Shown: positions 1-64,000 of the stretch, piece by piece
How the letters are laid out: every line of letters begins with the position of its first letter
How positions within the stretch are numbered: position 1 is the first letter of the stretch
From: a virus
Reading direction: 5' to 3' (one strand)
Length of the DNA: 64,000 nt
IMG/VR virus record: IMGVR_UViG_3300044614_001780
Program-made: the position numbers and the translations under genes
The notes under the pieces: model-generated
Told to the model about the DNA's origin: nothing
The model's database searches: none
The model's input: only the letters and a program-made list of their open reading frames with translations

Positions 1-2087
1 CCAACAATTACAGTTCCAGCATTGACATTGATATTCATTACTCCACTTGTAGATGGAATATTTGTTCCAAAAGTACTGGATATTTTTTCTGTAATTGAAC
101 CTTCAAAATGGGTGATTCCATTAAGTCTTCCTTCACCGACAAGTTCAAAAGATGATCTTGGAAGAGTTGTTCCTATTCCAACTCTTCCTGTGCTATCGGC
201 AATAGAAACAATAGTACCAGCAGTTCCGACATGAATTAGTTTAGATGTTATAACTCCAACGTTTAAGAATCCATCATTTATAAATGTAATTCCATCTAAG
301 AATGTATTTCCTTTTACTGTGAACTTATGATTTAACGCACTAGTACCAACACCAACATTTCCGCTCAATCTCCAAATGTTGCTATTTAATTCATTAATTG
401 CCCATCTTGATGCAACATAAAGGTCACCATTTTGATATAATGTTCCAGTGAAGTTTATATCTCCAAGAACATCAACATTGAATGCTGGTGAAGTGCTTCC
501 TATTCCTAGATTATTTGTTGATGAGTTATATACAAGACCATTAGTATCTACATTCAAATAACCAACATCAGAACTAGACGATGAGAAAGTTAGATATTGA
601 TTAATGTTTGTATTATCATTTGTTAAGTAAATAGATTGTGCTGCACCAACAGTCACTGCATCTGGGGCACCCCAGACAGGAGGATTTGGTCCTTGTGAAA
701 TCAATACTTGACCAGTAATACCTCTACCATTACTTACATAAACTAAATCACTAACTTTAAAGTCTCCTTCAACATGAAGTTTATGTCCAGGTGTTGTTCC
801 TAGTCCAACCCCATTTGCTATAGAATCTACAATTAGGGTATTTGTGTCAACTGTTAAACTTCCACCAATAGAAACATTGGATGTTGTGGTTACTGTGTTT
901 GTATAAACACTTCCAGTTGATGTTAGACCAGAAACTGTTGCATTTGTTGCAAAGAAGTTTGCTATTGTTCCTGCAGTAGAAACATTTGCATACTTTGTTT
1001 TTAAGTCATTAGTTGTTGTTATGCCAGAAATAAATGCATCTGCACCCTTTAAAGAAGTTATTTGGGAATTAGTTGCATATATTGTCCCTATAGTTGCAAT
1101 TCCAATAGTTGCAATTCCAGTAACAACGACATTTGTTGCGGCAAGTCCAACTGTTGTTGTAACTCCAGTTACATTTACACCAGTTGCTTGAATATATCCA
1201 AAAGTTGAAATTCCACTTACAGACAAACTTGCTAAACTAGAACCACCACCAATTTGTAGTCCACCATTAGCAATTACAAGTCCATTAAATGTTGATACTC
1301 CACTTACAATTAAATCTGTAAAAGTATTGGGGGCATTTGCAATTGCTGCTTCTATTGTTGCTGTGGTTGTTGCATCAAGAGAAGCAATATTTCTTAATTG
1401 TCTATTTGAACTTATTACTTCTGTACTTCCAATCGATAGTCTATTTACTGATGCTAAATCATTAATAAGAATTGTATTGGATGTTACGGAACTAGAAAAT
1501 AATGTTGTTAATGTAGATACTCCAGTTGCTCTAATTGCACCAGAAACATCTAATGAAACGCCAGGAAGTGTTGAACCAATTCCCACTCTATTTGTAGAAT
1601 AATCAAATACAAAGTTAGAAGAACCAGCTAGTTGATTATCTGCTCCATGATATTGGACATTTCTTAATGTTCCAGCAGCAGGAGAAGTAATTCTTACAGT
1701 TGCAACTCCAGTTTGTTCCCCTGGGTCACCACTGACAAAATCAACAGAAACTCCAGGACCAATAAAGTTAAGAGTCGTAAAACTACTTGCCGCACCAACT
1801 AGAACATTTTCATCTCTAATTGTAAATGCTCCAGGTATAACACCCAAACCAAGACCAGAAAGTGCAGATGGTGGGACCCAATATCTATCAGATTTATCAG
1901 TTTGAGCAAAAGATGCAAGAATATATGCACCACCATTTGGATATGGCTTTGCACCAATCGAGGATGGTCCAACTAATGGATTTCCTAAATCTGGTTCTGT
2001 TTGGTCTAACGACAGATAATCATATCTGGTTGAGGATAAACCAACACCAAACTTCTTCTTAACTCTATTACTTAAATAATCAGCCAT
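1..2087 (-). CDS. Tail fibre-like virion structural protein (partial, runs off left edge)
   Basis: Not in ORF track (no stop in window). ATG at 2087, MADYLSNRVKKKFGVGLSSTRYDYLSLDQTEPDLGNP; same frame still open at the left edge; Gly/Thr/Val-rich GIGT/SGVST-type repeats. Confidence 0.8.
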   Translation of the reverse strand, partial: MADYLSNRVKKKFGVGLSSTRYDYLSLDQTEPDLGNPLVGPSSIGAKPYPNGGAYILASFAQTDKSDRYWVPPSALSGLGLGVIPGAFTIRDENVLVGAASSFTTLNFIGPGVSVDFVSGDPGEQTGVATVRITSPAAGTLRNVQYHGADNQLAGSSNFVFDYSTNRVGIGSTLPGVSLDVSGAIRATGVSTLTTLFSSSVTSNTILINDLASVNRLSIGSTEVISSNRQLRNIASLDATTTATIEAAIANAPNTFTDLIVSGVSTFNGLVIANGGLQIGGGSSLASLSVSGISTFGYIQATGVNVTGVTTTVGLAATNVVVTGIATIGIATIGTIYATNSQITSLKGADAFISGITTTNDLKTKYANVSTAGTIANFFATNATVSGLTSTGSVYTNTVTTTSNVSIGGSLTVDTNTLIVDSIANGVGLGTTPGHKLHVEGDFKVSDLVYVSNGRGITGQVLISQGPNPPVWGAPDAVTVGAAQSIYLTNDNTNINQYLTFSSSSSDVGYLNVDTNGLVYNSSTNNLGIGSTSPAFNVDVLGDINFTGTLYQNGDLYVASRWAINELNSNIWRLSGNVGVGTSALNHKFTVKGNTFLDGITFINDGFLNVGVITSKLIHVGTAGTIVSIADSTGRVGIGTTLPRSSFELVGEGRLNGITHFEGSITEKISSTFGTNIPSTSGVMNINVNAGTVIV

Positions 2088-2093
2088 TTCTTA

Positions 2094-2450
2094 TTACTGG
2101 TTAAATGTTTCAAGGATGCTGGAAAGGAATTTCAAATCTGCATTTGAACTTCCGCTTATGGAAATGGTATCACCAGTTTCTATAACTAATTTTCCAGAGA
2201 GTAAATTCGCAGTATCATTTGCTGGAATTGGATAATCTTTTAGAATCTCGGTAGTAACTGTGCCAAAACCAATAGTAGTTCTATTGTGATATAAACTTAA
2301 TGTCTGTTCAGTATTTCCAACATTTGCACATTGTGCTAGCAAAATAACACCAACAAAACCAACTGGTGACTCATAAATTGTTTCTGTAGTTAAACCTACT
2401 ACTTTAGTTACAGTTCTAAAATTATTAACTGCTGCGGCTGCTACTGCCAT
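2094..2450 (-). CDS. Small virion structural protein (fibre-associated)
   Basis: 118 aa beta-rich ORF packed between fibre genes. Confidence 0.6.
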   Translation of the reverse strand: MAVAAAAVNNFRTVTKVVGLTTETIYESPVGFVGVILLAQCANVGNTEQTLSLYHNRTTIGFGTVTTEILKDYPIPANDTANLLSGKLVIETGDTISISGSSNADLKFLSSILETFNQ

Positions 2451-2468
2451 TTTTTAAGTTCCTCCTAA

Positions 2469-5400
2469 TTATGAGAGTGCAAGAATGAATGGTGTCATTG
2501 TTGTGAACAATGCTTTTGTAAAGTCTCTACCAGAGACGGCACCAGTTGCTTGATTTATTGTTACTCCATCACCAATTCTAAAGTTACCTGCTTGGTCGGT
2601 GCTTGTATAAACAACATCACCACCATCCAATTTAACAACTTCATTTTCTTGAATAGTTACTCCACCAAGTGCTGGTTTTGCTTTTAGAATTTCCGTGCCA
2701 GAACCAATAAATTCAAAGGCATGGGAAGAAGCAAGTTGTAAACTCAATCTAGAAAAATATGCAGTTGTTCCAGTACTTACTGTATTATTTAGATTCTGTG
2801 CAAGAGTGACTGTTGTAATTCCTGCAGATGGGAGAGTTGATTCAAGAACACGATAATAAATTGGATCAATTCTTGAAACTTCTGCGGTAGCAGTAGTTCC
2901 AGAATCTGGTGATTGAATGGTTATATTTGGAGCGGAAGCATATTGACTACCCGCAGTAACAATAGTAACAGAAGTTACGGAACCATTTTCAACTGTTGCT
3001 GATGCTTGAGCAGTAATTCCATTTGGTCCCGTTGGAGTATCAATAGTAACTCTAGGAACTGCAGTATATCCAGAGCCACCATCAGTAATTCTTACTTCTT
3101 GAACAGAATAGTATAGTTTATCAAAATAAACTACTTGTCCGTCATATGGTCTATAACTTCCTATGCCAGATATAATAATTTCATTTTGTCCATTAGTTAC
3201 TGTAGTTGTTGCAGCACCAGTTAATGTATAGATTGATTTTGTACTATTGTCCCCAACTCCAATTGAAACTAATCCTCTATTTCCAAATGAAGAGTTTGAG
3301 TTTGTAATATCACACTGACCACCAGATTCGGTATAAATTGCAGTATCACAGCAAATAGTAAAAATAGAAACTAACTGTGCATAAGCACCATTGGTAATAG
3401 AAACTCCAATACCACCTTGATTGTACTGGGTATATGAGTCAACAGACATTGACCCAGTTACACCAACATCATCTTGGTCTCCTGGTTCTGCTGTAAATCC
3501 ATCTACTTTCATACCAATACTCTTTGGAATGAAATTAGTACAGTTTCTAATGTATGGTCCCTGTAAAATTGGACCGACACCTGGAGAGAATGATGGATGA
3601 TTTGGAATTGTAGTTCCTGCTCCTGCATTTCCAGGATAAGTAGTATTAATTCCAACACCTAAGATTGTCGTACCTGCCCCAATAATTGTAGTAACAATAC
3701 CAGCACAAGTATGGACTGCTGACAATACATTTGCACAAGATGCGATATCTTTATTTGAACCAGTTGCTGGGTCTGGTAAAATCCCCAAATCTTTAACTTG
3801 TGTGACTTGGGATTGATGATTTCCTGTCCAAGAGACATTATTAACACAAGAAAATGCAATGCCAACTGCATATTTAATCGTATCTATTGTTGCTTGTCTT
3901 ACACTGTATCCATTTACATCAGTTCCAGTGATGTGTTGAAGTGCTCCAGTATTGTTAAAGTAAGTTTTTGCTGCACCAACAGATTTTGAGTTTCCACCTC
4001 TAGTAATGTCATAGCATATTGCTTTGAAAATATCTTTAATGTCATCACTACAGTCTCTTGCATTTCCTGTAGGTACAACAAATGCTGGAGATTTATATGC
4101 AGTACTTGTTAAATAACCAACTGCCTCACCTGCAATATAATCAAGATTCATTCTGATGAGTCTTGCTGCATCAAAAAATCTGTTGCTAGAAACTCCAACC
4201 AAAGGTTGGAATGCAACTACTGCAGCACCATTTGTTGAATCTGGACCAACAAAACTCAAGTCAGTAATGTGTACCGCATTATTAACATGGAATAAATCTT
4301 TATCTGGATTTAATGGTCTAACTTGACAGTTTCTTAGTTCTGCCCCCTCTACGGCAACATTTTTTCCAAGTATAATTGGATTATTCTCTGCATAATATCC
4401 AGGGAAAACTTTAATAGTATCTCCAGGTAGTGCTATTGCTGCTGCTGCCTTTATAGATGCCTTTGAGTCATTTTCTGTCAATCCACTATTTGAATCATTT
4501 CCATTTTGTGTGACAAAAATTGTTTTTCCAATTGGTTTATATGCATCAATTCTAACACTACCTTTGCCATTTCCTGGTGTAATTGTAACTCCAATTCCAG
4601 GAATAATAGTAGTTACAATACCAGAAAGTTGAGAACCAGAACCTAAGAATGTTGCTGCATTTATGGTTTGGAATGTTGCACCACCAGAAACATTAACATT
4701 AGTAAGTGAAGTAATTCCTGCTACAGTTACATCTTGGAATGTACTTAATCCTGTTACATTAATGCTCGTTAATGCATTTAATCCAAGGTCTGCCCTAAAT
4801 GATGCAGCAGTTGTGGAATCAATACCAGTTAGGTTTTGAAGTTGTCTTGCACTACTAAGGATTTGTGTTGAACCAACACTAACTGAAGATACAGTTGTTA
4901 CTCCAGTTATATTTGCTCTTGTTGCTGTTAAATTTGTAATGTTTGCTGTTACTTGAGTTGATACTCCAGTAACATTTAATCTGTTTAACGTTGTTTGATT
5001 TAATACCCTTGTATCATCAAATGTACTCAATCCAACGACTGTTAAATCATTTAAAACATCCAATCCCAAAGAAACTTCAATTGTATTTCTTGTAGTTGCA
5101 TCAATCGAAGTAACACCTTCAAGAGTTGGAATTTTTGCAACCAATGCAAATAAGTTGTTAGTTGTAGTTAAACCAACATTCCTCAATACTCCACGAACAT
5201 CTAAGTTTGCTAATGGAATGCTGGTTCCAATTCCAACATAATTTAATGCTGGGTTATAGACAAGACCTTCTGGATTTACAAATGCACTGGTGTCACTATC
5301 AAAATTCTTTGTATAAGTTAAAAATTGAACCTGATTATCTGTCTGCCTGTTTATAGTTAATGATGCAGCAGCACCAACTGCTTGATATGCTGTACCAGTA

Positions 5401-5834
5401 ATATCAATGTTATAAACACCACTAAGTCGTGCAGAAGGAAGAATACCTCCAGTTATATTTGATGCACTAGTAAGTGAGTTGGAAGTTGCTGCAGTACCAG
5501 TGATATTAATATCATAGTTACCTGACAATCTCTCTCTTGGAACTGTTCCACTGAGAATGTTTGTTGCATTGTTTAAAACATTTGCAGTTGAAACACCAAT
5601 AGGATAGAATCCACTAAGTCTATCTGGATTAATTGTTCCAGATAAAATATTTGCACCACTAAAAAGAAAAGTTGAAGTAGTAGCAGATCCAGCTAAATTT
5701 CCAATAAATTGATTGGCAGTAATTGTCGATGCTCCAACAATACTATTTCCCAACAAACTTAGATTGTCATTAGCTGCCAATTCCTCTATTTGATTAGACG
5801 TTGGATTGGCAATTAAGGGATATCTGTCTGCCAT
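2469..5834 (-). CDS. Large tail fibre/structural protein with beta-helix (pectin-lyase-like) region
   Basis: 1121 aa; three NI(L/T)xGxxxxxRLSGxY repeats; FVTQNGNDSNSG...ASIKAAAAIALPGDTIKVFPGYYAE typical beta-helix entry motif; GGSGY motif. Confidence 0.75.
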   Translation of the reverse strand: MADRYPLIANPTSNQIEELAANDNLSLLGNSIVGASTITANQFIGNLAGSATTSTFLFSGANILSGTINPDRLSGFYPIGVSTANVLNNATNILSGTVPRERLSGNYDINITGTAATSNSLTSASNITGGILPSARLSGVYNIDITGTAYQAVGAAASLTINRQTDNQVQFLTYTKNFDSDTSAFVNPEGLVYNPALNYVGIGTSIPLANLDVRGVLRNVGLTTTNNLFALVAKIPTLEGVTSIDATTRNTIEVSLGLDVLNDLTVVGLSTFDDTRVLNQTTLNRLNVTGVSTQVTANITNLTATRANITGVTTVSSVSVGSTQILSSARQLQNLTGIDSTTAASFRADLGLNALTSINVTGLSTFQDVTVAGITSLTNVNVSGGATFQTINAATFLGSGSQLSGIVTTIIPGIGVTITPGNGKGSVRIDAYKPIGKTIFVTQNGNDSNSGLTENDSKASIKAAAAIALPGDTIKVFPGYYAENNPIILGKNVAVEGAELRNCQVRPLNPDKDLFHVNNAVHITDLSFVGPDSTNGAAVVAFQPLVGVSSNRFFDAARLIRMNLDYIAGEAVGYLTSTAYKSPAFVVPTGNARDCSDDIKDIFKAICYDITRGGNSKSVGAAKTYFNNTGALQHITGTDVNGYSVRQATIDTIKYAVGIAFSCVNNVSWTGNHQSQVTQVKDLGILPDPATGSNKDIASCANVLSAVHTCAGIVTTIIGAGTTILGVGINTTYPGNAGAGTTIPNHPSFSPGVGPILQGPYIRNCTNFIPKSIGMKVDGFTAEPGDQDDVGVTGSMSVDSYTQYNQGGIGVSITNGAYAQLVSIFTICCDTAIYTESGGQCDITNSNSSFGNRGLVSIGVGDNSTKSIYTLTGAATTTVTNGQNEIIISGIGSYRPYDGQVVYFDKLYYSVQEVRITDGGSGYTAVPRVTIDTPTGPNGITAQASATVENGSVTSVTIVTAGSQYASAPNITIQSPDSGTTATAEVSRIDPIYYRVLESTLPSAGITTVTLAQNLNNTVSTGTTAYFSRLSLQLASSHAFEFIGSGTEILKAKPALGGVTIQENEVVKLDGGDVVYTSTDQAGNFRIGDGVTINQATGAVSGRDFTKALFTTMTPFILALS

Positions 5835-5879
5835 TAGTTATTTGTATACTTTTTGTTCTTATAATATATAGGAAGCCTT

Positions 5880-7565
5880 TTATTTTTTCTTTTCATACTT
5901 AGAAAAATCAAAATTTTCCATTTCTTGAATTTGTTTTTTCAGTTTATCAATCTCTTCTCTCGTCCTTGCGGCAGATTGTAATAAAGACCAAGCATAGAGT
6001 TCTCTTTCGTCTCTTCTTTCTCTTAATCTCTTTGTCATTGAAATTAATTTCTCTGCAGTCGGTTGATTTGCAGATATTACAGAATTCATATTATTTGTGG
6101 CACTTGTAATTGCAGAATCATACTGGGAGCATGTTGCTCCATTTGGATCTGGTCCTCCTTGTGCCATTCCAGTATAACCAATCGAAACAGAGGTTGCTGT
6201 TCCACCAATTGTAACTTTTGTTCCAAGTGGAGCGTAAGTAGTTGTACAAGTTATAATTGGCATTTCACCTCCACTACTGGTACACGTTGTTATTGTCGGC
6301 CATTGCTTTGTTCCAATATAATAATCTGCTCTACCTGCTCCAACTTTTGGTTCTTTTATTTCTTTAACTATTACATCTCCCTTAGATTTTATTTCATCTC
6401 TTGCTTTTTCTGGTTTCCATGATTCTGTTCTATTTGGATCACCAGAAGTATCATAAAATACACTATGTCCTTTACCAACTGTTGATTTATCAATGATTCC
6501 TATTTTTACGGGACTATTTGGATTTTTCTCGTAATTAAAGTCTTCATCAATATTTGGAGTATTCCTAATCACATATATTGCTGTACTAGCAAAAGATGCC
6601 AAAGTAGTTGTTGATATAAACAAAGCAGGTATTGTTGTAAGAATTCCTACTCTAAAAATACCTTCTTCCAAATAATTAGTTGCTGGTTTATCTAAAATCA
6701 ATGAGGGAACGAGTAAAGTTGAAGTCGAGACTATTCCAACCTCGTCATAATATTCTATAGTTTGCGTAGTACTACCAAAACCAACGATTGAAGTATAACC
6801 ATTTGTGGTCAAGACTCCCACATAACTTGTAGACATTCCAGAAACTTCTGGCTCAAGAAGAATCATTCCAGTGGTTAACCCAGTTATGCTACCAGCACCA
6901 AAATTAGCAAAAGTATAAGACCCAGTGGATATGCCACCAACTAAAGTGGTAATGATTCCTACAACTGTAGTAGACCCAAACCCAACAACTTCTGGCAAAT
7001 CTCCAGTGGTAAATGCGACTGGATTATCAAGATTGTCTGATATTGTATCTCCAATCTTTATCTCTTGTGGAACTGAAGTTGCACTATTTACTCCAACTAC
7101 TGTTGACCCTAAAGAAAGATATCCATCAAATTCTGTGATTAAATTTGAACCATAATCTCTATTAGTTGGTTTTTGGTAATATTTTAAACCTTGATAAGGT
7201 TCATAGTCGTAAACAGCACTATTTTTTTGAACCTCATAAACGGTGAAAGTAACTTGTGATAATGATGCTCCATCACCAGAACCAGAAGTAACCCATTGTG
7301 TATATGAGTCTGTTTTTTTCCAAATTAAATCCGTTCTACAACCAGAAGTTATTCTAGAATCATATGCAGTTTTTACTGGAGTTATGGACTGATTTATTAT
7401 ATTTGTTGTTCCAATTGCATCTGCATCAATACCTTCTATCAACTGATCCATTTTATCAATCTCAATGTCAGCCAATGATAATCTATCGAGAATTCCTTCT
7501 CTTTGTTTGATTTTGAGTTCTAGTTCTTGCTTCAACTCTGCAATTATTTCTCTGGACTCTGACAT
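5880..7565 (-). CDS. Virion structural protein with coiled-coil termini
   Basis: ATG at 7565 preferred; late-promoter-like AATAAATA upstream; coiled-coil N and C ends around a Thr/Gly-rich core. Confidence 0.6.
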   Translation of the reverse strand: MSESREIIAELKQELELKIKQREGILDRLSLADIEIDKMDQLIEGIDADAIGTTNIINQSITPVKTAYDSRITSGCRTDLIWKKTDSYTQWVTSGSGDGASLSQVTFTVYEVQKNSAVYDYEPYQGLKYYQKPTNRDYGSNLITEFDGYLSLGSTVVGVNSATSVPQEIKIGDTISDNLDNPVAFTTGDLPEVVGFGSTTVVGIITTLVGGISTGSYTFANFGAGSITGLTTGMILLEPEVSGMSTSYVGVLTTNGYTSIVGFGSTTQTIEYYDEVGIVSTSTLLVPSLILDKPATNYLEEGIFRVGILTTIPALFISTTTLASFASTAIYVIRNTPNIDEDFNYEKNPNSPVKIGIIDKSTVGKGHSVFYDTSGDPNRTESWKPEKARDEIKSKGDVIVKEIKEPKVGAGRADYYIGTKQWPTITTCTSSGGEMPIITCTTTYAPLGTKVTIGGTATSVSIGYTGMAQGGPDPNGATCSQYDSAITSATNNMNSVISANQPTAEKLISMTKRLRERRDERELYAWSLLQSAARTREEIDKLKKQIQEMENFDFSKYEKKK

Positions 7566-7603
7566 TGTAAAGGTAACTAACACGGTTTTTAGTATTTATT
7601 TTA

Positions 7604-8323
7604 TTAAAATGACCTCCAAAGAGATGGATTTAGTCTACTAAATTCGCATTTTAAATAATCTTCTTTTACTGTGAGTGTTATGTCTCCACAGATTGCAACT
7701 CTTTGTCCCTCCCGTTTTGTTAATTGTAACGTAGAATGCATCAATGAACTTGGAAAAAGAACTACAGTACCTTCTATTGGTGTGATATTGAAATTATTAC
7801 AATTGTACTTATTAAATTTTTTTATCAAATTATATTTTCCACTTTTTGTTGTTTGGAACATAAAATCAGATACTTCATTTGGATTCTTTGCTTGATGGAA
7901 ACATAATTTATCTGAAGTTTCATTGCAATCCAAATAATAACAAAAAGATATGTCACTACAATTATGGGTATGGACTTTTATATCAGGAAGGTCTTCTTTA
8001 TGAATATTCAACCAAGATTTTGTTACATGAATATCTAAATGAGATTCTTCAACATCAAGAACAGTCAAATATTCTCTAACGTTATCAGATAAGCATTTGA
8101 AAAACTCTTTATACCTTTCTTCATGGTGTAAAAAATATCTTCCCGAATTCTCTGGTGATTCTAATTCTTCCCTCGGCAAATCATCAGAATAATGCCAATA
8201 TCCTTTTAATTCCTCTAAGTAATTGTCTTTAAACTCAGTATGACAAGATATTTCTCCACGATAAATTATTGTTGGGAATATCTCATAAATCTGATGTTTT
8301 ATTTTCCCCTTTATGTGTAGCAT
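7604..8323 (-). CDS. 2OG-Fe(II) oxygenase (TIGR02466-like)
   Basis: SWLN..HTHN..ISFCYY..PIEGTVVLFPSSLMH..RVAI pattern; start uncertain. Confidence 0.75.
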   Translation of the reverse strand: MLHIKGKIKHQIYEIFPTIIYRGEISCHTEFKDNYLEELKGYWHYSDDLPREELESPENSGRYFLHHEERYKEFFKCLSDNVREYLTVLDVEESHLDIHVTKSWLNIHKEDLPDIKVHTHNCSDISFCYYLDCNETSDKLCFHQAKNPNEVSDFMFQTTKSGKYNLIKKFNKYNCNNFNITPIEGTVVLFPSSLMHSTLQLTKREGQRVAICGDITLTVKEDYLKCEFSRLNPSLWRSF

Positions 8324-9227
8324 AATCCCAACCACCTAATGCATATTCACTATTATCTCCTGGATAATCATATGGTGTCAATCCTTTATACTCTGGTTGC
8401 AATTTATCATTAGTTACTCTTTCTGCAAAGACAGTATAATGGCACTTAATCGGCACTCCAGAGTTTGTCTTTATTTTTATTTTAGTACCATCTTGTGAAA
8501 TAGAATCAACAAATAATTCTTGATATTGTCCTATTGGAGTTAAGTTTACTGTTATCGATTCTGGATAAACAAGATTCTTCCAATATTCTGGTAATTCGAT
8601 AATATTGTTATTTTCTAATTTCCCCCTAATATATGCACCAACTTCTGGTCCTTCGAGACAAATATATCTCAATCTATGGTTTTCTTTTGTTGGGTGTGGA
8701 ATATCAAATCCCTTTCCAGCAAGAGCAAGTGCTTGCCTTGCTATTGCATTTGTTGCAACCAAAGAATCTCCAGTTGTTGTAACAAAATCAAAAGCCTGTA
8801 CATACCCACCAAATGATCCAGAAGAATGCACTATTAACGGAGCATTATTAATTTTGGGAGCATTTCCAAGACTTATTGAATTCTTTAAATCAACCGCATT
8901 TTTTAAACTTAATGCATTTTTAATAGTAATTCCATTTTTAGTTGTTACTCCCTGGAATAAACTTACTGCAAATACATTTAATGAACCAATTATATTAGTA
9001 ATTCCAGTAACTTCAAGTGATGCTGGAACAGCAAGACTACCCAATGGAGGTCCTATCATGCAAGTTGCACGAGCAATTCCTATTTGAGGAGTTGCTCCAA
9101 TATAAACTGGTCCATTAAGAACTGCAGTTCCTGGGGTTACTCTAGAAGAAGCAGTTAAAAATGAAGTGTCAACCTGCCCAACGATTAATTTATCACCAAC
9201 GGTTGCTATAGAAGATAGTGCTGGCAT
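8283..9227 (-). CDS. Structural protein with C-terminal intramolecular-chaperone-like domain
   Basis: KGFDIPHPTKENHRLRYICLEGPE..IELPEYWKNLV..ITVNLTPIG motif seen at the end of phage fibre/spike proteins. Confidence 0.65.
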   Translation of the reverse strand: MPALSSIATVGDKLIVGQVDTSFLTASSRVTPGTAVLNGPVYIGATPQIGIARATCMIGPPLGSLAVPASLEVTGITNIIGSLNVFAVSLFQGVTTKNGITIKNALSLKNAVDLKNSISLGNAPKINNAPLIVHSSGSFGGYVQAFDFVTTTGDSLVATNAIARQALALAGKGFDIPHPTKENHRLRYICLEGPEVGAYIRGKLENNNIIELPEYWKNLVYPESITVNLTPIGQYQELFVDSISQDGTKIKIKTNSGVPIKCHYTVFAERVTNDKLQPEYKGLTPYDYPGDNSEYALGGWDYATHKGENKTSDL

Positions 9228-9228
9228 A

Positions 9229-9780
9229 TTACAATATAGATAAGAATTTCTTTAAATTACCCAAAGCATTTAATATTTGTCCTATAAAAGAACCTTGAAA
9301 AATATCTACTAATGAAGAACTGGACTGTTGTACTCCTGCTGCCTGCTCTACAAACTGCCCCATAATATTTACTGAATTTTGTGCAGGAATATCAATATTT
9401 GTTCCTTTTATTCTACTTGTAGGACCATCAATCTCAACTACTTTTCCTGCTTGGATTGTTACCTCACCATCACCATCTTCAGCAACTAAACGAATACTTC
9501 TTGCTTTTAATGTAATTTGACCATTCACTGCTTCAAAATGAATGTCCCCATTCCTAGCATAGATTATTTTTGCTGGTTCCTTTTCATTTACTTTTCTTCC
9601 ACAAATTTCCATTGAAGTTTTCAATGAAATATCCCACTTGTCTCCATCCTTGTAATAAGTATACCCAGTATGCTCATCTGTAATCATTCCATAACCAACT
9701 TCTTTTCCGTTGATTGTTGTTCCAGATTGGACCTTAAATCCATATCCCTGCTGCCACCATTCTTTTTTCTGATCTGTCAT
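9229..9780 (-). CDS. Putative baseplate spike beta-helix protein (gp5 C-terminal-like)
   Basis: GDIHFEAVNGQITLKARSIRLVA..GEVTIQAG strand repeats; directly downstream of gp5. Confidence 0.5.
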   Translation of the reverse strand: MTDQKKEWWQQGYGFKVQSGTTINGKEVGYGMITDEHTGYTYYKDGDKWDISLKTSMEICGRKVNEKEPAKIIYARNGDIHFEAVNGQITLKARSIRLVAEDGDGEVTIQAGKVVEIDGPTSRIKGTNIDIPAQNSVNIMGQFVEQAAGVQQSSSSLVDIFQGSFIGQILNALGNLKKFLSIL

Positions 9781-9800
9781 TAGATATTAGGGAGTTTTTT

Positions 9801-12392
9801 TTATTTAGTAATACAATCAATAACTTCAATAACACCAAATTGATTAACAACTGTGATTTTGTTAAACTCTGGAGTATATTGCAAGACTGGATATGCAGTT
9901 GCCCCTTCTCCCGTTTGCGTAATAATTTCTGCAAATCCTGGGTTTGTATTAAATGAATCTCCACAAACACCACTTACTGATGTTACTCCAACTATAGCAC
10001 CTGTTGGGGCAATAATTACATTAAATGAGCAATTACCAAACTTAATTTTATCTCCACTAGTATATCCAAATCCTGGATTTGTAATAATAATATTTGTGAT
10101 TATTCCAACAACATTTGTTCCAATTCCAGTAAATGTTCCAATTCCAGTAAATGTACCAATTCCAGGGAAAGGAACAGTCGGTCCATTAATTGAAGTTGTT
10201 CCAATACCAGCAGTTCCCCCACTCTCATCTGGGATTGGAGTTCCTGGAGGAGATTCATTTGGTTGATTTGGTGCTGGGGGCAAAGTAGGAGAAAGTCTAT
10301 TTCCTATCAAAATAGTAGTCTTTGCTACATAGTCATCATCTGGATCATATAAATTAAACACTAATGTCTCAACTGGCTCAGTTTGATTATCTTGCCTTAC
10401 TTTTACTTTTAATGTTGCTCTATTATTAACTACTTTTATTTTATTTGATAATGAACTGATTTCCAAATCTTCTATTTTTATATCTCCAGTGATATCATAA
10501 AATAATTCAGTATCGTCCTTAACATTAGTAGTTAAAATTGTAAATGTTATAGTTTCACCTTCAAATACAGTATACTTGTCTGCGTAAACTGCATAAGTGG
10601 GAGGAATAAACACTGTAGAATAATTAGATGGGCAATATCCAGATCCAGGATTTACCACATATATTGATTCAATTCTTCCGTTAGAAATTTTTGCTTCAAG
10701 TTTAGCACCACTTCCATGATTTGTATTATCGATTACATTTATAGATGGTGGTTTTGTATATCCTTTCCCTTGATTTAAGATCTGAACAGTAAATATAGAT
10801 CCATCATTTCCAACAATTGGAAGTGCTTCTGCATTAATTCCTGTTCCAAATATTTCTATAATGGGGGGAATACATGAAGCAGACTTTGTTCCCTCTGATT
10901 GTGGTGTTTTTTCTTTTTGAGTGGTTGGATTAGTTGCTTTATTTGCACAATCTCTAAATGGAGAAGGACCAGTGTAACCAAACAAAGACGATGACCCCAA
11001 TGCTTGGTCTATATTTTCATTGATTCCCTTCATGAAGTTTAACTTCTTAAGGGTTCTTGACCAACTATCTTTACCACTTTTTGAAGACCCAGATTTGGAG
11101 CACCACTGTGAGGCTGTTTCACATTTCAATTGATCGCAACCAATGAAATTCAAAATTTGCTGAGCAACTGAGGAAATTTGTCCAAGTACACTTGAAATTT
11201 GTCCTATTCCCCCGAGCAACCAATCCAAACCAGACATTACTGGTCCAAGCAAATCCTCAATGAAATTCATTAATTTTCCAAGGATTCCTGCAACAAATTC
11301 TTCAACAGCACACATTGGAGCATTTATTGCTCTGCCAATCATGTTGGTTAAAAGATTTACAATATAATCAATAATTAAAGGAATAAGTTTTTCAAATAAA
11401 CAGAAAATAATATTAATGATATTTTTTGTTGCTTCTGCCACTGGTGGATGTTGTGGGAGAGGCAGAACCTTTGCAATAAAATCACGGAATAGTGATGTAA
11501 CTAATTTTATAATTGCTCCCCTAAGGTTATTGACTATGAATTTTATAACCCCGACAATTCTTCTCGCAAATCCTTTTATTTCATTTACAATATCAACAAA
11601 TTCATTCAATATTGGGTCAATATAAGTTCCAATAAAATCCTGTATTCTTCCAGTAAATTGTATAAATTCTTGAAGTATTTTTGATATTTTACCTATAAGA
11701 TTATCATTACATCCATTTTCTCTTGTTATGCAAATTTCTCCTTCGGCAGCAAATTGTTGAGCTGCTAAATCTTCCCTAATTAATTGATCAGCACCAGGTT
11801 TATTTTCATCTCTTGTTGATGGAGTCAAAGGACCAACTGAACTTGTGCTCGCAACTCCTGCTACTGGTATAGATGATGTGGTTGGTTGAGATTGTACTCC
11901 TGGGTTTTGTTTTCTTATTTGTGTTGCTGCCTGTTTTAATGGTCCAGAGTGCCCAGTAAAGGGTCTTAACTGGTCTTTAATTGATTCTGATGGAAAGTTC
12001 GTTACACTTTCGTTCCTATGAAGACATCCAACTACAACTGGTTGCTGCCCATCATCTCCATCCAAGAAAAATCCGAATGCAGTTTCACCCCCAGACAATC
12101 TCAGAGTTTGTCCGATTCCACCTTGGGCAGATCCTTCTGCTCCAGTAGTCATGACATGTGCCCAAGGCAAATCGTTATCTGGAAGAACATCCCTATCAAA
12201 GGGATGATAACCAATAATTCTTACTTTACAACGATATGCCCAACTTCCACTAGTCTCTCCTTTCTTATTCTTACCTGCATCTGGAGCAGATTTTTCGTCT
12301 CTCCAAACTGATGCAGGAGCAACTTGACCAATCCACCAAATGAATCCGTCTTTGCCCAAATAATTTGATTTTAATAAAGATCCTTCAATCAT
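9801..12392 (-). CDS. gp5: Baseplate hub/spike protein gp5 (N-terminal OB fold)
   Basis: GFIWWIGQV..RCKVRIIGYH..LPWAHV..GFFLDGDDGQQPVVVG signature. Confidence 0.85.
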   Translation of the reverse strand: MIEGSLLKSNYLGKDGFIWWIGQVAPASVWRDEKSAPDAGKNKKGETSGSWAYRCKVRIIGYHPFDRDVLPDNDLPWAHVMTTGAEGSAQGGIGQTLRLSGGETAFGFFLDGDDGQQPVVVGCLHRNESVTNFPSESIKDQLRPFTGHSGPLKQAATQIRKQNPGVQSQPTTSSIPVAGVASTSSVGPLTPSTRDENKPGADQLIREDLAAQQFAAEGEICITRENGCNDNLIGKISKILQEFIQFTGRIQDFIGTYIDPILNEFVDIVNEIKGFARRIVGVIKFIVNNLRGAIIKLVTSLFRDFIAKVLPLPQHPPVAEATKNIINIIFCLFEKLIPLIIDYIVNLLTNMIGRAINAPMCAVEEFVAGILGKLMNFIEDLLGPVMSGLDWLLGGIGQISSVLGQISSVAQQILNFIGCDQLKCETASQWCSKSGSSKSGKDSWSRTLKKLNFMKGINENIDQALGSSSLFGYTGPSPFRDCANKATNPTTQKEKTPQSEGTKSASCIPPIIEIFGTGINAEALPIVGNDGSIFTVQILNQGKGYTKPPSINVIDNTNHGSGAKLEAKISNGRIESIYVVNPGSGYCPSNYSTVFIPPTYAVYADKYTVFEGETITFTILTTNVKDDTELFYDITGDIKIEDLEISSLSNKIKVVNNRATLKVKVRQDNQTEPVETLVFNLYDPDDDYVAKTTILIGNRLSPTLPPAPNQPNESPPGTPIPDESGGTAGIGTTSINGPTVPFPGIGTFTGIGTFTGIGTNVVGIITNIIITNPGFGYTSGDKIKFGNCSFNVIIAPTGAIVGVTSVSGVCGDSFNTNPGFAEIITQTGEGATAYPVLQYTPEFNKITVVNQFGVIEVIDCITK
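10120..10164. repeat. 18-bp tandem repeat encoding (GIGTFT)n in gp5
   Basis: ccaattccagtaaatgt(t/a), about 2.5 copies. Confidence 0.8.
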
Positions 12393-12594
12393 CGAAAATT
12401 TTACATTCAGGTGCGTTTGGGTTTATATCACAATATAATTCAAAATTTGTTGGGCAATCAATAGCTTCTGGATTGTGCTTTTGATACTCTAGTAATTCAG
12501 AAAGATAATCTTCCAAATATCTTTTTCTTTGTTTATTTATTGCAGGACTCTCAAGTTCCTCGCATATATCAGTAATTACTGTTTGTAGTTCCAT
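12385..12594 (-). CDS. cp12: CP12 Calvin-cycle inhibitor (phage type)
   Basis: C-terminal FELYCDINPNAPECKIFDD matches the CP12 C-x8-C motif; 69 aa, acidic. Confidence 0.85.
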   Translation of the reverse strand: MELQTVITDICEELESPAINKQRKRYLEDYLSELLEYQKHNPEAIDCPTNFELYCDINPNAPECKIFDD

Positions 12595-12599
12595 TGTTG

Positions 12600-13910
12600 T
12601 TACCTATTGGTAGATCCGTAAAGCCCATAACTATCACGGATTAGTTTTAAACTAGTTACAACTTGATTTCCCTCGAAGTGGTGTCGTAATTCTTTAATCA
12701 AATAATTTCCACTTTGTTGTTTATCAATTTGTTTCTTATCTGTCATTTCAATTGCTGGAAATTCCGCATAGATTAACTCTCCAGCTTTCAGATTTACGTT
12801 GCATGGTACTACCATATTTAGTGACTGTGTGAACAAAATGTTATATCTCGAAGCAGATTTTGCCATATCTGCAACATCTCTGCCAGATTCTTTTGTTACA
12901 GTTTCAGTATCTAAAACACCTCTATCTGAAGTTCTTACTAAAATTCTTGTCCACGAATCTCCCAATTCTTTAGACACAGCAATTGTGTCATCTGTTCCTA
13001 GTGTATTTTTTATTTGGTCTTTTAACTTATACTGATATATGTCCATATGTCCAGTATAAAAATCATAAAAGTATGTTTTATTGGAATACATTCCAACCCT
13101 TAAACTTTTTAGTAGGTCAATATTTTTTTCAATATTGTAGTTTAATATTATAAAAGAATTTTGCTGTTGGTTTGCAGAAATTGCACCAGTAAAAGTATAT
13201 TTTGGTATATTCTTTGAGTCTGCTGAAGAAGAACCTACTTGAGTGTTTGAAACTAAACTATCAATACTTTTAAAATTAAATCCATCTCTGTTCTCATAAA
13301 ACAAATATCCTGCAGTTCCTTTTGCTTCACCAGTATTTCCTCCACCAGAAACTCCACCAGAAGATGCTGGCATTGCCTTTGGTCCTAACCAAGTCAGTAC
13401 TGTAAATGGTTTTCTGCTATTTGAAATAAAGCTATAACTATTTGAAGTATTTTCTATATTTTTTTCTTTATACTTTTCCGTCTTTAAATCATTTTTTAAT
13501 ATTGCTTCTACTGTTGTTTTTATATTTCCACCATATTTCCTAAAACATCTTGTTGTTTCATTTGTGATACCTTCTCTTGATACGAGGTGTAAAGTGAATG
13601 TTTCTCTGGTATCTTTTGCCATTACATCACTAACTTTAAAAACATACATTGAATATGTTTCATCCAAAGTAAATTCTCCAGAAGCAGTAGTTACACTAAT
13701 AGAAACTCTCTCTCCTCCTCTTATTGGTAGAAAATTATAAAGAGAAGTTGTATTTGAAACCATCATACTCATAGTTACACATGGAGAAAGAATGTCTTCA
13801 AAATAATCACAAAACAAAATAGAGTTTGTGATGTCAATTTTTTTCTTTCCATCAAGAGATTCAATTACAACAAAATTATATTTTAAACCTTCTATTGCTG
13901 GATTTGACAT
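12600..13910 (-). CDS. Baseplate hub protein (gp27-like)
   Basis: YFEDILSP..GYLFYENRDGFNFKSID..SGNYLIKELRHHF..LKLIRDS; position just before gp5. Confidence 0.65.
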   Translation of the reverse strand: MSNPAIEGLKYNFVVIESLDGKKKIDITNSILFCDYFEDILSPCVTMSMMVSNTTSLYNFLPIRGGERVSISVTTASGEFTLDETYSMYVFKVSDVMAKDTRETFTLHLVSREGITNETTRCFRKYGGNIKTTVEAILKNDLKTEKYKEKNIENTSNSYSFISNSRKPFTVLTWLGPKAMPASSGGVSGGGNTGEAKGTAGYLFYENRDGFNFKSIDSLVSNTQVGSSSADSKNIPKYTFTGAISANQQQNSFIILNYNIEKNIDLLKSLRVGMYSNKTYFYDFYTGHMDIYQYKLKDQIKNTLGTDDTIAVSKELGDSWTRILVRTSDRGVLDTETVTKESGRDVADMAKSASRYNILFTQSLNMVVPCNVNLKAGELIYAEFPAIEMTDKKQIDKQQSGNYLIKELRHHFEGNQVVTSLKLIRDSYGLYGSTNR

Positions 13911-16042
13911 TATGTTTGCGAAAGATTGGTTAAAAGAAGAGACTTCATTAAACTATTTACCACTTGAGATGGTGGTGTTCCCATTACAGTGGGTGTGGAA
14001 TTACTATTACCACCAGGAGCAGTTATAACAGAAGGTGGACTAGAACTTGATTGAGATTGTTGTCCTTCTATTGGAATTAAAACTATAGATGAACCTGGAG
14101 AATTATATTCTGGATAATCTGAAATATTTTTTCCCAATTTTGATAATTCCTCTGGAGCAAACATAGATGGGTCTACACCCATTCCACCCATTCCACCAAC
14201 ATTAGACTTGAGTAAATTTTGAAGCTTATTATTGTATTTGGTATAATCTGGATGAACTTTATCTTTTGCATTAAATCCCCCACCAAACTGAACAAAACCA
14301 GGAAATTCATTTGCAAGTGCTTGTAGTTTTGGATTCATTGCTGCCAAATCTCCTCTGTCAACACTTGTCCCCATCAATTGAACTCCCTTTGCTCCCATTT
14401 TCTGAGCATATTGTAATTGTTGACGAACTGTTGCTAAATCTGAAGTATCATTGGAAATACCAGAAGATAATCTAATAAGTTTACCTTTTAAATCTTGATT
14501 CTGAAGCATTCCCATAACATCTTTTGGACTTGCTCCGACTGTAGCAGTTCCTGCAGAACCAGAAGAATCCTTTGACCCCTTTGCTATGCTATCTCCTATA
14601 GTAAGCATTGGTGCTGCACCAATATCATTTGAAGTGAATTTTCCATTCATAGAACTTCCAGGTGCTGTCGCTGCTTGCGTTCCAGTTTTTATTGGTGCAA
14701 CTGCTGGAGTTTTTGGTGCGGTTCTTAAAAATGGTCTTGGGTCTATTAATTTTCCTGAAGTATTATAAAGTTCAAAATGCAAATGAGGAAAATCTGGAGA
14801 ACTTGCCTTATCTGCTGGTGAAATAGTGCCTATTTTTTGTCCTGTTTTAACTTCTGTCCCTGTAGAAACATTTGATAAAACATGAACATATCTGGTCATA
14901 CTTCCATCTTTATGTTTGATGCCAATTGTTTGACTACTTCCTCCTCCTTTTTGCCAAGCATATCCACGTCCAACTTCAACTACAGTTCCTGACATTGCTG
15001 CTAAAACAGGATCTCCTGCTTTTTGATCTGCAATATCTTGTCCAGCATGAGACCCATGTGATCTTGCTGCTCCAAATTGTGCTCCACCATAAGTGCTTAC
15101 ATGCCCAGTAACAAATGGAGCAACTCTTTCAACATTATCAAATCCTGGATAATTTGCATCTGTAACACCTTGGTCGTTTACTCCAGGTCCCATATTATTT
15201 GGGTCCGCAGAAATATTATCGGTATATGTTCCTGGTCCTATTTCTCCACCAGATACAGAAAAACCCATTGCAAAATTACTAAATTTATCCACAACACTTG
15301 AAAATTTGTCTAGTGCATTTTTAAATCCACCAGAACCTTCCGACAATCCTTTTTGTTTTTGTTCTTGTGCCTTGAGTCTTTCTTTTTGCTTTTGTTCTAA
15401 TGATTTTTCACCAGTAACTCCCTCATATGCTCTATCTGCAGCAAACCCACCAACAAAATTACCTGCCATACTCCCAATAACAAATCCAACTCCAGGAATT
15501 GGTATCAATGTTTGCCCTATAGCACCACCAAGTAAACTTCCAGCAAGAGCACCTCCAGTACCTGCTGCTGCTTTGCCAATAGATTCCCCCTCAGCAAGTC
15601 CAGTTGCAAAATCAAGTCCAGCAAAAATACTGTTTACAATTCCAATTGATCTCAACCCAGTAAATCTTAAACCTTGTCCTCTTGGAATTGGGGTTGCTTG
15701 CCTTGAAGGTTTTGAAGATGTTTTTGCTGGCTCACCAAGTTTTCCTTTTCCAGGGAACATATTTCCAAGAAAACCACCAACATCTAAAGCACCACCAACT
15801 AGTGACCTTAATAAATTACCAACATTCCCAAAATTATTAGCAACATTTAAATTTGCTAGTTCTTTTATTTTTCTTTTTGGTGGTAATTTTATGGTTTGAA
15901 GAGACTTGGTTTCTTTAACCAAAAAAGTAGAAAATGATTTATATTCTGACTGCATTTTTGACAAGTCACGTTTAGTCTTGCCGTTATACGAAGCAATACT
16001 ATTAAATGAAGATACTAATGGAGATGTAATTGCTTTTGCCAT
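13910..16042 (-). CDS. Virion protein with M23 peptidase and SGNH/GDSL-like domains
   Basis: HAGQD, YVH and PHLHFE (M23); IGDSIA..ISND..KDKVHP (SGNH-like); Gly-zipper segment. Confidence 0.75.
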   Translation of the reverse strand: MAKAITSPLVSSFNSIASYNGKTKRDLSKMQSEYKSFSTFLVKETKSLQTIKLPPKRKIKELANLNVANNFGNVGNLLRSLVGGALDVGGFLGNMFPGKGKLGEPAKTSSKPSRQATPIPRGQGLRFTGLRSIGIVNSIFAGLDFATGLAEGESIGKAAAGTGGALAGSLLGGAIGQTLIPIPGVGFVIGSMAGNFVGGFAADRAYEGVTGEKSLEQKQKERLKAQEQKQKGLSEGSGGFKNALDKFSSVVDKFSNFAMGFSVSGGEIGPGTYTDNISADPNNMGPGVNDQGVTDANYPGFDNVERVAPFVTGHVSTYGGAQFGAARSHGSHAGQDIADQKAGDPVLAAMSGTVVEVGRGYAWQKGGGSSQTIGIKHKDGSMTRYVHVLSNVSTGTEVKTGQKIGTISPADKASSPDFPHLHFELYNTSGKLIDPRPFLRTAPKTPAVAPIKTGTQAATAPGSSMNGKFTSNDIGAAPMLTIGDSIAKGSKDSSGSAGTATVGASPKDVMGMLQNQDLKGKLIRLSSGISNDTSDLATVRQQLQYAQKMGAKGVQLMGTSVDRGDLAAMNPKLQALANEFPGFVQFGGGFNAKDKVHPDYTKYNNKLQNLLKSNVGGMGGMGVDPSMFAPEELSKLGKNISDYPEYNSPGSSIVLIPIEGQQSQSSSSPPSVITAPGGNSNSTPTVMGTPPSQVVNSLMKSLLLTNLSQT

Positions 16043-17925
16043 TATCCGTCAACAATATTATAAACGATTTTTGAATACATTGTTAAGAAATTAGCAGAGT
16101 CCGAAGATGGTAAAATAGGTATAGATGGACCACTATCACCCAAAGGATTGGTTGGTGGAATTATAACTTGTCCACCTCCCCCACCACCAGAAGATTGTTG
16201 TTGTCCTCCAGTAATCCCAGGCAATGTTACAACTGATGGTTTTGCTTGTGAAGGTGGTGGTTGAGATATGCTCATTGCTAATTTTGCCCTCTCTTCTGGG
16301 GCAAACATTGATGGGTCTACACCAAGTCCACCCATTCCTCCTTTTACTTGAGAAGTTTTTGGTAAATATTCTTTAACTTTTTTCGATGCTTCTTCTTTTG
16401 TTACACTTCCATCCTTATTTAAATCGAGACCTGCATTCTGAGTATAAGCACGTCCAGTATAACCACTCATGGCACCTTTGCCAAAAAGAACGAAATTGTC
16501 AGGTTTTCCTACAGCAGCAGGAAAAAGAACAGACATATAAACATCGGATAAAGATCCACCTTTATTTAAAGTTCCTTCAAAATATTTGTCAACGTATTTA
16601 AGTTGCTCTGTTCTTGTCATTTTTGACAAAGCATCAGTGGAAGTTCCCAATCCCTTTGCAGTATCTGGCATAAATTGAATCAATCCAGTAGCACCACTGC
16701 CAGCTTTGTTCTTTATTGAAGGACTAAATGTTCCTCCAGTTTCAAATCCCATGACTGCATAAAGATAATCTTCTGGAATATTATATTTTTTAGAAATATC
16801 AGTAACTCCTTTTGTGAAAGAGGTATCTTTAGAAACTTCTTTGGGAATTGTTCCTGGAGAATAAGAAGATGGACCAGAAGGCATCCCTCCAGGGGAAGAA
16901 GCAGGACTAGATGAAGGTGCTGGAGAAGGTGCTCCACCTCCAGGAGAAGAAGTTGATGGTCCTTGACCTATCTTTGCTGATGAACCTTTTATCATTTCTT
17001 CAACAGCATTTGCAAATTTGTTTACAATAAATGCAAATGTATCAACTAATCCTGTCGGTATATTTGAAATTTGTGGGATACTCTGCAATCTATCACTATC
17101 TGCAAGAGCATTAACTGCCATCCCACCACCAACTGCACCAAGACCTAATCCCAAAAGACCCGCCCCCCTTCTTCCTATCCTAGCACTTCTTGGGGTAGTT
17201 CTTCTTAATGGTCCACCTGGAACATCAATATCCAAATTTAATCCTGGACTTCCTCCAGGAGATGCTTGTGGTAAATTTGATAGTTGATTTACTATTTTGA
17301 GAATGGTTTGCCTAATTAATTTTGCAATTTCAAAACTTTCAGTAAAAGAAGTCTTAAGTGTTGCGAGACTTTCTCTTAACTGTTTTATGTTTTTTCCACT
17401 TCCAAAGAAATTTACAAATCCAAGGGCATTCTTATATGCATCTAAAAATTTATCTAAAATACCAACGGGTTTTGCTGCATCAACATCTCTAAGTCTTTTT
17501 TGATAATTGTCGGAAAGTTGTTTAGTGAAATTGGCAGTCTGTTGTCTTATATTTTGTACAACAGTTTGTAGTTGAGTTACTTGAGAATTTTGCTGCTGCC
17601 TAATTTGTTGTATTTGATTTATTGTATTTGATGCTACTTGTTGTAATTTTCCGTCTACTTGCCTATTTGTTATATTTGTAGCATTTCTAATACTATTATC
17701 AACCTGATTTAAAATATTGGAAGAAATAGTACTTACAATAGAATTAATGTCTGGAGTTACTGGTTTTACTGCAGCACGTTGGAATCCTACAATTTTATTT
17801 GCAGCAGAAGAAACAACAGAAGACCCTAAAGGTGCTCCACCAGAAATAAAATTCTGAGCAGATTGTGAATTTATTGGATTTCTTCTTACTATTGATTCTG
17901 GTCTAAGGGCAGATTTAATTGCCAT
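16042..17925 (-). CDS. Virion protein with lytic transglycosylase domain
   Basis: AVMGFETGGTF..GATGLIQFMPDTA..EQLKYVDKYF..YTQNAGLDLNKDG. Confidence 0.8.
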   Translation of the reverse strand: MAIKSALRPESIVRRNPINSQSAQNFISGGAPLGSSVVSSAANKIVGFQRAAVKPVTPDINSIVSTISSNILNQVDNSIRNATNITNRQVDGKLQQVASNTINQIQQIRQQQNSQVTQLQTVVQNIRQQTANFTKQLSDNYQKRLRDVDAAKPVGILDKFLDAYKNALGFVNFFGSGKNIKQLRESLATLKTSFTESFEIAKLIRQTILKIVNQLSNLPQASPGGSPGLNLDIDVPGGPLRRTTPRSARIGRRGAGLLGLGLGAVGGGMAVNALADSDRLQSIPQISNIPTGLVDTFAFIVNKFANAVEEMIKGSSAKIGQGPSTSSPGGGAPSPAPSSSPASSPGGMPSGPSSYSPGTIPKEVSKDTSFTKGVTDISKKYNIPEDYLYAVMGFETGGTFSPSIKNKAGSGATGLIQFMPDTAKGLGTSTDALSKMTRTEQLKYVDKYFEGTLNKGGSLSDVYMSVLFPAAVGKPDNFVLFGKGAMSGYTGRAYTQNAGLDLNKDGSVTKEEASKKVKEYLPKTSQVKGGMGGLGVDPSMFAPEERAKLAMSISQPPPSQAKPSVVTLPGITGGQQQSSGGGGGGQVIIPPTNPLGDSGPSIPILPSSDSANFLTMYSKIVYNIVDG

Positions 17926-18103
17926 GTGCTTGCTGTTTTTGCTTCAGTTTTTCTTCTTCAATATGCTGCTGCAATAATCCAACGTAAATGTCCCTTTCCC
18001 AAGGCATCATATTTTCAATCTCAGTCAAAGAGTATTTATGGAACTGCATTAAGGCAAAATTGATTTTGAAATATGCCTCAAGATCCATATGGGACATAAT
18101 CAA
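17915..18103 (-). CDS. gp51: Baseplate hub assembly catalyst gp51
   Basis: NFALMQFHKYSLTEIENMMPWERDIY signature; follows gp26. Confidence 0.85.
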   Translation of the reverse strand: MIMSHMDLEAYFKINFALMQFHKYSLTEIENMMPWERDIYVGLLQQHIEEEKLKQKQQAHGN

Positions 18104-18831
18104 CCGAAAAAACTCGTTAATCCCTCCAACGTCACTTCATTCATTACTCCAGTCTTAGGATTTTTAACCTGAATTGTGTGAGAAAGTTTTGGCATTGTTT
18201 CAAAGAACTTTTCAATCTTTTTGAACTGATTAGAATTCATCTGCTCAATAAATTCTATTAATTCTTTCTTTGTACAATCTGCTGCTGCCCAAGATTCTTC
18301 ATCACTATAAACCATATCAATACATGATGCAATAATATCAAAGGACTTTTCAATATTACTTTCACTTTGAGCATCACTAAAATCAAAATTATTTTTGATA
18401 AATTGATCCAATGAAGGATATTTCATTCTCATTATTAAATTATTATCTAATTTGATATCAGATGAATGTTCTGGGTCTTTTTTCACCTTAATTTCGTCAA
18501 TATAGACTGTTACTGGAACTTGTGTATTGGAATCATCATCGTAACAAGTTACAATTAAATCAATATTTTCCCCTACAGACTTTCCTCTTACATTTAAGAA
18601 TACATATTCAATGTCAAAAGTGGGCAGTTCTTCTACCTTCACCCCTTTGGTAATAATACACTCCTTTAATACTTGTTTTATTGCAGTAGTAATTTGTTTA
18701 GTATCTTGTGATTCTAATGCAATAATTAAAATCTTTTCTTCTTTTACTAAAAATGGTCTATATTTTATAGTTTTTCCGTTTGAAGGCAACTCCAACTCAT
18801 ATGTTGGTGTAGAAATCTTTGGTAAAGGCAT
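18100..18831 (-). CDS. gp26: Baseplate hub subunit gp26
   Basis: MPLPKISTPTYELELPS..YRPFLVKEEKIL..LEGLTSFFG. Confidence 0.9.
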   Translation of the reverse strand: MPLPKISTPTYELELPSNGKTIKYRPFLVKEEKILIIALESQDTKQITTAIKQVLKECIITKGVKVEELPTFDIEYVFLNVRGKSVGENIDLIVTCYDDDSNTQVPVTVYIDEIKVKKDPEHSSDIKLDNNLIMRMKYPSLDQFIKNNFDFSDAQSESNIEKSFDIIASCIDMVYSDEESWAAADCTKKELIEFIEQMNSNQFKKIEKFFETMPKLSHTIQVKNPKTGVMNEVTLEGLTSFFG

Positions 18832-18862
18832 AATATCCTAATATAGTCTTCATTACGATTAT

Positions 18863-19633
18863 TTATCGAGTATTACCAGTACCATCATTTTTCTCATAAA
18901 CATACCTAGAATAACTAAATTCTACAGTTGTTTTAGTTATGGTGCTTCCCTCATATGAAACTGGAAGTGCAGTTATGTTTGTTGGAAATGCATCAATTAG
19001 TCTATATGTAATGGTTGGAACATTTCCCAGTTTCCCACCACTTAATTCTGGTCTTTCCTTAAAATTTCTTTCAAATTTAACTATACTAATAATTCTTTTG
19101 TACTCATTTGGATATCTCATTCTAAAAAAATCATTTCTATTTTTAGCATCACCAAATCCAATTTTAGATACTGGATATGAACCAGTACCACCATAAAGTG
19201 GGTTGATGAAATTCATCCATTCTTCAAATAAACGAATAAGTCTATAATCATTATCGACATAAAAAGTTAAAGTTACTGGAGTATAGATTCTCCTCGTTGG
19301 TATCCTTTCGATTATTCCCTGACGACTTCCTGCCTCTTCAGCAACTTCGAATGTTGCCCCTGGAATTACTGCTTCTGAACAATAAAAGTCATAATAAGCA
19401 TTTTTAACTGCATCATTAGTCAATCCAGAATTTGTCAGCCATTGCATCAACCTATCATCATCTGACGTTGTATTTGTCAAGTGCAATGCAACTTTAAATT
19501 GACTTGTTAATGATAATGCACCAAGAATATTTCTGGCACCCTCAAGTGTGACCGCACCATCTGATCTCTCGGTGGTCATCTTTACATAAAGTGGCCCTAT
19601 GTCTGGTTGCCCCTTCGAATCTCTTTGTGCCAT
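18863..19633 (-). CDS. Baseplate tail-tube initiator (gp54/gp19 fold)
   Basis: VTLTFYVDNDY..FEEWMNFI..YRLIDAFPTNI..TVEFSY tube-protein fold. Confidence 0.7.
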   Translation of the reverse strand: MAQRDSKGQPDIGPLYVKMTTERSDGAVTLEGARNILGALSLTSQFKVALHLTNTTSDDDRLMQWLTNSGLTNDAVKNAYYDFYCSEAVIPGATFEVAEEAGSRQGIIERIPTRRIYTPVTLTFYVDNDYRLIRLFEEWMNFINPLYGGTGSYPVSKIGFGDAKNRNDFFRMRYPNEYKRIISIVKFERNFKERPELSGGKLGNVPTITYRLIDAFPTNITALPVSYEGSTITKTTVEFSYSRYVYEKNDGTGNTR

Positions 19634-19634
19634 T

Positions 19635-19642
19635 TATAAATA
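19635..19642 (+). promoter_or_regulatory. T4-type late promoter TATAAATA for gp4-gp2-gp48-gp53
   Basis: Exact TATAAATA about 25 nt upstream of the gp4 ATG. Confidence 0.75.
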
Positions 19643-19667
19643 TTTTTAAAAAATATCTATACTATGT

Positions 19668-20135
19668 ATGCCACATAAAGATGATTCTGGGTACAGACAA
19701 GGAAAATTTAGACCACAAAAACCAGAAAAATACAAAGGAGATCCAACTAAAATAATTTACAGGTCATCATATGAATTAAAATTCATGCAATATTGTGACC
19801 TAACAGAAAGTGTAAATGAATGGAAATCTGAAGAATTTTTTATTCCTTACATATCACCAATAGATAATAAAGTACATAGATATTTCCCAGATTTCTTTGT
19901 TAAGTATAGAGATAAAAATGGAAATACTCGTACTTTAGTTGTAGAAATAAAACCAGAAAAAGATTTAAAAATGCCAGAACAAAACCCAAAAAGAAGAACA
20001 AAATCTTGGGCATATAATGTAAAAACATGGGCAATAAATCAGGCAAAATGGAAAGCAGCAAAAGAATATTGTGAAGATAGAAAATACGAATTTCGTATCT
20101 TAACAGAAAAAGACCTAGGAATTAAAGTAAGATGA
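19668..20135 (+). CDS. gp4: Head completion protein gp4
   Basis: GKFRPQKPEKYKGDPTKIIYRSSYE..HRYFPDF..VEIKP..NQAKWKAA. Confidence 0.9.
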   Translation: MPHKDDSGYRQGKFRPQKPEKYKGDPTKIIYRSSYELKFMQYCDLTESVNEWKSEEFFIPYISPIDNKVHRYFPDFFVKYRDKNGNTRTLVVEIKPEKDLKMPEQNPKRRTKSWAYNVKTWAINQAKWKAAKEYCEDRKYEFRILTEKDLGIKVR

Positions 20136-20629
20136 TATCAGAGGACATAAAACAACAAGCGGGAAAAAAATTCAGAAGTAGCAATTGGTGGACAAATGCT
20201 ACAATGAATGAATTAAGAAATTATCAAAGAAAAAATATAAATGAATTTGATACTAATTTTATAGTTCCTGGAGATTTAGTTTTTTTCTTATATTCAGCAA
20301 AATATCCCCAAAAATATCTTTGGTGGGATAGGCACCCATTATCCTTTATAGTTGATGTAAACCCGAGAGAAGGTAGCTTTATTGGAATCAATCTTCATTA
20401 CTTAAATCCACAATATAGAGGGGGATTTGCCAAATCACTCCTAAATAAAACAGGAATTTCCAATGCACCAAAAAAGACTATTCACAAATATCTTTTTTCT
20501 GGTGTGATGAGTGAACTGTTTAAAGTCCCAAAAAATGATTGGGTTGGTGTTTCATTATTACCGACAGAGCAATTTGTCGATAAAAACGGATTATCCGTAC
20601 CAAAATACCGAGTCTGGGACGCACCATAA
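20132..20629 (+). CDS. gp2: DNA end protector gp2
   Basis: FFLYSAKY..WDRHPL..GINLHYL..IHKYL..LLPTEQF; follows gp4. Confidence 0.8.
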   Translation: MISEDIKQQAGKKFRSSNWWTNATMNELRNYQRKNINEFDTNFIVPGDLVFFLYSAKYPQKYLWWDRHPLSFIVDVNPREGSFIGINLHYLNPQYRGGFAKSLLNKTGISNAPKKTIHKYLFSGVMSELFKVPKNDWVGVSLLPTEQFVDKNGLSVPKYRVWDAP

Positions 20630-22153
20630 ATGAGTTATAAGTTATTAAAAGACAATTACTATACTTCTGGAATTGCCCCTCTTGGAGTTCCTTTAGGATT
20701 CGGATTAAGGTATGACCCCACAACTGGTGATTATGAATTAAAACAAAAAGGTCTTGGTGGTAGTTACGATATTGGAATTGGACTTGCAGTTTTTTACAAA
20801 AATGGAAGTTGGTATGGGGATGCTTTAAAAGACCCAAAACTATTCAAAGATGGAAAACCAACTGCATTAGCAAATCAAATAAGTGAAGATATTAGAAGAA
20901 AGGTTGGAGCAGCATACACAAAAGGTGGTGGGGCAAATTCTGGATTAAAAATAAACAAAACTGCATTAGATCCATCTGGGACTGCAGGAATTAATAATTT
21001 TTTCCCAGGGACAAATCCAGGTATTGCAACTGCTGTCCCTGGGGGACCAATTTTATCATCACCTCCAGGGTCATTACCTGCATTTAATTCTCCTCTAGAT
21101 TTCCCAAGTGTAAATGAAGATGCTCTTTTTGGGACAGAAGCAATAAGAGCATCCAAATTGCTTGTTTATCCAGTTGATATCCTTGAAAACCGACAAGATA
21201 CACTAAGGATAACAATGTATAATTATTCTTCTCCTTCTGGAGAAAGTCTATTTGGTGGTCAATCAGCAGAAAGCATAGTAACAGAAGGAGTACAAAGATC
21301 AAGTGGAGCAAAAGTAGGGAAAGAAGATTTTAAAGGAACCGTAATTCTTCCAATTCCAAATAATGCATCCGATTCAAATTCTGTTGCATGGGCAGAAGAT
21401 ACTATGAATAATATTAATGCTGCAATTCTATCTACTGTTTCTAAAGATTTGGGTGGAACTACTGCTGGAGCTCTTGCTGGAGCATTAACTAAGCAACTTA
21501 CTGGAGTAAATCCAAATCAAGCAATTTATTATCTTGATTTAATTCAAAAGATAGGTCCAGACTTAAAAGACCCTAATGTACTGAAGCAAGTTCAGGCAAT
21601 TACTAGCTCTTTGGTTATGAAGCAAGCAGGTTTTGACATTCCACCAGAAACAATACTTTCAAGAGGATTTGGAGTCGTTCCAAATTCTAATATGGAATTG
21701 CTATTTAATGCTCCAAAATTAAGAAGTTTTGAATTTTCTTGGAGAATGAGTCCAAGAAGTGCAACAGAAGCAAAAACTGTAAAAAGAATTATAAGATTCT
21801 TCAAACAGGGAATGGCAGCAAGAAAATTAAGTGCTTCTTCTGGTGCTGGAGCATCATCCGCACTACTCGGAACTCCTAATATATTTAAATTGCAATATAA
21901 AACTGTAGATGATAGACCAATTTCTGGATTAAATAGATTTAAATTATGTGCATTAACTGGGTTTAGTGTCAATTATACACCAGACGGTCAATGGTCTGCA
22001 TATGATGAGGGACAACCAGTTTCGGTAAACATTGGAATGGGATTTACAGAGTTAGAACCAATCTTTGAATCTGATTACCAGAATACCATCTGGGATAAAT
22101 TAAAAGACAAACCAGATTTAGATCCAATAGAAGCAGACGATGTAGGTTACTAA
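20630..22153 (+). CDS. gp48: Baseplate tail-tube cap gp48
   Basis: PNSNMELLFNAPKLRSFEFSWRMSPRS..CALTGFSVNYTPDG..FTELEPI. Confidence 0.85.
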   Translation: MSYKLLKDNYYTSGIAPLGVPLGFGLRYDPTTGDYELKQKGLGGSYDIGIGLAVFYKNGSWYGDALKDPKLFKDGKPTALANQISEDIRRKVGAAYTKGGGANSGLKINKTALDPSGTAGINNFFPGTNPGIATAVPGGPILSSPPGSLPAFNSPLDFPSVNEDALFGTEAIRASKLLVYPVDILENRQDTLRITMYNYSSPSGESLFGGQSAESIVTEGVQRSSGAKVGKEDFKGTVILPIPNNASDSNSVAWAEDTMNNINAAILSTVSKDLGGTTAGALAGALTKQLTGVNPNQAIYYLDLIQKIGPDLKDPNVLKQVQAITSSLVMKQAGFDIPPETILSRGFGVVPNSNMELLFNAPKLRSFEFSWRMSPRSATEAKTVKRIIRFFKQGMAARKLSASSGAGASSALLGTPNIFKLQYKTVDDRPISGLNRFKLCALTGFSVNYTPDGQWSAYDEGQPVSVNIGMGFTELEPIFESDYQNTIWDKLKDKPDLDPIEADDVGY

Positions 22154-22154
22154 T

Positions 22155-23006
22155 ATGCCATACTTTAGAGAACTTCCAGATTTACAGTACCCTTCTCCAT
22201 TTAAAACGAGAAATTATATTGATGAATTTGTAACAGCAAAAAATATTTTTAGAAGAGCAAAACTAAGAAATGATGTGGCAAATTTTGCTACTGCATTTAC
22301 TTATTATCAAATAGTTGATAATGAAAGACCAGAACAAATTGCCAAAAAGGTATATGATGACCCAGATTTAGACTGGATTATTCTATTAACTAATAATATT
22401 ACTGACTTAAATAATGAATGGCCATTGAATAATGACTCTTTGTATAATTATATGATTCAAAAATATGGATCAGACGAAGAGTTGGCAAAAGTTCATCATT
22501 ATGAAACTGTAGAGTATAAAGATGAATATGGAAGAATTATTATTGAAGGGGGATTACAAGTAGACCCTGCAAAGTCTGAATCAATTCAGACGAATGAAAA
22601 CTCAAATGAATATTTGTTAAATTCTTTCCCAAGTTCAAAAAGTAATACTGTAATTAGTATCAATCTTTGTCAAAAACTAACCATATATGGAAGAGACATC
22701 AGAACAAGTGAATATTTGGTAACAGATATTCAAACAAACGTTTCTTATTTAAAGGTAAAGTCAAAAATTGGAACGAATAATTTTGGTGATATTTCAATAT
22801 TAAATAGTTTAGCAGACTGGCCTTATAGTTGGGGTGGAGTATTAAAAGTAAAACAAAGAAGTGGTGAAGAAGTTGAAGTAAAACTAACTGATATTATTAC
22901 CGATAATAAAATAAGGATACCAGAAAGATTGTACGAAATTACAGGAACTCTTGTAAATGGAGTTCTTCAACCAACCTTTAAATTCACCAACGAGTTACCA
23001 GTATGA
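22155..23006 (+). CDS. gp53: Baseplate wedge gp53, N-terminal part plus extra domain
   Basis: MPYFRELP..ERPEQIAKKVY..WIILLTNNI..HHYET. Confidence 0.85.
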   Translation: MPYFRELPDLQYPSPFKTRNYIDEFVTAKNIFRRAKLRNDVANFATAFTYYQIVDNERPEQIAKKVYDDPDLDWIILLTNNITDLNNEWPLNNDSLYNYMIQKYGSDEELAKVHHYETVEYKDEYGRIIIEGGLQVDPAKSESIQTNENSNEYLLNSFPSSKSNTVISINLCQKLTIYGRDIRTSEYLVTDIQTNVSYLKVKSKIGTNNFGDISILNSLADWPYSWGGVLKVKQRSGEEVEVKLTDIITDNKIRIPERLYEITGTLVNGVLQPTFKFTNELPV

Positions 23007-23293
23007 AATTCCCCTATCCTGGAATGAAAATTTTTATCGAATCCGATAGTCAAATATTGGAATATCTCGATACCGAAGGAAATATACAGACAGTAAAAAA
23101 TGTAGTTACCCCAGTAACAAATTATGATTATGAAGTAAAAGAGAACGAAAAGAAAAGAACAATACTTCTTTTAAGACCAGAATATATTGGTTCTGTCACA
23201 TATGATATGAGAAATATGATGAAGTATAGTAGATCTTCTCAATACGTAGATTCTACGACAAAGAAAGCATATAATCCAAGAAATAATACATGA
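23003..23293 (+). CDS. Baseplate wedge gp53, C-terminal part as separate ORF
   Basis: PVTNYDYEVKENEKKRTILLLRPEY is the usual gp53 C-terminal motif; ATGA overlap with upstream ORF. Confidence 0.75.
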   Translation: MKFPYPGMKIFIESDSQILEYLDTEGNIQTVKNVVTPVTNYDYEVKENEKKRTILLLRPEYIGSVTYDMRNMMKYSRSSQYVDSTTKKAYNPRNNT

Positions 23294-23296
23294 AAA

Positions 23297-23341
23297 TCCC
23301 GCAAAACTTTCACGATAGAAAATTTTGCGGGAATTTTTTTT
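23297..23341 (+). terminator. Intrinsic terminator at convergence of operons
   Basis: tcccgcaaaa...ttttgcggga stem followed by a T run. Confidence 0.7.
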
Positions 23342-23371
23342 CGACCTTTTTTTATTCAAAAGGGTGATTTT

Positions 23372-23611
23372 CTAACAGGGATAGTATTGAACCTCTTTAA
23401 ATGTTCTGACATAAGGTTCAATTCTTCCATCTCCAGAAACTACCTCTTCACGAATGACTTCCCTTCTGCAATTGCTATAATATCTTGGGGAATAGTATGA
23501 GGGAGCATAATAATATCCTCCCCCTCTAAATGGTCTCCAAAATTCATTCCAAGTTATTGCTTTTACTGGAAAAGCAATAACAAGCACAGAAAGAAAAATC
23601 AACGACTTCAT
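23372..23611 (-). CDS. Hypothetical exported protein
   Basis: Signal-peptide-like N terminus; Tyr-rich; overlaps gp32 stop. Confidence 0.6.
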   Translation of the reverse strand: MKSLIFLSVLVIAFPVKAITWNEFWRPFRGGGYYYAPSYYSPRYYSNCRREVIREEVVSGDGRIEPYVRTFKEVQYYPC

Positions 23612-24546
23612 GATTCAGCAAGTTTTTGGAAATAACTTAGAGCATCATCTTCCCCATCTTCATCCTCGTAACTACTCTTAGACGAACTAGAAGTTACATC
23701 ATCATAAGATGCGGACCTAGAAGAGGACGAAGTTTCACCACGACGTTCACGATCCCAATCTTCTTCCTCAGCAACAACTTCTGGATCTTGATTCTTAGGA
23801 ACACCACGAAGACCAAGAGTATATTCAAGACGCTTCTTCAAGTCATCATAAGACTTGAACTCTTTAGGGTCTGTGAAATCATTCAGATTATTCAGAGACT
23901 TATAGACCTTTTCTAGATCGTCATCATCACCATCAAGCAGAGGAGAAGGTGCTGCAAATTCGGACTTGTCGTAGTTCCAATAACCATCTTTCTTGACAAG
24001 TTTCAGTTTAAAGTTAGCACCAGTCCAGAAGTCAAAAGGATTGATGGGAGTTTCATCTTCAAACTCAGGTTGCATTGCGGCAAGAATCTTGTCATAGATT
24101 TTCTTACCAAACTTATAAAGAAAAACTTTTCCCTCATTGTCTGGATTGGCAGGATCACGAATAACATAAATGTTCGCAAAATAAGAAAGTTTGCGTTTTT
24201 GTTTACGTGCTTCTTCTTTGTCACGGTCTGAACCAGAGTTCCAGAGAACACGATTCTTTTCACAAACAGGACATTGCTGACCAAGAGTAGTGAGGCAGTT
24301 GTCAATCAACCAACCACCAGTACCCTGGAATGCGTGAGACCATACTTGTGCCCAAGGCAGTTCACAACCTTCGGGAGCAGGGAGGAAACGGATAACTGCG
24401 GAACCTACACCGCTCTTATCCATAACAGGTTTCCAAAAACGGTCATCATCCTTGGAACCACCATCATTCAGTTTTTCTACTTGTTTAATGAGTTTCTCGG
24501 TGAGAGAACCCATTTTAGATTGCTTTTTAAGATCAGCAAAAGACAT
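23608..24546 (-). CDS. gp32: Single-stranded DNA-binding protein gp32
   Basis: DDRFWKP..AVIRFLP..HAF..C-x7-CPVC..FGKKI; acidic tail ALSYFQKLAES. Confidence 0.95.
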   Translation of the reverse strand: MSFADLKKQSKMGSLTEKLIKQVEKLNDGGSKDDDRFWKPVMDKSGVGSAVIRFLPAPEGCELPWAQVWSHAFQGTGGWLIDNCLTTLGQQCPVCEKNRVLWNSGSDRDKEEARKQKRKLSYFANIYVIRDPANPDNEGKVFLYKFGKKIYDKILAAMQPEFEDETPINPFDFWTGANFKLKLVKKDGYWNYDKSEFAAPSPLLDGDDDDLEKVYKSLNNLNDFTDPKEFKSYDDLKKRLEYTLGLRGVPKNQDPEVVAEEEDWDRERRGETSSSSRSASYDDVTSSSSKSSYEDEDGEDDALSYFQKLAES

Positions 24547-24601
24547 TCGTATTCTCCGTATTAGTAGTATTGAACGTGTATGTACTGTATTGGTACGTAT
24601 T

Positions 24602-24631
24602 AATTGTATCAGGCAATGGGTCAGTCGTCAA
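24602..24631 (-). promoter_or_regulatory. Sigma70-type promoter for gp32
   Basis: TTGACG-17nt-TACAAT on minus strand. Confidence 0.6.
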
Positions 24632-24953
24632 GGGTTTTCTCAAGAGACTCAATATTGGATTCAAGCATTTCAAAGAAATCATTCACGGTCCCATCTTCTG
24701 CCAAACCAAATAATTTAGCAGAATCAATAATTCTCTTTTTCATTTCAATTGCTTCTGGATCATCAGACAAAGATAATCTAAAGATAAAAAGTTTTTGTTT
24801 TTCAAGAAACTCCTTCATCAATTCAAGATGTTCTTTTTTACCATTATTATCATAGAATGAAAGATTCAAAACTTGTTCAAAAAGTTTTTGTTGAATTTCT
24901 TCTAATTCTAATACAGATTTTCTGACCATCTCTGAATCAAAAAATCTAGTCAT
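24621..24953 (-). CDS. Conserved cyanophage/cyanobacterial protein (DUF1825-like)
   Basis: FFDSEMVR..LEKQKLFIFRLSLSDDPEA. Confidence 0.7.
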   Translation of the reverse strand: MTRFFDSEMVRKSVLELEEIQQKLFEQVLNLSFYDNNGKKEHLELMKEFLEKQKLFIFRLSLSDDPEAIEMKKRIIDSAKLFGLAEDGTVNDFFEMLESNIESLEKTLDD

Positions 24954-25540
24954 AATACTATCTCCTTTAAGATTTTTGTAAATTTTGCCTCATCAATATT
25001 TAGGAATGGTTTATATTTTTTAATTTTAAGACTTACGGTTTCCCACACTGGGTCTAAAATTTTTTTATCAAATTTTGAAACATATCCAAGAATAGAATCA
25101 AGTATTACCATAGTTTCCAAAGTAATTGCATTTTGCAAATACTTTTTTAATATCTCTGGATGTTTATTTGGTTTGCATGTAAATAAATGGTCCAAACTAT
25201 CCTTAGAAATAAAAATCTCACTTTCTGTTTTAAACAAATAAGTAAGACTCTGATATTTTTTTAACCACTCAGTATAATTTTTTTCCCCATTGGAAATTAT
25301 TTCCCCAATCCATAAAGATTGGGGATCTGTGCATTCTATAAAACTAGCAACAAAATAAAATTTTATCTCGTCATCTGTTTTTTGACGAGATAATTTTTCA
25401 AAAAAGTATCTATCTTTTCTTTTGTTATATGAATCTATAGATGCTCTTGACCTTCCGCAATACTTAAAATAATCATATTTTTCTTTTGTAAAGTGATTTT
25501 TTATAGCCAAATAAGTTTTGTAAACATCAAAGGGAGTCAC
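24950..25540 (-). CDS. gp59: Helicase loader gp59
   Basis: VYKTYLAIKNHFTKEKYDYFKY..KRKDRYFFEKL; GTG start. Confidence 0.9.
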   Translation of the reverse strand: MTPFDVYKTYLAIKNHFTKEKYDYFKYCGRSRASIDSYNKRKDRYFFEKLSRQKTDDEIKFYFVASFIECTDPQSLWIGEIISNGEKNYTEWLKKYQSLTYLFKTESEIFISKDSLDHLFTCKPNKHPEILKKYLQNAITLETMVILDSILGYVSKFDKKILDPVWETVSLKIKKYKPFLNIDEAKFTKILKEIVL

Positions 25541-25543
25541 GGT

Positions 25544-25798
25544 TCAAAAGTTCAAAGTTGCCCTACTAGTCTTTTTAAGAAAATTCAATTTTGTAGCTTC
25601 GTATTTTATTTTTTCTTTAAGTGGTTTTGGAATTAATTTTGGAACAGTCTCTATTTCTATTGAATTTTCCTCGCAATAAGTAACAATAGCATCAATGTAA
25701 CTAATTTTAGAAATTTTTACAATGCTTTCAATATCTTGAGCAAACTTTTGTGGACATAGAAACTTATCTTTAATTACATCTTTAATGTTATTTTCCAT
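25544..25798 (-). CDS. gp33: Late transcription co-activator gp33
   Basis: FAQDIESIV..YIDAIVTYCEEN..LKEKIKYEATKLNFLK; ATG at 25798. Confidence 0.9.
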   Translation of the reverse strand: MENNIKDVIKDKFLCPQKFAQDIESIVKISKISYIDAIVTYCEENSIEIETVPKLIPKPLKEKIKYEATKLNFLKKTSRATLNF

Positions 25799-25799
25799 G

Positions 25800-26495
25800 T
25801 TAATTAAGTTTACTGTTAACAAACTCTCTAATGTATTTTGCGAGCAACTTAATATATTTTTGTTTATCGTACTCTTCATAGACAATACATTCTCCATTTT
25901 CACATGCCATTAAAATTACTAATTTTTTAACTGGTATTTCAGTTAACTCATAAAACATGCAGGCATATGCCGCACATTGGACAAAATAATGCTCAATCCA
26001 TTCAATTGGTTTTGGTTTTTTAGAAGTTTTAAAGTCTATAATTGCCAATTCACCATTATATTCAGCAATACAGTCTACAGTACCAGCAACTCCAAGTACT
26101 TTACTGTAAAGAGAACTCTCTAAAGCATGAATATTATTTATCTTATTCAACTCTGGTTTTGCAATCTTGAATAAAAATTCTGATAATGGTTGAACTTTAG
26201 GCAGTTCTGGAATATTATAAAGATAATTTTCAACCAGACTGTGCATATCAGTTCCACGACTAGTTGCTTGTCGTGTAATCTTATCTGCCTTTTCTTCTCC
26301 AACTTTTTTTCTCCAATCAGCAAAAAATTGCCTATTTTTAAAAGAAGTTACTGAAGTAATGGAAACAAATCGTAGCAGTTCTTCTTTGTCTGGGATTTTA
26401 TAATAACGAACCCCATCAATCATTTCCCTTTCTAATTTGGGTAGGTTTAAATCAATGTGACTAAACCTACCATCAAGTTTTAAATTATCATCCAT
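25800..26495 (-). CDS. PD-(D/E)xK exonuclease
   Basis: SITSV..RGTDMH..AGTVDCI..IIDFKTS..QCAAY. Confidence 0.85.
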   Translation of the reverse strand: MDDNLKLDGRFSHIDLNLPKLEREMIDGVRYYKIPDKEELLRFVSITSVTSFKNRQFFADWRKKVGEEKADKITRQATSRGTDMHSLVENYLYNIPELPKVQPLSEFLFKIAKPELNKINNIHALESSLYSKVLGVAGTVDCIAEYNGELAIIDFKTSKKPKPIEWIEHYFVQCAAYACMFYELTEIPVKKLVILMACENGECIVYEEYDKQKYIKLLAKYIREFVNSKLN

Positions 26496-27249
26496 TCAAA
26501 CCAGATTCCATTTTTGCAATCAGATATTCTTTAACAAGTCCAGAACGAACAATGTCATCAATACCAAACTCAATTATATCAAAAGAAGGCATTTTTCTCA
26601 AGATATCCATAAAATCACTAATTCCATTCCTTTCATTTGATTTTGTTAAATCAGATTGAGATGCGTCACCACAGAACATGATTTTAGAATCTTCACCAAC
26701 ACGAGTGATGATTGAATCCAATTCATGAAAATTCATGTTTTGAAACTCATCTACAATAATGATTGAATTATCTAAAGTAGTACCACGAACAAATGATGTA
26801 CTCCAGAATTTAACTGTTTCTTGCTGCTTTAGATTACCATAAAGCATTTCAAAATCAGTTTCTGTTGGAAGTTGGAACATGTATTTAACCATGTTCTTAT
26901 ATGGAATCTGATAAAGTGAAGACTTATCTTCATGATCTCCAGGAAGGAATCCAATTTCCCTTGTTGCTACCAGAGAACGGACAATATAAATTTGTTCATA
27001 TGGTGTAATTTCATTCAAAACTTCTTTCAATGCATTATATAAAGTAATAAAAGTTTTTCCTGTTCCAGCAGCACCATAAGCCACCAAATGTTTTCCCTTT
27101 GAATATGAATCAAAAAGTTTCTTTTGATTCTCTGTTAATGGTTCAATATCAATTAAAAGATCAGCATTGAGAGGTCTTTTCCTTCTCATCTGTTTTGCAG
27201 TCATGCCAACTCCAATTGGTTGGTCGGGATTTCTTCTTTTTCTTGCCAT
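26488..27249 (-). CDS. phoH: PhoH-family ATPase
   Basis: GAAGTGKT Walker A; IGFLPG; RGTTLD; DEFQN; GDASQSD. Confidence 0.95.
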   Translation of the reverse strand: MARKRRNPDQPIGVGMTAKQMRRKRPLNADLLIDIEPLTENQKKLFDSYSKGKHLVAYGAAGTGKTFITLYNALKEVLNEITPYEQIYIVRSLVATREIGFLPGDHEDKSSLYQIPYKNMVKYMFQLPTETDFEMLYGNLKQQETVKFWSTSFVRGTTLDNSIIIVDEFQNMNFHELDSIITRVGEDSKIMFCGDASQSDLTKSNERNGISDFMDILRKMPSFDIIEFGIDDIVRSGLVKEYLIAKMESGLNG

Positions 27250-27497
27250 TAAATTTTTCCTACACGAGCTCCAGGCATTTTCGATGCTCTTTGCAGAACT
27301 TCATTCCACCCTGGTTTTGATTTTGCAAGTTTGTCTTTCCATTCACCAACTTCACCACTTCCAGGGCAAGTTGATGGGTCAGACCAGTCTCTATCCCAAT
27401 CTGGGTTATCTTTTTTCCACTGGTCCCATTCGTGAACACTCATTTTCACTTCTTTTTGTTCACCAGTTTCTTTATGAATAACAGGATAAGTCGCCAT
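27249..27497 (-). CDS. Conserved cyanophage hypothetical protein
   Basis: MATYPVIHKETGEQKEV; usual neighbour of phoH. Confidence 0.7.
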   Translation of the reverse strand: MATYPVIHKETGEQKEVKMSVHEWDQWKKDNPDWDRDWSDPSTCPGSGEVGEWKDKLAKSKPGWNEVLQRASKMPGARVGKI

Positions 27498-27523
27498 AAG
27501 TTATGAAATCACCATATTAATAT

Positions 27524-28213
27524 TTATTCTATAATAATTGAGGGGGCATCTGAGCATTCTGGGCAATTTTCACGAGTCCACCCAAGTGCTTCGGATACTG
27601 CAGGAAACTGACATGTAAAAATACACTTAACAGCATTTGCAATATCCATGTGTTCTTTTTGGGTGCCATGCCCAGAACGCAAATCAATATAATGGATCCA
27701 TGACCTTACCGAACCCGTCATATAGAGTCTTGTAGGAGTTGCTAGGGGCAATACAAACCTTGCACACTCCTTTGCAATTCCAGCATCAAGCATTTGTTGA
27801 TACAGATCCATTGAATGTTTAAAATGGTCCTGCATCAAAATTTGAAACTTTTGAACAATAAATGGATCAACATCATCAATACTGTTTTGACGATTTTTGT
27901 CGTCTTGACGACGAAGTTCTGGCACAGGAATAGAATTCCCAAGCAAAGAACTATCAGCATATCTTTGTGAAAATTCTTGATATGTAAATGAACGGTGGCG
28001 CAAAATTTGAGCTGCTATACCTCTTGTGGTATTAATCTCAACAGTCATTGAAGCTTGTTCAAAGATACTCCAATGCTGATGTTGAATACAGTATTTAAGG
28101 AGTCCAGAAAACTTTTCATTTTCTTGGTTTGCTGGATTTGAAACACGAGCACAGTATGCCATGTGCTTCTCTGCATCTGGTGTTACTGAAATAAGTTTAA
28201 CAAGTTGTGTCAT
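27524..28213 (-). CDS. thyX: Flavin-dependent thymidylate synthase
   Basis: [14 protein letters not shown] ThyX motif; ECARFVLP; TQKEH; ATG at 28213 preferred. Confidence 0.95.
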
Positions 28214-28214
28214 A

Positions 28215-28397
28215 TTAGTCTGGGTATCCATCATCATCTTCAAAAATTTCGTCGTAATCATGTAAACTTCTTGATTGTTTTTCAATTAAGTTTACGTTTT
28301 CTGTATAAGAATTTACATCAGAATAAACTTCTACCTTTAATGAGTCAACCAAAAGTTCTAAGTTTCTAATAATTAATTTTAATTTATCTTTGTCCAT
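28215..28397 (-). CDS. Conserved hypothetical protein
   Basis: [30 protein letters not shown]. Confidence 0.7.
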
Positions 28398-28418
28398 TTG
28401 GATAAATTCTTTCTATCA

Positions 28419-28453
28419 TTTTACATAAAAAAGGGGGGAAAGTCAATCCCCCC
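28419..28453 (-). terminator. Terminator hairpin overlapping a sigma70 promoter
   Basis: gggggga-TTGACT-ttcccccc-tttttt; TTGACT-17nt-TAAAAT. Confidence 0.7.
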
Positions 28454-28459
28454 AGAGCA

Positions 28460-28561
28460 TCAAACAACTTGTGGTTGCTTTGCCATATTCAGTTGTGCAT
28501 TGTGAAGGAGTTGTTCCTTCTTTGCTTTTTTCTTAAGATAACGAACGAAGTAAGTATTCAT
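28460..28561 (-). CDS. 33-aa basic peptide coupled to the DUF4278 gene
   Basis: MNTYFVRYLKKKAKKEQLLHNAQLNMAKQPQVV; ATGA overlap; GGAGG upstream. Confidence 0.6.
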   Translation of the reverse strand: MNTYFVRYLKKKAKKEQLLHNAQLNMAKQPQVV

Positions 28562-28695
28562 TTGTGCCCCTCCTTTACAAATTTAACACCACGATAGGTT
28601 TCGTTGTATTGTTGAGGTTGTTGCATCATCTGTTGTTGATATTCTAAACGCTTTTGCGTATCATATTCAACACCACGGTATACGACTTTAGACAT
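28558..28695 (-). CDS. DUF4278 microprotein (YRG motif, as in the IF17/GifB N terminus)
   Basis: MSKVVYRGVEYDTQKRLEYQQQMMQQPQQYNETYRGVKFVKEGHK; two YRGV motifs; AGGAG RBS. Confidence 0.8.
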   Translation of the reverse strand: MSKVVYRGVEYDTQKRLEYQQQMMQQPQQYNETYRGVKFVKEGHK

Positions 28696-28726
28696 TAGGG
28701 TTCTCCTTAGTTTTTAAGTTAAAGAG

Positions 28727-28768
28727 CGTTCCTTCAGTCGGCTTTTGCGTCCTCTAAGAGGATGAACG
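28727..28768 (-). ncRNA. Glutamine riboswitch aptamer (glnA/Downstream-peptide family), downstream copy
   Basis: CGTTCA-TCCTC-tta-GAGGA-CGCAAAAGCCGACT-GAAG-GAACG; lies 5' of a DUF4278 gene. Confidence 0.75.
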
Positions 28769-29025
28769 TTCCGTTCCGAGTCGGCTTACTTCCGTCCTAT
28801 TGAATTGTTTAGCACTTAAGTTTCACAACATCCTTTCGGAGTTCTAATAGCAATCGGTCTTCTTTTCTCTGGTCTACTACATCGTCGTTTTTAACGATGT
28901 CCATTAGTTCCCACGCTGCGTCACAACTTATTGTCACTTGATTAGATATAGCAAATTGTGTCGTAGAAATAAAAAGAAGTGGAACCCATGCTAAAAGCAA
29001 AAGTGCTTTAGTCATAGGATGAACG
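28767..29025 (-). ncRNA. Glutamine riboswitch aptamer, upstream copy, with an ORF in the P2 loop
   Basis: CGTTCA-TCCTAT [~213 nt] ATAGGA-CGGAAGTAAG-CCGACTCGG-AACG-GAACG. Confidence 0.65.
28809..29015 (-). CDS. 68-aa exported protein nested in the riboswitch
   Basis: Hydrophobic N terminus; two Cys (ISCDAAWELM..KLKC). Confidence 0.65.
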   Translation of the reverse strand: MTKALLLLAWVPLLFISTTQFAISNQVTISCDAAWELMDIVKNDDVVDQRKEDRLLLELRKDVVKLKC

Positions 29026-29073
29026 TTAGGGGATTATTTTACCCCTAGTTACCATATATATCCAAACACTTTT

Positions 29074-29087
29074 GTAAAATATGATAC
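29074..29087. promoter_or_regulatory. NtcA-box-like site GTA-N8-TAC
   Basis: t-GTA-aaatatga-TAC-a about 50 nt upstream of the riboswitch. Confidence 0.65.
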
Positions 29088-29103
29088 AAAATTTAATTTT
29101 GTA

Positions 29104-29292
29104 TCAATCGAGTTCCTTTTCCTTTTTATCCATTTGCATTACTTCATACAAAGGAGTTTTTTGGAATTTTTTAATTTTCTTATAATCTTTTATTACTTTT
29201 TTTAATTCTGATTCATTCAATTGAACGTTTAACTGATGTTCAAATTCTTTTTTAAGTTCTTTTCTAAGAACATCTTCAAATTTTTCTTTCAT
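29104..29292 (-). CDS. Hypothetical Lys/Glu-rich protein
   Basis: 62 aa ORF with ATGA coupling. Confidence 0.55.
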   Translation of the reverse strand: MKEKFEDVLRKELKKEFEHQLNVQLNESELKKVIKDYKKIKKFQKTPLYEVMQMDKKEKELD

Positions 29293-29546
29293 TTTTTCTT
29301 TTTGTTAGAAACCTTTGGTTCAATATTCCAAAGTTTTGGATTTGCTCTTCCTTCAGATTGTTTAAATGATAACAATCCATCCCTATACCTATCCCAATAG
29401 TAATCAAAAATATCTATTTTTTTATTTGTTAATACAAGATCATACTTTTTTACTTCATCATCGATATAATTAACAAGATATGTATTGTAAGGTAAACTTC
29501 TATCATTTGCTATTTCTGGACTACAATCTTGATGAAGTATTTTCAT
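29289..29546 (-). CDS. Conserved cyanophage hypothetical protein
   Basis: MKILHQDC..LPYNTYLV..IFDYYWDRY..GRANPKLW. Confidence 0.7.
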   Translation of the reverse strand: MKILHQDCSPEIANDRSLPYNTYLVNYIDDEVKKYDLVLTNKKIDIFDYYWDRYRDGLLSFKQSEGRANPKLWNIEPKVSNKKKK

Positions 29547-30124
29547 TATCCTCTTCCACCCCAAGTAATGTCAGGATATGCTTGAGATACTATCTCTTTG
29601 GTAATTTTATATTTTTCTTGAAGTTTTTTATCTTTACACAAACAAATAATTTCTGATTCTAGAGGATGCATACCCTCCAAAAGATTAATAAAGATATTTT
29701 CTCTTCGCAGAGAACTCAAAGAGTCATTACCACCTTTGATGAAATTATAAAACTTTGTATATTCAGTCCTAATTGCTGTATGTTTTTGATCAGATGCACC
29801 AATAGAACTTGAACTCAAATCCCCCATTGTATCAACTGCCTGCTGAATTCTTTCAGTCATGGTTGAAGTCTTAAAATCATTATCACCAAAATATGGAACT
29901 TCACCTGGGGGAAGCATTGAAATTATACTTTCATCAAAGTTCCAAATAAAAATTGCCTTTAAAGACTCGTGTTCATATTCTTTTAGGATTTCCACTTTTT
30001 TTGCATTGCTTCTTTGTTTAGAAACAAGTTGAAGCACTTCAAAGGCAAATGGTTTTGGTGGCAATTTTACTGCTTTTGGTTCAGTCTTCGTCTTCGTCTT
30101 CGTCGTAGTCATGGTCATTTTCAA
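29546..30124 (-). CDS. Conserved T4-like phage hypothetical protein
   Basis: LPPGEVPY..RRENIFINLLEGMHPLESEI..KDK. Confidence 0.75.
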   Translation of the reverse strand: MKMTMTTTKTKTKTEPKAVKLPPKPFAFEVLQLVSKQRSNAKKVEILKEYEHESLKAIFIWNFDESIISMLPPGEVPYFGDNDFKTSTMTERIQQAVDTMGDLSSSSIGASDQKHTAIRTEYTKFYNFIKGGNDSLSSLRRENIFINLLEGMHPLESEIICLCKDKKLQEKYKITKEIVSQAYPDITWGGRG

Positions 30125-30308
30125 ATCGTACTGCTATTATTTCATCTGGAATAATATTCCCATTATTATCAAACATTTCTGGATGAGTATATACCTGCAT
30201 CTGCTGAGTGCTGTATACATGCTGTTTTGTTAGCCAACCAATTACTCCACCTACCAATAAAAATAAAAAAGAAACTAAAGAAAAAATTGTGAGTTCTGCT
30301 GCTAACAT
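30081..30308 (-). CDS. Hypothetical membrane protein
   Basis: One TM helix then HPEMFDNNGNIIPDEIIAVRFE. Confidence 0.7.
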   Translation of the reverse strand: MLAAELTIFSLVSFLFLLVGGVIGWLTKQHVYSTQQMQVYTHPEMFDNNGNIIPDEIIAVRFENDHDYDEDEDED

Positions 30309-30330
30309 TGTTATTCCTCCGAGAGAACTA

Positions 30331-30513
30331 TTACTTTTCAGATATAGAAAATTTTAAATCTATTGTAATTTCTCTCTTAAGGAGAGAAATTGTCTTACAA
30401 AAATTAAACACTTTTTGTTTAATTTTTGGACTCTCTTTTTCCCTCCTTTTTCGAAGTAGTAACTCAACACCTCGGTTAATACCAGGATGCTCTGAATTAT
30501 TTATAGGGCACAT
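30331..30513 (-). CDS. Hypothetical protein
   Basis: INRGVELLLRKRR..LLKREI; fills the gap in the operon. Confidence 0.55.
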   Translation of the reverse strand: MCPINNSEHPGINRGVELLLRKRREKESPKIKQKVFNFCKTISLLKREITIDLKFSISEK

Positions 30514-30750
30514 TTAGATCAAGTTATTTTCTACCATATATTTTACTGCGTCTGTACATCCCCCTATATTTTTTTCATCCAAAACTACTTGGGGAAATGT
30601 TGCACCAACACCAAATTTTTCATAAAATTCATCACGAACAAAATCAACATCAAGTTCATTTAAAGTATACTCGATATTTCTTTGTTCAAGTACAGATTTT
30701 ATTTTGTCACAATATGGACAACCAGTTCTACTATAAACAGTTATATTCAT
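30514..30750 (-). CDS. nrdC: Glutaredoxin
   Basis: CPYC active site; TFPQV; IGGCTD. Confidence 0.9.
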   Translation of the reverse strand: MNITVYSRTGCPYCDKIKSVLEQRNIEYTLNELDVDFVRDEFYEKFGVGATFPQVVLDEKNIGGCTDAVKYMVENNLI

Positions 30751-31127
30751 AAAACTTTATTCCTTCTTGGTTTATATTTGTATAAATTTAAATTTTGAGT
30801 TAAAAGTTGTCTCTGCCAACTTATTATAGCACTATGTCTTTCCTCTGTAAAGAACTTTTGTCTGGAAAACCACTGTTCCCATTGTTCATGCCCCTTTGAC
30901 CTATTACATTTTACACAACAACATAGGACGTTTGTTATGTGGTCATTTCCTCCAAGGGATTGTGGGACAATATGATCAATTGATAACTCTTCAGTTTTTG
31001 TTCCACAATAAGCACACTGGTGATTCCATTTGTCTTTTATTGAATTCCTCCACATTTTTTTTGCTTCATTTGGAGAACAAGTATGCAAATGATACAAAAA
31101 ATCTTGTGGTGAATTTAAGATTTCCAT
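30747..31127 (-). CDS. HNH endonuclease
   Basis: CAYCG..IDHIVPQSLGG..NVLCCCVKCNRSKG. Confidence 0.9.
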   Translation of the reverse strand: MEILNSPQDFLYHLHTCSPNEAKKMWRNSIKDKWNHQCAYCGTKTEELSIDHIVPQSLGGNDHITNVLCCCVKCNRSKGHEQWEQWFSRQKFFTEERHSAIISWQRQLLTQNLNLYKYKPRRNKVL

Positions 31128-31133
31128 AGATTC

Positions 31134-31742
31134 TTACTCTGGTAGATTGTTATCGTTTAAATGAAGCCAACTAGTGGCAATATATTTTTCACCAGATAGT
31201 GGTGGATTTCCTCGATGAGTATGAGTCCACTGAACAGGAAAAATAACAACTCTTCCTTCTCTTGGTTTAACCCTTCTACTTTGATAAAGAAATTCCGTTT
31301 CTCCTCCATCTAGAACATCATTTAAATAAACCATTGTTGTTAGATGCCTTGTATATGTCAGGAAATTATTTGATTTTTCCCAATGAAAATTGTGAAACCC
31401 CTCCGATTTTTCTGTTCTTTGTATATTCACAGTGTACTGAACACAATTAATGTCATGCAAAACTTGATATTGCTTTGCGTATTCCCTTAAACAAAAGTTC
31501 ATCAAATCATTATATTTTTCCAAGATTAAAACATCAGCATTGATTCTATATGATTCAATGCCAACGAATAAAACTTCATCCAGAACACTATTTTTTCTGG
31601 AACCATAATCTCTTCTAAATGTATTATTAGTTTGTTTTAAAAACTTAAAATAATCAATAAATTCTTTTCCTTTAAAGTCAGTATCAAATACACCGATAAA
31701 ATCACTAACATCAGATTTAAAAATATTAAAATTATTTTCCAT
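31134..31742 (-). CDS. 2OG-Fe(II) oxygenase (prolyl-4-hydroxylase-like)
   Basis: HWE..MVYLNDVLDGGETEF..HTHRGNPPLSGEKYIATSW. Confidence 0.85.
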   Translation of the reverse strand: MENNFNIFKSDVSDFIGVFDTDFKGKEFIDYFKFLKQTNNTFRRDYGSRKNSVLDEVLFVGIESYRINADVLILEKYNDLMNFCLREYAKQYQVLHDINCVQYTVNIQRTEKSEGFHNFHWEKSNNFLTYTRHLTTMVYLNDVLDGGETEFLYQSRRVKPREGRVVIFPVQWTHTHRGNPPLSGEKYIATSWLHLNDNNLPE

Positions 31743-31855
31743 AAATAAAATCTTTTTTATCATTATACAGCAAATGCCCCAAACACCAAAGTGTAAGGGG
31801 CAAATTTTTGGGGTTTTTTATTGTTCATAAAAAACATCTAACACATAATTATATA

Positions 31856-32020
31856 TTAAGTATTTTTATTTTTATATTTTTTCTCGCAAAGCATCCTACC
31901 CCAAGCACGATTCATACCGTTTAAGTATGAGCATATTTTATTAGTTTCACCACAATATGGGCATTTTGCTCCTGGTGGGTCACTAAAATATCCGTATTCA
32001 ATTAAATTATTTTTTTTCAT
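31856..32020 (-). CDS. Cys-rich microprotein (paralog 2)
   Basis: GYFSDPPGAKCPYCGETNKICSY..RAWGRMLC; ATG at 32020 preferred. Confidence 0.65.
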   Translation of the reverse strand: MKKNNLIEYGYFSDPPGAKCPYCGETNKICSYLNGMNRAWGRMLCEKKYKNKNT

Positions 32021-32219
32021 TTTTAAGTTCTTTGTTGTGTTTTTTTGCACAGGCACTTCTTGCCCAAGCACGACTTAAACTATTTACATAAGAACATGAT
32101 TTTTTTGCTTCTCCGCAATAAGGACAAATTGCATCTGGGGGGTCACTAATATATCCTTCAGGAGTATACATCCTTTTCTTTTTTTGATTTTCTGCTTGTT
32201 TGTATTTGCGATAATTCAT
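32007..32219 (-). CDS. Cys-rich microprotein (paralog 1)
   Basis: GYISDPPDAICPYCGEAKKSCSY..RAWARSAC. Confidence 0.65.
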   Translation of the reverse strand: MNYRKYKQAENQKKKRMYTPEGYISDPPDAICPYCGEAKKSCSYVNSLSRAWARSACAKKHNKELKNEKK

Positions 32220-32500
32220 ACTTCAACTACTTGAAGATTACTTTCTTCAAGAGTATAAATTTTACTATCTACAATTTTATATTGACCTGGAGGCAGTCCA
32301 ATCTGTCCAGGAAGTTGTTTATCAGTTGTGGAACTAATATCAATTACTTGGTCCATAATAAATCTTTCTTTTTTATATGTCCGTTCATTGGGTTTTAAAT
32401 TACACAACATTTGAGCATCAAATTCATTACCACAATGTGCAATGACTCTGCCCGTCTTTTTATCTAGTACTGAAAAATATTCATCGAAATATTTGTTCAT
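32216..32500 (-). CDS. Hypothetical protein
   Basis: 94 aa; ATGA coupling on both sides. Confidence 0.65.
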   Translation of the reverse strand: MNKYFDEYFSVLDKKTGRVIAHCGNEFDAQMLCNLKPNERTYKKERFIMDQVIDISSTTDKQLPGQIGLPPGQYKIVDSKIYTLEESNLQVVEV

Positions 32501-32610
32501 TTTTTTAAATCTTTGTTATTTTTAATATTTTTTTTAGGTGGACTATAAAGTTGAGGCCATGTGTCTCTAATGATTTCCGCAAGTTTTTGTGGTGTCTCTG
32601 AACTAATCAT
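32497..32610 (-). CDS. 37-aa cyanophage microprotein
   Basis: MISSETPQKLAEIIRDTWPQLYSPPKK..; read by eye; promoter-like TTGCCT-18-TATACT upstream. Confidence 0.6.
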   Translation of the reverse strand: MISSETPQKLAEIIRDTWPQLYSPPKKNIKNNKDLKK

Positions 32611-32669
32611 TAAAAAAGGAGGGTGTTTCCCTCCTAGTATATCACAAAACATTATACCTAGGCAAGACT

Positions 32670-33728
32670 TTATAGTGCATTACCTCTCGGAAGTACCTCC
32701 TCAGGGAATACAAACTGTTCATGAGGTTGGTCAACTGGTGCCATCCAAGCACGAAGACCTTCATTGAGTAGAATGTTCTTTGTGTAGAAGGTTTCAAACT
32801 CAGGGTCCTCTGCTGCACGAATCTCCTGACTTACAAAGTCATAAGCTCGAAGATTAAGGGCAAGACCAATAATCCCAATAGAACTAGTCCAGAGACCCAT
32901 GACAGGGACGAAAAGCATAAAGAAATGCAACCAACGCTTATTAGAAAAAGCAATACCAAAAATCTGCGACCAGAATCGGTTCGCAGTAACCATCGAATAG
33001 GTCTCTTCTTCCTGTGTTGGTTCAAATGCTTTGAATGTATTTGCTTGTTCACTGTCTTCAAATAGAGTGTTTTCTACTGTTGCTCCATGAATCGCACAGA
33101 GCAGTGCTCCCCCCAGAATACCAGCAACTCCCATCATGTGAAAAGGGTTGAGGGTCCAGTTGTGGAAACCCTGAAGAAACAGAAGGAACCTGAAGATAGC
33201 GGCAACACCAAATGAAGGTGCAAAGAACCAACTGGATTGTCCCAGTGGATACATCAGGAATACAGAAACGAATACTGCAATAGGACCAGAAAACGCAATA
33301 GCATTATAAGGACGAATGCCAACGAGACGGGCAATCTCGAACTGACGCAGCATGAATCCAATCAGACTAAAGGCCCCGTGGAGTGCCACAAAAGGCCAGA
33401 GTCCCCCAAGTTGGAACCACCTGACGATATCCCCTTGAGCCTCAGGACCCCAGAGCAGAAGAAGAGAATGACCCATAGCATCTGCTGGAGTACTAACTGC
33501 CGCAGTAAGAAAGTTTGCACCCTCAAGATAGGAACTTGCCAACCCGTGAGTATACCAACTCGTAACGAAAGTTGTCCCAGTAAGCCAACCACCAAGAGCA
33601 AGGTAAGCAGTGGGAAAAAGAAGAAGTCCAGACCATCCAACAAAAACGAAACGGTCTCTCTTAAGCCAGTCATCGAGTACATCGAACCATCCTCTTTGTG
33701 TTTGTTGAGTGAGTGTAGATGAAACCAT
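32670..33728 (-). CDS. psbD: Photosystem II D2 protein
   Basis: [31 protein letters not shown]; full length, uninterrupted. Confidence 0.99.
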
Positions 33729-33980
33729 TTAATTAAATCCTTTTTTATTTTTGTCTTTTTTTACTTTTTTGTCCAAAACTTCAACATGTGAAAGATTATC
33801 TTTAGATGAAGTATACCATTCATGGAAAAGGTCTTGATAATTATCAAAAACTTTTTTCATGCCATTTTCATAAACAAGTCGATAGTCATGTTTTTCATAA
33901 AGTTCATCTGAAGTTTGAGTAAAAGTTTTTGGAAGAACATTTTCTTCTGGTTCTAAATTACCAATCATGAGAATTCTCAT
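33729..33980 (-). CDS. Hypothetical protein upstream of psbD
   Basis: 83 aa; FTQTSDELYEKHDY..LSHVEVLD. Confidence 0.65.
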   Translation of the reverse strand: MRILMIGNLEPEENVLPKTFTQTSDELYEKHDYRLVYENGMKKVFDNYQDLFHEWYTSSKDNLSHVEVLDKKVKKDKNKKGFN

Positions 33981-34020
33981 AATATTGACTTATTTAGTTT
34001 ACACTTCTTTACAATTTAAA

Positions 34021-34581
34021 TCAATGAGCATTTTCACTCATCAATCCAATCAAAAGGTGAGTTGCTTCTGAAAATCTATCAACATAATGAATCAACTTCA
34101 TCTCTTCATTATTGAGGAATCCATTATCAAGCATTTCTTCTTCAACCCAATGCTTGAGTGTTCTCCACATTCTACCTACACAAATGATTGGTTTTTTATC
34201 AATGTGATTAACTTGAACCAATTGATAAATCATTGCCATCTCAAGAAGAGTACCAATACCTCCAGGAGTTACAATAAAGGCATCACAATCAGCAAAAGTT
34301 TTTAATCGAGAATAAAAAGTTTGATGCTTTTCGTATTCTTGTACATAAGGATTTACACCCTCCTCAAATGGAAGATGTATTGCCTCTGCTACAGAACAAA
34401 GAGAGTTTCCAACACAAACACTCATTGCCCCTTTATTTGCCGCTTCCATAGTTCCTGGGCCACCTCCAGTAACTACTATCCATCCTTGAGATGCAATGTT
34501 TCTTCCAAGTTTTTCCACTGCTTGATAAAGTCCAGAAGTGGGACTTGTTCTTGCAGATCCAAATACTGCTATTTTTTTCAT
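34021..34581 (-). CDS. LOG-family nucleotide 5'-monophosphate nucleosidase
   Basis: AVFGSAR..TGGGPGTMEAAN..PGGIGTLLE motif; ATG at 34581. Confidence 0.9.
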   Translation of the reverse strand: MKKIAVFGSARTSPTSGLYQAVEKLGRNIASQGWIVVTGGGPGTMEAANKGAMSVCVGNSLCSVAEAIHLPFEEGVNPYVQEYEKHQTFYSRLKTFADCDAFIVTPGGIGTLLEMAMIYQLVQVNHIDKKPIICVGRMWRTLKHWVEEEMLDNGFLNNEEMKLIHYVDRFSEATHLLIGLMSENAH

Positions 34582-34613
34582 ATTTTTTTTATATGAACCA
34601 TTAATAGTTATAC

Positions 34614-34709
34614 TTACCCCCAATAAATTACCCCGAGAGTGAATAAAACAAACACAAGAACTGTGAATATCATCATACCTACACCTGCCCAAATGATCCA
34701 GGGTTCCAT
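34614..34709 (-). CDS. 31-aa single-TM peptide
   Basis: MEPWIIWAGVGMMIFTVLVFVLFTLGVIYWG; read by eye. Confidence 0.5.
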   Translation of the reverse strand: MEPWIIWAGVGMMIFTVLVFVLFTLGVIYWG

Positions 34710-34725
34710 AGGATGATGTTGATTA

Positions 34726-34941
34726 TTATGAGACATTTGTACCGATTACCTCAAGAGAATCAAATGAACAGTCATACGTTCCTTTACGATTGGTGTCTAA
34801 GTATCTAACTTTCATTGCAATTGGAGGAAAATATTCATCATCTTTATCATACATAAAACCTAGAATTTCAAATTCTCTTCCGTGCCGTCTTTGAATTGGA
34901 TTATTAATCCTACAAATATCACCTACTTTAAAAATAAACAT
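34726..34941 (-). CDS. Hypothetical protein (SH3/KOW-like)
   Basis: FKVGDICRI..FEILGF..KVRY pattern. Confidence 0.55.
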   Translation of the reverse strand: MFIFKVGDICRINNPIQRRHGREFEILGFMYDKDDEYFPPIAMKVRYLDTNRKGTYDCSFDSLEVIGTNVS

Positions 34942-34976
34942 AGTTCATCTAATGTGACTGTACTATATTATAACAG

Positions 34977-35003
34977 AAAAAAAGAGACCCTTTCGGGTCT
35001 CTT
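34977..35003 (-). terminator. psbA intrinsic terminator
   Basis: aagagaccc-gaaa-gggtctc-ttttttt. Confidence 0.85.
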
Positions 35004-35024
35004 AAAAAACTGTTAGTTTTTATA

Positions 35025-36107
35025 TCAACCGATGGAAGGTGCGGTCAGAGCAACAGGAGTTGCTTCGGCAGCAGCCAAGTCCAGAGGAAAGTTGTGTGCG
35101 TTTCTCTCGTGCATCACTTCCATCCCGAGACCAGCACGGTTCAGAACATCTGCCCAAGTATTGAGCACACGACCTTGACTATCAACGATGGACTGGTTGA
35201 AGTTGAAACCATTGAGGTTGAATGCCATGGTGCTAACACCAAGAGCAGTGAACCAGATGCCAACTACAGGCCATGCAGCAAGGAAGAAGTGCAGTGAACG
35301 TGAGTTATTGAACGATGCGTATTGGAAAATCAGACGACCGAAATAACCATGAGCAGCTACGATGTTGTATGTTTCTTCTTCTTGTCCGAACTTATAACCG
35401 TAGTTCTGTGACTCATTCTCTGTCGTCTCACGGACGAGAGAAGAGGTGACAAGAGATCCGTGCATAGCAGAGAAAAGAGAACCACCGAAGACACCAGCAA
35501 CTCCCAACATGTGGAAAGGATGCATAAGAATGTTGTGTTCTGCCTGGAAAACAAGCATGTAGTTGAAAGTTCCCGAAATCCCAAGAGGCATTGCGTCAGA
35601 GAAGGATCCTTGACCAAAGGGATAGACCAGGAACACTGCAGAAGCAGCAGCAACGGGTGCAGAGTAGGCAACACAAATCCAAGGACGCATACCCAGTCGG
35701 TAAGACAGTTCCCATTCACGACCCATGTAGGCATAGATACCGATTAGAAAATGGAAGACGACCAATTGGAATGGTCCACCATTATATAGCCACTCATCTA
35801 GGGAAGCAGCTTCCCAAATTGGATAAAAGTGCAGTCCAATTGCGTTGGACGAAGGAATCACAGCACCAGAGATGATGTTGTTTCCGTACATGAGTGAACC
35901 AGCAACGGGTTCACGGATACCATCAATGTCCACAGGAGGAGCACCAATGAATGCAATAATGAAACAGGTTGTAGCAGCAAGTAGGCAAGGAATCATCAGG
36001 ACCCCAAACCAACCGACATAAAGACGATTATCGGTTGAAGTAACCCAGTTGCAGAACTGTTCCCAAATATTTGATTGTGATTGTTGACGTGAAATTGTAG
36101 CAGTCAT
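35025..36107 (-). CDS. psbA: Photosystem II D1 protein
   Basis: 360 aa, [27 protein letters not shown] plus C-terminal extension; Gln at the 130-equivalent position; no intron. Confidence 0.99.
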
Positions 36108-36124
36108 TTTTTCTTAAAAGAGTA

Positions 36125-36218
36125 GTAAGACCATCAGGGAAATGGTGGTGATACTATTCCCCAGTCACCCTCAGACTGGGTATGAGAGACGTAATTTATA
36201 CACCCTAGAGGTCTCGGT
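36125..36218 (-). ncRNA. Structured psbA leader, probably PhotoRC-II motif
   Basis: Stems GAGAC/GTCTC, CCCAGTC/GACTGGG and a CCA..TGG hairpin in the 5' UTR of phage psbA; family name recalled, not searched. Confidence 0.6.
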
Positions 36219-36273
36219 TTAAGGGGTGTTGACAATGTTAAGATTTATGAGAAATCCGTAACATTTGTTTACC

Positions 36274-36307
36274 TATTTATAGTAGCACGGTCAGAAATCC
36301 CTGTCAA
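36274..36307 (-). promoter_or_regulatory. Overlapping sigma70 and late promoters of psbA
   Basis: TTGACA-17nt-TACTAT, with the -10 running into TATAAATA. Confidence 0.7.
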
Positions 36308-36325
36308 GCCATCCTTAGATGACAA

Positions 36326-36502
36326 CTAACCGAACAACTCCGATCTCCAATTACTTTCTTTATCCTTTAATGCAGAAAGGATATGTTCATTCTCTTGCAT
36401 TTGCCTTTCTTCTTTTATTTGTTTTTCAATAATTTTTTCTTGATGTTTTTGTTTAACATCTTTCATATCGATATGTCTCATCGCTCTAGAATAAGTATTC
36501 AT
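36326..36502 (-). CDS. 58-aa hypothetical protein
   Basis: MNTYSRAMRHIDMKDVKQKH..SNWRSELFG; late-promoter-like site upstream. Confidence 0.55.
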   Translation of the reverse strand: MNTYSRAMRHIDMKDVKQKHQEKIIEKQIKEERQMQENEHILSALKDKESNWRSELFG

Positions 36503-36580
36503 TGAAAGTATTAAACTAACTACATTTTTAAGTATTTATTTTCACCTAAATATTTTTAGTGTATACCACAAAATAAGAAA

Positions 36581-37042
36581 ATGAAAAGACTATTATTTGT
36601 TTTTTCGTTATTCTTCACCATTCCCGTCAGTGCTGCTGAAATCACCTCAAGAATCACCGATTCCGTACAATTAAAAGTTGACGGTGCTGCTATTCAATCA
36701 ACCAGAATAGGAGCATCCTACTCCGCATCAGGAACCAATATCCAATCATCCTCATTCGGTGGAGTTGGTGGTGCAGGAACTTATGACATCAATACTCCAG
36801 GTCAAGCATTTAGTTTCTCAGAATCTATTAATGCTGCTGATACTCCTGTAACAACTCAAACAGTTACTAATGGTGTTATTGGAACTCCAAATCTTTATGG
36901 AGATAGTGTAACTCAAGTTGGTGGTGAGAAAGGAACTCTCGCAGGAACCTTATCCCCAACTGGTGTTCCTACTGTAACTGCTGGTGGTGCTGGAACTACT
37001 GCAACTGCACAACGTAGTATTGAACTGAGCGTATTCAAATGA
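36581..37042 (+). CDS. Exported beta-rich protein A
   Basis: Signal peptide ending VSA-AE; Gly/Thr/Ser-rich; paralogous to next gene. Confidence 0.75.
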   Translation: MKRLLFVFSLFFTIPVSAAEITSRITDSVQLKVDGAAIQSTRIGASYSASGTNIQSSSFGGVGGAGTYDINTPGQAFSFSESINAADTPVTTQTVTNGVIGTPNLYGDSVTQVGGEKGTLAGTLSPTGVPTVTAGGAGTTATAQRSIELSVFK

Positions 37043-37398
37043 GACATATCCTAGCAGGTTTATTCCTGCTAGGGTTTTGTTCTCCTGCCCTAGCAGAAAG
37101 TGTTGTACCTAATTTCACTAGGGGTACAATCAATGCGACTACAGAATCTACTACAAAAGTTATAGAAACAATCCGCCAAGTTGAATATACAACTGGCACA
37201 TCATATACTGTGACTGGAACTAATATTAACATTCCTGGCACTCCTCAACAGGGAGCAAATTATAGTATCATGAATCAAGGTGCTCCATTCCAGTTCAGTG
37301 AAACCTATCTCGGCCCTGGAGTGGCAAAAGAAACATGGATAGATCGCACCACAGAAACACAATCCACCACTACATCAATTTCTGTCTTTACGCAATAA
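37039..37398 (+). CDS. Exported beta-rich protein B
   Basis: Signal peptide ending ALA-ES; shares GxSYxxxGTNI and FxFSE motifs with protein A. Confidence 0.75.
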   Translation: MRHILAGLFLLGFCSPALAESVVPNFTRGTINATTESTTKVIETIRQVEYTTGTSYTVTGTNINIPGTPQQGANYSIMNQGAPFQFSETYLGPGVAKETWIDRTTETQSTTTSISVFTQ

Positions 37399-37919
37399 TT
37401 TCAACTGGAACTGCATTTGCACAAAGCACTCCAGCACCAAGTAATACTAATATTGCAGGACCTTCAGCATCTGCTACGGGTAACGTAACAAACCAGGCAG
37501 TTCAGGTGTTACAAGGTCCATATGCATTGAACACTTATGGTGGTGGGGTAAGTTGCCAAGGAGCAACGTTTTCACTTTCTCCATTTGGAATGAGTAGTAA
37601 TAACAATAGTGATGACCCAGAATCATTCGCATCACGAAATGGTAACTGGGGAATTTCTGCTGGACTTAATATTCCATTGGATGGAACTCTAATGAACTTG
37701 TGCAAGAAAAGAGCAGAAACTGAAATTGCTAGACAACAGGCAGAAACTGATAAAGCAAGATTAGATTTTGAACTTGTAAGATTATTAAAATGCGGTGAAG
37801 CACATAAGAATGGAATAATGTTCCACCCAGAAAGTCCTTACTACAAAGTTTGTGCAGATGTAGTTGTGAAGTATCCACGAGTTGAGGATGTGGTTAATGG
37901 AACCAATAGAATTAATTAA
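37335..37919 (+). CDS. Exported protein with amphipathic beta-hairpin and Cys-containing helical domain
   Basis: AFA-Q signal site; NWGISAGLNIPLD strand; coiled coil; four Cys in mature part; start uncertain. Confidence 0.7.
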   Translation: MDRSHHRNTIHHYINFCLYAIISTGTAFAQSTPAPSNTNIAGPSASATGNVTNQAVQVLQGPYALNTYGGGVSCQGATFSLSPFGMSSNNNSDDPESFASRNGNWGISAGLNIPLDGTLMNLCKKRAETEIARQQAETDKARLDFELVRLLKCGEAHKNGIMFHPESPYYKVCADVVVKYPRVEDVVNGTNRIN

Positions 37920-38775
37920 TAATCCAAATCTAAGACCAATCATCGGAAATAATCCGATTAACATTCCAAATCCAAACACCAATAGAATTGCTGGTCCTTC
38001 TGTAATTTCTACTATAGAAAGACCAGCACTTCGTAGTGTTGAAGCACCAGTAGTGCGTGGGTTAGAAGTACCCGTTGTTGATGTACCAAATACTACGATT
38101 AAATATCCAGTTATTAATGTTCCAACTCAAGCAGAATTTGATGCTGCAGTAAAAGCAGAAAGGGAAAAACAACAGCAGGAAGAAAAACCAAAAGAGAGGG
38201 GATTACCTGATACTACTCCCCCACCTCAACTGCCTCAGGTTGCTCAAACCCCCCCTGCTCAAACTCCCATTGCTGAAATACCTGCAAATAAACCAACAAC
38301 TACACCAACATTTAGTGTCTATGGAGTCAATATTAATTTACCTGACCCTTCTCTTGTTGCTACGGCTGGTGCTGTCGCAGTAGTTACCACTGCTGCTACG
38401 ATAGCATCAACAACTGTTCTGAATGCATTAAAAAATGCAGCAGAACCAATGATTAAAGAAGCAACAAAGAACAAGTTTAAAATTAAAATCAAACAAGTTA
38501 AACCAGTTCTACATTATGTTTTAGCAGAAGGTGGTCACGTAGATGTTTTTGAATACTCTGCTGAAGGAACTCGTTTAGTCGAACAAGTAACTAATGTAGA
38601 ACAATACATTCGTGACCAAGTTGAAATCAATGCCCTCTATGAGATTGATAACAAAATCATTATTGATGATGTAATCAAAGATAAGTTCACAAAAGAAGGC
38701 AAAGAAAGATTTAAACCTCTCTTTGCCCCTGCTAAAAAAATTGCTAAAAAATTATCTGCTAAGTTCTCAATCTGA
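37882..38775 (+). CDS. Pro-rich membrane-anchored protein
   Basis: Pro-rich N half, hydrophobic ATAGAVAVVTTAAT segment, basic C terminus. Confidence 0.7.
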   Translation: MRMWLMEPIELINNPNLRPIIGNNPINIPNPNTNRIAGPSVISTIERPALRSVEAPVVRGLEVPVVDVPNTTIKYPVINVPTQAEFDAAVKAEREKQQQEEKPKERGLPDTTPPPQLPQVAQTPPAQTPIAEIPANKPTTTPTFSVYGVNINLPDPSLVATAGAVAVVTTAATIASTTVLNALKNAAEPMIKEATKNKFKIKIKQVKPVLHYVLAEGGHVDVFEYSAEGTRLVEQVTNVEQYIRDQVEINALYEIDNKIIIDDVIKDKFTKEGKERFKPLFAPAKKIAKKLSAKFSI

Positions 38776-38901
38776 AGTAAATTTGGAAATAATCCACACA
38801 ACAATTATTGCTGGCAATTGAACTAAAACGTTATAAAGAATTTCTAGAAAGATATTATCTTTCTCTTCTTTACGTTTATCCTTTGCTGGTGCCGTGGTCA
38901 T
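38767..38901 (-). CDS. 44-aa membrane peptide
   Basis: MTTAPAKDKRKEEKDNIFLEILYNVLVQLPAIIVVWIISKFTSD; read by eye. Confidence 0.45.
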   Translation of the reverse strand: MTTAPAKDKRKEEKDNIFLEILYNVLVQLPAIIVVWIISKFTSD

Positions 38902-38994
38902 TTTGTAACACCTTAAACAAATCTTTACTATTTAATAGTTAATATAAAAATGTAACGATTTTTTAAGTGTTTTTCGTGTTGGTCTCATAACAAA

Positions 38995-39195
38995 TTATTT
39001 TTTCCCCTTTAACTTAAAGGCAGCATCACCAAGAAAAGAACCAACTGCAAGTAAAAGTACTTTAGCATAAGCATCACGACTTGTACTTTCCAGTTCCACT
39101 TGACCTTCTGTACGAATCGCAACTGATTCCACAGCAGAAATCATTAATGCTGCCCAGATAATTAAAAATAATCTAACAATATTGAAATATATCAC
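38995..39195 (-). CDS. Hypothetical two-TM protein
   Basis: Two hydrophobic segments; coupled to the nuclease stop. Confidence 0.55.
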   Translation of the reverse strand: MIYFNIVRLFLIIWAALMISAVESVAIRTEGQVELESTSRDAYAKVLLLAVGSFLGDAAFKLKGKK

Positions 39196-39605
39196 TTTTT
39201 CCTTTTTGCCAGAAGTTCATCAAAGTTCTTTTTCTTTGTTCCACCATCATATTCCCAAGCATAACCTTCATTAACCATTTGATTGTTGATGGATATTTCT
39301 TCTCCATTAATAAACAGATGACCGATAATGCGACCATACTTCTCGGTGCTATCGGGTAGTTCTGTTTTAATGAGAATATCTTTAGCAAATTCTAATCTGT
39401 GCTTGAGCCAGTCTTTAACTTCGAGACCAAGTTTCTTTTCATACGCATCAGTTGTCCTGCTCTCTGGGGTATCGATACCAGCAAGACGAATTCGCTTAGT
39501 AAGGGAGATATCAAAACCCAAATCAATATCAGCGTCAATAGTGTCACCATCTACAACCTTGTGTACTGAACGTATTCTATAGACGTAAGGATCTTTGTCA
39601 GCCAT
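39192..39605 (-). CDS. Thermonuclease (SNase) family nuclease
   Basis: VVDGDTI..RIRLAGIDTPE..KYGRI..MVNEGYA. Confidence 0.9.
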   Translation of the reverse strand: MADKDPYVYRIRSVHKVVDGDTIDADIDLGFDISLTKRIRLAGIDTPESRTTDAYEKKLGLEVKDWLKHRLEFAKDILIKTELPDSTEKYGRIIGHLFINGEEISINNQMVNEGYAWEYDGGTKKKNFDELLAKRKK

Positions 39606-39817
39606 TAGAATGGTAATTTGAACTTCTCAGTATTTAGTTTAGGAATGGGTAGTTTTTCAAATGCTTTTGATACTTGCTTCTCCACAACAGCACCAACAAA
39701 TGCTTCTGGATTGTCTAAGATTTTCTGTGCTTTTTGATAAGTAATGTATGCTCCTACACCAATTGCAGCACTAATGCCCAGACTTGTGATTGATAGAATT
39801 AGACTCAGATGTTTCAT
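39605..39817 (-). CDS. Hypothetical membrane-anchored protein
   Basis: N-terminal TM helix; 70 aa. Confidence 0.6.
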   Translation of the reverse strand: MKHLSLILSITSLGISAAIGVGAYITYQKAQKILDNPEAFVGAVVEKQVSKAFEKLPIPKLNTEKFKLPF

Positions 39818-39923
39818 CTTTCATCTCCTCGTTTGCTAACTTTAATATGTAGTAAATGATATATGCAGTAAAGGCAAGTCCGCAGGATAATAATATTACA
39901 ACACCCCAAGGAAATTCATTCAT
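39771..39923 (-). CDS. 50-aa single-TM peptide
   Basis: MNEFPWGVVILLSCGLAFTAYIIYYILKLANEEM..; read by eye. Confidence 0.5.
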   Translation of the reverse strand: MNEFPWGVVILLSCGLAFTAYIIYYILKLANEEMKDETSESNSINHKSGH

Positions 39924-40114
39924 TATCTTCCCTCTTCTTTATGAATAAAATCTTTCAAATCTCTTAGATATTGTCTTAATATATTTGCCTGTTCTTCGTG
40001 CCAAAAATCACCCGTCTCCATAAAAAGACGGGTGTGATTATCTATGGCTTTGAGTATTTGATGGATGGGAGCATTCCAACACTCCCTCTTTGGAGTGTTC
40101 CATTCTCTTGGCAT
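39923..40114 (-). CDS. Conserved hypothetical protein
   Basis: WNTPKRECWNAPIHQILKAIDNH. Confidence 0.65.
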   Translation of the reverse strand: MPREWNTPKRECWNAPIHQILKAIDNHTRLFMETGDFWHEEQANILRQYLRDLKDFIHKEEGR

Positions 40115-40217
40115 GGGATAGTTAGTGCGTGTATTTCATTATAACGGAAATATTCAAGTTGGCATTGACCTGGACTAAGTTCAAAATAACCAACTACCAT
40201 AAAAGCAATAAACTCCA

Positions 40218-40331
40218 TCAATTTTTCTTACCACCGTTTTTTGCTTTCTTTGCAGAGGCATTGCCCTGGTTCTGCTTGGATTGTTTTCCACCAGCAGAAC
40301 CTTTCTTGCCTTTATTTGATGATTTGGACAT
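40218..40331 (-). CDS. 37-aa Lys/Gly-rich basic peptide
   Basis: MSKSSNKGKKGSAGGKQSKQNQGNASAKKAKNGGKKN; TAATG coupling. Confidence 0.5.
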   Translation of the reverse strand: MSKSSNKGKKGSAGGKQSKQNQGNASAKKAKNGGKKN

Positions 40332-40672
40332 TATGCCCCTGTACGAGGTTGAACGTATCCTTCACCATCTTCTACTTTGGTTTCAAGTGCTTCAACTCTT
40401 GCTTCAAGAGTTTCTGGTGCTTCTGGTTCTGGTGGAGCAGAAACTACCTCTTCTCTTTTAGGTTCCTCTTTTTTTTCATCTTCATCATCACCACCCTTCT
40501 TCATTGTATTGATACCAAAAGTGGCAGCAGATGCAGTAAAGACTGTCGCAATAAATGTGGGGTCCATTTTGGATAGAGCCCCAGCATAACTTGCGGTAAG
40601 AAGAGCAGCAGACCATCCAAGGATGGCAATACGAATTACTTGCCCCAAAGCATTCTCCTTTTTCTTATCCAT
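40331..40672 (-). CDS. Two-TM membrane protein (holin-like topology)
   Basis: Two hydrophobic helices and a highly charged C terminus; near lysin genes. Confidence 0.55.
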   Translation of the reverse strand: MDKKKENALGQVIRIAILGWSAALLTASYAGALSKMDPTFIATVFTASAATFGINTMKKGGDDEDEKKEEPKREEVVSAPPEPEAPETLEARVEALETKVEDGEGYVQPRTGA

Positions 40673-40711
40673 CAGTCCATGTGATGATGTTCTACCTCAT
40701 ATTTAGGTAAA

Positions 40712-42877
40712 TCAAAACTTAAATTTAAGTTTCGCAGACACCACTGTATTAGAAACACCATCATTGATTTGATGTATTCCTTCAACGATTACCATTTCCT
40801 TATAATCAACAGAAGCATTTGCCTCAATCATTCCGCTGGTTTCATAAGAACCACCGACAGTTATGCCGAATAAATCCTTTTTCTTACCACCAAAACGATG
40901 TGAAATATTTAGACCAACCTCACCAGAATGTGAAGTTTTGTTTATAACATCAACGGTTCTTCTGGATTGAACTGAACCAGTTTCAGTAAAACCATCTCTC
41001 TGATAATTACCAACAGTGTATCCAACAAATGGAGTTATGTTCTTATTGAGATGCCAGAATAATCTGTTATTAACAAACCACTCTTTTCCTTGTGTTGAAC
41101 TTTCATTATTAAAGATACCCTGAACATTTCTTGATACATTATATTTGTTCTGGGAGAAACCAGCATTAGTTAAGAGTGATAATGTATTTCCACGGAACAT
41201 ATTAAAGAAACCATAATGACTCTTAACAAGATTAGAAGTGCTATCAACACCACCTAAATCAATATTCACATTATTATACTGACCACCAATAGTCCAGGTT
41301 GGTTTGATATCAATTTCTAATCCACCACCAATAATCAGAGACTTACCAGTGTATCCATAATCACCAGAAGACCATGAATAATAGTTATTGCTGAATACTC
41401 TTACTCTGTCTGAATCTGGTTTAGATGGTTCATGAATAAGAAGGTTTTGTAATCCACCACCAATCTTATCTAAAACATCGTATTGGTCTGTGCGTCCAGA
41501 AAGAACATCATGAGTATTCTTTGTATCAACAGAAAGAAGTAAAGAACTTATAACAGTTCCATCACTATAAGTATCTTGCTGTAATAGAGGAGTTTGACTT
41601 GTAGTTGCAAAATCTCTTCTAATCTTTTGAACTCCATCCTTCTCAGATGCCTTATGAGTTACTTTGGTAGTAACAACAACTGGAAGTCCTGGTGCAGGAA
41701 CAGTTACAGAGTTTAATAATGTTGGTGGTTCTGGTTCTGGTGTGGGTTCAGGAGTTGGCTCTGGTTCTGGTGTTGGCTCAGGTGTAGGTTCTGGAGTTGG
41801 ATCTGGTTCTGGAGTGGGTTCTGGTTCTGGTGTTGGCTCAGGTGTAGGTTCTGGTTCTGGAGTAGGTTCTGGTTCTGGAGTAGGTTCTGGTGTTGGCTCA
41901 GGTGTAGGTTCTGGTTCTGGAGTAGGTTCTGGTTCTGGAGTGGGTTCTGGTTCTGGAGTTGGAGTTGGTGCTACTTCATCAACAGATGGTGCATCTGGAT
42001 TGTTTGGAGCAACAGGTGTAAATGATTGACCGTTCTGTGTTGTAGTTCCAGGCTGACTATCAACTAAAAGAACAGGAGAAAGTGCAGTATCTCCAAGATT
42101 GAATACTGCAAATCCTAAGAGATAATCACCATCAGCACCTACTTGATATGTTGAATACTGCCATCCAGTAGAACCATAAGTTCCAGTTGAATAATCACCA
42201 GTTCCTGGATTGGTAAATCCAAGCAGTGCATAGTTTTGAAGTTGATTATTAACTGTTACTGTTGGAGATGAACCTGTTCCCTGATAGACAAGTGATGTAA
42301 TAGAACCATCATTGAAAGGAACATAATCAGTTCCAATATAGTTCCAAGACATTGTATAAACTGTTCCAGTTTGCAAAGTCACTGACTTTGTAATCCAAGC
42401 AGCATCAGTTGGATTTGGATTTCCTAAACCAGATTGTTGCTGTTGTTGAGTGAGAAGGTCTTTAATTGCTTGGTTTTCTGCTGCAGTTAATCCAAGTGCT
42501 TCTGTTGCTTGGTTAAATGTTGCTTGACCATTTGGTTGTAGTGCAGCACCAGCATCCCCATAAGGAGCAAACTCCCAAGTTGTTGGTGTTACTGCGGGTG
42601 CGTGGTATGGGTTAGGAGAACCATCTTGGAGAGTTGGACTTCCTACTGCTCCGTGAGAAGGTGCATTGAAGATTACTGGATTATCGACAACACTAACACC
42701 CGTTCCCTGTCCTGTGATTGTGCTGTCTAATGTTCCTGTTTGAGTTCCAGTATTCCATCCTGAGGTATTTCCAGACTCAAAATCTGTACCAGAAATAGTA
42801 TCTGCAAATGCAATTGTAGGCACTCCAATAAGAAGCGCAGACGCTGCAGACAGCGCCCTTTGCGTGTAGTTAGACAT
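40712..42877 (-). CDS. Autotransporter-like surface protein with Pro-Glu/Pro-Thr stalk and C-terminal beta-barrel
   Basis: Signal peptide (AFA-D), beta-rich N domain, (PE/PT)n linker, amphipathic strands, C-terminal AKLKFKF. Confidence 0.75.
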   Translation of the reverse strand: MSNYTQRALSAASALLIGVPTIAFADTISGTDFESGNTSGWNTGTQTGTLDSTITGQGTGVSVVDNPVIFNAPSHGAVGSPTLQDGSPNPYHAPAVTPTTWEFAPYGDAGAALQPNGQATFNQATEALGLTAAENQAIKDLLTQQQQQSGLGNPNPTDAAWITKSVTLQTGTVYTMSWNYIGTDYVPFNDGSITSLVYQGTGSSPTVTVNNQLQNYALLGFTNPGTGDYSTGTYGSTGWQYSTYQVGADGDYLLGFAVFNLGDTALSPVLLVDSQPGTTTQNGQSFTPVAPNNPDAPSVDEVAPTPTPEPEPTPEPEPTPEPEPTPEPTPEPTPEPEPTPEPEPTPEPTPEPEPTPEPDPTPEPTPEPTPEPEPTPEPTPEPEPPTLLNSVTVPAPGLPVVVTTKVTHKASEKDGVQKIRRDFATTSQTPLLQQDTYSDGTVISSLLLSVDTKNTHDVLSGRTDQYDVLDKIGGGLQNLLIHEPSKPDSDRVRVFSNNYYSWSSGDYGYTGKSLIIGGGLEIDIKPTWTIGGQYNNVNIDLGGVDSTSNLVKSHYGFFNMFRGNTLSLLTNAGFSQNKYNVSRNVQGIFNNESSTQGKEWFVNNRLFWHLNKNITPFVGYTVGNYQRDGFTETGSVQSRRTVDVINKTSHSGEVGLNISHRFGGKKKDLFGITVGGSYETSGMIEANASVDYKEMVIVEGIHQINDGVSNTVVSAKLKFKF
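41724..41970. repeat. Tandem 6/12/18-bp repeats encoding (PEPEPT/PEPT)n
   Basis: ggttct/ggagta/ggtgtt hexamer array, about 80 codons. Confidence 0.95.
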
Positions 42878-42977
42878 AAAAATACGGTGGTTGGTTTAGC
42901 AGTTATTTCCAAGAACTACTAAACACAACTCACCGTGGTGTGGGGTTAAGTTGCTTCAACTCACTGGTTGAAACTAT

Positions 42978-43649
42978 TTATCCTTTTTTCCAAGCATCTC
43001 CTTCTGCTTTTCTTCTACGAGCAAGTCCTGCTTCTACATTGGAACCAGGATTTCTGTAGAGATAAAGTGCATCTGGAACTTTGTCCCATTCTTTATTCTT
43101 TAATGTACGAGTAATGGTATTGAAGTTATCACCACCATAAAAACCAGCACCAAGATTATAAGCAAAAGAAAGTAGAGCACCTCTTTTACCATCACTCATC
43201 TCATTCCAATGTGGAATTTTACGAAGTGAAGGAAGAAACTGGTTCTTGCACTGACTAATCAATAGTTCATCAGCTTCCTGTTGAGTGATTTGATCACCAA
43301 GTTGGAATGGTCCACCATCCTTCTTACGAGTAGAACCCCAACCAATGGTGATTGGAAGTCCACCAGATAGAGGATCTGGGTATGCCTTTAGATGACATCC
43401 TTCAAACTCCTTAATTAATTTAATACCAGTCATTGGCATATCGTCACCACCTGCTACAGGAGCGGCAGCAGATGGTGCTGATGCTGGTGCCGCATTACCC
43501 TTTTTTCCTCTATAAATCTCCGCCCAATCTACATTATCTTCTAGATATTTGACTGGCAGATTATCTTCCAGCCACTGCACTGCCTTTACGTGATTTGGAT
43601 TCTTCTCGTCATAAAACTTGAAGAAGTTGTGTAAATCAATTCTTGCCAT
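42978..43649 (-). CDS. Lysozyme (GH24) with N-terminal accessory domain
   Basis: IKEFEGCHLKAYPDP..TIGWGST..ALLSFAYNLG..GLARRRKAE. Confidence 0.9.
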   Translation of the reverse strand: MARIDLHNFFKFYDEKNPNHVKAVQWLEDNLPVKYLEDNVDWAEIYRGKKGNAAPASAPSAAAPVAGGDDMPMTGIKLIKEFEGCHLKAYPDPLSGGLPITIGWGSTRKKDGGPFQLGDQITQQEADELLISQCKNQFLPSLRKIPHWNEMSDGKRGALLSFAYNLGAGFYGGDNFNTITRTLKNKEWDKVPDALYLYRNPGSNVEAGLARRRKAEGDAWKKG

Positions 43650-43756
43650 TGTTGCCTCCTATATTTGGAAAGTATATATCAAATAGTTCACTTGCTTCTT
43701 TATGTCGTCCTTGATTTGTGAGTTTCTTCACTTCTTCCAGAATTTTTTTCTTAAAC

Positions 43757-44428
43757 TCAGTCGAAGATCCTTCCCCACCCATCATTACCTCCTGGGCACC
43801 AACGATGCTTAAGAACTGCTTTAGTGTAAATGGTCTTCTTACCATTTGTGACTGGACCAGTATAGTTATCATTCAGAGAACCATATGGATCATTGACATA
43901 ATATCCTTTACCGTCTGGTGTCTTACCAATTACAACACACATGTGCCCACCAGTAGGTGCAGATAAAGAACCCCTATGCAGGATACCAATAACAACAGGT
44001 TTCCCAGCATCAAGACTCTTATCAATGTCAGCAAAAGAAAGATTGTAACTAAAGTGTGACTTAATTCCATAACCTTGTAGAACCTTCGTCTGAACCGCAT
44101 GGTCAGTCGTGTCACCAATAGCAAATACTTTCTTAACATACTCATCGTCACCTTTAATGCTTCCTGGCTTGAGGAAAGCAAGACACATAGCACACGATGA
44201 AGAGTTGCAAGTTCTATGTGCATCTCTATAGTTATCAACCTGGTTGAAATATGGTACTGCTAGAACTGCTGGAGTTGGTGGTTTAGTTCTAAAAATGCCA
44301 ATCCAGTCAGTCTCGGAATCATCCATAAACTCAGCAGGTAGGTTATCTTCTAACCATTGAACTGCTGCTACATGGTTCGAATTACCATCATCATAATACT
44401 TAAAAAAGTTATGAAGATCTAACGTCAT
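43757..44428 (-). CDS. C39-like cysteine peptidase with the same N-terminal domain
   Basis: VPYFNQ..RTCNSSSCAM..GGHMCVVIG..VNDPYG. Confidence 0.85.
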   Translation of the reverse strand: MTLDLHNFFKYYDDGNSNHVAAVQWLEDNLPAEFMDDSETDWIGIFRTKPPTPAVLAVPYFNQVDNYRDAHRTCNSSSCAMCLAFLKPGSIKGDDEYVKKVFAIGDTTDHAVQTKVLQGYGIKSHFSYNLSFADIDKSLDAGKPVVIGILHRGSLSAPTGGHMCVVIGKTPDGKGYYVNDPYGSLNDNYTGPVTNGKKTIYTKAVLKHRWCPGGNDGWGRIFD

Positions 44429-44458
44429 CTTTACTGTGGCATAAGCTTGAAATATTTA

Positions 44459-44620
44459 TCAATATGAATATTCATTAATTTTATCTAATACTTTATTAAG
44501 ATACTTATTTGCAATTGATTTTGGGTCCGATGTCCAATTTATATCTTCTCTATAGAGTTCCGTTTTCAACTTCTCTAAATGAACTCTCATCTCATCTTTA
44601 GTCAAATGATTTCTAGGCAT
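44459..44620 (-). CDS. 53-aa hypothetical protein
   Basis: MPRNHLTKDEMRVHLEKLK..ANKYLNKVLDKINEY; read by eye. Confidence 0.55.
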   Translation of the reverse strand: MPRNHLTKDEMRVHLEKLKTELYREDINWTSDPKSIANKYLNKVLDKINEYSY

Positions 44621-44678
44621 GAAACAAAAAAACTCTGCTGCTTATTTAGCAACAGAGTTAATATTATTTCTTATTATT

Positions 44679-45206
44679 TCAAACTGATACAGTTTTGTTT
44701 ACAGTTGACTTCACATATTCATAAACTGCTTCTGGAGTTGTTGCTTCATAAGGGTCAGAAGCAGCATTATCTTGCTTTCCTTCTTCCTCAAAAAGTTTTT
44801 CGATAATACCATTATTTACCACAGCAGCATATCTCCAAGAACGCTGACCAAAACCAAGATTGGCCTTGGCAACGAGTTGACCCATAGAACGAGTGAAGTA
44901 AGCATTGCCATCTGGAATTAGTTTTACATTCTTGATGTTTTGGTCTTGTGCCCAAGCATTCATCACGAATCCATCATTCACAGAGATACAGTAAATAGCA
45001 TCAATACCAAGTGCTTGAAACTCTTCAAACTTCTCTTCAAATCCAGGAAGTTGATATGCAGAGCAAGTAGGAGTAAATGCACCAGGCAGTGAGAAAATTA
45101 CTACACGCTTACCATCAAAAAGTTCAGAAGCAGTACGATTTACAAACTCTCCAGACTCACGAAATACAAATTCAACTTGTGGAATTTGATAACCTTCTTT
45201 ACGCAT
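44679..45206 (-). CDS. Type II peroxiredoxin (PRX5-like)
   Basis: FSLPGAFTPTCS; SVNDGFVMNAW; RSWRYA; GGAGG before ATG 45206. Confidence 0.92.
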   Translation of the reverse strand: MRKEGYQIPQVEFVFRESGEFVNRTASELFDGKRVVIFSLPGAFTPTCSAYQLPGFEEKFEEFQALGIDAIYCISVNDGFVMNAWAQDQNIKNVKLIPDGNAYFTRSMGQLVAKANLGFGQRSWRYAAVVNNGIIEKLFEEEGKQDNAASDPYEATTPEAVYEYVKSTVNKTVSV

Positions 45207-45217
45207 TGTAACCTCCA

Positions 45218-45337
45218 TCACCAAATACCAGGAATAATTTGACCAGTAGTGAGATAAGTGCCAACAGCAATTACAAATCCAAGCATTGCTAGACGAGCAT
45301 TGAGGATCTCTGCCTCAGGTGTGAATCCAAATTTCAT
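45218..45337 (-). CDS. hli: High-light-inducible protein (39 aa)
   Basis: [29 protein letters not shown]; ExxNxRxAM motif; not in ORF track. Confidence 0.9.
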   Translation of the reverse strand: MKFGFTPEAEILNARLAMLGFVIAVGTYLTTGQIIPGIW

Positions 45338-45534
45338 TTTGTTTCTCCTTTATAAGAATGTTGTTGTTTAAGTTCTGGGTTTGGGTTACAAACCATTTTT
45401 TCTTTAACAGGTTTAATTACAATAAACTTGTCATTCTTTAGTGTTCCAGCAATTTTGACTTCTAATTCAATATCACTGTCCCATCCAATTTCTTGAAGGG
45501 CAACTCCCAATTGCCCAAGCATTCCAGCACTCAC
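45334..45534 (-). CDS. Hypothetical protein
   Basis: 66 aa coupled between petF and hli. Confidence 0.6.
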
Positions 45535-45821
45535 AGGTTTTCTTCCTGTTCAGTAAGGATTACACAGTCGCTAGTGGGATATGCGACACATGTAAGCACC
45601 CAACCTTCTTCAAGTTGGTCATCATCAAGGAACGATTGCTCCTCGTTATCTACTGTTCCACTGATTAATTTTCCAGCACAAGCAGAGCAAGCACCAGCAC
45701 GACAAGATGAAGGCAGGTCTATCCCTGCATCTTCAGCAGCTTCAAGAATGTATTGGTCCTCAGCACACTGAATAGTTTGCTCAGTGCCATCGGGGGTACG
45801 AAGAGTAACGTTATATGCCAT
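45531..45821 (-). CDS. petF: Plant-type [2Fe-2S] ferredoxin
   Basis: [23 protein letters not shown]. Confidence 0.97.
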
Positions 45822-45907
45822 TAGTAAGTTTCACAAAGTTTTTCTACGGATGCTGCCAACAGTACGAAGAAGGCAACTGAAGTCATTGTAAAGATAATTG
45901 AAGTCAT
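45821..45907 (-). CDS. 28-aa single-TM peptide
   Basis: [28 protein letters not shown]; TAATG coupling to petF. Confidence 0.55.
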
Positions 45908-45920
45908 TGTCAATCAGTTG

Positions 45921-46124
45921 TCAGAAGATACCGAAGAAGAGTTTGCCAGTGAGACTATAAGAAAGAGCCCCAGCAATAATACCGACCATTGCCCAGCGTC
46001 CATTATACATCTCCGTAGTTTGCATGGGGGTCATAAGACCTTTACGATTATATTCTTGGTAAACCATTTCAGGTTCCTTGGCCCACATATTATTTTGACC
46101 AAGTTCATTGGTTGTTACAGTCAT
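45921..46124 (-). CDS. hli: High-light-inducible protein (67 aa)
   Basis: MTVTTNELGQNNMWAKEP..EMYNGRWAMVG..TGKLFFGIF. Confidence 0.9.
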   Translation of the reverse strand: MTVTTNELGQNNMWAKEPEMVYQEYNRKGLMTPMQTTEMYNGRWAMVGIIAGALSYSLTGKLFFGIF

Positions 46125-46133
46125 TTTCGTTTT

Positions 46134-46204
46134 ATTACGAATTGTTACACAATTATATAGCAAAAATAAAGGGGAGTCAAGCTCCCCAGTGTATCAGATT
46201 TTAC
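46134..46204 (-). promoter_or_regulatory. hli-petF operon promoter with NtcA-like box and HLR1-like repeat
   Basis: TTGACT-17-TATAAT; GTA-tcagattt-TAC at 46191-46204; ATTACGAA-tt-GTTACACA at 46134-46151. Confidence 0.65.
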
Positions 46205-46212
46205 AGATTAGA

Positions 46213-47730
46213 TCAGAACTTAAAGGTTGTCTGAACCAGAGCACCGAAAGTATCAAGACCATCGTTACCAGTAGGATTGCTCAGATAGAACACAGCAGGA
46301 GTTACAGCAATGTTATCGGTAACTTGCATCTTGTAATATGCCTCAAAAGCATAGTTGCCATCTTGAGCATTTACATCATTCTGCTTGGTAACAAAAGTAG
46401 GTTGTCCAACTGCAAAACCAAGAGCATTACCCTTAGCAAGTACATCCTTCCAAACCAGACCAGTATACCAGGACTGAGAAATAGTATCACCACCTTCAGT
46501 ATAACCAGAGTTATTATAACCCCAACCAGCAGAGATTGAAGGAACAATGCCAGAGGTAGAAGGTTGCCAGTAACCAGCAAGAGAGAACGAATTGGTCTGA
46601 CCACCAGTTGCACTATTGGGAAGTGCAGAAGTCAGAGTAGGAGTGCCTTGAATACTTACACCATTGTTGGAATAAGTATAAGCACCAGTTAGGTTCCAGT
46701 TCTTAGTGGTATACGCAAGTTGAGCAGTGGTAGAAGCAGCAGAGTTGCCGTTGAACATACCACCTTCAGCACTATCACCCTTGTCTGCATCACCAGCAAC
46801 ATAGGCACCACCAAGTGTCCAAGCACCTTTCTTAACCGAAGCACCGAAACCACCACCAAGAACTTTGCTGTAAGCACCAGGAGCACCGTTGAACTGGAAG
46901 ATGTTCAGGATTTTATCAGCAGTGTAGACAGAAGGCCACACAGGCAGAATGTCATCCTGACGAACACGAGGACCAGCAGTAATGGTTACATCTTTACCAG
47001 CAGGGAACTTATAGTAAAGACGGTTAATTGCAACTACGTCACCACCGTCAGCATTACCAAGGTTTTCTTGGAAACCAGCATCCAGTTTGGTGAGAGGAGT
47101 AGGAGCAGCACCGAAACCACTGTCATCAAAGTTACCAGCACGAAGTTGAGTACGCAGCAGGTCTTTACCAGTGAAAGAGGTATCCAGGTTCAGTTTCACA
47201 TCATAGTTGAAGGAAACTGCTTCACGAAGATTGTTGTAAGTATCCTTTTGGTTTCCACCATAAGACAGACCACCCAGAACCCACTTGGTTTCACCACGAA
47301 GTTTGGTAGTGGTGGAGAATTGAGTTGCTTCCAGTTGACCAACTTGTGCTTCCAGTTTATCAACACGACCACGAATTACTGCAAGTTCTTCTTGGAATTC
47401 TTTCGTAAGACGACTGAGTTCATCAGTCACTTCAGTTACACGGTCAAGGCAAGCATTGAGAAGTGCTGCTGCCTCATAACGAGTCATTGCCTTACCACCA
47501 CCGTAGGTGCCATTAGGATAACCTGCTACACATCCATAACGTTCTACGAGATTGCTAAGTGCCTGATATGCCCAATCGGTTGGTTGTACATCAGACAATT
47601 GAGAGACACTTGTAACCTGAGCAGAAGAGTATTGATTGACTGCTGCCATATTAAGGTCTGTGGCATTCGCAACAGCAGGAGCAATCATACCAAGAGCAAC
47701 GGGTGCAAGCATCAGTTGTTTGATTTTCAT
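46213..47730 (-). CDS. som: Cyanobacterial Som-type porin (SLH domain plus OprB-like barrel)
   Basis: LSDVQPTDWAYQALSNLVERYGCVAGYP..TRYEAAA..QFSTTTKLRGE..QTTFKF. Confidence 0.95.
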   Translation of the reverse strand: MKIKQLMLAPVALGMIAPAVANATDLNMAAVNQYSSAQVTSVSQLSDVQPTDWAYQALSNLVERYGCVAGYPNGTYGGGKAMTRYEAAALLNACLDRVTEVTDELSRLTKEFQEELAVIRGRVDKLEAQVGQLEATQFSTTTKLRGETKWVLGGLSYGGNQKDTYNNLREAVSFNYDVKLNLDTSFTGKDLLRTQLRAGNFDDSGFGAAPTPLTKLDAGFQENLGNADGGDVVAINRLYYKFPAGKDVTITAGPRVRQDDILPVWPSVYTADKILNIFQFNGAPGAYSKVLGGGFGASVKKGAWTLGGAYVAGDADKGDSAEGGMFNGNSAASTTAQLAYTTKNWNLTGAYTYSNNGVSIQGTPTLTSALPNSATGGQTNSFSLAGYWQPSTSGIVPSISAGWGYNNSGYTEGGDTISQSWYTGLVWKDVLAKGNALGFAVGQPTFVTKQNDVNAQDGNYAFEAYYKMQVTDNIAVTPAVFYLSNPTGNDGLDTFGALVQTTFKF

Positions 47731-47832
47731 AAAAATGTTTTTTGTGTACTAAACGACATATTGAGCACCCATACAAATAGTTGCGGCATGGGTGCTCAGG
47801 TCATTTATCTTAACATTTTTTTTGGGATCGTG

Positions 47833-48627
47833 TCAACCTTGTTCTTGATTTTGATTTTGGGTTATTCTTCCCAAATATGGGTCATAATTCATTAACTCTT
47901 CAATTTTTACATTTGATCCGTTTTGTTGCCAGAAATTTAAAAGTCCATCATGACTAGAACGATGGAAGATATCAATATGTTCTGGATGAATAGAAGACCC
48001 TAGAGATATTCTATACAAGAAAAGTGGAATGGAGAAAGTATTTCCAGAATTATAAACCAAATCATCAGCAACTGCTCTTGGTTTAACACCATTATCAAGT
48101 TTATATTTGTCTCCACGAATATGATGTTTGATAATTTTTTCTGCATGATGTCGAGATATCATGTAGCAAGCAGTAGAAAAATCATTTACAAATCTTTTAT
48201 GCAATTGAACGTGGAGTGGTCCTGTGCAAATAATTGCAAGTTGAATAACATCCCAATCATATGGGACTAAAGAGTAGAATTGACTCCAAGTAAAATCCCA
48301 ATTTTTTACAATTTGCAAATCAACGTCATCTTCCATAATGATTGCATATGGACTATCAGATGTCTCAAACCAATGTTTGATTGCTTTTAGGTGTGATGTA
48401 GTACATCCAATTTCTCCAGAAGTCATCATCTGAGGATATCTCCCAGAAACAATATCACTCAAATCATCTTCCCTGCCATCATAAGCAGAGATTCTTGTAT
48501 AATTTTCAATTTCCCATTCTTCAAATTGTTCTTCCATATATTCTTTTCTTTCTGGTTGCCCATCAAGATTTAAATAATAAATTGGACCTATGTTCTTAAG
48601 TTTATACGCAGATTTATTTTTATCCAT
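47833..48627 (-). CDS. Glycosyltransferase family 25
   Basis: YYLNLD..ERK..GEIGCTTSHL..IMEDD. Confidence 0.85.
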   Translation of the reverse strand: MDKNKSAYKLKNIGPIYYLNLDGQPERKEYMEEQFEEWEIENYTRISAYDGREDDLSDIVSGRYPQMMTSGEIGCTTSHLKAIKHWFETSDSPYAIIMEDDVDLQIVKNWDFTWSQFYSLVPYDWDVIQLAIICTGPLHVQLHKRFVNDFSTACYMISRHHAEKIIKHHIRGDKYKLDNGVKPRAVADDLVYNSGNTFSIPLFLYRISLGSSIHPEHIDIFHRSSHDGLLNFWQQNGSNVKIEELMNYDPYLGRITQNQNQEQG

Positions 48628-49484
48628 TAGATCACTTCCCAAGTATCACAATATAAATCTTTAGTGTCTTTGTCTGCATATGCAGGACCAAACCACATTT
48701 TTGGTGCTACAACTTTTCCTCTTTTATTTTGCAACCAAGCACCCCACCACGATAATGATGAATTTGCGATAATTGCTCCAGAGCACAATGACATTAAACA
48801 CAAATCAACATAAGGTGTGTATGAACCATCTCGATATTTTTCTTGTGGTTCAGAAATGAAGAATCTGTCCGAGGTAAACAATTCTTGTTCTTTAACCCAT
48901 TCTGGTGAATCAGAAAAAACAAGAATAGGTTGGTCTTCATCAAAAAGTTTCAAAGCATTTTCATAGTATTCTATTGGTTGAACTGGGTGAGTATCCGCAA
49001 GGTTTACATATGCCCACTTAAATCCCCTGGAATCTACCAAGTTTGGATCTCCTCTCCTCACATGAAGAAATACTGGTTCTTTTTCAAATTCCGAAATAAA
49101 CTCTTTGCATGGTCCCAAAATTCCATCGTCAAAGGTAAAATCCTCACGAATTTCATCTTCAATATCTTTAAACCATTTTTCAGATTGAAAAAATCCAAAA
49201 AGACTTACATCGTCAGGGCACAAATGGTGAAGAGATTCATCATAATGAAAATACTTTTCAACAACAACTGGTGCATGTCCTTGGTCTAGAAACTTAAGAT
49301 TACCAGTATGAACGTTGGTAAGGTTAAAGCATACATGCAAACTATAGTTATCAACCCTTTTTGAATCAAAAGGGGGAATGCAAAAATCATATCCTCTACG
49401 TCTAGCAATTCCCTTCAAAGCAGCATACTGGAACATTTGATTTCCAAGTCTGCCGTTATTTCCAAGTCCATTAAACGCTAACAT
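48627..49484 (-). CDS. Alpha-1,2-fucosyltransferase-like (GT11), copy 2
   Basis: GRLGNQMFQYA; FQSEKWF; HVRRGD; IANSSLSWWGAWL. Confidence 0.9.
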   Translation of the reverse strand: MLAFNGLGNNGRLGNQMFQYAALKGIARRRGYDFCIPPFDSKRVDNYSLHVCFNLTNVHTGNLKFLDQGHAPVVVEKYFHYDESLHHLCPDDVSLFGFFQSEKWFKDIEDEIREDFTFDDGILGPCKEFISEFEKEPVFLHVRRGDPNLVDSRGFKWAYVNLADTHPVQPIEYYENALKLFDEDQPILVFSDSPEWVKEQELFTSDRFFISEPQEKYRDGSYTPYVDLCLMSLCSGAIIANSSLSWWGAWLQNKRGKVVAPKMWFGPAYADKDTKDLYCDTWEVI

Positions 49485-50289
49485 TTAATTTTTCTCCTCT
49501 GTTAATTAGATACTGTTGTTTCTCATAGTATTTTACTACAGTTTCTCTGTCCTGATTTCTAAACCACTGCCAAAGATTATAGTTATCCATAAATTTTGGA
49601 TTATTATAGTGAGAATTAAAAGTTCTACCATGCTCAAGATGATAGACAACATCATTGACTCTTCCAACTCGATAATTAAGAAGATTCAATCTGTAATAAA
49701 ACTCACAATCTTCTGCTCCCCAAGAAATAAAATTCTCGTTCCACATGCCAATATTGATTTCTGTCTGACGTTTAATCATTTGCCCCCACCCAATTGTGGA
49801 TGAAGCATTTCTAGAATTTGAATTTAAAATTTGATAATTAAACTTTGAATTTAAAAACTCTTCATAAACATTCATTGGGTAGTCAACTGCAAGTTGATAA
49901 ATTCCACAACCAAAGGGATAAATCGCATCACATTGGTCTTCAGCAAGTGCAGCATATGCCAAATGATATGATTGAATAGGAAGAATCATATCAACATCAT
50001 GATTGAAAATAATTTCAGATTTAGATTCAACTAACAAATCATTTAAGATACGAGTTTTATGAAATGCCTTTTCATCACTTTCCTCGTAAATATGAATTAA
50101 ATTAGTTGTATCTGCATATTTTCTAATTTCTGGTATTGCTCTAAATTTAAAATTAGAACGAGTATCAACTTCTTTGATTATAACATTTGAGTCTGGAAAA
50201 TTATGAAGAAGAAAGGAGACTGTTGTAATTATGTTCTTTAATCTATCTTCACTTTCAATCCTACATGGCATCAAAAAATCAAGTTTCAT
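49471..50289 (-). CDS. GT-A glycosyltransferase (GT7-C/galactosyltransferase-like)
   Basis: FHKTRILN..HDVD..WNENFISWGAEDCEF..YHLEH. Confidence 0.8.
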   Translation of the reverse strand: MKLDFLMPCRIESEDRLKNIITTVSFLLHNFPDSNVIIKEVDTRSNFKFRAIPEIRKYADTTNLIHIYEESDEKAFHKTRILNDLLVESKSEIIFNHDVDMILPIQSYHLAYAALAEDQCDAIYPFGCGIYQLAVDYPMNVYEEFLNSKFNYQILNSNSRNASSTIGWGQMIKRQTEINIGMWNENFISWGAEDCEFYYRLNLLNYRVGRVNDVVYHLEHGRTFNSHYNNPKFMDNYNLWQWFRNQDRETVVKYYEKQQYLINRGEKLNVSV

Positions 50290-50290
50290 A

Positions 50291-51184
50291 TCAAACCTCT
50301 GCTGGAATTTCCTTTGGATCATTATACTTTTCAATCCATCCCTCTGGGATTAAATCATCCATAATATAATGTTCATACGCAGAACCAAACCAAGGTTTAG
50401 GTGCAATTACTTTTTTATTTTTATTATTAATTAACCAAGCACCCCACCAGGATAAAGAACTATTTGCAATAATTGCATCACTACAGAGAGACATCAAACA
50501 CAAATCAACGTAAGGAACTGATGCTCCATCAGGAAAAAGTTCCAAAGAATTATCTGAAAATAGGAACCTGTCTCCTTTAAAGAATTCTTGATTTTTACAC
50601 CAATCAATAACATCAGAAAAAACAATTACTTGATAAGAATCATCAAATTCTTTAAGTGCTTCTTCATAATATTCAAATTTGCACAAGGGATGGTACTGTT
50701 GAAGCATTTGATATGACCAACGTTCACCTCTTACACCTTGGAGATTTGGATTTCCTCTGCGAACATGCAAAAATACCAACTTATCATTTCCAATGCTTTC
50801 AATATATTCCTTGCATGGTTCTAACCATTCATCTTTAAATTGAAAATCTTCACGAATCTCATCTGCAATATGCTTAAAATATTTTTCTGACTGAAAATAT
50901 CCATCAAGGTCAATATTATCTGGGCATTGCTCAAAAAGATTTTCATTGAAATGAAACTCTCTCCAAGAAATAGTTTGCTTTGGTTGTTCTCCCTGATTAA
51001 CATCTTTACAATTTACCAGTTTAAACGCATCAAAAAGTCCATAGTTATCACATCTATCTGCATCAGCAGGAGGAACCATCCATTGATATCCCTTATGTGC
51101 TGCGATTCCTCTAATTGCAGCATATTGGAACATTTGATTGCCAAGTCTCCCAGCATTGCCGAGACCATTAAATGAAATTGCCAT
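50291..51184 (-). CDS. Alpha-1,2-fucosyltransferase-like (GT11), copy 1
   Basis: GRLGNQMFQYA; GYFQSEKYF; HVRRGN; NSSLSWWGAWL. Confidence 0.9.
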   Translation of the reverse strand: MAISFNGLGNAGRLGNQMFQYAAIRGIAAHKGYQWMVPPADADRCDNYGLFDAFKLVNCKDVNQGEQPKQTISWREFHFNENLFEQCPDNIDLDGYFQSEKYFKHIADEIREDFQFKDEWLEPCKEYIESIGNDKLVFLHVRRGNPNLQGVRGERWSYQMLQQYHPLCKFEYYEEALKEFDDSYQVIVFSDVIDWCKNQEFFKGDRFLFSDNSLELFPDGASVPYVDLCLMSLCSDAIIANSSLSWWGAWLINNKNKKVIAPKPWFGSAYEHYIMDDLIPEGWIEKYNDPKEIPAEV

Positions 51185-51193
51185 CTCTTCTCC

Positions 51194-51844
51194 TTAGTTT
51201 TTCTTTACGAATAAAACATCACCCCAATCAGAGGTATGTTCAAATGTTTCTACAGGTTCAAATCCAAATGAATTTAAATATGTTTTAAGTTCATCAAACA
51301 TTACGTTATCAACATAATCTGGATTACTCCAAGTTGCTTCTGTTGTCACGTATGAAACATGCTCTAGGACTTTAGATGCTCCTTTAAGGACCATCAATTC
51401 TGCTCCTTGCGTATCCATATCAAGGAGTTGAAAATCACTAAAGTTAAATTCATTTTCTTCGAGCAAAGTATCGAGTCTAACAGTATCAACTTTAATTGTT
51501 TTTTTATGCCAAGATTCAAATCTTCCTTGAGGTTTTAAAAGAGAAGAGCATCCTTTATTTCCTTTCATGAATGCAGCATCTGGACCATAACAAACATGAA
51601 AATCAATGTCTTTCTGATCCACATCACTAGCAGCAACACAGAATCCATGAGATTCCACAAAACTATCTGCTCTTTCTAAAGCAATCTTCAACTCTTCAAA
51701 TACTTCTGGATTTGGTTCAATCCAAATTATTTGCTTGGCACCAAGTTTTTCATAGTCGAAAATTTCTTCTCCACGATGAGCACCAACGTGAATTACTCCA
51801 TCGACTTTAATATTATTTTCCGAAAAATATTTGTATTGACTCAT
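51194..51844 (-). CDS. FkbM-family methyltransferase
   Basis: HVGAHRGEE..IEPNP..SSLL..MDTQGAELMVLKG. Confidence 0.88.
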   Translation of the reverse strand: MSQYKYFSENNIKVDGVIHVGAHRGEEIFDYEKLGAKQIIWIEPNPEVFEELKIALERADSFVESHGFCVAASDVDQKDIDFHVCYGPDAAFMKGNKGCSSLLKPQGRFESWHKKTIKVDTVRLDTLLEENEFNFSDFQLLDMDTQGAELMVLKGASKVLEHVSYVTTEATWSNPDYVDNVMFDELKTYLNSFGFEPVETFEHTSDWGDVLFVKKN

Positions 51845-52641
51845 TTAAAATAATTGGTATAGATAAAATCCTCTGCGACAGGAAAGTTTAAAGAACGTTC
51901 AAAATTATCTTTAACTGCATCCATTTTAGAATGATAAAGGTCTTCTGTCAATGAAGAGATATCAAAATCATCATCTAGGAATATAATTCCTTCTTCATTG
52001 AAATACTCAGTAATTCCTCTACATCCATAAAAAATTGGAATAGTTCCAGTAGCAAAACAATCTGTAATCTTCTCAGTGAAATAGGTATCATAAACTGCAT
52101 TTTCTACTGCAATAGAGAACATATAATCCTTTAGTGCTTCTTCTTTACAAGAAATATCTCGGATACCCCTACCAAATAAATCTACTTGGTCTTTGAACTT
52201 ATTCACAAACTCAAGTCTCTTTATATGTCCAGGAACCATAGACTTATTTGATGAGACCATAGAAACTAATTTGGTCTTTTCAAATATCTGTCTATCTACA
52301 ACCCAAGGTGCAGCATTACTAATTGCATATTTAATCTTTGGATATTTTTCACATAATTCCCTATCGCAACTAAAAATACCATCAACTCTAGTAGCAGCAA
52401 ACTCATAATTTTTAATAACCCAATCATAGATTGGTTTGATGATTTGTTTGGATTCCAACAACCAAATATATGTTGGTTTGGTCTGAACTGTAGAAAATGC
52501 TTCTAGAGAACGTTGATTTACATAAAAATTAACGTCTCCAGAACCATCATAAACCCACTCAGTGAACTTAGAAGTATTTTTATCTGAAGTGGATGGAAGA
52601 AGAGAATCGTTACAATAAAGATTAATCTTAAACTTGCTCAT
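51841..52641 (-). CDS. GT10-like (alpha-1,3-fucosyltransferase-like) glycosyltransferase
   Basis: YMFSIAVEN..YFTEKITDCFATGTIPIFYG. Confidence 0.8.
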   Translation of the reverse strand: MSKFKINLYCNDSLLPSTSDKNTSKFTEWVYDGSGDVNFYVNQRSLEAFSTVQTKPTYIWLLESKQIIKPIYDWVIKNYEFAATRVDGIFSCDRELCEKYPKIKYAISNAAPWVVDRQIFEKTKLVSMVSSNKSMVPGHIKRLEFVNKFKDQVDLFGRGIRDISCKEEALKDYMFSIAVENAVYDTYFTEKITDCFATGTIPIFYGCRGITEYFNEEGIIFLDDDFDISSLTEDLYHSKMDAVKDNFERSLNFPVAEDFIYTNYFK

Positions 52642-53476
52642 TCTTCATTGCCTCAAAGACCTTAGCAATTCCTTGCTCGATAGAAGTTTTTGGCATCCAC
52701 CACTTAGTCAAATATGTGTCTGGTTGATTTCTCTTATCCATTTGAACAGAATCTTTTTGTTCAGAAGGTTGAATTCTAATTTCTTTTCCAATCAGATTAA
52801 ATTGTCCACTAATTATGCCAGCAATATCAATAATTTTTGTCGAACGGAAACTAGTGATGTGGAGGTTATCTTCCGACGTAAAATCATTGAAATCCTCCAT
52901 AATTTTCTCAAGCGCTTCACAGCAATCTTCTGCATACAAAAACTCCCTTTCCTCATGTCCATCAGTAAGCATATCAATTACACCAGTCTCGAATCCCTTA
53001 CGAATAAAGTCTGTGATAACATGTGCTTTATCATGGTCTTTTTCAACACCATAAACATTCCAGAACTTAACAATAAGTCCATTAAGAGACTTGGTATAAA
53101 GTTCACCAACATTTTTAAGAACTCCATATGGAGAATAACTCATATTGCTCATCTGAGATGATGCAAAAACAAACCTTTTATTATACTTCTTAAGAAGTCC
53201 AAAGGCATTTGCCATCAAACGAGCATTGTTATCAATGAACTGGAAAGTATGTTGATATTTTTTAAGGTATCTAGAACCACCAACATCAAATGCAAGGAAG
53301 AATACAAAGTCAGAATCTTTGATATTATCCTCCAAGTTTTGATTTGGGATAACAGTCATATCTTGTTCTGGTCCATTCACAACATCAAATTCATTGACGG
53401 TATGACCTTTTCCACGAAGATATTCGGTCAGGTATGCTCCAACCTGACCACTTGAACCTAATACTGAGATTTTCAT
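52628..53476 (-). CDS. NAD-dependent epimerase/dehydratase
   Basis: GSSGQVG; FASS; YGVLK (YxxxK); NVYG; REFLY. Confidence 0.85.
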   Translation of the reverse strand: MKISVLGSSGQVGAYLTEYLRGKGHTVNEFDVVNGPEQDMTVIPNQNLEDNIKDSDFVFFLAFDVGGSRYLKKYQHTFQFIDNNARLMANAFGLLKKYNKRFVFASSQMSNMSYSPYGVLKNVGELYTKSLNGLIVKFWNVYGVEKDHDKAHVITDFIRKGFETGVIDMLTDGHEEREFLYAEDCCEALEKIMEDFNDFTSEDNLHITSFRSTKIIDIAGIISGQFNLIGKEIRIQPSEQKDSVQMDKRNQPDTYLTKWWMPKTSIEQGIAKVFEAMKNEQV

Positions 53477-54165
53477 TCTAAGCTATCTACTATCCAAAGA
53501 GTTTGTACGTGTGGATATGCATATCCATTTTGATATAATTTAGTCATCGAGATTCCCCACTTATCTAGAATCTCTTTATGTGCTCGTGATTCCCCATCCT
53601 TAAATTCTTCAAATCCTGGAGTTCCCCCCCAATCATCGTATCCGATTAAAGTACCAGGAACAATGAGATTATTTTCCATCAAATAATCAAATGCATATTT
53701 TGTTGGAGAATAAATGTCTAAATCAAAATCAACATAAAATGCTGGTTTTAAATCTTTTTGTTGAGGAAGAGTCTCTTCAACAAGTCCAGCAATAACAGAT
53801 ACTTTACTTTGATTATTTCTACCTGTAAAGATATTTTGAACTTCATTTTGAATATGCTTTGCACAATCATCTGAAGTATCCAGACTCATATACTTTAGCA
53901 CATTAAATTCATCTGGAAAAATATCTGGATTCCAGGAATCTTGGAAAATGGGTTCTGCTGTTTCTTTTGGCATTCCAGTAAAAACATCAAACCCATAAAA
54001 ATTATTAACTTCTATTTTATGTCTATTTAAAATAGAAGCAATTTCTTTCATCGACCCACCATTAAAAACACCAAATTGATAAACATCATAATTTACCAAT
54101 TCTTCTTTTTCAAAACTATTATGGTCGTTAACTGCAACATCTAATAAAGAAGTTCTCCAACTCAT
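53473..54165 (-). CDS. TylF/MycF-like O-methyltransferase
   Basis: QFGVFNGGS..GFDVFTGMP..VDFDLDIY..GTLIGYDDW. Confidence 0.75.
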   Translation of the reverse strand: MSWRTSLLDVAVNDHNSFEKEELVNYDVYQFGVFNGGSMKEIASILNRHKIEVNNFYGFDVFTGMPKETAEPIFQDSWNPDIFPDEFNVLKYMSLDTSDDCAKHIQNEVQNIFTGRNNQSKVSVIAGLVEETLPQQKDLKPAFYVDFDLDIYSPTKYAFDYLMENNLIVPGTLIGYDDWGGTPGFEEFKDGESRAHKEILDKWGISMTKLYQNGYAYPHVQTLWIVDSLE

Positions 54166-55217
54166 GATTGTTTTTTAGCAATTTGACCACTAATCCATTC
54201 ATATGTTTTACGAATACCTTCTTCAAGAGTCTGAGAATAATCCCAACCCAGTTTTTCACGAATCAAATCATTATTTGAATTGCGACCACGAACACCAAGA
54301 GGTGCATCGAGTTTATGTTCTTTATCTACATTCTTGCCAGAAACTTTAGCAGCAGTTTCAACCAATTGATTGATGGTAACCATTTCTTCTGACCCAATGT
54401 TAACTGGTCCAATAAAATTGGAATCCATCAATCGTCTTGTTGCTTCGATGCATTCATCAATATAGAGGAAAGATCTAGTTTGTTTTCCATCTCCCCATAC
54501 TTCGATAGAACCTCCCTCAGACGGAAGATATGCCACCTTTCTACAAATCGCAGCAGGAGCTTTTTCTCTTCCTCCTTCCCAGGTCCCCTCTGGTCCAAAG
54601 ATGTTATGATATCTAGCAACACGTACAGGAATGCCGTAATTCCTATTGTAAGCAAAATATAGACGCTCACTAAAAAGTTTTTCCCAACCATATTCAGAGT
54701 CTGGATTGGCAGGATAAGCAGAAGACTCCCTACAATCAGGATTATCGGGATCAAGTTGGTTATGCTCAGGGTACATGCAAGCAGAACCAGAATAGAAAAT
54801 TTTAGTATCGTTTTTACCGAATTTTTCATTTAATTTATGCTGCTCCTCAAGAACATTCAAATTAATAGTTGCTGAGTTGTGCATAATGTCAGCATCATTT
54901 TCACCAGTGAAGACAAATCCTGCACCACCCATATCAGCAGCAAACTGATAAATCTCATCAAATGCTTGGATATAACGGTAAGGAACTGACTGATAGAAAT
55001 TGCCTCTATCTCCCTTATATTCAAGCACACGACGAACAAAATCTACATCACGCAAATCTCCCTGAACAAATTCATTTGCCTCAGTGGGAGAAAATTCTGG
55101 ATATTTAAGGTCTACTCCACGAACCCAATATCCTTCAGAACGAAGTCTTTTAACCATGTGACTTCCAATAAAACCACCAGCACCTAAAACAAGTGCTTTC
55201 TTAATGTATTGACCCAT
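54162..55217 (-). CDS. GDP-mannose 3,5-epimerase-like SDR
   Basis: GAGGFIG; AADMGGAGF; SACMYP; YGWEK; GTWEGGREKAPAAICRK; WGDGKQTRSF. Confidence 0.88.
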   Translation of the reverse strand: MGQYIKKALVLGAGGFIGSHMVKRLRSEGYWVRGVDLKYPEFSPTEANEFVQGDLRDVDFVRRVLEYKGDRGNFYQSVPYRYIQAFDEIYQFAADMGGAGFVFTGENDADIMHNSATINLNVLEEQHKLNEKFGKNDTKIFYSGSACMYPEHNQLDPDNPDCRESSAYPANPDSEYGWEKLFSERLYFAYNRNYGIPVRVARYHNIFGPEGTWEGGREKAPAAICRKVAYLPSEGGSIEVWGDGKQTRSFLYIDECIEATRRLMDSNFIGPVNIGSEEMVTINQLVETAAKVSGKNVDKEHKLDAPLGVRGRNSNNDLIREKLGWDYSQTLEEGIRKTYEWISGQIAKKQS

Positions 55218-55252
55218 ACTTTAATCAAGAAAATAATAATTCTTTAGTATAT

Positions 55253-55292
55253 ATCATACTAAAAAAGAGGGGTATTGTAAACCCCTCTTTTT
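55253..55292 (-). terminator. Terminator hairpin containing the -35 of the glycosylation operon promoter
   Basis: agagggg-TTTACA-at-acccctc-tttttt; TTTACA-17-TATGAT. Confidence 0.7.
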
Positions 55293-55296
55293 ATAG

Positions 55297-55690
55297 TTTA
55301 TTTTTAACTGGAGATAATAACCAGGCGGGAGTTATCCCATCCGCACCACCAATTTTTTAGAGAAATTGGAAACTCAATCAGTTGTTCGATTTCTCGGCTC
55401 CACCACCTAGTTTTACTTAACTAGGAAAAGTTGAGTTAACTTTGCAAATTCTATGACTCCATAAAATACACAAAGGATTAAAACATCCCAAAGCTTAAGT
55501 TTAATTGCAAAAGGTACTGTAAATAAACCACCAATACATTTTATTAATAATCCATATTTAAAATCACCCCAAAGAAGAACAAAATATCCAACTATTAAAA
55601 GAAAATTTCCAATATACCTAAGAAGGTCTGCTTTAATCATGTATTAACCCAAGGCACTCCGACCAGTACTGTTAAAGTCCATCCGTGACT
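55297..55690 (-). ncRNA. manA/wcaG-like cyanophage structured RNA (repeated pseudoknot + UGGUG units) interrupted by an ORF
   Basis: Units GAG-tttccaattt-CTC..aaattgg-TGGTG and ACTT-ttcctagtt-AAGT..aactagg-TGGTG; 5' unit AGTCACGGATGGACT..TGGTCGG; upstream of a nucleotide-sugar epimerase. Confidence 0.55.
55413..55640 (-). CDS. 75-aa three-TM membrane protein
   Basis: LRYIGNFLLIVGYFVLLWG..PFAIKLKLWDV. Confidence 0.65.
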   Translation of the reverse strand: MIKADLLRYIGNFLLIVGYFVLLWGDFKYGLLIKCIGGLFTVPFAIKLKLWDVLILCVFYGVIEFAKLTQLFLVK

Positions 55691-55694
55691 ATTT

Positions 55695-55865
55695 TTAAGA
55701 AGCATCATTATGCTCTGTATGTATTTTAATCACTTCACAGTCAGATGGCACAATTGATACCAAACGACCCGTTTTATCTTGAATTAAAAATGATTCTCCA
55801 TTTTCAACTCTATCAATATAATTATCAAAGTTTTTTTGAAAAGATTCAATGGAGATTTTTTCCAT
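55695..55865 (-). CDS. Phd/YefM-like antitoxin-fold protein
   Basis: MEKISIESFQKNFDNYIDRVENGESFLI..VSIVP pattern. Confidence 0.65.
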   Translation of the reverse strand: MEKISIESFQKNFDNYIDRVENGESFLIQDKTGRLVSIVPSDCEVIKIHTEHNDAS

Positions 55866-56010
55866 CAGACTTTGGGACTCGATGTATATGCATAATACCT
55901 GCAAAAGGAAGTATTGTCAACCCACATCCGCAAAGAAAAAGAAAAAAGGGACTTTGGGCAAGTACTTCTACAATTTTAAATAAAATATTAGTGTGATGTA
56001 CCATTTCCAT
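55846..56010 (-). CDS. Small membrane protein
   Basis: SPFFLFLCGCGLTILPFAGIMHIH; start uncertain. Confidence 0.5.
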   Translation of the reverse strand: MEMVHHTNILFKIVEVLAQSPFFLFLCGCGLTILPFAGIMHIHRVPKSDGKNLH

Positions 56011-56107
56011 TATAATCGTTAGAATCATAATAACCACCCCTTGTCCCAAAATAAAGTGTGGTCAATACAAAGGGAATTGCAACAAATAAGAGTGCTTTAC
56101 CTAACAT
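55988..56107 (-). CDS. ndhP: NDH-1L small subunit NdhP homolog (39 aa)
   Basis: MLGKALLFVAIPFVLTTLYFGTRGGYYDSNDYNGNGTSH; TM helix plus FGTxxG(F/Y)YDxxxYxGNGxxH tail; not in ORF track. Confidence 0.85.
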   Translation of the reverse strand: MLGKALLFVAIPFVLTTLYFGTRGGYYDSNDYNGNGTSH

Positions 56108-57131
56108 GATGCCCACCAAACATATATCGCATTCCGTTCAAAACTTTGGCTGCGAAAGTACCCAGATTGCGACTATTAAATCTTTCATAAAGGGCAGTAG
56201 TAATGACAGGAGCGGGTACACCAAGGTCCACAGCGGCAGAAACAGTCCAACGACCCTCACCACTGTCGGAAACTCCTCCAGAGAACTGTTTAAGTTGACC
56301 ATCATTCCGTAGAACATCAGCGGTAAGGTCAAGTAACCAACTACCAACAACACTACCACGACGCCATAACTCAGCAACCTCAGCAACGTCAATATCATAG
56401 CAATAAGATTCTGGGTCTGCCATAGGGGCAACCTCTGCATCTCCTTCTTTGACATACTGAGCACCTGCATTTGCATTCTTGATGATATTAAATCCTTCTG
56501 CATATGCTTGCATAATACCATACTCAATACCATTATGCACCATCTTTACAAAGTGTCCAGCACCTGGACCACCACAATGCAACCAACCGTATTCAGCAGA
56601 AGTTATGTCTGAGTCAAATTGAGTCCTGGGGGCAGCGTCAATTCCTGGGGAGAGGGCATTAAAAATGCTTGAACAAGTGGAGACCGCAGTATCTCCGCCA
56701 CCAACCATAAGACAGTATCCACGATCCAGACCATAAACACCACCGCTAGTGCCACAATCAATATATTGGATACCAAGTTTTGCCAAGCGTTCTGCTCTCT
56801 TCCGACTGTCCTTAAAATTGCTATTGCCATGATCAATAATAATATCTCCTTCACCACAATATCGTAGTAACTCATTAATCGTCTCCTCTACAGTTTCTGC
56901 GGGCACAACCATTTGGAAAATTCCTGGTTGAGTTGCACCATTTTTATTTTGCTTAACTACTTTAACAAGATTTTCAATAGTAGTTGTAACTCCATCCACA
57001 AATCCCTTTTCATAAGCTTCTTGTGCTTTTTCATAATTTCTACGATAACCCCAAACTTCTATTCCTGCCTTCATCATACGACGAGACATTCCTTCACCCA
57101 TTCTACCTAATCCAATTAATCCTACTTTCAT
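56097..57131 (-). CDS. gnd: 6-phosphogluconate dehydrogenase (short form)
   Basis: GLGRMG; DHGNS; SGGVYG; GHFVKMVHNGIEY; DSGEGRW; FGGH. Confidence 0.96.
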   Translation of the reverse strand: MKVGLIGLGRMGEGMSRRMMKAGIEVWGYRRNYEKAQEAYEKGFVDGVTTTIENLVKVVKQNKNGATQPGIFQMVVPAETVEETINELLRYCGEGDIIIDHGNSNFKDSRKRAERLAKLGIQYIDCGTSGGVYGLDRGYCLMVGGGDTAVSTCSSIFNALSPGIDAAPRTQFDSDITSAEYGWLHCGGPGAGHFVKMVHNGIEYGIMQAYAEGFNIIKNANAGAQYVKEGDAEVAPMADPESYCYDIDVAEVAELWRRGSVVGSWLLDLTADVLRNDGQLKQFSGGVSDSGEGRWTVSAAVDLGVPAPVITTALYERFNSRNLGTFAAKVLNGMRYMFGGHHVR

Positions 57132-57140
57132 AATTCCCTC

Positions 57141-58469
57141 CTAAACAAGTTTGAGTGGATAATCCCACTTAGTAATCTTTTCTATTTCTTCTTGTGGACC
57201 CCAAGTACCAAAATTATAATTATAAGGTCTTGTATTTACTGGACACTGCTCCCCAACACAAAGAAGATCATCAACAATTCTCCAAGATTCCAACACTTCT
57301 TCCGAATGAACAAAGTGTGATTGATCTCCCATTATTGCATCATATAAAAGTTTCACATACCCATCAATTGCACCCTCTGGGTAGCTATGAGTCAAAATTG
57401 CAGTTTCAATTTTATCATCCAATCCAGGGGATTTAATATCAATCTGAATATCAAAATGTGGGTCTGGTTGGAATCTCATTACGATTCTATCTTTTGGTTC
57501 ATGCTCACCAAACAAATTAAGTGGTGGTGATTTTAATTTAATTACAACTTCCACACAAGAAACAGGAAGTTTCTTGCCAGTCATAAAATAAAAAGGAACA
57601 CCTTTCCATCTCCAATTGTCTATATACATGTCTCCAGCAACAAAAGTTGGTGTTTGCGAATCACCGTTAACTCCAGACTCATTGCGATATCCTGCATATT
57701 GACCACAAACCAATTTTGTTCCCAATCTTGCAGCAGAAAGAACTTTGACCTTCTCTCTACGAATTTCTTTTGCATCATTTTTGCAAGGTGCTTCCATTGC
57801 AATTAGAGCAAGTAATTGCAACATATGATTCTGCAACATATCCCTGACCGCACCAGCAGTCTCATAGTATTGTGCCCTACCCTCACAACCGATAATTTCA
57901 GTTGCAAAAATTTGGACCTCCTCCACATAATCACGATTCCACAAAGGTTCTAGAAGAATGTTACTGAATCTAGTTGCCAGAATATTATTAACAGTATCTT
58001 TTCCAAGATAGTGGTCTATACGATAGACCTGTTTTTCTCGAAGATTTGACGAAACAATTTCTTGAAGTTCTTCTGCAGAGTTAAGGTTATACCCAAAGGG
58101 CTTTTCAATAACAACCTTAGTATTATCCTGGTCATCTACAAGACCAGACATTTTAAGATTAAGAATAGCATCAGAATATCTTTCTGGTGGAACAGAAAGA
58201 AAATAAGTATTCTCATCACCTAAGGGCAAAAGTTTAAGTGATTCTAAATCACTTAAATCACAAGAAACATAATCTAAAATTCTTACAAAATCCTCAGAAT
58301 AGGATCCCAAAGTATGCAACCAACTCTGTTTGCTGTGCTTAGTCCGTGATGCACCAATTATTTTAAAATCTTCTGGTAGAAGTTTTCTTTTATAGAGTTC
58401 ATAAAGTGCTGGTATCAACTTTTTTCTACAAAGATCTCCTGTTGCTCCAAAAATTACTATTGTTTTCAT
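57141..58469 (-). CDS. zwf: Glucose-6-phosphate dehydrogenase
   Basis: GATGDL; EKPFG; RIDHYLGK; RDMLQNH; RWKGVPF. Confidence 0.97.
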   Translation of the reverse strand: MKTIVIFGATGDLCRKKLIPALYELYKRKLLPEDFKIIGASRTKHSKQSWLHTLGSYSEDFVRILDYVSCDLSDLESLKLLPLGDENTYFLSVPPERYSDAILNLKMSGLVDDQDNTKVVIEKPFGYNLNSAEELQEIVSSNLREKQVYRIDHYLGKDTVNNILATRFSNILLEPLWNRDYVEEVQIFATEIIGCEGRAQYYETAGAVRDMLQNHMLQLLALIAMEAPCKNDAKEIRREKVKVLSAARLGTKLVCGQYAGYRNESGVNGDSQTPTFVAGDMYIDNWRWKGVPFYFMTGKKLPVSCVEVVIKLKSPPLNLFGEHEPKDRIVMRFQPDPHFDIQIDIKSPGLDDKIETAILTHSYPEGAIDGYVKLLYDAIMGDQSHFVHSEEVLESWRIVDDLLCVGEQCPVNTRPYNYNFGTWGPQEEIEKITKWDYPLKLV

Positions 58470-58471
58470 AG

Positions 58472-58726
58472 TTACCAATCGTCGTTGTCTTCGTTATCCC
58501 CGTCAAGTTCCTTTAAATAATCAATCCACCATTGTGGGTCTTTTTGAATCCTCCATTTCGGAACATCCAACCCACGTTCAAAATACCAATCAAAGATTGC
58601 TTTTTCTATAATTTCCTTAGTTTCAATAATTTTCTTCCTTTTCATCAACATCTCCATATGCATTATCCACATAGGGTCCGTGTGGTCGTTTGGTATCTTC
58701 TCTGACATAATTGACCTCAGAAACAC
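58472..58726 (-). CDS. Hypothetical protein (start uncertain)
   Basis: AIFDWYFERGLDVPKWR..DPQWWIDYL. Confidence 0.5.
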   Translation of the reverse strand: MFLRSIMSEKIPNDHTDPMWIMHMEMLMKRKKIIETKEIIEKAIFDWYFERGLDVPKWRIQKDPQWWIDYLKELDGDNEDNDDW

Positions 58727-58814
58727 TTGTGGACAACCACAATGATATTTTCATTATTATGTAGATAATTGCCAATGGCAGAAAACATAAAGTTAAGATT
58801 AATGTATGTTTCAT
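58623..58814 (-). CDS. Small membrane protein
   Basis: N-terminal TM helix; HGPY; acidic tail. Confidence 0.6.
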   Translation of the reverse strand: MKHTLILTLCFLPLAIIYIIMKISLWLSTSVSEVNYVREDTKRPHGPYVDNAYGDVDEKEENY

Positions 58815-58900
58815 TGTGGATATGCGTTATTAAGTCCCCAATTTACAAATACTATTATTGTACCAAAAATTAAAATTGAAGACAGTATTAAATTATTCAT
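58811..58900 (-). CDS. NdhQ-like single-TM peptide (29 aa)
   Basis: MNNLILSSILIFGTIIVFVNWGLNNAYPQ; W(G/A)LxxAY end resembles NdhQ; coupled at both ends. Confidence 0.6.
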   Translation of the reverse strand: MNNLILSSILIFGTIIVFVNWGLNNAYPQ

Positions 58901-59022
58901 TACATTCCTCCGTTTCTAATTCCTACAATATATCCAATGATAATTCCGCACATAAATGCCACAAACATGTATAACATATGAGAAGTAAATTGAATAACCT
59001 CCAACCATTCACTATTCGTCAT
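58900..59022 (-). CDS. 40-aa membrane peptide
   Basis: MTNSEWLEVIQFTSHMLYMFVAFMCGIIIGYIVGIRNGGM. Confidence 0.5.
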   Translation of the reverse strand: MTNSEWLEVIQFTSHMLYMFVAFMCGIIIGYIVGIRNGGM

Positions 59023-59302
59023 CATCATCCTCATAGGTTGAAGGTTCCTCAAAGAGTTCGTCCATTTTTTGCTGTAGAACTCTTTTTTGTAATTTTTCAA
59101 TATCTTCTTCCGTAAATTTAACCACTAGTAATGGATCTCCTGCTTTAACGTCGTTAAGTTCTGGATGCTTTACTTTTGGACTTTTTGAATACCCATGATA
59201 GGCATTCATAATCATCCATCCCTGTGCAATCATCGTTAAGGATATTCCCATTAGAACAAACCAAGGAACTAAAAAGATTAGTTCAGAGTGATGTTGAGCC
59301 AT
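59012..59302 (-). CDS. DUF2973-like membrane protein
   Basis: TM helix then HPEL..GDPLLVVKF. Confidence 0.65.
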   Translation of the reverse strand: MAQHHSELIFLVPWFVLMGISLTMIAQGWMIMNAYHGYSKSPKVKHPELNDVKAGDPLLVVKFTEEDIEKLQKRVLQQKMDELFEEPSTYEDDDDE

Positions 59303-59481
59303 GGAAATACTGGCGGAATTACTCCAATGAGTCGAAGAAGACCCTCAGCAAAAAGTGCAAGAACAACCCAACCAACGCACATTGAAATAATCGAAGCATT
59401 GCGATTGTGTTTTCGTATTGCATCATCAATCATCTCCTGAACTTCAGAACGTGTAATAAACTCTTCTTGTTCATTCATCAT
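59278..59481 (-). CDS. Conserved small membrane protein
   Basis: EVQEMIDDAIRKHNRNASIISM..EGLLRLIGVIPP. Confidence 0.7.
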   Translation of the reverse strand: MMNEQEEFITRSEVQEMIDDAIRKHNRNASIISMCVGWVVLALFAEGLLRLIGVIPPVFPWLNITLN

Positions 59482-59627
59482 TTCTCGTCTCCAAGAAACT
59501 TTGCAAGAGGGTCTCTTCTGGTCTTTACAATTTCGACAGCTCTTTTGTAAAACATGTTGTCTGTATTTCCAGACTCTTCAAAAGTTGCCTTGATCTTCAC
59601 CCAGTTATCGTAGGTGTGTTGATCCAT
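59478..59627 (-). CDS. 49-aa conserved microprotein
   Basis: MDQHTYDNWVKIKATFEESGNTDNMFYKRAVEIV..DPL; read by eye. Confidence 0.65.
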   Translation of the reverse strand: MDQHTYDNWVKIKATFEESGNTDNMFYKRAVEIVKTRRDPLAKFLGDEK

Positions 59628-59728
59628 AAGGATTAAAATACGTATACTAATATATTATAATTCAGACCAATAAAACGCCTACCTAATGTGTTCAATACGA
59701 CACACTGATTAAGAGATTATTAAATTCT

Positions 59729-59980
59729 TTACCTAATTTCAAAATTTAATTTTTTAACCTTTCTTGTCCTTCTTGCTTCTTGGTACTGCAAATCTTCCCT
59801 GCTCAACACAGATTTTGTATCATCTAATTTATTTAAATTAATCAACTCAACCAAAGAAAGATCGACTGCACTTATCTTATCTCCAGTAATAGAAGTCAAA
59901 TTATCACAACCGCAGCATTTAGTTTGCGTAGAATTTGATTCTAATTCTGTATTACAATTTTTGCATCTTACTTTTAACAT
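59729..59980 (-). CDS. Zn-ribbon hypothetical protein
   Basis: RCKNCN..CCGCDN..RKVKKLNFEIR; ATG at 59980. Confidence 0.7.
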   Translation of the reverse strand: MLKVRCKNCNTELESNSTQTKCCGCDNLTSITGDKISAVDLSLVELINLNKLDDTKSVLSREDLQYQEARRTRKVKKLNFEIR

Positions 59981-60010
59981 TTTTCTAATGATTTCTACTG
60001 AGTTATAACA

Positions 60011-60081
60011 AGCGGACAACGAGGATCGAACTCGTGATTTCAACTTGGAAGGATGACGTGTTACCGCTACACCATGTCCGC
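60011..60081 (-). tRNA. trnG: tRNA-Gly (UCC)
   Basis: GCGGACA acceptor, D arm TGGTGTAGCGGTAACAC, anticodon loop CTTCCAA, GTTCGAT T loop; CCA not encoded; TTGACA-18-TATAAT upstream. Confidence 0.93.
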
Positions 60082-60158
60082 ATTATTTGCATTATATCTT
60101 ACATAAAAATTATCTGTCAAGGGGAGAGACCTTTGCTTCTCCCCTATTATTCAGTTTG

Positions 60159-60824
60159 TCAAACTTCTACCGTGATCAGTTTGGAAGCATATTCATGAGC
60201 ATATGAAGTGCGGGCACCATGAATGCCCCAACCAATCCAACTATACGCATAGTCCATGTAACGATTTATAGATTTGCCAGGAGTTTTCATCCTGTCTTCA
60301 ATTCGTTTCCATTGAACTTCATTCGTAAGATAACGAAGTTGCGTTGGAAGTGCTGATGGAGAACCACCATACCTCTTAGCAAAATCACCCAATCCATAAT
60401 AACGATCGGCAGATGTCCATTGGATCAGACCATAACCACGACCGCAGTGATGGTACTGAGTCCTACTACCACCTTCACAAATATTAGGCACGAACATAGA
60501 TTCTTGCTTAATATTGCCCAGGATAGTAGCAAGGGCGTTTCTGTCTTTAATTCCTTGCTCTTGGAAATAATCCACAGCAAGTTGTTCATGTTCTGAACAC
60601 CCTTTACAAATTAGCCTTTTCTCTTTTGGTTTTTCGGGAGCAACCTCTCGGATTGCTGTCTTCTTTTCATCCACAAGTTTCAAATCTTTAATCTCGATAA
60701 TAGAGACTTTTTGTTCCACTGGAGGTGGAGGTCCCTGCATCTTGTAGTTGACGAATGGCAGTGATGCCGTACTGGTTGTAACCGATGCCAGAAGGGGCAG
60801 GGCTACAGTAAAGATGTTTTGCAT
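60159..60824 (-). CDS. Exported cell-wall hydrolase (phage tail lysozyme family)
   Basis: ATILGNIKQES..GYGLIQWT..QLRYL; hydrophobic N terminus. Confidence 0.8.
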   Translation of the reverse strand: MQNIFTVALPLLASVTTSTASLPFVNYKMQGPPPPVEQKVSIIEIKDLKLVDEKKTAIREVAPEKPKEKRLICKGCSEHEQLAVDYFQEQGIKDRNALATILGNIKQESMFVPNICEGGSRTQYHHCGRGYGLIQWTSADRYYGLGDFAKRYGGSPSALPTQLRYLTNEVQWKRIEDRMKTPGKSINRYMDYAYSWIGWGIHGARTSYAHEYASKLITVEV

Positions 60825-60992
60825 TAAAATTAATTGAACTCTACATCCGTATAGAAGAGGGGTATACCCAACTCTCGAAGGGCATCTTCCACGGCTCTAA
60901 TTTTCACACTCAAAGTCTCATAATATAAAAACCTACTCATAATAGGAATCCAAAATTGGATTTTTTCATAATATCAGATTATTTAGAAGACC

Positions 60993-61190
60993 CTAAAGGT
61001 CCAAGAAATAACCGCTGATATATTCCAAAGATAATACTTCCAGATTCTCTTTCTGAATTACCCAATCTCGAATCTCACTATAGACACTTTCAGCATCTTT
61101 AATTCGACCCTCATCACACAATTCGTGCATACGATTAATATGGTCTTCAATAAGAGTATTGCAGACTTTTTTAACTTTTAGGTCAATCAT
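60993..61190 (-). CDS. Hypothetical protein
   Basis: 65 aa ORF in operon. Confidence 0.55.
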   Translation of the reverse strand: MIDLKVKKVCNTLIEDHINRMHELCDEGRIKDAESVYSEIRDWVIQKENLEVLSLEYISGYFLDL

Positions 61191-61608
61191 TAAAATAATC
61201 CTTCCGATAATATCTTCCTAGGACATTAGAATTATAATACGCAGGAGTCCCGTCGTCAAGAGACTCAATTAAAACGTTATTTACAAAGAGTTGTCTAGTT
61301 TCTTCGTAATTGCATTTTCCTTTTGTTTTGTGGAGGCTAAGTATTGTTCTGTTGCAGGATGTTTTGCCCCAAAGTTTAACATCAGCTTTGAGTTCGGGAC
61401 ATGATCCATAATAATTTTTCCAATCTGACTCTGATTTAACTTTTCTAGATTTTCCCTTTGGTGTGCGGAAACTCCAGAAATATTTTCTGCCAATGTAACT
61501 ACGACCAGTTTTATCACAATGTATAAGATATACAAAACCAAAATTATCTTGAATATTATCAGACTCAAAAATTTCCCCATTGAATCTCCAAGGGTTTTCA
61601 TAACTCAT
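61183..61608 (-). CDS. GIY-YIG-like endonuclease
   Basis: GFVYLI..YIGRK..YYGS..EETRQ..YYNSN. Confidence 0.75.
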   Translation of the reverse strand: MSYENPWRFNGEIFESDNIQDNFGFVYLIHCDKTGRSYIGRKYFWSFRTPKGKSRKVKSESDWKNYYGSCPELKADVKLWGKTSCNRTILSLHKTKGKCNYEETRQLFVNNVLIESLDDGTPAYYNSNVLGRYYRKDYFND

Positions 61609-61667
61609 ATTGTATTATTGTACTTTGAGCTATTTAGAACCTAGAATTTTCTTGAAACTCCACAGAG

Positions 61668-61707
61668 TCATTTTAGACATAAAAAAACACCCCCGTCAAG
61701 AGGGTGT
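61668..61707 (-). terminator. Terminator hairpin containing a -35 element
   Basis: acaccct-cTTGACG-ggggtg-ttttttt; TTGACG-18-TAAAAT. Confidence 0.65.
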
Positions 61708-61725
61708 AAAATTGTGTGAAATGTA

Positions 61726-63147
61726 TCAGTTTACATTTTTTAGAATCTGACTTAACCACACTTCACTCATATTTTCAATGATTACATTTGCATCATTGAG
61801 AGTTTCAGCAAAGTTGTTCTCAAGGAGGTATGATGCTACAATCTGATAAACTTCTCCCAACTCCTTCTTTTCTCTTGGGGTTAATGTTCCAGCAGACATG
61901 GCAGAACTTCTTGCACTCTGCAAGTCCTTATCACCACCTTCTACCTTAGCAGCATAACCTCTTAATTGTACTCTTGGTTTATCTCTCACAGAACCCCTTC
62001 TAGATGCTGCTAGACCTCTTAGAGTTCTACTTTGTCTTTCTTCTCTCTTCTTTCTGTCTGCGTCAGACTCATCACGCTTGTGCTTGATATAAGGACGGTC
62101 GGCACCTCTTTCTGCTGCTGCAATGGTCTTGTCTACACTACCAGAACGTTGGTATGCCTTGGAACGTGCTGCAAGTTCTTTACGGACTGAAGTTTCACCT
62201 TCCTTGCCGAGTTCCTTACGCATTCTGGTTGCTTCATCAAGTCCAAACTCTTCATTATATTCTTTATTTCTGACCGCTGCAATTGCTTCTGCTTTTGACA
62301 TTCCAGAAGCCATCATTCTTGCAATTCTTACATCTGCGAAGTCATTATCACCATCTTGGTCTTGGTCTTTTTTCTTTGCTTCATAAATTGAAGAATACGC
62401 ATTTGCAACATCTTTAAGAGTTGCTTTTGTTCCCCATTCAAATGATGACATAACTGCTCCTGGTTTTTTAATAGGTGAGGTTGAAGGTGTAGGTTTTGGT
62501 GCTGCAACAACAGGTGCTGCTGGTTTTGGGGCAGGTGCTTCAACTGCAGCAGCAGATCTATTCAAACTTGCCTTTCCAATCTGATTTGCAGTTGCTGATT
62601 TTGCGGTCCCACTTAGAATATTTTTGGCACTTGAAGATTGAGAAATACTATTAACTGCCGCATTTCCTCTAAGTTGATCCAATTCTGCTTTATTTTGACC
62701 TGGCATATCCTTCATTAAAGGATTTGGAGTCTTTGGTTTAGCAAAATTATCACCATATTTAAGTTTATTAACTGACATTCCAGTTTCAGCAGCACCTTTC
62801 ACATCACCTGCTTTTTTCTGTGCAGAATATACTTGCATACCACCCTTAATTTTATCTGCAGTTGATGCAGAAGCAGATGATGAAGTTCCTGGTTTTGCTG
62901 GAGTCACTTTAGTTGGAGTTCCAGTAGTTGGTTTGGTGTATGTTGCCTTTGCGTCTGGATTTACACCACCCAATGAATTAGTTACAGGGAATCTATCACG
63001 AGCACGAACTGGAGTTGATTTTGCTGGTTTCATTGGACCAGAAGGTTTATCATTTGGACCATCCCAAAGAGGTTCATCTCTCAAAGGAGCTTCAGTAATA
63101 ATGCTTTCATATAAATTTTTAACCGCACCAAAATCTTCCTTATTCAT
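61726..63147 (-). CDS. Low-complexity Ala/Lys/Pro-rich late protein, possibly an internal head protein
   Basis: 473 aa; late-promoter-like AATAAATA upstream; DQDGDNDFAD motif; several (I/L)xE sites. Confidence 0.65.
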   Translation of the reverse strand: MNKEDFGAVKNLYESIITEAPLRDEPLWDGPNDKPSGPMKPAKSTPVRARDRFPVTNSLGGVNPDAKATYTKPTTGTPTKVTPAKPGTSSSASASTADKIKGGMQVYSAQKKAGDVKGAAETGMSVNKLKYGDNFAKPKTPNPLMKDMPGQNKAELDQLRGNAAVNSISQSSSAKNILSGTAKSATANQIGKASLNRSAAAVEAPAPKPAAPVVAAPKPTPSTSPIKKPGAVMSSFEWGTKATLKDVANAYSSIYEAKKKDQDQDGDNDFADVRIARMMASGMSKAEAIAAVRNKEYNEEFGLDEATRMRKELGKEGETSVRKELAARSKAYQRSGSVDKTIAAAERGADRPYIKHKRDESDADRKKREERQSRTLRGLAASRRGSVRDKPRVQLRGYAAKVEGGDKDLQSARSSAMSAGTLTPREKKELGEVYQIVASYLLENNFAETLNDANVIIENMSEVWLSQILKNVN

Positions 63148-63194
63148 CTTATTGAGAGTAGTAAAAAGTACTTTTCTTAATATTATTTATTCTT

Positions 63195-63593
63195 TTATTT
63201 ATTCTCAGAATCAACCCAATCCCCCTTTATACCCATTGCGCCACCTAAAAGGTCTTGTGCTTTACTTCCATCTTTTTCCTCTTCATAGTAGATAGAAGTT
63301 TTTTCTTCTGGTTGTTCTATTTTTTTATATTCTTCTATTGCTTTATCAACTTCACTCTCAACTCTTTGGTTTAATAATTCTGGTGTATTAATTACATAGT
63401 CATTTATTGTATCATCGATTAAACCACGTTTCAAAAGTTCTTTTTGTATTTCATCAACAAGTTTCCATAATTTATTTTTGTCTATTTTAAATTTAGAAGA
63501 CAAAATCTCGATAATGCCTTCTAGCACTATCGAGATTTTTGCCCATTCTATAATTCCTTTTTTCTTTTTTCCAACTTGGAAATTAAAGTTCAT
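63195..63593 (-). CDS. Hypothetical protein
   Basis: 132 aa, charged helical. Confidence 0.6.
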   Translation of the reverse strand: MNFNFQVGKKKKGIIEWAKISIVLEGIIEILSSKFKIDKNKLWKLVDEIQKELLKRGLIDDTINDYVINTPELLNQRVESEVDKAIEEYKKIEQPEEKTSIYYEEEKDGSKAQDLLGGAMGIKGDWVDSENK

Positions 63594-64000
63594 TTTTTGG
63601 GGGGTGCAGAAACTTTTGCATACACCATTCTCTTACCCCATTTTTCTGGAGTAGTTCCTTTTCCTGCAATGTCTTTGGTAATTTGGGGAGACACATCAAA
63701 AGAAACATCTTTATTTACATTTCCAGTTCTTCCAAAATCACCAACATCATTAATTTTTGCTGTTGTAGATTTTGTCTTTGTTCCCTGTGGATTTGCAGTT
63801 AACTGCAATTTGGAACCATAAGAAATAGATGGTTTTCCTTCTTGTCCTTTTGGTGCCTGTCCTTCCTTATACTTAAAAGGAACTGCAGCATTTCTAGTTG
63901 TCCAGTTATGGGGGTCACCAGTTGCTGTAGTCTTGTTTGGAGTGAATTTATCTCCAGGAGCATACACTGATGCCTTTACTGGTTTCCAACCATATCTTTG
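63590..64000 (-). CDS. Protein ending in an RlpA-like double-psi beta-barrel (partial, start beyond right edge)
   Basis: Frame open to the edge; ASVY..TATG..AAVP..YGSKLQL..KINDVG..FDVS. Confidence 0.6.
   Translation of the reverse strand, partial: QRYGWKPVKASVYAPGDKFTPNKTTATGDPHNWTTRNAAVPFKYKEGQAPKGQEGKPSISYGSKLQLTANPQGTKTKSTTAKINDVGDFGRTGNVNKDVSFDVSPQITKDIAGKGTTPEKWGKRMVYAKVSAPPKK

Follow-up and report, generated by a model that had tools for sequence, protein, structure and literature searches.

A candidate composite glutamine riboswitch in cyanophages whose first hairpin appears to close across a small gene

The window analysed here, a whole stretch of 64,000 nucleotides of viral DNA, probably contains a composite glutamine sensor whose first P2 hairpin closes across a real gene, with sensing and translation excluding one another and the gene exchanged as a cassette; we hold this reading with reasonable rather than strong confidence. 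The window belongs to a T4-like cyanophage (Kyanoviridae), and its nearest deposited phage is S-SRM01, at a locus identity of only ~77%. The switch, the nested gene and the downstream genes all lie on the minus strand (Table 1). An Rfam scan of the window reported PhotoRC-II, wcaG, tRNA and the Glutamine riboswitch. The first three, PhotoRC-II RNA at 36146-36240 (-; 82.4 bits), wcaG RNA at 55289-55377 (-; 59 bits) and the tRNA at 60011-60081 (-), are typical cyanophage RNA elements.

As we picture the transcription unit, the composite sensor, with two cores and a shared helix, would stand at its start and a terminator at its end. Relatives carry TTGACT-17/18-TATAAT at the position matching the window's promoter-like site and, if that site is used, the transcript likely starts ~12-15 nt 5' of the nested AUG. 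The predicted -10 box lies in the loop of an inverted repeat, AGGGG-UAAAAUAAU-CCCCU (29028-29046, -), which in relatives takes compensatory forms (AGGGG/CCCCT, AGAGG/CCTCT and GGGAG/CTCC) and could be an operator or a 5' RNA hairpin.

Table 1. Features of the switch, the nested gene and the downstream unit, in 5' to 3' order of the minus strand.
Feature	Positions	Strand	Basis or remark
Promoter-like TGGATA-17-TAAAAT	29036..29064	-	Consensus scan; function not implied
P1 5' strand CGUUC, first (putatively outer) glutamine core	29021..29025	-	Invariant in 100/100 relatives
P2a 5' arm UCCUAU, overlaps AUG	29014..29019	-	Partner 28800-28795; six of six pairs intact in 44/44 distinct homologues
Nested ORF-A, 68 codons + UAA; AUG 29015-29013	28809..29015	-	Open frame, dN/dS
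Local 5' hairpin, AUG paired with CAU of codons 9-10; competes with P2a	28982..29018 (approximate)	-	MFE fold, consensus fold
Central hairpin ACAUCGUU-AAAAAC-GACGAUGU, ORF-A codons 40-47	28876..28897 (approximate)	-	Compensatory double changes
Non-coding spacer, stop codon to 3' arm	28801..28808	-	0-9 nt, sequence variable among relatives
P2a 3' arm AUAGGA, non-coding	28795..28800	-	Invariant in family A; compensatory variants in other families
Junction CGGAAGUA, loop-E 5' strand	28787..28794	-	Agrees with Rfam consensus ACGGAAGUA
Shared-helix 5' strand AGCCGACU	28779..28786	-	Pairs with 28743-28736; covariation
GAACG, linker GAA, CGUUC: inner P1 hairpin or junction of two aptamers	28764..28776	-	Strands invariant
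P2b hairpin UCCUC-UUA-GAGGA, uninterrupted in the window	28750..28762	-	Rfam alignment; gene-bearing in many relatives
CGCAAA junction + shared-helix 3' strand AGCCGACU	28736..28749	-	Covariation
GAAG (loop-E 3' strand) + last GAACG (P1 3' strand)	28727..28735	-	Rfam alignment
Predicted hairpin CUCUUUA/UAAGGAG sequestering the Shine-Dalgarno site	28703..28726	-	MFE fold only
Putative controlled gene, 45-aa DUF4278-like protein	28558..28695	-	Pfam, PHROG
33-aa ORF overlapping the DUF4278 stop codon (ATGA)	28460..28561	-	Conserved in relatives
Intrinsic-terminator-like hairpin, then T run; unit end	28433..28453	-	Sequence scan

The nested arrangement recurs widely. Relatives of ORF-A, the nested gene of the window, are encoded by 243 IMG/VR contigs, the start of a second type of ORF is present in more than 119 contigs, and genes occupy both hairpins in many contigs. 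A sample of 120 phage contigs was anchored on the inter-core junction alone, blind to the loops, and parsed with no requirement for arm pairing. Among 85 newly parsed loci, the hairpins were both short in 40, and a gene lay in the second hairpin in 23, in the first in 20 and in both in 2; 45 of the 85 were thus nested, ~31 further nested loci were present in the same 120-contig sample, and about two thirds of the sample carried a nested gene in at least one hairpin. All four occupancy states were therefore seen. In the cultured phages DSL-LC02, DSL-LC03 and S-SRM01 the first core is intact and a gene of ~50 codons runs through the second hairpin, from CGUUCAUCUAUG... into ...AUAGACGCAAAAGCCGACUGA. 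Among 301 assemblies of the picocyanobacterial order, 2 also contained the inter-core junction, each at a phage-like locus with nested genes. These two loci (L415 and L416, in assemblies G263 and G245) lie on contigs of at least 119 kb and at least 190 kb, carry phage-type switches, and are probably phage DNA of infected cells that was binned with the host. When genome contigs were scanned with 16 bases of the junction, nearly all matches were due to chance and one, on a short phage-like contig, was real.

BLAST grouped 273 nested ORFs into three clusters. Family A, to which the window's gene belongs, occurs in the first hairpin only, as does family D, whose proteins end in ...IIGRK and whose stop is a UAA inside the core sequence CGCAAGUAAG. 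The large B/C cluster sits mostly in the second hairpin, with four unique members in the first. Family B ends in ...DAKAD at the UGA or UAA of GACUGAAGG, these five residues being encoded by conserved aptamer bases. This ending was seen in L001-L003, L014 and many other second-hairpin loci; in S-SRM01 the family B stop is lost (GACGGAAGG) and the ORF is five codons longer. In some family B variants (L111, L114, L121, L127, L134 and L194) the closing helix is 12-14 bp long (UCUAUGGAACAACU / AGUUGUUUCAUAGA) and the first four codons are buried. Profile comparisons of all family pairs aligned both cysteines, at probabilities of only 3-21%, which suggests that the nested families have a common two-cysteine layout and leaves their common ancestry unproven by sequence comparison.

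The nested gene behaves as a cassette, since near-identical phages differ by an exact swap of the hairpin top. Loci L225 and L210 have flanks that are ~98-99% identical over hundreds of bases on both sides; between CGUUCAUCC and GGACGCAAG, where the first hairpin reaches its top, one locus has a short loop and the other a 67-codon gene, and this is the only difference. Two further loci, L206 and L009, are 99.7% identical downstream and unrelated upstream, which places their breakpoint at the switch. In such exchange, recombination would take place in the conserved core sequences to either side of the hairpin. The same observations, namely presence or absence differing among near-identical phages, one ORF family found in either hairpin, and four of four occupancy states in existence, could also mean that the P2 loop, which is dispensable for ligand binding (PMC6698751), merely tolerates foreign DNA, and that a small gene rides the early promoter with no selected coupling to the sensor. 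We consider this unlikely, though it is the most serious of the rival explanations. A passive insert would be expected anywhere in the loop, whereas all nested ORF families start 3-7 nt into the 5' arm, their AUG having neither a spacer nor its own Shine-Dalgarno site. The stops of families B and D in the conserved core, with last residues (DAKAD, IIGRK) read from aptamer bases, and the long closing helix over the first codons of some variants likewise argue against a passive insert.

The preferred reading of a sensor closed across the gene depends on the identity of the split core. Its halves are CGUUCA-UCCUAU (29025-29014) and AUAGGA-CGGAAGUAAGCCGACUCGGAACG (28800-28772), and the P2 arms (29019-29014 and 28800-28795) stand 213 nt apart, as the first-pass annotation had described; the 68-aa ORF that it placed in this loop, with its ATG in the 5' arm, is also found there (ORF 29015-28809, AUG 29015-29013 against arm 29019-29014). 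The downstream aptamer agrees in sequence with the earlier description, and the core at 28770-28723 (-) matches RF01739 at 39.2 bits (gathering score 35 bits). Of the two glutamine aptamers claimed, this was the one that Rfam recognised in the native region: the split upstream core gave no match, its insert exceeding the model's window, and neither did the isolated 3' half, which at only 32 nt is too short to score. A relative (L136) supplies an uninterrupted equivalent of the first core, with the window's arms around a 9-nt loop, that scores 38.1 bits with RF01739 and so passes the Rfam threshold. The window's core halves are identical to it at 14/14 and 31/32 bases, in keeping with the proposal that a glutamine-riboswitch core is here interrupted in its P2 loop. 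The loop of this core (L136:10479-10534, -; family A arms) reads UUAAAAUCA, and its 3' end resembles the spacer that follows ORF-A; the L136 first core may be a deletion derivative of the nested form. The sequence CGTTCATCYTATG, the first 13 bases of the element, occurs once in the window as against 0.00 times expected from shuffles, and the match is not due to chance. With the Glutamine-II model (RF01704, cut-off 33 bits) the best score in the window was 21.3 bits, and first cores of relatives scored 24.6-28.8 bits.

The window shares with the glutamine-I riboswitch (RF01739; Synechocystis gifB/IF17 leader, PMC6212724) the CGUUCA, ACGGAAGUA and GAAGGAACG core, a covarying P2 hairpin, a DUF4278 (IF17-like) gene downstream and, for the downstream core, the Rfam match. 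It differs from that riboswitch in lying in phage DNA, in having one P2 hairpin that encloses a 68-codon gene, in an inter-core helix that replaces the local P3s, and in loop-E strands that are in different cores. The phages S-PM2 and P-TIM68 have uninterrupted two-core switches 5' of a DUF4278-like gene. In the glutamine-I structure glutamine makes contact with the C1:G59 pair and with G22, and the RNA can do without its hairpin loop; a glutamine-II aptamer made of two pieces still binds (PMC6698751). Because the contacts are to the first P1 pair and a junction G, because the loop is not needed and because a two-piece aptamer binds, a core split in its loop is structurally plausible. That two-piece aptamer resembles the proposed split core in assembling from separated strands, there with ligand present; its split was engineered in a type II linker, whereas the split seen here is natural, lies in a hairpin loop and has a gene between its sides. 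On our reading the split upstream core would bind glutamine.

Covariation of the P2 arms, which the first-pass annotation had named as a check, is present across the nested gene families and absent within family A. In the window's own family the P2a arms never vary (44/44 homologues), which is conservation without covariation, and the non-coding 3' arm is invariant beside a variable spacer. Outside family A the first hairpin has compensatory arm variants (UCCAAU/AUUGGA and UCUUAU/AUAAGA), and some forms are mismatched or bulged. For the second hairpin, loci were parsed without any arm criterion, and the P2b arms around its genes formed 4.56 of 5 pairs compared with 3.50 ± 0.17 after shuffling (maximum 4.11 in 5000 shuffles). 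Complementary forms of these arms include UCUAU/AUAGA, UCUCAU/AUGGGA, UCCC/GGGA, UCUUAU/AUAAGA and GAUUAUGGUU/GACCAUAAUC. Uninterrupted tandems showed two-sided changes in 3/3 counted P2a pairs and in 4/5 P2b pairs.

The two cores are further tied together by a shared helix. Their AGCCGACU segments change in concert (AGUCG/CGACU, AGCCGACG/CGCCGACU and GGACGG/CCGCCC), and in 36 uninterrupted switches the inter-core pair 45:92 was GC in 11, UA in 9, AU in 4 and unpaired in none. Local P3 hairpins were considered and rejected, their outer pairs being broken in 17/27 and 15/24 sequences, with the bases pairing between the cores instead. Because the covarying shared helix joins them, the cores cannot fold independently; on this covariation evidence they are one interlocked unit, which corrects the earlier description as a plain tandem riboswitch. 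Of the two loop-E strands, the first core has AGUA (28790-28787) and lacks GAAG, and the second has GAAG (28735-32) and lacks AGUA, so that the motif is complete only when the first CGUUC is paired to the last GAACG. This division of the strands favours an inner core (GAACG-linker-CGUUC) within an outer one that pairs the first CGUUC with the last GAACG, over two cores side by side. All four P1 strands are invariant and hence carry no covariation signal on the choice of P1 partner. A CG that the cores had been said to share at the GAACGTTC junction is specific to the window, where the linker is GAA; relatives usually have GAU, and the conserved strand at the core junction is the first GAACG (28776-28772). 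The shared CG was therefore rejected as a conserved feature. Tandem glutamine riboswitches, described as pseudo-cooperative, have been reported as 157 doublets (PMC9481103; PMC2864571). Like the switch described here they place two glutamine-type cores head to tail before one gene; they were treated as separate aptamers, whereas here a shared helix joins the cores.

These results bear on whether the upstream core is functional. Rfam reports the downstream core alone, and the single-sequence MFE fold does not close P2a, as would be expected if the insertion had destroyed the upstream core and left a dead remnant, with only the core at 28770-28723 sensing glutamine. This seems improbable to us, because at least 100 relatives keep both core halves and the non-coding 3' arm unchanged beside a variable spacer, because covariation is seen in the arms across families and also in the shared helix, which depends on the upstream half, and because the loop-E AGUA strand is present in the upstream half only.

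The insert itself has the marks of a gene, as had been claimed for it. The ORF-A frame is open in 104/104 relatives, and that of ORF-B in 130/131 copies. For ORF-A, pN/pS was 0.31 and the median dN/dS 0.26 in frame, as against 0.9-1.3 in the other two frames; dN/dS fell below 0.45 solely in the ORF frame, and third positions are the most variable. Gaps within ORF-A are multiples of three, and the spacer after its stop varies freely between 0 and 9 nt. By these measures ORF-A is a real protein-coding gene under purifying selection, and we infer that it is translated. Its AUG has no preceding Shine-Dalgarno site, and its stop codon lies 8 nt before the 3' arm. The family comprises 253 protein clusters, all of 63-72 aa and all unnamed. 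The N-terminus is hydrophobic (mean Kyte-Doolittle 2.47 over residues 4-17) and may be a signal peptide, and the two cysteines, C31 and C68, are both invariant. Neither ORF-A nor ORF-B matched a Pfam or PHROG family, the ESM Atlas offered no clue to the function of ORF-A, and deposited phages had no tblastn match to ORF-A or to the one ORF-B variant searched. An AlphaFold2 model of ORF-A from a 50-sequence alignment was of low confidence (pLDDT 55.6).

Conserved RNA helices run through ORF-A as well. Folding 44 ORF-A units to a consensus gave a local hairpin between the AUG and codons 9-10, a long-range helix and a central 8-bp hairpin. Pairs of the local 5' hairpin were 98.9% paired, one of them varying among AU, GU and GC, and the central hairpin showed compensatory double changes, sometimes at the cost of an amino-acid change. 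Synonymous entropy was 0.06 over codons 37-47 and near zero over codons 9-15, compared with 0.72 over codons 17-30. The 5' arm has alternative partners, local or in the distant 3' arm, each option being ~99% paired, and the AUG is paired in both of these structures. Such compensatory changes in internal helices, together with the suppressed synonymous variation at codons 9-15 and 37-47, would suit a purely structural insert, a long P2 extension with an incidental and untranslated ORF, and yet this is the least probable of the explanations we weighed, given frames kept open in nearly every ORF-A and ORF-B copy, dN/dS reduced in the ORF frame alone, frame-preserving indels, and three sequence-unrelated families that each keep an ORF with the two-cysteine layout.

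In the composite sensor that we favour, the bases needed for ligand binding would come from either flank of the gene, CGUUC from the 5' flank and ACGGAA with GAACG from the 3' flank. At every stage of translating ORF-A, from initiation through elongation to termination, a ribosome would hold the first core unfolded, and a folded first core would hide the AUG. With the AUG inside the 5' arm, ~13 nt from where the transcript probably starts, and the stop 8 nt short of the 3' arm, translation of ORF-A and folding of the first core would be mutually exclusive. Local pairing of the 5' arm with codons 6-11 would introduce a kinetic choice while the 3' half is still untranscribed. In cyanobacteria the glutamine switch turns IF17/DUF4278 genes on (PMC6212724), and opposite control of the two genes is plausible for that reason. 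By analogy with gifB, bound glutamine would turn on the downstream DUF4278-like, IF17-resembling gene and would disfavour re-initiation on ORF-A, so that glutamine could plausibly repress the inner gene while activating the outer one. We offer only tentatively the fuller proposal of a translation-gated switch with two outputs, in which glutamine would repress the nested gene and turn on the IF17-like gene, ribosomes would disable the sensor, and the cores would double as recombination sites for swapping two-cysteine proteins.

Riboswitch aptamers are usually treated as compact, contiguous and non-coding, and search tools and models assume as much. In the arrangement proposed here the ligand-binding core must assemble across a translated gene, placing sensing and translation in direct competition on one RNA, and in the sister families conserved core bases also encode the last residues of the protein. 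A leader-peptide ORF is known from mgtL in the Mg2+ leader of Salmonella mgtA, a sensor of ~17 codons placed in the expression platform. In leaders of this type, translation of a short ORF in a riboswitch-bearing leader competes with alternative RNA structures, as we propose for the nested gene; unlike them, the ORFs described here are 49-73 codons long, are located within the aptamer and evolve as proteins under purifying selection. A comparable case is that of the ORFs, homing endonuclease genes among them, that peripheral loops of group I introns carry (PMC3984707): there too a structured, functional RNA has a protein gene in a terminal loop that must be closed by a helix spanning the gene, and close relatives differ in whether the gene is present. 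In contrast to those ORFs, the nested genes show no endonuclease domain (Pfam and PHROG searches with ORF-A and ORF-B returned nothing) and are housed in a ligand-sensing RNA instead of a ribozyme; they also begin within the closing helix and, in some families, end within the conserved core.

Our literature search found mention of tandem glutamine riboswitches (PMC2864571, PMC9481103) and did not find a gene inside an aptamer or a shared helix; as far as that search shows, the gene-in-aptamer layout is an undescribed form of the glutamine-I riboswitch. Riboswitch censuses in phage and marine data would undercount, because standard scans miss split cores. If the "tandem" glutamine switches of cyanophages are one interlocked structure, the modelling of their dose response changes as well. 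The nested genes point to an unstudied family of small phage proteins that may be tied to the nitrogen status of the host, and the presence of a nested gene in the cultured phages DSL-LC02, DSL-LC03 and S-SRM01 makes the idea directly testable.

Downstream of the switch, the 45-aa protein of the window matches Pfam DUF4278 at 19.1 bits, below the cut-off of 25.3, and phrog_5049 at 1e-10; the DUF4278 scores of homologues in this position are 18.9-26.0 bits, and the earlier placement of the switch 5' of a DUF4278-like gene holds up. This gene has an AAGGAG, and the MFE fold predicts its sequestration. The basic 33-aa ORF that follows (MNTYFVRYLKKKAK...) had no family match and is conserved, and its ATGA overlap with the DUF4278 stop suggests translational coupling between the two genes. 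Further downstream of the unit lies a 253-aa ORF (27524-28285, -) with an RHR...S motif, which we take to be the thymidylate synthase ThyX. Relatives have an annotated thymidylate synthase at this position.

Follow-up and report, generated by a model that had tools for sequence, protein, structure and literature searches.

Four overlapping plus-strand genes of a freshwater T4-like cyanophage, g1 to g4, encode a conserved set of mid-to-late expressed, predicted envelope proteins that is restricted to cyanophages and probably lies outside the virion. They were analysed in a window comprising a whole 64-kb stretch of the phage DNA (Table 1). The module is a concrete and testable candidate for the opening of the outer membrane by cyanophages. 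Its candidate status is based on its occurrence in both T4-like and T7-like phages, its mid-to-late expression and its position in the lysis slot of T7-like genomes, together with the predicted export of the g1, g2 and g3 proteins and the predicted inner-membrane location of g4 and of a linked DUF6450 protein. That it represents a new kind of envelope-spanning lysis module was given nearly, though not quite, an even chance. The hosts concerned, Prochlorococcus and Synechococcus, outnumber all other photosynthetic cells on Earth, and phage lysis sets the share of cyanobacterial carbon that goes back to the dissolved pool.

Table 1. Features of the module and of the linked genes in the window.
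Feature	Position	Strand	Description	Family or counterpart
CTAAATA motif	36546-36552	+	29 nt upstream of the g1 start; putative promoter	
g1	36581-37042	+	153 aa ORF; predicted secreted Gly/Ser/Thr-rich protein	phrog_564; T4-GC 237; Syn9 gp167
g2	37039-37398	+	119 aa ORF; predicted secreted DUF6322 protein	phrog_650; T4-GC 236; Syn9 gp166
g3	37335-37919	+	194 aa ORF; predicted exported protein	phrog_848/1755; T4-GC 235; Syn9 gp165
g4	37882-38775 from TTG, or 37897-38775 from ATG	+	297 aa counted from TTG; acidic Pro-rich N-domain, one predicted Ala/Thr-rich membrane segment, basic C-terminal part	T4-GC 234; Syn9 gp164
DUF6450 membrane protein	40331-40672	-	113 aa	PF20048, E 5.6e-16; T4-GC 218
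Phage lysozyme	42978-43649	-	without signal peptide or membrane segment	PF00959, E 1.6e-21
C39-like cysteine peptidase	43757-44428	-		PF13529, E 3.3e-14

Gene organisation and gene calls

The four ORFs and their overlaps, as described in the original prediction, were confirmed from the sequence, and all peptide strings quoted there were present in the translations. Within the window, g1 and g2 overlap by 4 nt (ATGA), g2 and g3 by 64 nt, and g3 and g4 by 38 nt with the TTG start of g4 or 23 nt with the ATG at 37897. The ATG appears to be the likelier start, since the ESM Atlas record begins there and the marine homologues open with ME-I-P. That g1 to g4 are real genes and not chance ORFs is indicated by the relatives of g3, which were found in 2835 protein clusters at E ≤ 1e-3 and, by tblastn, in 462 of 50,697 phage records. 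The description as a four-gene operon applied to the window; it did not extend to relatives, where g4 is a loose member of the module. It had also been called the sole plus-strand operon in the accessory half, which was roughly right: apart from the module, the plus strand beyond 24 kb carried five small ORFs, none of them with a PHROG match. A gene for a 721-aa autotransporter-like outer-membrane protein adjoins the module in the window.

The start of g3 was located within the g2 ORF in all 224 loci. In freshwater loci the overlap was 64 nt without exception (73/73), whereas marine myoviruses had an overlap of 166 nt. A programmed frameshift fusing g2 and g3 was considered and dropped. Internal initiation of g3 is simpler, as the spacing between the g2 stop and the first in-frame ATG is constant within each myovirus group.

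Across positions 36100-39300, five sigma-70 promoter-like sites were counted where 9.6 would be expected, and the terminator scan found none 3' of g4. The CTAAATA motif resembles the core of the T4-type late promoter, with the consensus TATAAATA, and may act as a promoter. Of the freshwater myovirus loci, 52 of 59 had a TAAATA in the 90 nt preceding g1, as did 38 of 66 marine ones; the background was about 0.03 per 90 nt, from 23 sites on the 64-kb plus strand.

Distribution and synteny

All phage records with g3 matches were labelled cyanophage or uncultured marine, and they included T4-like and T7-like phages. Matches in genome collections were confined to MAG, SAG or draft contigs (26 of 26), and 24 of these showed the phage-type module order. 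The survey of synteny supported the expected co-conservation. Wherever the locus offered room, g2 was directly upstream of g3 (224/224 loci) and, in myoviruses, g1 was upstream of g2 (124/124). The g1 gene was myovirus-only, with no g1-assigned ORF in the 64 podovirus loci with room; T7-like cyanopodoviruses carry a single paralog, g2, plus g3 and g4. In these phages, g4, the DUF6450 gene, g2 and g3 form one tight overlapping block. A TerS-like ORF came next in every locus with room (57/57; median gap 346 nt), as detected with a profile derived from an ORF that had a match to phrog_891, 'terminase small subunit'. This is presumably the same slot as that of the T7 holin gene 17.5, between the tail fibre gene and gene 18. 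In myoviruses, the module was located among non-structural genes (P-SSM4, Syn9 and P-HM2 regions). The g2 and g3 profiles, with Syn9 and P-SSP7 as positive controls, detected nothing in Syn5, S-PM2 and the siphovirus P-SS2.

By sequence and order, the marine clusters T4-GC 237, 236, 235, 234 and 218 are the same genes as those of the window. T4-GC 234, 235 and 237 occur in 15 of 16 marine cyanomyoviruses and T4-GC 236 in 12 of 16 (Sullivan 2010, PMC3037559). The module and the DUF6450 gene correspond to PHM2_197-194 and 191 and to PSSM4_140-137 and 133, and g1 to g4 to Syn9 gp167-gp164. The freshwater lineage differs from the marine clusters in that the module lies beside psbA, g4 is co-stranded and the g4 protein is extended by a C-terminal domain of some 110 residues. 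The original prediction had mentioned similar genes without a known assigned function in other cyanophages, which agreed with the T4-GC clusters and the T7-like phages. The clusters were listed as mere 'hypothetical protein' (Sullivan 2010, PMC3037559), a literature search by title and abstract found no function for the module or DUF6322 among the matches listed (subscription-only papers were outside its scope), and NCBIfam gave nothing above cut-off for g1 to g4.

Expression and virion evidence

Per-gene timing was taken from the P-HM2 table, in which PHM2_197 is late, 196 late/mid, 195 mid, 194 late and the DUF6450 gene PHM2_191 late (S1 table, PMC5082946). The g3 homologue is classed there as 'Mid (C)'. 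For P-SSP7, the late class was available second-hand, with genes 29-51 late as quoted in PMC7885011. In a single study, two runs gave RNA-library contigs that matched stretches of g1/g2 and g3 exactly and left parts of the region uncovered; the indication is weak, as DNA carry-over is possible. In the supplement of Sullivan 2010 (PMC3037559), the virion-proteomics column is empty for T4-GC 234-237, and the module carriers S-SM1 and Syn9 are among the phages with virion proteomes, in line with the earlier suggestion that the products are not ordinary virion components.

Low-abundance virion or assembly factors missed by the proteomes, for example tail-tip or ejection proteins, would share the late expression and, in T7-like phages, the slot amid genes for tails and packaging. 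The weak fold neighbours of the g2 model also included knob and collar proteins of podovirus tails (Z 3.6-4.2). However, the Sec-type signals predicted on three of the proteins would direct them away from the cytoplasm, the site of capsid and tail assembly, the proteomic column is empty for carriers with virion proteomes, and the myovirus module lies among non-structural genes. A virion function is accordingly regarded as very improbable.

A role in the envelope during the latent period, as a nutrient channel or scaffold, in envelope upkeep or as an antiholin-like periplasmic sensor or regulator of lysis timing, would also agree with predicted export and a missing virion-proteomics flag. The middle class of g3 in P-HM2 points in this direction, and the absence of the module from Syn5 and S-PM2 suits an accessory function. 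The adjoining autotransporter-like gene suggests that the phage does place proteins in the host envelope. Against this stand the late expression of most members and the tight block with the DUF6450 gene ahead of the small terminase gene, which points to lysis; no transporter, binding-protein or regulator family was matched in Pfam or NCBIfam. A latent-period role was judged unlikely.

The paralogs g1 and g2, predicted to be secreted

The original prediction had described g1 and g2 as paralogs with signal peptides, and both features were borne out, the signal peptides as predictions from the N-termini. BLASTP aligned the two proteins with 38% identity over 39 aa (E 4e-4), and profile-profile comparison with hhalign gave a probability of 94.9% (E 4.3e-8) over 85 columns. 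The g1 profile also retrieved g2 ORFs, with 332 ORFs common to both profiles. By these sequence comparisons, g1 and g2 are true paralogs. The Pfam family DUF6322 (PF19847) matched g2 with 53 bits (E 5.3e-14), above the gathering cut-off of 30.6, and g1 with 15.5 bits, below it. Signal-peptide-like N-termini with a basic start, a hydrophobic core and a small-x-small site were conserved in g1, g2 and g3, which are predicted to bear Sec-type signal peptides. The small-x-small site was present in 123 of 127 g1, 208 of 224 g2 and 232 of 232 g3 homologues.

The C-terminus of g2, S-[IV]-F-x-Q, was invariant in 238 of 238 homologues. The AlphaFold model of g2 (mean pLDDT 83.1) is a long Thr-rich beta ribbon with strands at residues 28-51 and 94-118. 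Both faces of the strands carry polar residues in the sequence, and they are therefore probably not membrane-spanning. The Foldseek comparison called for by the original prediction did not yield a match in the PDB at E ≤ 0.001, the best E being 3.4e-3. The VIA wide search returned ten chains at Z ≥ 2 and none at Z ≥ 5, with a best Z of 4.2. Five matches at E ≤ 0.001 were obtained in BFVD, none of them functionally named (two uncharacterized phage proteins and three unnamed). Beta-barrel pore and ring stems (phi29 tail knob, lysenin, binary-toxin pores, flagellar rings) share with g2 the shape of a long two-stranded ribbon only; the matches were weak (Foldseek E ≥ 3.4e-3, VIA Z ≤ 4.2) and were made with the g2 monomer.

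The predicted exported protein g3 and membrane anchor g4

The g3 protein had been proposed to be exported, which its N-terminus supports: a short hydrophobic core is followed by the small-x-small site, and the signal looks cleavable. It contains an invariant G-N-V-T-N-Q-A-V-Q motif and four invariant cysteines. The mature part held four or six cysteines in 228 of 232 homologues, and the four kept cysteines would fit disulfides outside the cytoplasm. The monomer model was poor (mean pLDDT 59.1), its confident part being a single 42-residue helix in place of the coiled coil of the original prediction. The g3 profile gave no match to PDB sequences at E ≤ 1, and in the ESM Atlas g3 and g4 matched solely viral 'hypothetical protein' clusters. 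Longer relatives of g3 numbered 387; the four that were examined owed their length to an extension upstream in an alternate frame, a large insert rich in acidic residues and a tail of low complexity. A precomputed Pfam domain was absent from all 120 relatives listed, so the extensions offered no fusion clue to the role of g3. A complex prediction for mature g3 with mature g2, run without controls, scored 0.00 and 0.01, the mark being 0.32, and counts neither way.

The Pro-rich composition and single hydrophobic segment claimed for g4 were found, the segment at residues 157-180 with a Kyte-Doolittle hydropathy of 1.77, supporting a membrane anchor. The flank on its C-terminal side was more positive than that on its N-terminal side in 216 of 216 homologues. 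From these features, g4 is a predicted single-span inner-membrane protein with an N-out/C-in topology, in which the acidic Pro-rich N-domain would be periplasmic and the basic tail cytoplasmic. No hydrophobic stretch was found at the N-terminus. The gene diverges fast, with four phage records detected by tblastn against 220 ORFs with the profile.

In the original prediction, g1 and g2 were major and minor subunits of a beta-rich filament, g3 an oligomeric outer-membrane pore and g4 a periplasm-spanning anchor, together remodelling the cell surface for superinfection exclusion, aggregation or grazer avoidance. The secreted paralog pair and the Pro-rich anchor agree with this, as does the g2 ribbon, which would need partners and whose weak VIA neighbours (Z 2.2-4.2) were large beta-barrel protomers and spore-appendage fibres. 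Curli (CsgA/CsgB, CsgG) and TolC are alike in combining a secreted paralog pair with further exported proteins. However, no curlin repeat or CsgG family was detected for g1 to g4 in Pfam and NCBIfam at E ≤ 1, and g3 matched the OEP/TolC family (PF02321) with 13.8 bits (E 0.053), below the gathering cut-off of 22. With the poor g3 model, neither filament nor pore was supported. T7-like phages have one paralog only, and the polar faces of the g2 strands argue against membrane insertion. Characterised exclusion genes, for instance imm and sp of T4, are expressed early, whereas the module is expressed mid-to-late and occupies the lysis slot of T7-like genomes. A filament and pore system seems improbable. 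The mid-to-late expression, the slot before the small terminase gene and the linkage to the DUF6450 gene and a nearby lysozyme gene fit lysis better than surface remodelling.

Linked DUF6450 gene and putative wall hydrolases

The DUF6450 protein of the window scored 58.6 bits against PF20048, above the gathering cut-off of 25, and its podovirus and marine myovirus counterparts near the module reached 113-117 bits. It has hydrophobic segments at residues 7-34 and 36-58 and a charged acidic tail. By this architecture it is a holin-like candidate; comparison with holin families gave no match even at E ≤ 10. Where the flanking sequence of a myovirus locus measured 3 kb or more, the gene was near the module in 63 of 69 freshwater cases and 41 of 49 marine ones. 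It was present in 70 of 80 podovirus loci, between g4 and g2.

The lysozyme is probably an endolysin and the C39-like cysteine peptidase possibly a second cell-wall hydrolase; in the relative DSL-LC03, both are annotated 'endolysin'. In the window, the lysozyme gene lies 2.3 kb from the DUF6450 gene on the same strand, and the genes for the DUF6450 protein, the signal-less lysozyme and the peptidase are located within 6 kb, converging on the operon. Neither a spanin nor a holin was found with PHROGs among the 101 ORF translations scanned from the window. No endolysin annotation was found beside the module in the marine myovirus regions of P-SSM4, Syn9 and P-HM2.

Comparison with spanins

One partner of Rz/Rz1 is Pro-rich and the other is helical with conserved cysteines, and the module can be likened to them on both counts. 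Two-component spanins (lambda Rz/Rz1, T7 gp18.5/18.7; PMC6139136) also share with the module an overlapping gene pair, here g2/g3, an inner-membrane anchor with exported partners, and a late block adjoining a small membrane protein. The module differs in having three or four exported components instead of one, a C-terminal anchor of opposite topology and no lipoprotein. A lipobox pattern was found in 0 of 127 g1, 0 of 224 g2, 2 of 232 g3 and 0 of 216 g4 homologues, and with the lipobox cysteine nearly absent an identity as o-spanin was rejected. An i-spanin identity was likewise rejected for g4, whose predicted segment is C-terminal with an N-out/C-in topology, as opposed to the N-terminal anchor, N-in/C-out topology and helical periplasmic domain of i-spanins. 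Sequence similarity of g1 to g4 to spanins was not found in Pfam, PHROGs or NCBIfam.

Unimolecular spanins of the T1 gp11 type have a C-terminal membrane segment and a basic cytoplasmic tail, with the remainder across the periplasm. The predicted segment and tail of g4 are similar, but g4 has no lipoprotein signal (0/216 with a lipobox). Unimolecular spanins are counted as a class in Kongari 2018 (PMC6139136), where an inner-membrane protein oriented N-out, C-in and anchored by a C-terminal membrane segment is also named as a possible i-spanin. All 216 of the g4 homologues examined are predicted to have this topology, and the agreement was counted in favour of lysis.

Candidate role in lysis

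The phages without recognised spanins in Kongari 2018 (PMC6139136) include P-SSP7, Syn9, P-HM2, P-SSM4, Syn5 and S-PM2, and 20 of the 91 infect Prochlorococcus or Synechococcus; whether such phages use another route was asked in the same study. The module could be the arm of the lysis system for the outer envelope layers, a functional equivalent of the missing spanins. The late DUF6450 protein would behave as a holin and let the signal-less lysozyme reach the wall. The g4 protein would be a reverse-topology tether spanning the periplasm, and the part on the outer-membrane side would be built from g3 together with the beta-ribbon pair g1 and g2. Once the wall is cut, the complex would destabilise the outer membrane.

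Several observations weigh against a lysis role. The module has almost no lipobox members and no i-spanin N-terminal anchor, and the DUF6450 protein matched no holin family. The g3 homologue of P-HM2 is 'Mid (C)', and in the P-SSM4, Syn9 and P-HM2 regions no endolysin is annotated beside the module. It would be unusual for an N-domain of 150-200 residues, as in g4, to be exported with no signal peptide. The module is absent from Syn5 and S-PM2, both also spanin-less, so that it is not a universal answer and may be dispensable. On the simpler view given in Kongari 2018 (PMC6139136), the host outer membrane is perhaps fragile and no disruptor is needed.

A more specific form of the lysis role is speculative and somewhat unlikely to hold as such. 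The five proteins may constitute a third kind of outer-membrane disruptor, a lipoprotein-free envelope-spanning lysis machine unlike spanins and unlike 'disruptin', a cationic peptide that disrupts the outer membrane. The Pro-rich g4 tether and a disulfide-stapled g3 adaptor would position the Thr-rich g1 and g2 proteins. These would form a barrel-like ring with a hydrophobic tip, made up of V-x-P-x-F at one end and S-[IV]-F-x-Q at the other, and the tip would attack the outer membrane from the periplasmic side after the DUF6450 holin fires. If correct, this would be the main route by which T4-like and T7-like phages burst the ocean's most abundant phototrophs, and any lysis role would introduce a new protein architecture for crossing or breaking the Gram-negative envelope. 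Should the role differ, the module would still be among the few non-metabolic gene sets common to unrelated cyanophage families, and this sharing marks a host-specific need.

Gene identity and conservation

The window is a T4-like cyanophage that carries baseplate, tail and replication genes in addition to psbA. Its closest named relative was the freshwater Synechococcus phage DSL-LC03, with 76.9% DNA identity across half of the region. Lake and freshwater metagenomes contained near-identical DNA. The stretch occurred wholly or in part in 20 runs of 15 studies, one run being possibly the source of this DNA, and 17 runs held 50% or more of the sampled words.

The four plus-strand ORFs of the original prediction, g1 to g4, were confirmed, and all peptide strings that it quoted were found in the translations. 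The genes overlap by 4 nt (g1/g2), 64 nt (g2/g3, with the g3 start inside g2) and 23 nt (g3/g4, from ATG 37897). This g4 start is the same as in the Atlas record and agrees with the ME-I-P start of marine homologues.

Features of the module and other genes of the window
Feature	Position	Strand	Remark
710-aa protein	13910-16042	-	among baseplate genes
LOG / 'possible lysine decarboxylase' family protein	34021-34692	-	PF03641, E 7e-21; adjoins psbA
psbA	35025-36107	-	
g1	36581-37042	+	
g2	37039-37398	+	
g3	37335-37919	+	
g4	37897 (or 37882)-38775	+	
Small hydrophobic ORF, 66 aa	38995-39195	-	
SNase-like nuclease	39192-39605		flanked by the small hydrophobic ORFs
Small hydrophobic ORF, 70 aa	39605-39817	-	
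Small hydrophobic ORF, 50 aa	39771-39923	-	
Two-helix membrane protein, DUF6450	40331-40672	-	family match
721-aa protein	40712-42877	-	
Lysozyme	42978-43649	-	PF00959
C39-like peptidase	43757-44428	-	PF13529

The genes g1 to g4 are the cyanomyovirus clusters T4-GC 237, 236, 235 and 234, without assigned function, which occurred in 15, 12, 15 and 15 of 16 marine cyanomyoviruses, respectively (Sullivan et al. 2010, PMC3037559). The column 'Existence of Proteomic Data?' of that study, fed by the virion proteomes of S-SM1 and Syn9, is blank for all four clusters. Both phages have the genes, and S-PM2 is without them. The genes are gp167 to gp164 in Syn9 and PHM2_197 to PHM2_194 in P-HM2.

Synteny was analysed with iterated profile searches in 240 IMG/VR loci, 80 each with a freshwater myovirus, marine myovirus or podovirus g3. 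Where the loci had room, g2 was directly upstream of g3 and overlapped it in 73/73, 76/76 and 75/75 cases, respectively, and g1 was upstream of g2 in 58/58, 66/66 and 0/64. The usual place of g4 was adjacent on the same strand in freshwater myoviruses (65/80), adjacent but convergent in marine myoviruses (60/80) and upstream on the same strand in podoviruses (64/80). Therefore, g2 and g3 form the constant core. g4 is always near this pair, its co-transcription is not constant, and g1 is a myovirus-only addition. The expected co-conservation of the genes was supported, with g1 confined to myovirus loci.

Matches to g3 comprised 462 phage records, every one cyanophage or uncultured marine; g2 matched 285. 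The genome collection yielded 26 matches on MAG, SAG or draft contigs with mixed labels. Phage-type gene order was seen for 24 of these matches, and several of the contigs had lengths of 188-194 kb. Judged by contigs and gene order, there was no sign of a cellular homologue among them.

Properties of the encoded proteins

The predicted paralogy of g1 and g2 was supported by BLASTP (E 4e-4) and hhalign (94.9%, E 4.3e-8, 85 columns). g2 belongs to Pfam DUF6322 with 53 bits; g1 scored under the cut-off of 30.6 bits. Signal-peptide-like N-termini were seen in g1, g2 and g3, as anticipated, with a basic start, hydrophobic core and small-x-small site. The site was kept in 123/127, 208/224 and 232/232 relatives, respectively. 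A lipobox search in homologues gave 0/127 for g1, 0/224 for g2, 2/232 for g3 and 0/216 for g4.

The genes had been read as a surface filament with an outer-membrane pore and an anchor. The g2 model was confident (mean pLDDT 83.1) and predicts two strands of ~25 residues and a small head. The modelled strands are Thr-rich with both faces polar, and hydrophobic residues are concentrated at both chain ends. The end motifs V-x-P-x-F and S-[IV]-F-x-Q were present in 225/238 and 238/238 homologues. The sole structural neighbours of the model were weak ones, large beta-barrel and ring stems.

Mature g3 has four invariant cysteines, and 228 of 232 homologues have 4 or 6. Its model was poor (pLDDT 59.1) except for one predicted 42-residue helix. 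Homologues of g3 carry an acidic insert of varying length in the loop that joins the beta part to the long helix, reaching ~100 residues in longer forms. It often contains a D-x-D-x-D-G motif (marine myovirus 73/80, podovirus 32/80, freshwater 0/80 copies), which resembles calcium-binding repeats. The P-SSP7 homologue (GU071093.1) is split across two frames, 37922-38290 and 38259-38429, covering profile positions 3-139 and 136-193, and lacks annotation in that record. A frameshift, an error in sequencing or a genuinely split gene could each explain this.

g4 is Pro-rich with one hydrophobic, Ala/Thr-rich segment, as described originally. The flank after the segment was more positive than that before it in 216/216 homologues, in which the Pro-rich N-domain carries a net negative charge. 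The positive-inside rule predicts a periplasmic N-domain and a cytoplasmic tail. The whole ORF holds 4 or 5 cysteines in 72/216 homologues; in the marine examples inspected all were within the N-domain, in keeping with a periplasmic location.

A linked DUF6450 gene

In P-SSM4 and P-HM2 the DUF6450 family, T4-GC 218, adjoins the module. In DSL-LC03 it abuts g4, and in T7-like phages (NATL1A-7 CYIG_00060, P-SSP7 PCPG_00042) it lies between g4 and g2. Among myovirus loci flanked by 3 kb or more, DUF6450 was present in 63/69 freshwater and 41/49 marine cases; in podoviruses it was present in 70/80 loci. In three genome-collection loci it immediately preceded g1 in the same orientation, a third gene order (DUF6450-g1-g2-g3). 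In all 57 podovirus loci with enough room, a TerS-like ORF followed the block g4, DUF6450, g2, g3, the median gap being 346 nt; the profile used came from an ORF with a match to phrog_891, 'terminase small subunit'. In T7, holin gene 17.5 lies between tail fibre gene 17 and small terminase gene 18, and spanin genes 18.5 and 18.7 come after.

Expression timing and a possible role in lysis

In P-HM2, PHM2_197 and 194 were classed as late, 196 as late (light) or middle (dark), 195 as middle, and the DUF6450 gene 191 as late (Thompson et al. 2016, PMC5082946). Huang et al. (2020, PMC7885011) quote P-SSP7 genes 29-51 as late and report 15 late genes in the S-SBP1 right arm; by gene position, we infer that the module genes belong to these. 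A CTAAATA motif is located 29 nt upstream of g1, and TAAATA-type words were upstream of g1 in 52/59 freshwater and 38/66 marine loci. Mismatch-free RNA-library contigs, possibly DNA carry-over, span 36925-37149, 37100-37256 and 37552-37748.

Very probably, g1 to g4 and DUF6450 form an exported, non-virion envelope module of the middle to late phase. A lysis-linked envelope module is best supported because these cyanophages are listed as spanin-less (Kongari et al. 2018, PMC6139136), a signal-less lysozyme and a peptidase lie downstream, and a PHROGs scan of 101 ORF translations from the window revealed neither spanin nor holin. The module does not qualify as a spanin, since it lacks two of the defining features; it may work like one. 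Outer-membrane disruption at lysis is proposed tentatively, at slightly under even odds. Against it stand the middle timing of g3 and the lack of the module in some spanin-less cyanophages. The g2 and g3 profiles, for which Syn9 and P-SSP7 provided positive controls, gave no match in Syn5, S-PM2 and P-SS2.

Neighbouring proteins

By-eye comparison of translations showed a very similar ~45-residue N-terminal stretch in the lysozyme and the C39-like peptidase, which could be a module for targeting or wall binding shared by these two different hydrolases. The three small ORFs between g4 and the DUF6450 gene have strong hydrophobic segments; only the 50-aa ORF has PHROG matches, all of unknown function. 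The 721-aa protein starts with a signal-peptide-like sequence and contains a long Pro/Glu/Thr repeat. It matched no PHROG family and gave only a low-complexity match in Pfam. Its C-terminal half shows 41% identity to a DSL-LC03 gene annotated 'autotransporter outer membrane beta-barrel domain-containing protein'. A putative outer-membrane protein between the lysozyme and DUF6450 genes is unusual for a phage. Residues 304-457 of the 710-aa protein form a domain resembling those of endolysins or peptidases, and the protein is probably a virion-borne wall hydrolase for entry, distinct from lysis enzymes.
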